A stretch of DNA of 8,756 nt, from IMG/VR virus record IMGVR_UViG_2695420412_000001; one strand, 5' to 3'. Shown here in pieces: positions 1-8,756 of this stretch. A program made the translations under genes and the position numbers. The notes under the pieces are model-generated. The model worked only from the letters and a program-made list of their open reading frames with translations. It was not told the origin of the DNA and did not search any database. Source of the stretch: a virus. Lineage: Duplodnaviria; Heunggongvirae; Uroviricota; Caudoviricetes. Position 1 is the first letter of the stretch. Each line of letters starts with the position of its first letter.

Positions 1-897
1 TAGATCCACCCCGTAAATCCAGTCTGTGTTTGTCAGGTCGAGTTTTGGTTTGCTGGCTGTCACGGCTGCCTGTTGCTTGTTACGGTTGATTTCGAGCTGG
101 GTCCACTTGTCGCGGAGTTTGGCCGGGCTAAGCACGTTACCGGACCAGAAGTTGTCCTGGCATGCCCAGCGGAACAGTACACACATGTCGCGATGGTTGC
201 GTCCGTCACGTTCACGCATCAGGCGGATATCGTTAGCCCACCCAGCAAAATTCGGTTTTCTGGCTGATGGTGCGATAGTCTTCACCATGTCAAACATCCA
301 CTCTGCGGCGGTCAGGTCTTCTGCTGTCCCCCACTTGCTGCCGCTCTGAATTGCAGCATCCGGTTTAACCACAGAAAGATCGTTTTCTGGCTGGTCAGAG
401 GATTCGCCAGAATTCTCTGACGAATAATCTTTTCTTTTTTCTTTTGTAATAGTGTCTTTTGTGTCCCCCTGTTTTGAGGGATAGCAATCCCCCAATTTGA
501 GGGATGTTTTATCCCTCGTTTTAGGGGATTTTCCCTCGTTTTGAGGGATACACCATTCTGAGATGTTTTTATTTGGTCCAAACATGCCGCATTGTTGCTT
601 GATAATATTCATTCTGACGAGTTCTAACTTGGCTTCATTGCACCGTTTGACGGGTAACTTTGTAATCTCGCTAAGTTGAGAATCGGTGATTCTGTCCATT
701 GGTTTATTCCACCCATAGGTTTTACGCAGAATGGCAAGCAGCACTTTAAACTGTCGCTTGGTCAGATCTGCGCCTGAATAAGCCTCAAGCAGCATATTTG
801 ATAGTCTGGCGTAACCATCATCGAGATCTGCCACATTACGCTCCTGTTTGGCAAAGTTACCTCTGCAGAAGTTGAGTATTTTTGCTGTATTTGTCAT
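1..897 (-). CDS. O: Replication initiator protein O, 299 codons; the stop codon lies just outside the window start
   Basis: ATG at 897..895. Reverse-strand translation gives MTNTAKILNF... at the N-terminus, ...GMFGPNKNISEWCIPQNEG... across the iterons, and ...LDLTNTDWIYGVDL at window position 1. I translated the frame by hand from 897 to 1 and found no stop. Matches the lambda O protein as I recall it. The ORF track omits it because it is not closed inside the window. Confidence 0.93.
   Translation of the reverse strand, partial: MTNTAKILNFCRGNFAKQERNVADLDDGYARLSNMLLEAYSGADLTKRQFKVLLAILRKTYGWNKPMDRITDSQLSEITKLPVKRCNEAKLELVRMNIIKQQCGMFGPNKNISEWCIPQNEGKSPKTRDKTSLKLGDCYPSKQGDTKDTITKEKRKDYSSENSGESSDQPENDLSVVKPDAAIQSGSKWGTAEDLTAAEWMFDMVKTIAPSARKPNFAGWANDIRLMRERDGRNHRDMCVLFRWACQDNFWSGNVLSPAKLRDKWTQLEINRNKQQAAVTASKPKLDLTNTDWIYGVDL
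464..549. repeat. ori-lambda-type origin: four ~18-19 bp iterons, each an internal inverted repeat, next to an AT-rich stretch at about 421..458
   Basis: Four direct repeats on the plus strand: tccccctgttttgagggat (464-482), tcccccaatttgagggat (488-505), atccctcgttttaggggat (511-529), ttccctcgttttgagggat (532-549). The AT-rich run cgaataatcttttcttttttcttttgtaatagtg follows on the C-terminal side in O coordinates. This is the classic arrangement of the lambda origin inside the O gene. Confidence 0.9.
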
Positions 898-900
898 AAT
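882..900 (+). promoter_or_regulatory. pO promoter for oop RNA (candidate -35 ttgctg, -10 cataat)
   Basis: Hexamers ttgctg (882-887) and cataat (895-900) with about 7 bp between -10 and the inferred oop 5' end. Position corresponds to lambda pO at the cII/O junction. Confidence 0.55.
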
Positions 901-907
901 GACTCCT

Positions 908-983
908 GTGGATTGATCCAGTAATGACCTCAGAACTCCATCTGGATTTGTTCAGAACGCTCGGTTGCCGCCGGGCGTTTTTT
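908..983 (+). ncRNA. oop: oop antisense RNA, overlapping the 3' end of cII on the opposite strand, ending in an intrinsic terminator
   Basis: Sequence ggattgatccagtaatgacctcagaactccatctggatttgttcagaacgctcggttgccgccgggcgttttttatt closely matches lambda oop RNA as I recall it. GC-rich hairpin (cgctcgg...ccgggcg) followed by a T6 run at 978-984. Confidence 0.8.
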
Positions 984-1223
984 ATTGGTGAGAATCGCAG
1001 CAACTTGTCGCGCCAATCGAGCCATGTCGTCGTCAACGACACCCCATTCAAGAACAGCAAGCAGCATTGAGAACTTTGGAATCCAGTCTCTCTTCCACCT
1101 GCTGATCTGCGACTTATCAACTCCCACAGCTTCCGCTGTCTTCTCAGTTCCAAGCATTGCGATTTTGTTAAGCAACGCACTCTCGATTCGTAGAGCCTCG
1201 TTGCGTTTGTTTGCACGAACCAT
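930..1223 (-). CDS. cII: Transcriptional activator cII, 97 aa
   Basis: ATG at 1223..1221, stop at 932..930. Translation MVRANKRNEALRIESALLNKIAMLGTEKTAEAVGVDKSQISRWKRDWIPKFSMLLAVLEWGVVDDDMARLARQVAAILTNKKRPAATERSEQIQMEF matches lambda CII. The ORF-track entry 930..1283 is an upstream in-frame extension. Confidence 0.95.
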   Translation of the reverse strand: MVRANKRNEALRIESALLNKIAMLGTEKTAEAVGVDKSQISRWKRDWIPKFSMLLAVLEWGVVDDDMARLARQVAAILTNKKRPAATERSEQIQMEF

Positions 1224-1236
1224 ATGTAAGTATTTC
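1201..1236 (+). promoter_or_regulatory. pRE (repressor-establishment promoter) with CII binding site TTGC-N6-TTGC
   Basis: ttgcgtttgtttgc at 1201-1214 is the TTGC-N6-TTGC CII recognition repeat flanking the -35 position. An AAGTAT-like -10 lies at about 1227-1232. It overlaps the cII start codon and points toward cro/cI in antisense, as in lambda. Confidence 0.75.
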
Positions 1237-1302
1237 CTTAGATAACAATTAATTGAATGTATGCAAATAAATGCATACACCATAGGTGTGGTTTAATTGG
1301 AT

Positions 1303-1333
1303 GCCCTTTTTCAGGGCGGGGATGTGTAAGAAC
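1303..1333 (-). promoter_or_regulatory. nutR (boxB hairpin plus boxA-like element) in the cro-cII intergenic region; the tR1 region lies between it and cII
   Basis: Minus strand reads cgttcttacacatccccgccctgaaaaagggc. boxB gccctgaaaaagggc is a perfect 5-bp stem with a gaaaa loop (plus coordinates 1303-1317). boxA-like cgttcttaca lies just upstream. Confidence 0.85.
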
Positions 1334-1342
1334 GGGAATGTC

Positions 1343-2695
<1,353 letters not shown>

Positions 2696-2745
2696 TCCCC
2701 ACCTCAATCTCAATAACCAAAAAACAAACTATTTTCCGTTTAAAA

Positions 2746-2825
2746 ACAATGGAGTTTGTTTTGCACACCTCTTTTTACAATATTTCTTGTTTACAATATA
2801 CAATCTTTCTTGTAATTTTAAACCA
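2746..2825 (+). promoter_or_regulatory. Left operator OL3-OL2-OL1 (434 type) and PL promoter; the PL transcript starts near 2825
   Basis: 14-bp ACAA-N6-TTGT sites: acaatggagtttgt (2746-2759), acaatatttcttgt (2777-2790), acaatctttcttgt (2800-2813). Downstream sequence atcagcaggacgcactgaccacc from 2825 matches the 5' end of the lambda PL transcript as I recall it. Confidence 0.85.
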
Positions 2826-2857
2826 TCAGCAGGACGCACTGACCACCATGAAGGTGA

Positions 2858-2888
2858 TGCTCTTAAAAATTAAGCCCTGAAAAAGGGC
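2858..2888 (+). promoter_or_regulatory. nutL (boxA tgctcttaa plus boxB hairpin gccctgaaaaagggc)
   Basis: boxA-like tgctcttaa at 2858-2866. boxB gccctgaaaaagggc at 2874-2888 (5-bp stem, gaaaa loop), in the N leader. Identical boxB also occurs in nutR. Confidence 0.88.
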
Positions 2889-3046
2889 AGCATTCAAAGC
2901 AGAAGGCTTTGGGGTGTATGATACGAAACGAAGCATTGGCCGGAAGTGCGATTCCGGATTAGCTGCCAATGTGCCAATCGCGGGGTGTTTTCGTTCAGGA
3001 CTACAACTGCCACACACCACCAAAGCTAACTGACAGGAGAATCCAG

Positions 3047-3944
<898 letters not shown>

Positions 3945-4067
3945 TTAAAAGACAGGCATACTAATAAACACTGCACTGTGTATTTATTCCAACGAGTGAA
4001 TACACGGAGCAATGTCGCTCGTAACTAAACAGGAGCCGACTTGTTCTGATTATTGGAAATCTTCTTT

Positions 4068-4093
4068 GCCCTCCAGTGTGAGGGCGATTTTTT
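4068..4093 (+). terminator. Intrinsic terminator candidate on the plus strand, directly upstream of ea10 (tL-type terminator of the PL operon)
   Basis: gccctc (4068-4073), loop cagtgt, gagggc (4080-4085), then g-a-TTTTTT (4088-4093). Perfect 6-bp GC-rich stem plus T6. The reverse strand lacks a T-run after the stem, so it is unidirectional. Confidence 0.6.
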
Positions 4094-4113
4094 ATCTATG
4101 AGGATATGAATAG

Positions 4114-4482
4114 ATGTCAAACATCAAAAAATACATCATTGATTACGACTGGAAAGCATCAATAGAAATTGAAATCGACCATGACGTAATGACAGAGGAA
4201 AAACTTCACCAGATTAATAATTTCTGGTCAGACTCTGAATACCGACTCAATAAACACGGCTCTGTATTAAATGCTGTATTAATCATGCTGGCGCAACATG
4301 CTCTGCTTATAGCAATTTCAAGCGACTTAAATGCATATGGTGTTATGTGTGAGTTCGACTGGAATGATGGAAATGGTCAGGAAGGATGGCCTCCAATGGA
4401 TGGTAGCGAAGGAATAAGAATTACCGATATCGATACATCAGGAATATTTGATTCAGATGATATGACTATCAAAGCCGCCTGA
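4114..4482 (+). CDS. ea10: Ea10-like early protein, 122 aa
   Basis: ATG at 4114 with SD gagga. Position 72 bp upstream of cIII and length 369 bp match my recollection of lambda ea10; I cannot verify the sequence identity from memory. Confidence 0.7.
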   Translation: MSNIKKYIIDYDWKASIEIEIDHDVMTEEKLHQINNFWSDSEYRLNKHGSVLNAVLIMLAQHALLIAISSDLNAYGVMCEFDWNDGNGQEGWPPMDGSEGIRITDIDTSGIFDSDDMTIKAA

Positions 4483-4505
4483 GCGCGGCGTTACCGCATA
4501 CCAAT

Positions 4506-4532
4506 AACGCTTCACTCGAGGCGTTTTTCGTT
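4506..4532 (+). terminator. Hairpin plus T-run between ea10 and cIII (terminator-like, or structured cIII leader)
   Basis: aacgcttc/actc/gaggcgtt stem (8 bp with one G-U) followed by ttttt-cgtt. It sits about 25 nt upstream of the cIII SD aaggag. Confidence 0.4.
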
Positions 4533-4554
4533 ATGTATAAATAAGGAGCACACC

Positions 4555-4719
4555 ATGCAATATGCCATTGCAGGGTGGCCTGTTGCTGGCTGCCCTTCCG
4601 AATCTTTACTTGAACGAATCACCCGTAAATTACGTAGCGGATGGAAACGCCTTATCGACATACTTAATCAGCCAGGAGTCCCCAAAAATGGATCAAACAC
4701 TTATGGCTATCCAGACTAA
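4555..4719 (+). CDS. cIII: cIII protein (inhibitor of FtsH-mediated CII degradation), 54 aa
   Basis: ATG at 4555 after SD aaggag. Translation [54 protein letters not shown] matches lambda CIII. Too short for the ORF track. Confidence 0.93.
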   Translation: MQYAIAGWPVAGCPSESLLERITRKLRSGWKRLIDILNQPGVPKNGSNTYGYPD

Positions 4720-4831
4720 ATTCACTATCGCCACTTTTATTGGCGATGAAAAGATGTTTCGTGAGGCCGTCGACGCTTATAAAAAATGGATATTAATACT
4801 GAAACTGAGATCAAGCAAAAGCATTCACTAA
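4688..4831 (+). CDS. kil: Kil (host cell-division inhibitor), 47 aa
   Basis: ATG at 4688 inside the 3' end of cIII (32-nt overlap, as in lambda). Translation [47 protein letters not shown]. The ORF-track entry 4562..4831 is an upstream extension. Confidence 0.88.
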
Positions 4832-5202
4832 CCCCCTTTCCTGTTTTCCTAATCAGCCCGGCATTTCGCGGGCGATATTTTCACAGCTATTTCAGGAGTT
4901 CGGCCATGAACGCTTATTACATTCAGGATCGTCTTGAGGCTCAGAGCTGGGCGCGTCACTACCAGCAGATCGCCCGTGAAGAGAAAGAGGCAGAACTGGC
5001 AGACGACATGGAAAAAGGCCTGCCCCAGCACCTGTTTGAATCGCTATGCATCGATCATTTGCAACGCCACGGGGCCAGCAAAAAAGCCATTACCCGTGCG
5101 TTTGATGACGATGTTGAGTTTCAGGAACGCATGGCAGAACACATCCGGTACATGGTTGAAACTATTGCCCGCCACCAGGTTGATATTGATTCAGAGGTAT
5201 AA
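4786..5202 (+). CDS. gam: Gam (RecBCD inhibitor), 138-aa long form; internal start for the 98-aa short form at 4906
   Basis: Translation ...[98 protein letters not shown] matches lambda Gam. 46-nt overlap with kil and 5-nt gap to bet, as in lambda. Confidence 0.93.
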
Positions 5203-5207
5203 AACGG

Positions 5208-5993
5208 ATGAGTACAGCACTCGCAACGCTGGCAGGGAAGCTGGCTGAACGTGTCGGCATGGATTCTGTCGACCCACAGGAACTGATCACCACTCTTCGC
5301 CAGACGGCATTTAAAGGTGATGCCAGCGATGCGCAGTTCATCGCATTGTTGATCGTTGCCAACCAGTACGGCCTTAATCCGTGGACGAAAGAAATTTACG
5401 CCTTTCCTGATAAGCAGAATGGCATCGTTCCGGTGGTGGGCGTTGATGGCTGGTCCCGCATCATCAATGAAAACCAGCAGTTTGATGGCATGGACTTTGA
5501 GCAGGACAATGAATCCTGTACATGCCGGATTTACCGCAAGGACCGTAATCATCCGATCTGCGTTACCGAGTGGATGGATGAATGCCGCCGCGAACCATTC
5601 AAAACCAGCGAAGGCAGAGAAATTACGGGGCCGTGGCAGTCGCATCCCAAACGGATGTTACGGCATAAAGCCATGATTCAGTGTGCCCGGCTGGCCTTCG
5701 GATTTGCGGGTATCTATGACAAGGATGAAGCCGAGCGCATTGTCGAAAATACCGCATACACTGCAGAACGTCAGCCGGAACGCGACATCACTCCGGTTAA
5801 CGATGAAACCATGCAGGAGATTAACACTCTGCTGATCGCCCTGGATAAAACATGGGATGACGACTTATTGCCGCTCTGTTCCCAGATATTTCGCCGCGAC
5901 ATTCGCGCATCGTCAGAACTGACACAGGCCGAAGCAGTGAAAGCTCTTGGATTCCTGAAACAGAAAGCCTCTGAGCAGAAGGTGGCTGCATGA
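5208..5993 (+). CDS. bet: Bet (Red-beta single-strand annealing recombinase), 261 aa
   Basis: Translation [94 protein letters not shown]... matches lambda Beta. Stop overlaps the exo start (ATGA). Confidence 0.95.
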
Positions 5994-6670
5994 CACCGGA
6001 CATTATCCTGCAGCGTACCGGAATCGACGTGAGAGCTGTCGAACAGGGGGATGATGCGTGGCACAAATTACGGCTCGGCGTCATCACCGCTTCAGAAGTT
6101 CACAATGTGATAGCAAAACCCCGCTCCGGAAAAAAGTGGCCTGACATGAAAATGTCCTACTTCCACACCCTGCTGGCTGAGGTTTGCACCGGTGTGGCTC
6201 CGGAAGTTAATGCTAAGGCGCTGGCATGGGGAAAACAGTACGAGAACGACGCCAGAACTCTGTTTGAATTCACTTCCGGCGTGAATGTTACTGAATCCCC
6301 GATCATCTATCGCGACGAAAGTATGCGCACCGCCTGCTCTCCCGATGGTTTATGCAGTGACGGCAATGGCCTTGAGCTGAAATGCCCGTTTACCTCCCGG
6401 GATTTCATGAAGTTCCGGCTCGGTGGTTTCGAGGCCATAAAGTCGGTTTACATGGCCCAGGTGCAGTACAGCATGTGGGTGACGCGAAAAGATGCCTGGT
6501 ACTTTGCCAACTATGACCCGCGCATGAAGCGTGAAGGCCTGCATTATGTCGTGGTTGAGCGGGATGAAAAGTACATGGCGAATTTTGACGAGATGGTGCC
6601 GGAGTTCATCGAAAAAATGGACGAGGCACTGGCTGAAATTGGTTTTGTATTTGGGGAGCAATGGCGATGA
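5990..6670 (+). CDS. exo: Exo (Red-alpha 5'-3' dsDNA exonuclease), 226 aa
   Basis: Translation [65 protein letters not shown]...FGEQWR matches lambda exonuclease. Confidence 0.95.
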
Positions 6671-6846
6671 AGCATCCTCGCGATAATATCCGGGTAGGCG
6701 CGATCACTTTCATCTACTCCGTTACAAAGCGAGGCTGGGTATTTCCCGGCCTTTCTGTTATCCGAAATCCCCTGAAAGCACAGCGGCTGGCTGAGGAGAT
6801 AAATAATAAACGGGGGGGGCTGTATGCACAAAGCATCTCCCGTTGA
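6661..6846 (+). CDS. orf60a: Small early-left protein, lambda orf60a-like (61 aa as called; an alternative start at 6667 is possible)
   Basis: ORF overlapping the exo stop (atggcgatga). Position immediately after exo corresponds to lambda orf60a. Identity is assigned by position and size; I cannot recall the sequence. Confidence 0.6.
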
Positions 6847-7015
6847 GTTAAGAACGAGTATCGAGATGGCACATAGCCTCGCTCAAATTGGAGTCAGGTT
6901 TGTGCCAATACCAGTAGAAACAGACGAAGAATTTCATACGTTAGCCGCATCCCTTTCACAAAAGCTGGAAATGATGGTGGCGAAAGCAGAAGCAGATGAG
7001 AGAGACCAGGTATGA
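6824..7015 (+). CDS. orf63: Small early-left protein, lambda orf63-like, 63 aa
   Basis: 192-bp ORF, the same length as lambda orf63, in the corresponding position. ATG at 6824 lies 5 nt downstream of a G8 run. Confidence 0.65.
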   Translation: MHKASPVELRTSIEMAHSLAQIGVRFVPIPVETDEEFHTLAASLSQKLEMMVAKAEADERDQV

Positions 7016-7095
7016 CAACCACTGAATGCATTTTCCTGGCAGCGGGCTTCATATTCTGTGTGCTTATGCTTGCCGACATGGGGCTTGTTCAGTGA
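7012..7095 (+). CDS. Candidate 27-aa hydrophobic micro-protein (MTTTECIFLAAGFIFCVLMLADMGLVQ), translationally coupled to orf63
   Basis: ATG at 7012 overlaps the orf63 stop (ATGA). Eighteen largely hydrophobic residues could form one transmembrane helix. Found by hand; below the ORF-track size cutoff. No similarity claim. Confidence 0.25.
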   Translation: MTTTECIFLAAGFIFCVLMLADMGLVQ

Positions 7096-7307
7096 CACCT
7101 CAGCAAGAAAACGCCCTTCGCAGCATTGCCCGTCAGGCTAATTCTGAAATCAAAAAAGCCAGACAGCAGTTTCCGGATAAAAACGTCGATGACATTTGCC
7201 GTAGCGTACTGAAGAAGCACCGCGAAACGGTAACGCTGATGGGATTCACACCGACTCATTTAAGCCTGGCGATCGGCATGTTAAACGGCGTCTTTAAGGA
7301 ACGGTGA
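7026..7307 (+). CDS. Hypothetical small protein in the lambda orf61 position (93 aa from ATG 7026; an alternative GTG start at 7092 gives 71 aa)
   Basis: Open frame ending at 7307. The C-terminal two-thirds (TPQQENALRSIARQANSEIKKARQQFPDKNVDDICRSVLKKHRETVTLMGFTPTHLSLAIGMLNGVFKER) looks like genuine coding sequence. The start is uncertain; the first 22 codons overlap the micro-ORF in another frame. Confidence 0.55.
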   Translation: MHFPGSGLHILCAYACRHGACSVTPQQENALRSIARQANSEIKKARQQFPDKNVDDICRSVLKKHRETVTLMGFTPTHLSLAIGMLNGVFKER

Positions 7308-7329
7308 GCATGAAAAACAAAATCATCAT

Positions 7330-7350
7330 GGAGCTACAGGCTCCTTTTTT
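7330..7350 (+). terminator. Weak intrinsic-terminator-like hairpin (ggagc/tacag/gctcc + TTTTTT) between the 93-aa ORF and orf73
   Basis: 5-bp GC-rich stem at 7330-7344 followed by T6 at 7345-7350. Alternatively the region could encode a 29-aa ORF (7310..7399, MKNKIIMELQAPFLLFAFTLKRINQQFRD). Confidence 0.3.
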
Positions 7351-7405
7351 ATTATTCGCATTCACCCTCAAGCGTATTAACCAACAATTCAGGGATTAAT
7401 GAAAG

Positions 7406-7627
7406 ATGGCAGACATCATTGATTCAGCATCAGAAATTGAAGAATTACAGCGCAACACAGCAATAAAAATGCGCCGCCTGAACCACCAGGCTATATCTGC
7501 CACTCATTGTTGTGAGTGTGGCGATCCGATAGATGAACGAAGACGCCTGGCCGTTCAGGGTTGTCGGACTTGTGCAAGTTGCCAGGAGGATCTGGAACTT
7601 ATCAGTAAACAGAGAGGTTCGAAGTGA
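7406..7627 (+). CDS. orf73: TraR/DksA-family C4 zinc-finger protein (lambda Orf73-like), 73 aa
   Basis: Translation MADIIDSASEIEELQRNTAIKMRRLNHQAISATHCCECGDPIDERRRLAVQGCRTCASCQEDLELISKQRGSK has the CxxC-X17-CxxC zinc finger and N-terminal helix typical of TraR-like RNA-polymerase-binding proteins. Confidence 0.8.
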   Translation: MADIIDSASEIEELQRNTAIKMRRLNHQAISATHCCECGDPIDERRRLAVQGCRTCASCQEDLELISKQRGSK

Positions 7628-8031
7628 GCGAAATTAACTCTCAGGCACTGCGTGAAGCGGCAGAGAAAGCCGGTGAAGATAAGTGGCAGGCTAAAAAAAT
7701 AAATGGTGATTTTTTCGTTATTCGTCACGGTAGTTATACAAGACAGCATGGCTACACATCGTATCAACCCATTGCGGAGATTGATTGTAAGCCAGTCCGG
7801 GATTTTGTTGCCAAGGCTAATCCGGCTACCGTGCTGGAATTACTGGATGAACTGGAAGCAGCAAAAAAGCGCATTGCAGAACTGGAAGCGCGGGAAATAC
7901 TGCTCCCGGAACGTAGCAGCATGCTTCATCGAACAGATTTTCACGATGATTACCAAACGGTAATGGCATACAAAGTTTCTGAAGTCATCGATGCAATCCG
8001 CGCTACTGGCATTCGCATCAAAGGAGAGTGA
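7624..8031 (+). CDS. Ead/Ea22-like protein, 135 aa (GTG start overlapping the orf73 stop)
   Basis: GTG at 7624 (GTGA overlap with the orf73 stop) preceded by SD gagagg. N-terminus MSEINSQALREAAEKA... and C-terminus ...GIRIKGE resemble lambda Ea22 termini as I recall them. The centre is short and coiled-coil-like (LELLDELEAAKKRIAELEA). Confidence 0.55.
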   Translation: MSEINSQALREAAEKAGEDKWQAKKINGDFFVIRHGSYTRQHGYTSYQPIAEIDCKPVRDFVAKANPATVLELLDELEAAKKRIAELEAREILLPERSSMLHRTDFHDDYQTVMAYKVSEVIDAIRATGIRIKGE

Positions 8032-8032
8032 G

Positions 8033-8756
<724 letters not shown>

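Follow-up and report, generated by a model that had tools for sequence, protein, structure and literature searches.

What is encoded between orf63 and orf61 in the early-left (pL) operon of lambdoid phages? Three incompatible annotations exist for this same stretch of DNA, giving 'orf61' 61, 93, or 71 amino acids. The 61-aa 'orf61' of the lambda RefSeq record (30839-31024) begins upstream of the orf63 stop, follows the frame of the 93-aa form, and ends early; the 93-aa open reading frame (ORF) is annotated in 933W, Phi24B, Stx1/Stx2 phages, and several recent phage records, and PHROG 303 was built on it; and PGAP/RefSeq genomes, together with the CPT annotation of phage 434, carry a 71-aa ORF from position 7092 and leave 7016-7091 empty. 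We analyzed this question in a window of 8,756 nt, the whole stretch of DNA under study (IMG/VR record IMGVR_UViG_2695420412_000001), and a small ORF of 27 codons (smORF) is the reason why the annotations of neighboring 'orf61' disagree.

On its plus strand, the window carries the pL operon of a lambdoid prophage. The features listed for this region include a CI-like repressor (1662-2291), N (2969-3367, plus strand), a DUF2528 gene on the plus strand between N and cIII, cIII with its thermoregulator (Lambda_thermo, 4542-4600; the only Rfam match over the window), and gam, bet, and exo on the plus strand, with exo ending the block (5990-6670). These are followed on the plus strand by orf60a (DUF1317) between exo and orf63, orf63 itself (DUF1382; 6824-7015; PF07131, E 3e-31), which bears the same name in lambda and in E. 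coli genomes, orf73 encoding a TraR/DksA zinc finger (7406-7627), and an ea22-like gene after orf73. With the smORF included, the gene order is N, cIII, gam, bet, exo, orf60a, orf63, smORF, orf61, orf73, and ea22. Positions 6661-7630 were 97% identical to lambda, 434, HK630, 933W, Phi24B, and other Stx phages, and over positions 6950-7320 the identity to a prophage in E. coli strain C21 was 100%. The DNA of the smORF region (6950-7320) was found in 3300 of 5426 complete E. coli genomes (61%). For comparison, we gathered 434 loci from IMG/VR, phage records, E. coli genomes, and gut metagenomes, 396 of which match the region.

The smORF occupies positions 7012-7095 on the plus strand, with 27 codons (MTTTECIFLAAGFIFCVLMLADMGLVQ) and a TGA stop at 7093-7095. 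A first-pass annotation, made from the window's letters, had proposed that an ATG lying over the orf63 stop opens a 27-codon frame here, that this frame is coupled to orf63 by the ATGA overlap, and that it partly overlaps the next ORF in another frame; all 3 points held. The smORF ATG (7012-7014) shares bases with the orf63 stop TGA (7013-7015; gtATGA), and the resulting junction (7012-7015, plus strand) reads ATGA in 379 of 379 loci. The 93-aa ORF (7026-7307) overlaps the smORF in a different frame. At the 3' end, the smORF stop lies over the start codon of the 71-aa gene (7092-7095, plus strand), reading ATGA in 367 and GTGA in 17 of 384 loci. The window carries GTG at 7092 (caGTGA), and lambda and 434 carry ATG; this A/G change is silent in the smORF (CAA/CAG) and leaves a valid start codon. 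The first-pass annotation overlooked the in-frame GTG at 7092 under the smORF stop. The gap between orf63 and the 71-aa gene is thus filled exactly by the smORF, with a 4-nt overlap on each side.

The smORF is covered by 379 loci and is intact, from ATG through 27 codons to the stop, in 375 of them, and among 378 gap-free copies (the 379 covering loci minus one with an indel) the peptide was identical in 335, despite many silent differences. We counted synonymous and nonsynonymous differences (S/N) over 121 distinct haplotypes, each taken once, as the first-pass annotation had proposed in suggesting a frame-conservation test. In the smORF frame, S/N was 10/5 for alleles present on at least 2 haplotypes, 6/1 for those on at least 5, and 3/0 for those on at least 10. 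The 93-aa frame over 7015-7092 gave 2/13 (at least 2 haplotypes) and 0/7 (at least 5). For the 71-aa gene, the corresponding values were 15/7, 12/3, and 9/0 at the 3 thresholds. Random mutation should leave a fraction of 0.25-0.28 of the changes silent. Against an expectation of 0.27, the silent excess in the smORF frame had a binomial p of ~0.002, and the p values overall were ~0.002-0.006. An independent sample consisting only of metagenomes (80 contigs) gave S/N of 7/2 for the smORF and 1/8 for the 93-aa frame. Substitutions in the smORF cluster at third codon positions, and all 4 differences between the window and lambda inside the smORF are silent in its frame (4/4). Recurrent, nonsingleton nonsynonymous variants were mostly conservative (T3A, F8L, A10V, and V26A), with E5K also recurring; rare singletons include nonconservative changes. 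Diversity is shallow, with DNA divergence of up to ~7%, and the selection signal comes from ~30 variable alleles. Judged from these substitution patterns, purifying selection acts on the amino acid sequence of the smORF and not on the 93-aa frame.

Could this stretch instead be an untranslated spacer, with the open frame and the silent excess being accidents of a small sample? The small number of variable alleles, the clade-specific and young character of the smORF, and the fact that current RefSeq/PGAP annotation leaves the stretch unannotated would fit such a reading. The low binomial p and its replication in the separate metagenome sample speak against it, as does an adjoining control, the 31-aa ORF at 7304-7399, which lacks such a signal, with S/N of 5/8 (at least 2 haplotypes), 3/7 (at least 5), and 5/16 over all alleles. 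An RNA element was also considered and rejected: the fold of positions 6990-7130 was weaker than that of shuffled sequences (z = +1.69), so RNA-level constraint does not explain the conservation. We therefore regard an untranslated spacer as very unlikely.

The control ORF (7304-7399, plus strand) contains a terminator-like hairpin, with a stem at 7330-7344 followed by a T-run, and shows no coding signal, its changes being spread evenly across codon positions. The hairpin corresponds to the predicted terminator t2 of Bloch et al. 2014 (PMC4195576). Small lambda ORFs detected by ribosome profiling (Liu et al. 2013) are quoted in PMC8614690 as orf2311 (7 aa) and orf2313 (31 aa), and the 31-aa ORF of the window is probably orf2313; the 27-aa ORF is not among the small ORFs quoted there. 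Like the smORF, these quoted ORFs lie in the conserved exo-xis block and are unannotated in lambda, whereas the 31-aa ORF, taken as the probable orf2313, shows no coding selection, unlike the smORF. Profiling footprints on the smORF would be assigned to orf61, which is annotated over it. In bacteria, profiling cannot tell apart the frames that lie beneath annotated orf61.

The third-position pattern might also stem from a 61-aa ORF on the opposite strand (6894-7079, minus strand), which shares its wobble positions with the smORF. All loci with the orf63 context keep this ORF open, its first 22 residues are nearly invariant, and S/N in its frame was 13/14. The common silent sites at 7083 and 7092, however, fall outside it. 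Its body lies on orf63, whose product has a solved structure, its wobble positions fall on second codon positions of orf63, and the changes over orf63 include R/W, H/R, and I/M. Where a methyltransferase gene replaces orf63, the C-terminal half of the antisense ORF differs, and its ATG is ATA in 10 of 40 such loci. It also runs opposite to the pL operon, and the search upstream of it turned up no promoter-like site. We judged it a shadow ORF and not a gene, and that it accounts for the third-position pattern is barely credible.

Few loci depart from the intact smORF frame. L090 (Escherichia sp. E1V33) has a segment shortened by 14 nt, which places the coupled ATG in frame with orf61, so that orf61 is extended at its N terminus and no smORF remains. 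In L224, a prophage that has been rearranged, only the last 10 smORF codons are left. Apparent variants that were set aside include the 'divergent' homologues P0069 and P0075 (~51% identity), which are indel-ridden long-read assemblies of the same sequence, and H69, which merely carries an IS1 insertion in orf61.

Next to the smORF, the 71-aa product (WP_000188870.1; 7092-7307, plus strand; three predicted helices) was supported as the true 'orf61' by PGAP annotation, homologues, S/N, and AlphaFold2. Exhaustive HMMER searches recovered distant homologues of 69-89 aa at 32-48% identity, with one at 65%, sharing the motif NALR..AR..N.EIK...P...D.I.R.IL...E..K.LG...L...IGVLNG.F.ER. The 19 homologues (32-65% identity) align from the Met at 7092, none with an N-terminal extension, and at their loci the stop of the upstream gene stands right before the Met equivalent to 7092. 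Since the homologues all begin at this Met, the real 'orf61' encodes a 71-aa protein, and the 5' extension present in the 93-aa ORF (7026-7091, plus strand) is noncoding, a judgment to which S/N, pLDDT, and a weak Shine-Dalgarno (SD) sequence also contributed. The 93-aa and 61-aa annotations are wrong at their 5' ends. The conserved gene holds a run of A residues at 7152-7157 (plus strand), which is A6 in the window, in 434, and in 366 of 389 loci, with an extra A in 20 of 389. The A7 run of lambda truncates the 71-aa gene to 29 aa and yields the 61-aa reference 'orf61', which depends on CAC GGA (CAC TGA in the window) as well as on A7. In Foldseek comparisons of the 93-aa model with the PDB, no hit fell below E = 1, and the Pfam match corresponding to the PGAP name 'ZapA' was below cutoff (E 0.014); the published 'homeodomain-like' resemblance and the 'ZapA' name are thus not confirmed.

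These observations bear directly on the reading in which the 93-aa ORF from ATG 7026, or the 61-aa orf61 of lambda, is real and the 27-codon frame a chance overlap. This reading draws on the form used by most phage annotations, by the exo-xis literature, and by PHROG 303, and on L090, with its in-frame N-terminal extension. We consider it highly improbable given the excess of nonsynonymous changes over 7015-7092, the start of homologues (35-48% identity, 69-89 aa) at the internal Met, and the AlphaFold2 model of the 93-aa form, in which residues 1-20 have a pLDDT of 42-57 and the confident helices (25-48, 54-71, and 76-86) all follow residue 24, inside the 71-aa part. Orf61 constructs formed insoluble aggregates and gave no soluble protein (PMC6213356), which also counts against it. 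The Phi24B Orf61 has been described as a 93-aa protein in which residues 24-93 fold into three helices, its N-terminal segment was placed differently by two predictors, and the lambda protein was termed 'truncated' (PMC8614690). Set beside the smORF, lambda orf61 and the Stx 'Orf61' (vb_24B_7c; PHROG 26061 and PHROG 303) use the same DNA in a different frame, with lambda orf61 covering the whole smORF and the 93-aa Stx form covering all but its first 14 nt. The part of 'Orf61' over the smORF is without coding constraint, and only the C-terminal 71 aa make up the conserved protein.

A further argument comes from a mosaic junction. A Dam-type N6-adenine methyltransferase gene replaces orf63 in ~26-40 loci, depending on the sample (e.g., E. 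coli strain A3). In this context, homology to the window begins exactly at 7012, the smORF ATG, and so the recombining module begins at the smORF start codon and not at 7026. The methyltransferase stop overlaps the same ATGA, with a strong SD (GGGAGG) 4 nt upstream, and the 5' overlap is kept in both upstream contexts. The first-pass annotation had held that the peptide and the upstream part of the next ORF are likely not both real; selection, the starts of homologues, and this junction together favor the peptide. None of the outcomes that it had named as grounds for refutation was observed.

The distant relatives suggest how the smORF may have arisen. No hydrophobic small ORF was found ahead of the distant orf61 homologues (loci L237-L274), where the upstream gene is often a methyltransferase with a C-terminus homologous to the E. 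coli one. At these loci, the upstream gene either overlaps the ATGACA start of the homologue directly through ATGA, or is joined to it by 'gcATGACATGACA', a 2-codon ATG-ACA-TGA bridge. The same ATGACA opens both the smORF (ATGACAACC) and orf61 (ATGACACCT). The locus of the 65%-identity homologue (P0099) was not found in viral or metagenome contigs, which returned only the E. coli clade. We infer from these comparisons that the smORF is probably a clade-specific insertion of ~80 nt and a young gene. In the ancestral order, orf61 would have come after the methyltransferase gene; within the E. coli lambdoid clade, ~80 nt would then have been inserted, duplicating the ATGACA start and creating the smORF, which would have inherited the coupled start site by taking over the ancestral ATGACA of orf61. 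The orf63 context may have come later, by recombination at the smORF ATG.

The translation signals were examined at each start. Anti-SD pairing was moderate at the smORF start in the orf63 context (GAGAGAGA; -5.6 kcal/mol), -10.3 kcal/mol in the methyltransferase context, and weak both at the orf61 start at 7092 (-3.9 to -4.7 kcal/mol) and at the ATG at 7026 (-3.8 kcal/mol). No promoter-like site facing the smORF was found on either strand. The invariant overlaps and weak internal SDs would fit serial termination-reinitiation from orf63 through the smORF to orf61. Ribosomes ending orf63, or the Dam-type methyltransferase, would restart at the overlapping smORF ATG, and those ending the smORF would restart at the overlapping ATG or GTG of the 71-aa orf61, whose own SD is weak. 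A programmed -1 frameshift between the smORF and orf61 was considered and rejected, because neither the window nor lambda has an X XXY YYZ heptamer in frame with the smORF.

ATGA termination-reinitiation overlaps are common in phage operons. The smORF resembles such coupled cistrons in having 4-nt overlaps at both ends over ~380 loci (ATGA in 379/379 at the 5' end, across two unrelated contexts, and A/GTGA in 384/384 at the 3' end) and a weak SD on the downstream gene. It differs in that a complete 27-codon gene fills the gap, whereas distant relatives have a bridge or a direct overlap.

This arrangement raises the possibility that the smORF is translated just to pass ribosomes to the weak-SD start of orf61, as a relay upstream ORF whose peptide has no function. 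The weak orf61 SD and the invariance of both 4-nt overlaps agree with this, as do the distant relatives, in which a direct ATGA overlap or a bridge of 2 codons stands in the position of the smORF, and L090, whose coupled ATG reads straight into orf61. For relaying, however, any open frame would suffice, yet the common polymorphisms are nearly all silent (6/1 on at least 5 haplotypes) and 335 of 378 gap-free copies encode the same peptide; the extreme hydrophobicity of the peptide, in the top 0.2%, is also left unexplained. A role confined to relaying ribosomes is thus unlikely in our view.

The hydrophobicity in question was assessed on the Kyte-Doolittle and Hessa scales. The peptide has a GRAVY of 1.62, within the top 0.2% of 27-mers from stop-free stretches in the six frames of the window, and its best 19-residue Kyte-Doolittle mean is 2.33, against a usual threshold of 1.6. 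The hydrophobic core, codons 6-21 (CIFLAAGFIFCVLMLA; 7027-7074, plus strand), is a predicted membrane helix. The Hessa-scale sum was -3.5 kcal/mol for the 15-residue core CIFLAAGFIFCVLML and ~0 for windows of 19-21 residues, where the insertion estimate is borderline because of Asp22; the uninterrupted apolar run is only 15-16 residues long. Glu5 and Asp22 flank the core, and Cys occurs at positions 6 and 16, with no lipobox ahead of either when read from the sequence. The peptide has no basic residues and hence no positive-inside signal for orientation. Going by hydrophobicity alone, the product is probably a single-helix membrane microprotein. A chain of 27 residues is freed before it leaves the ribosomal tunnel, and insertion is then posttranslational, as with other proteins of this size; the peptide would most likely enter the inner membrane posttranslationally as one helix.

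Small single-helix membrane proteins of up to 50 aa include YohP (27 aa), KdpF, AcrZ, and CydX. By length, the smORF belongs with these small proteins (27 codons, no more than 50 aa, in a discrete ORF), and it is like them in its size, in having one dominant hydrophobic stretch, in being too short for cotranslational targeting, and in having been overlooked by gene finders, in this case because it is shorter than their minimum length. It differs in having no family match, no basic residues, and an Asp in the C-terminal part of the hydrophobic stretch, as well as in belonging to a phage, where 4-nt overlaps tie it into an early lytic operon. The type I toxins (Hok, Ibs, ShoB, TisB, and DinQ; 19-50 aa), among which prophage association is common, are likewise short hydrophobic peptides, and the GRAVY of the smORF product is comparable to values computed for sequences of these toxins, a comparison that serves as illustration only. 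The first-pass annotation had pointed to toxins and membrane modulators as frequent roles of small hydrophobic peptides in prophage early regions; for the smORF, such a role would be putative. In contrast to the type I toxins, the smORF has no stand-alone locus and lies inside a polycistronic operon, coupled on both sides; neither an antisense RNA gene (no Rfam match) nor a promoter of its own was found in the Rfam and promoter scans of the window, the two features by which type I toxin-antitoxin systems are recognized.

The smORF has been called sporadically by automatic pipelines, yet it has not been described so far. Gene calls on 981 contigs of public collections contain this exact peptide under the label 'hypothetical protein', with entries including GenBank ETI79567.1 and KJW28683.1 and the UniRef cluster A0A0A2SGE8_ECOLX. 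Among the records examined (lambda RefSeq, Stx phage, recent phage, PGAP/RefSeq, and CPT 434), none annotates it. The peptide had no Pfam match, its best NCBIfam match (E 0.034) was below cutoff, and the best PHROG match had E 0.68. The peptide string was absent from all paper text searched and from the Sakai small-gene supplements, and the exo-xis papers searched do not mention a membrane peptide.

Published experiments on the exo-xis region, the conserved block comprising orf60a, orf63, orf61, orf73, and ea22 (PMC8614690), can be reread with the smORF in place. Deletions of orf61 in lambda and Phi24B also take out the smORF. The RT-qPCR amplicon of Bloch et al. 2014 corresponds to positions 7073-7141, and this RNA was about as abundant as that of N in lambda infection (PMC4195576). 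A frameshift in lambda 'orf61' from the same study, made with the primer CTTCATATTCTGTGTG*TTATGC..., deletes the C at 7063 (PMC4195576), which is the first base of smORF codon 18; the deletion turns the smORF into a 42-aa aberrant product that is uncoupled from the orf61 start. This frameshift delayed phage development after induction (PMC4195576). Because A7 already leaves lambda with 29 aa of the 71-aa gene, loss of full Orf61 does not account for the phenotype, which may stem from the smORF, from the doubtful 61-aa product, or from polarity. A designed 20-mer helix binds in a hydrophobic cleft of Orf63, which has no known natural partner (PMC10869804); the smORF peptide is an obvious candidate ligand, an idea that stays speculation because the smORF also occurs without orf63. 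On a bolder reading for lambda itself, the annotated orf61 would be no gene at all, and the 'pro-lytic' effects would come from the 27-aa peptide, acting at the inner membrane (e.g., on the FtsH/HflKC-CII lysis-lysogeny axis) or as the ligand of the Orf63 cleft; we regard this as rather doubtful.

Taken as a whole, the smORF is likely a genuine gene of the pL operon in phages of the lambda, 434, and Stx type, coupled on both sides, young, and encoding a probable membrane peptide that may act early in lytic growth. We infer its translation, its membrane insertion, and a share in the 'pro-lytic' phenotype credited to orf61.

Among temperate phages, lambda serves as the reference, and its exo-xis block recurs in the Shiga toxin phages of EHEC, in which it affects prophage induction and hence toxin release. 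If the smORF is real, the reference annotations of orf61 in lambda (61 aa) and in Stx phages (93 aa) are wrong here, and the orf61 deletions, the codon-18 frameshift, the yeast two-hybrid clones, the insoluble constructs, and the models of residues 1-23 would need to be reread. It would also offer a clean case of a young gene, in which an insertion of ~80 nt captured the start of its neighbor and then came under purifying selection, and one more early phage product, probably located in the membrane, would join the picture of the decision between lysis and lysogeny.

The conserved 71-aa gene (7092-7307) that follows the 27-codon small ORF (smORF, 7012-7095) carries a run of six adenines at positions 7152-7157, versus seven at the equivalent place in lambda (NC_001416). 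The additional adenine cuts the conserved gene to 29 aa in reference lambda and, together with an upstream ATG, gives rise to the annotated 61-aa "orf61" of that phage. The extra A was identified in 20 of the 389 loci, the majority of which look like lambda itself. Matching genome contigs at loci L091-L104, approximately 48.4 kb long and containing sequence identical to that of lambda, including the A7 allele, come from assemblies labeled Shewanella, Pseudomonas, Bradyrhizobium, Kitasatospora, Oceanobacillus, and others, and these almost certainly represent lambda DNA contaminating the assemblies so labeled.

The 71-aa protein is frequently named "cell division protein ZapA" by PGAP. The sole support for this name was a Pfam match (E 0.014) whose 16.1 bits fall short of the 23.8-bit cut-off, and a Foldseek search of the AlphaFold2 model against the PDB returned no significant match, so that neither "ZapA" nor "homeodomain-like," the label published for Orf61, was confirmed.

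Overlapping the stop of the 71-aa gene, a 31-aa ORF (7304-7399) is probably the "orf2313" identified by ribosome profiling, and no coding selection was seen in it (5 synonymous and 16 nonsynonymous variants). Within this ORF lies a terminator-like hairpin, with a stem at 7330-7344 followed by a T-run, which is identical to t2, a terminator predicted by Bloch et al. 2014. Another hairpin of this kind (6731-6753), corresponding to t1 of the same study, was identified inside orf60a (DUF1317, 6661-6846). For the E. coli C21 record, which is 100% identical, the PGAP annotation gives the DUF1317 gene as a frameshifted pseudogene, even though the window contains a 61-aa ORF that has a Pfam match over its full length. 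Variation in orf63 (over 6847-7011) was unexpectedly even among codon positions, with 17 synonymous and 33 nonsynonymous variants, probably reflecting recombinational exchange of two divergent C-terminal alleles (…ADERDQV versus …ANERDPA-type) rather than relaxed selection.

In Escherichia sp. E1V33 (locus L090), the module beginning at the smORF ATG is preceded by a 355-aa DndB-like protein with a DGQHR motif (L090:371-1438), in place of orf63 or the methyltransferase; here, the smORF is destroyed and the coupled ATG is fused in frame to orf61. In 2 of the distant relatives (L247 and L257), the region approximately 20-180 nt upstream of the orf61 homologue contains another, unlike small ORF that includes a hydrophobic stretch (MDWITLIGTVAGLACIARMIWLSNEIRKIFLKGIDRGLW). 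This ORF may be an independent instance of a small membrane peptide encoded at the same position.
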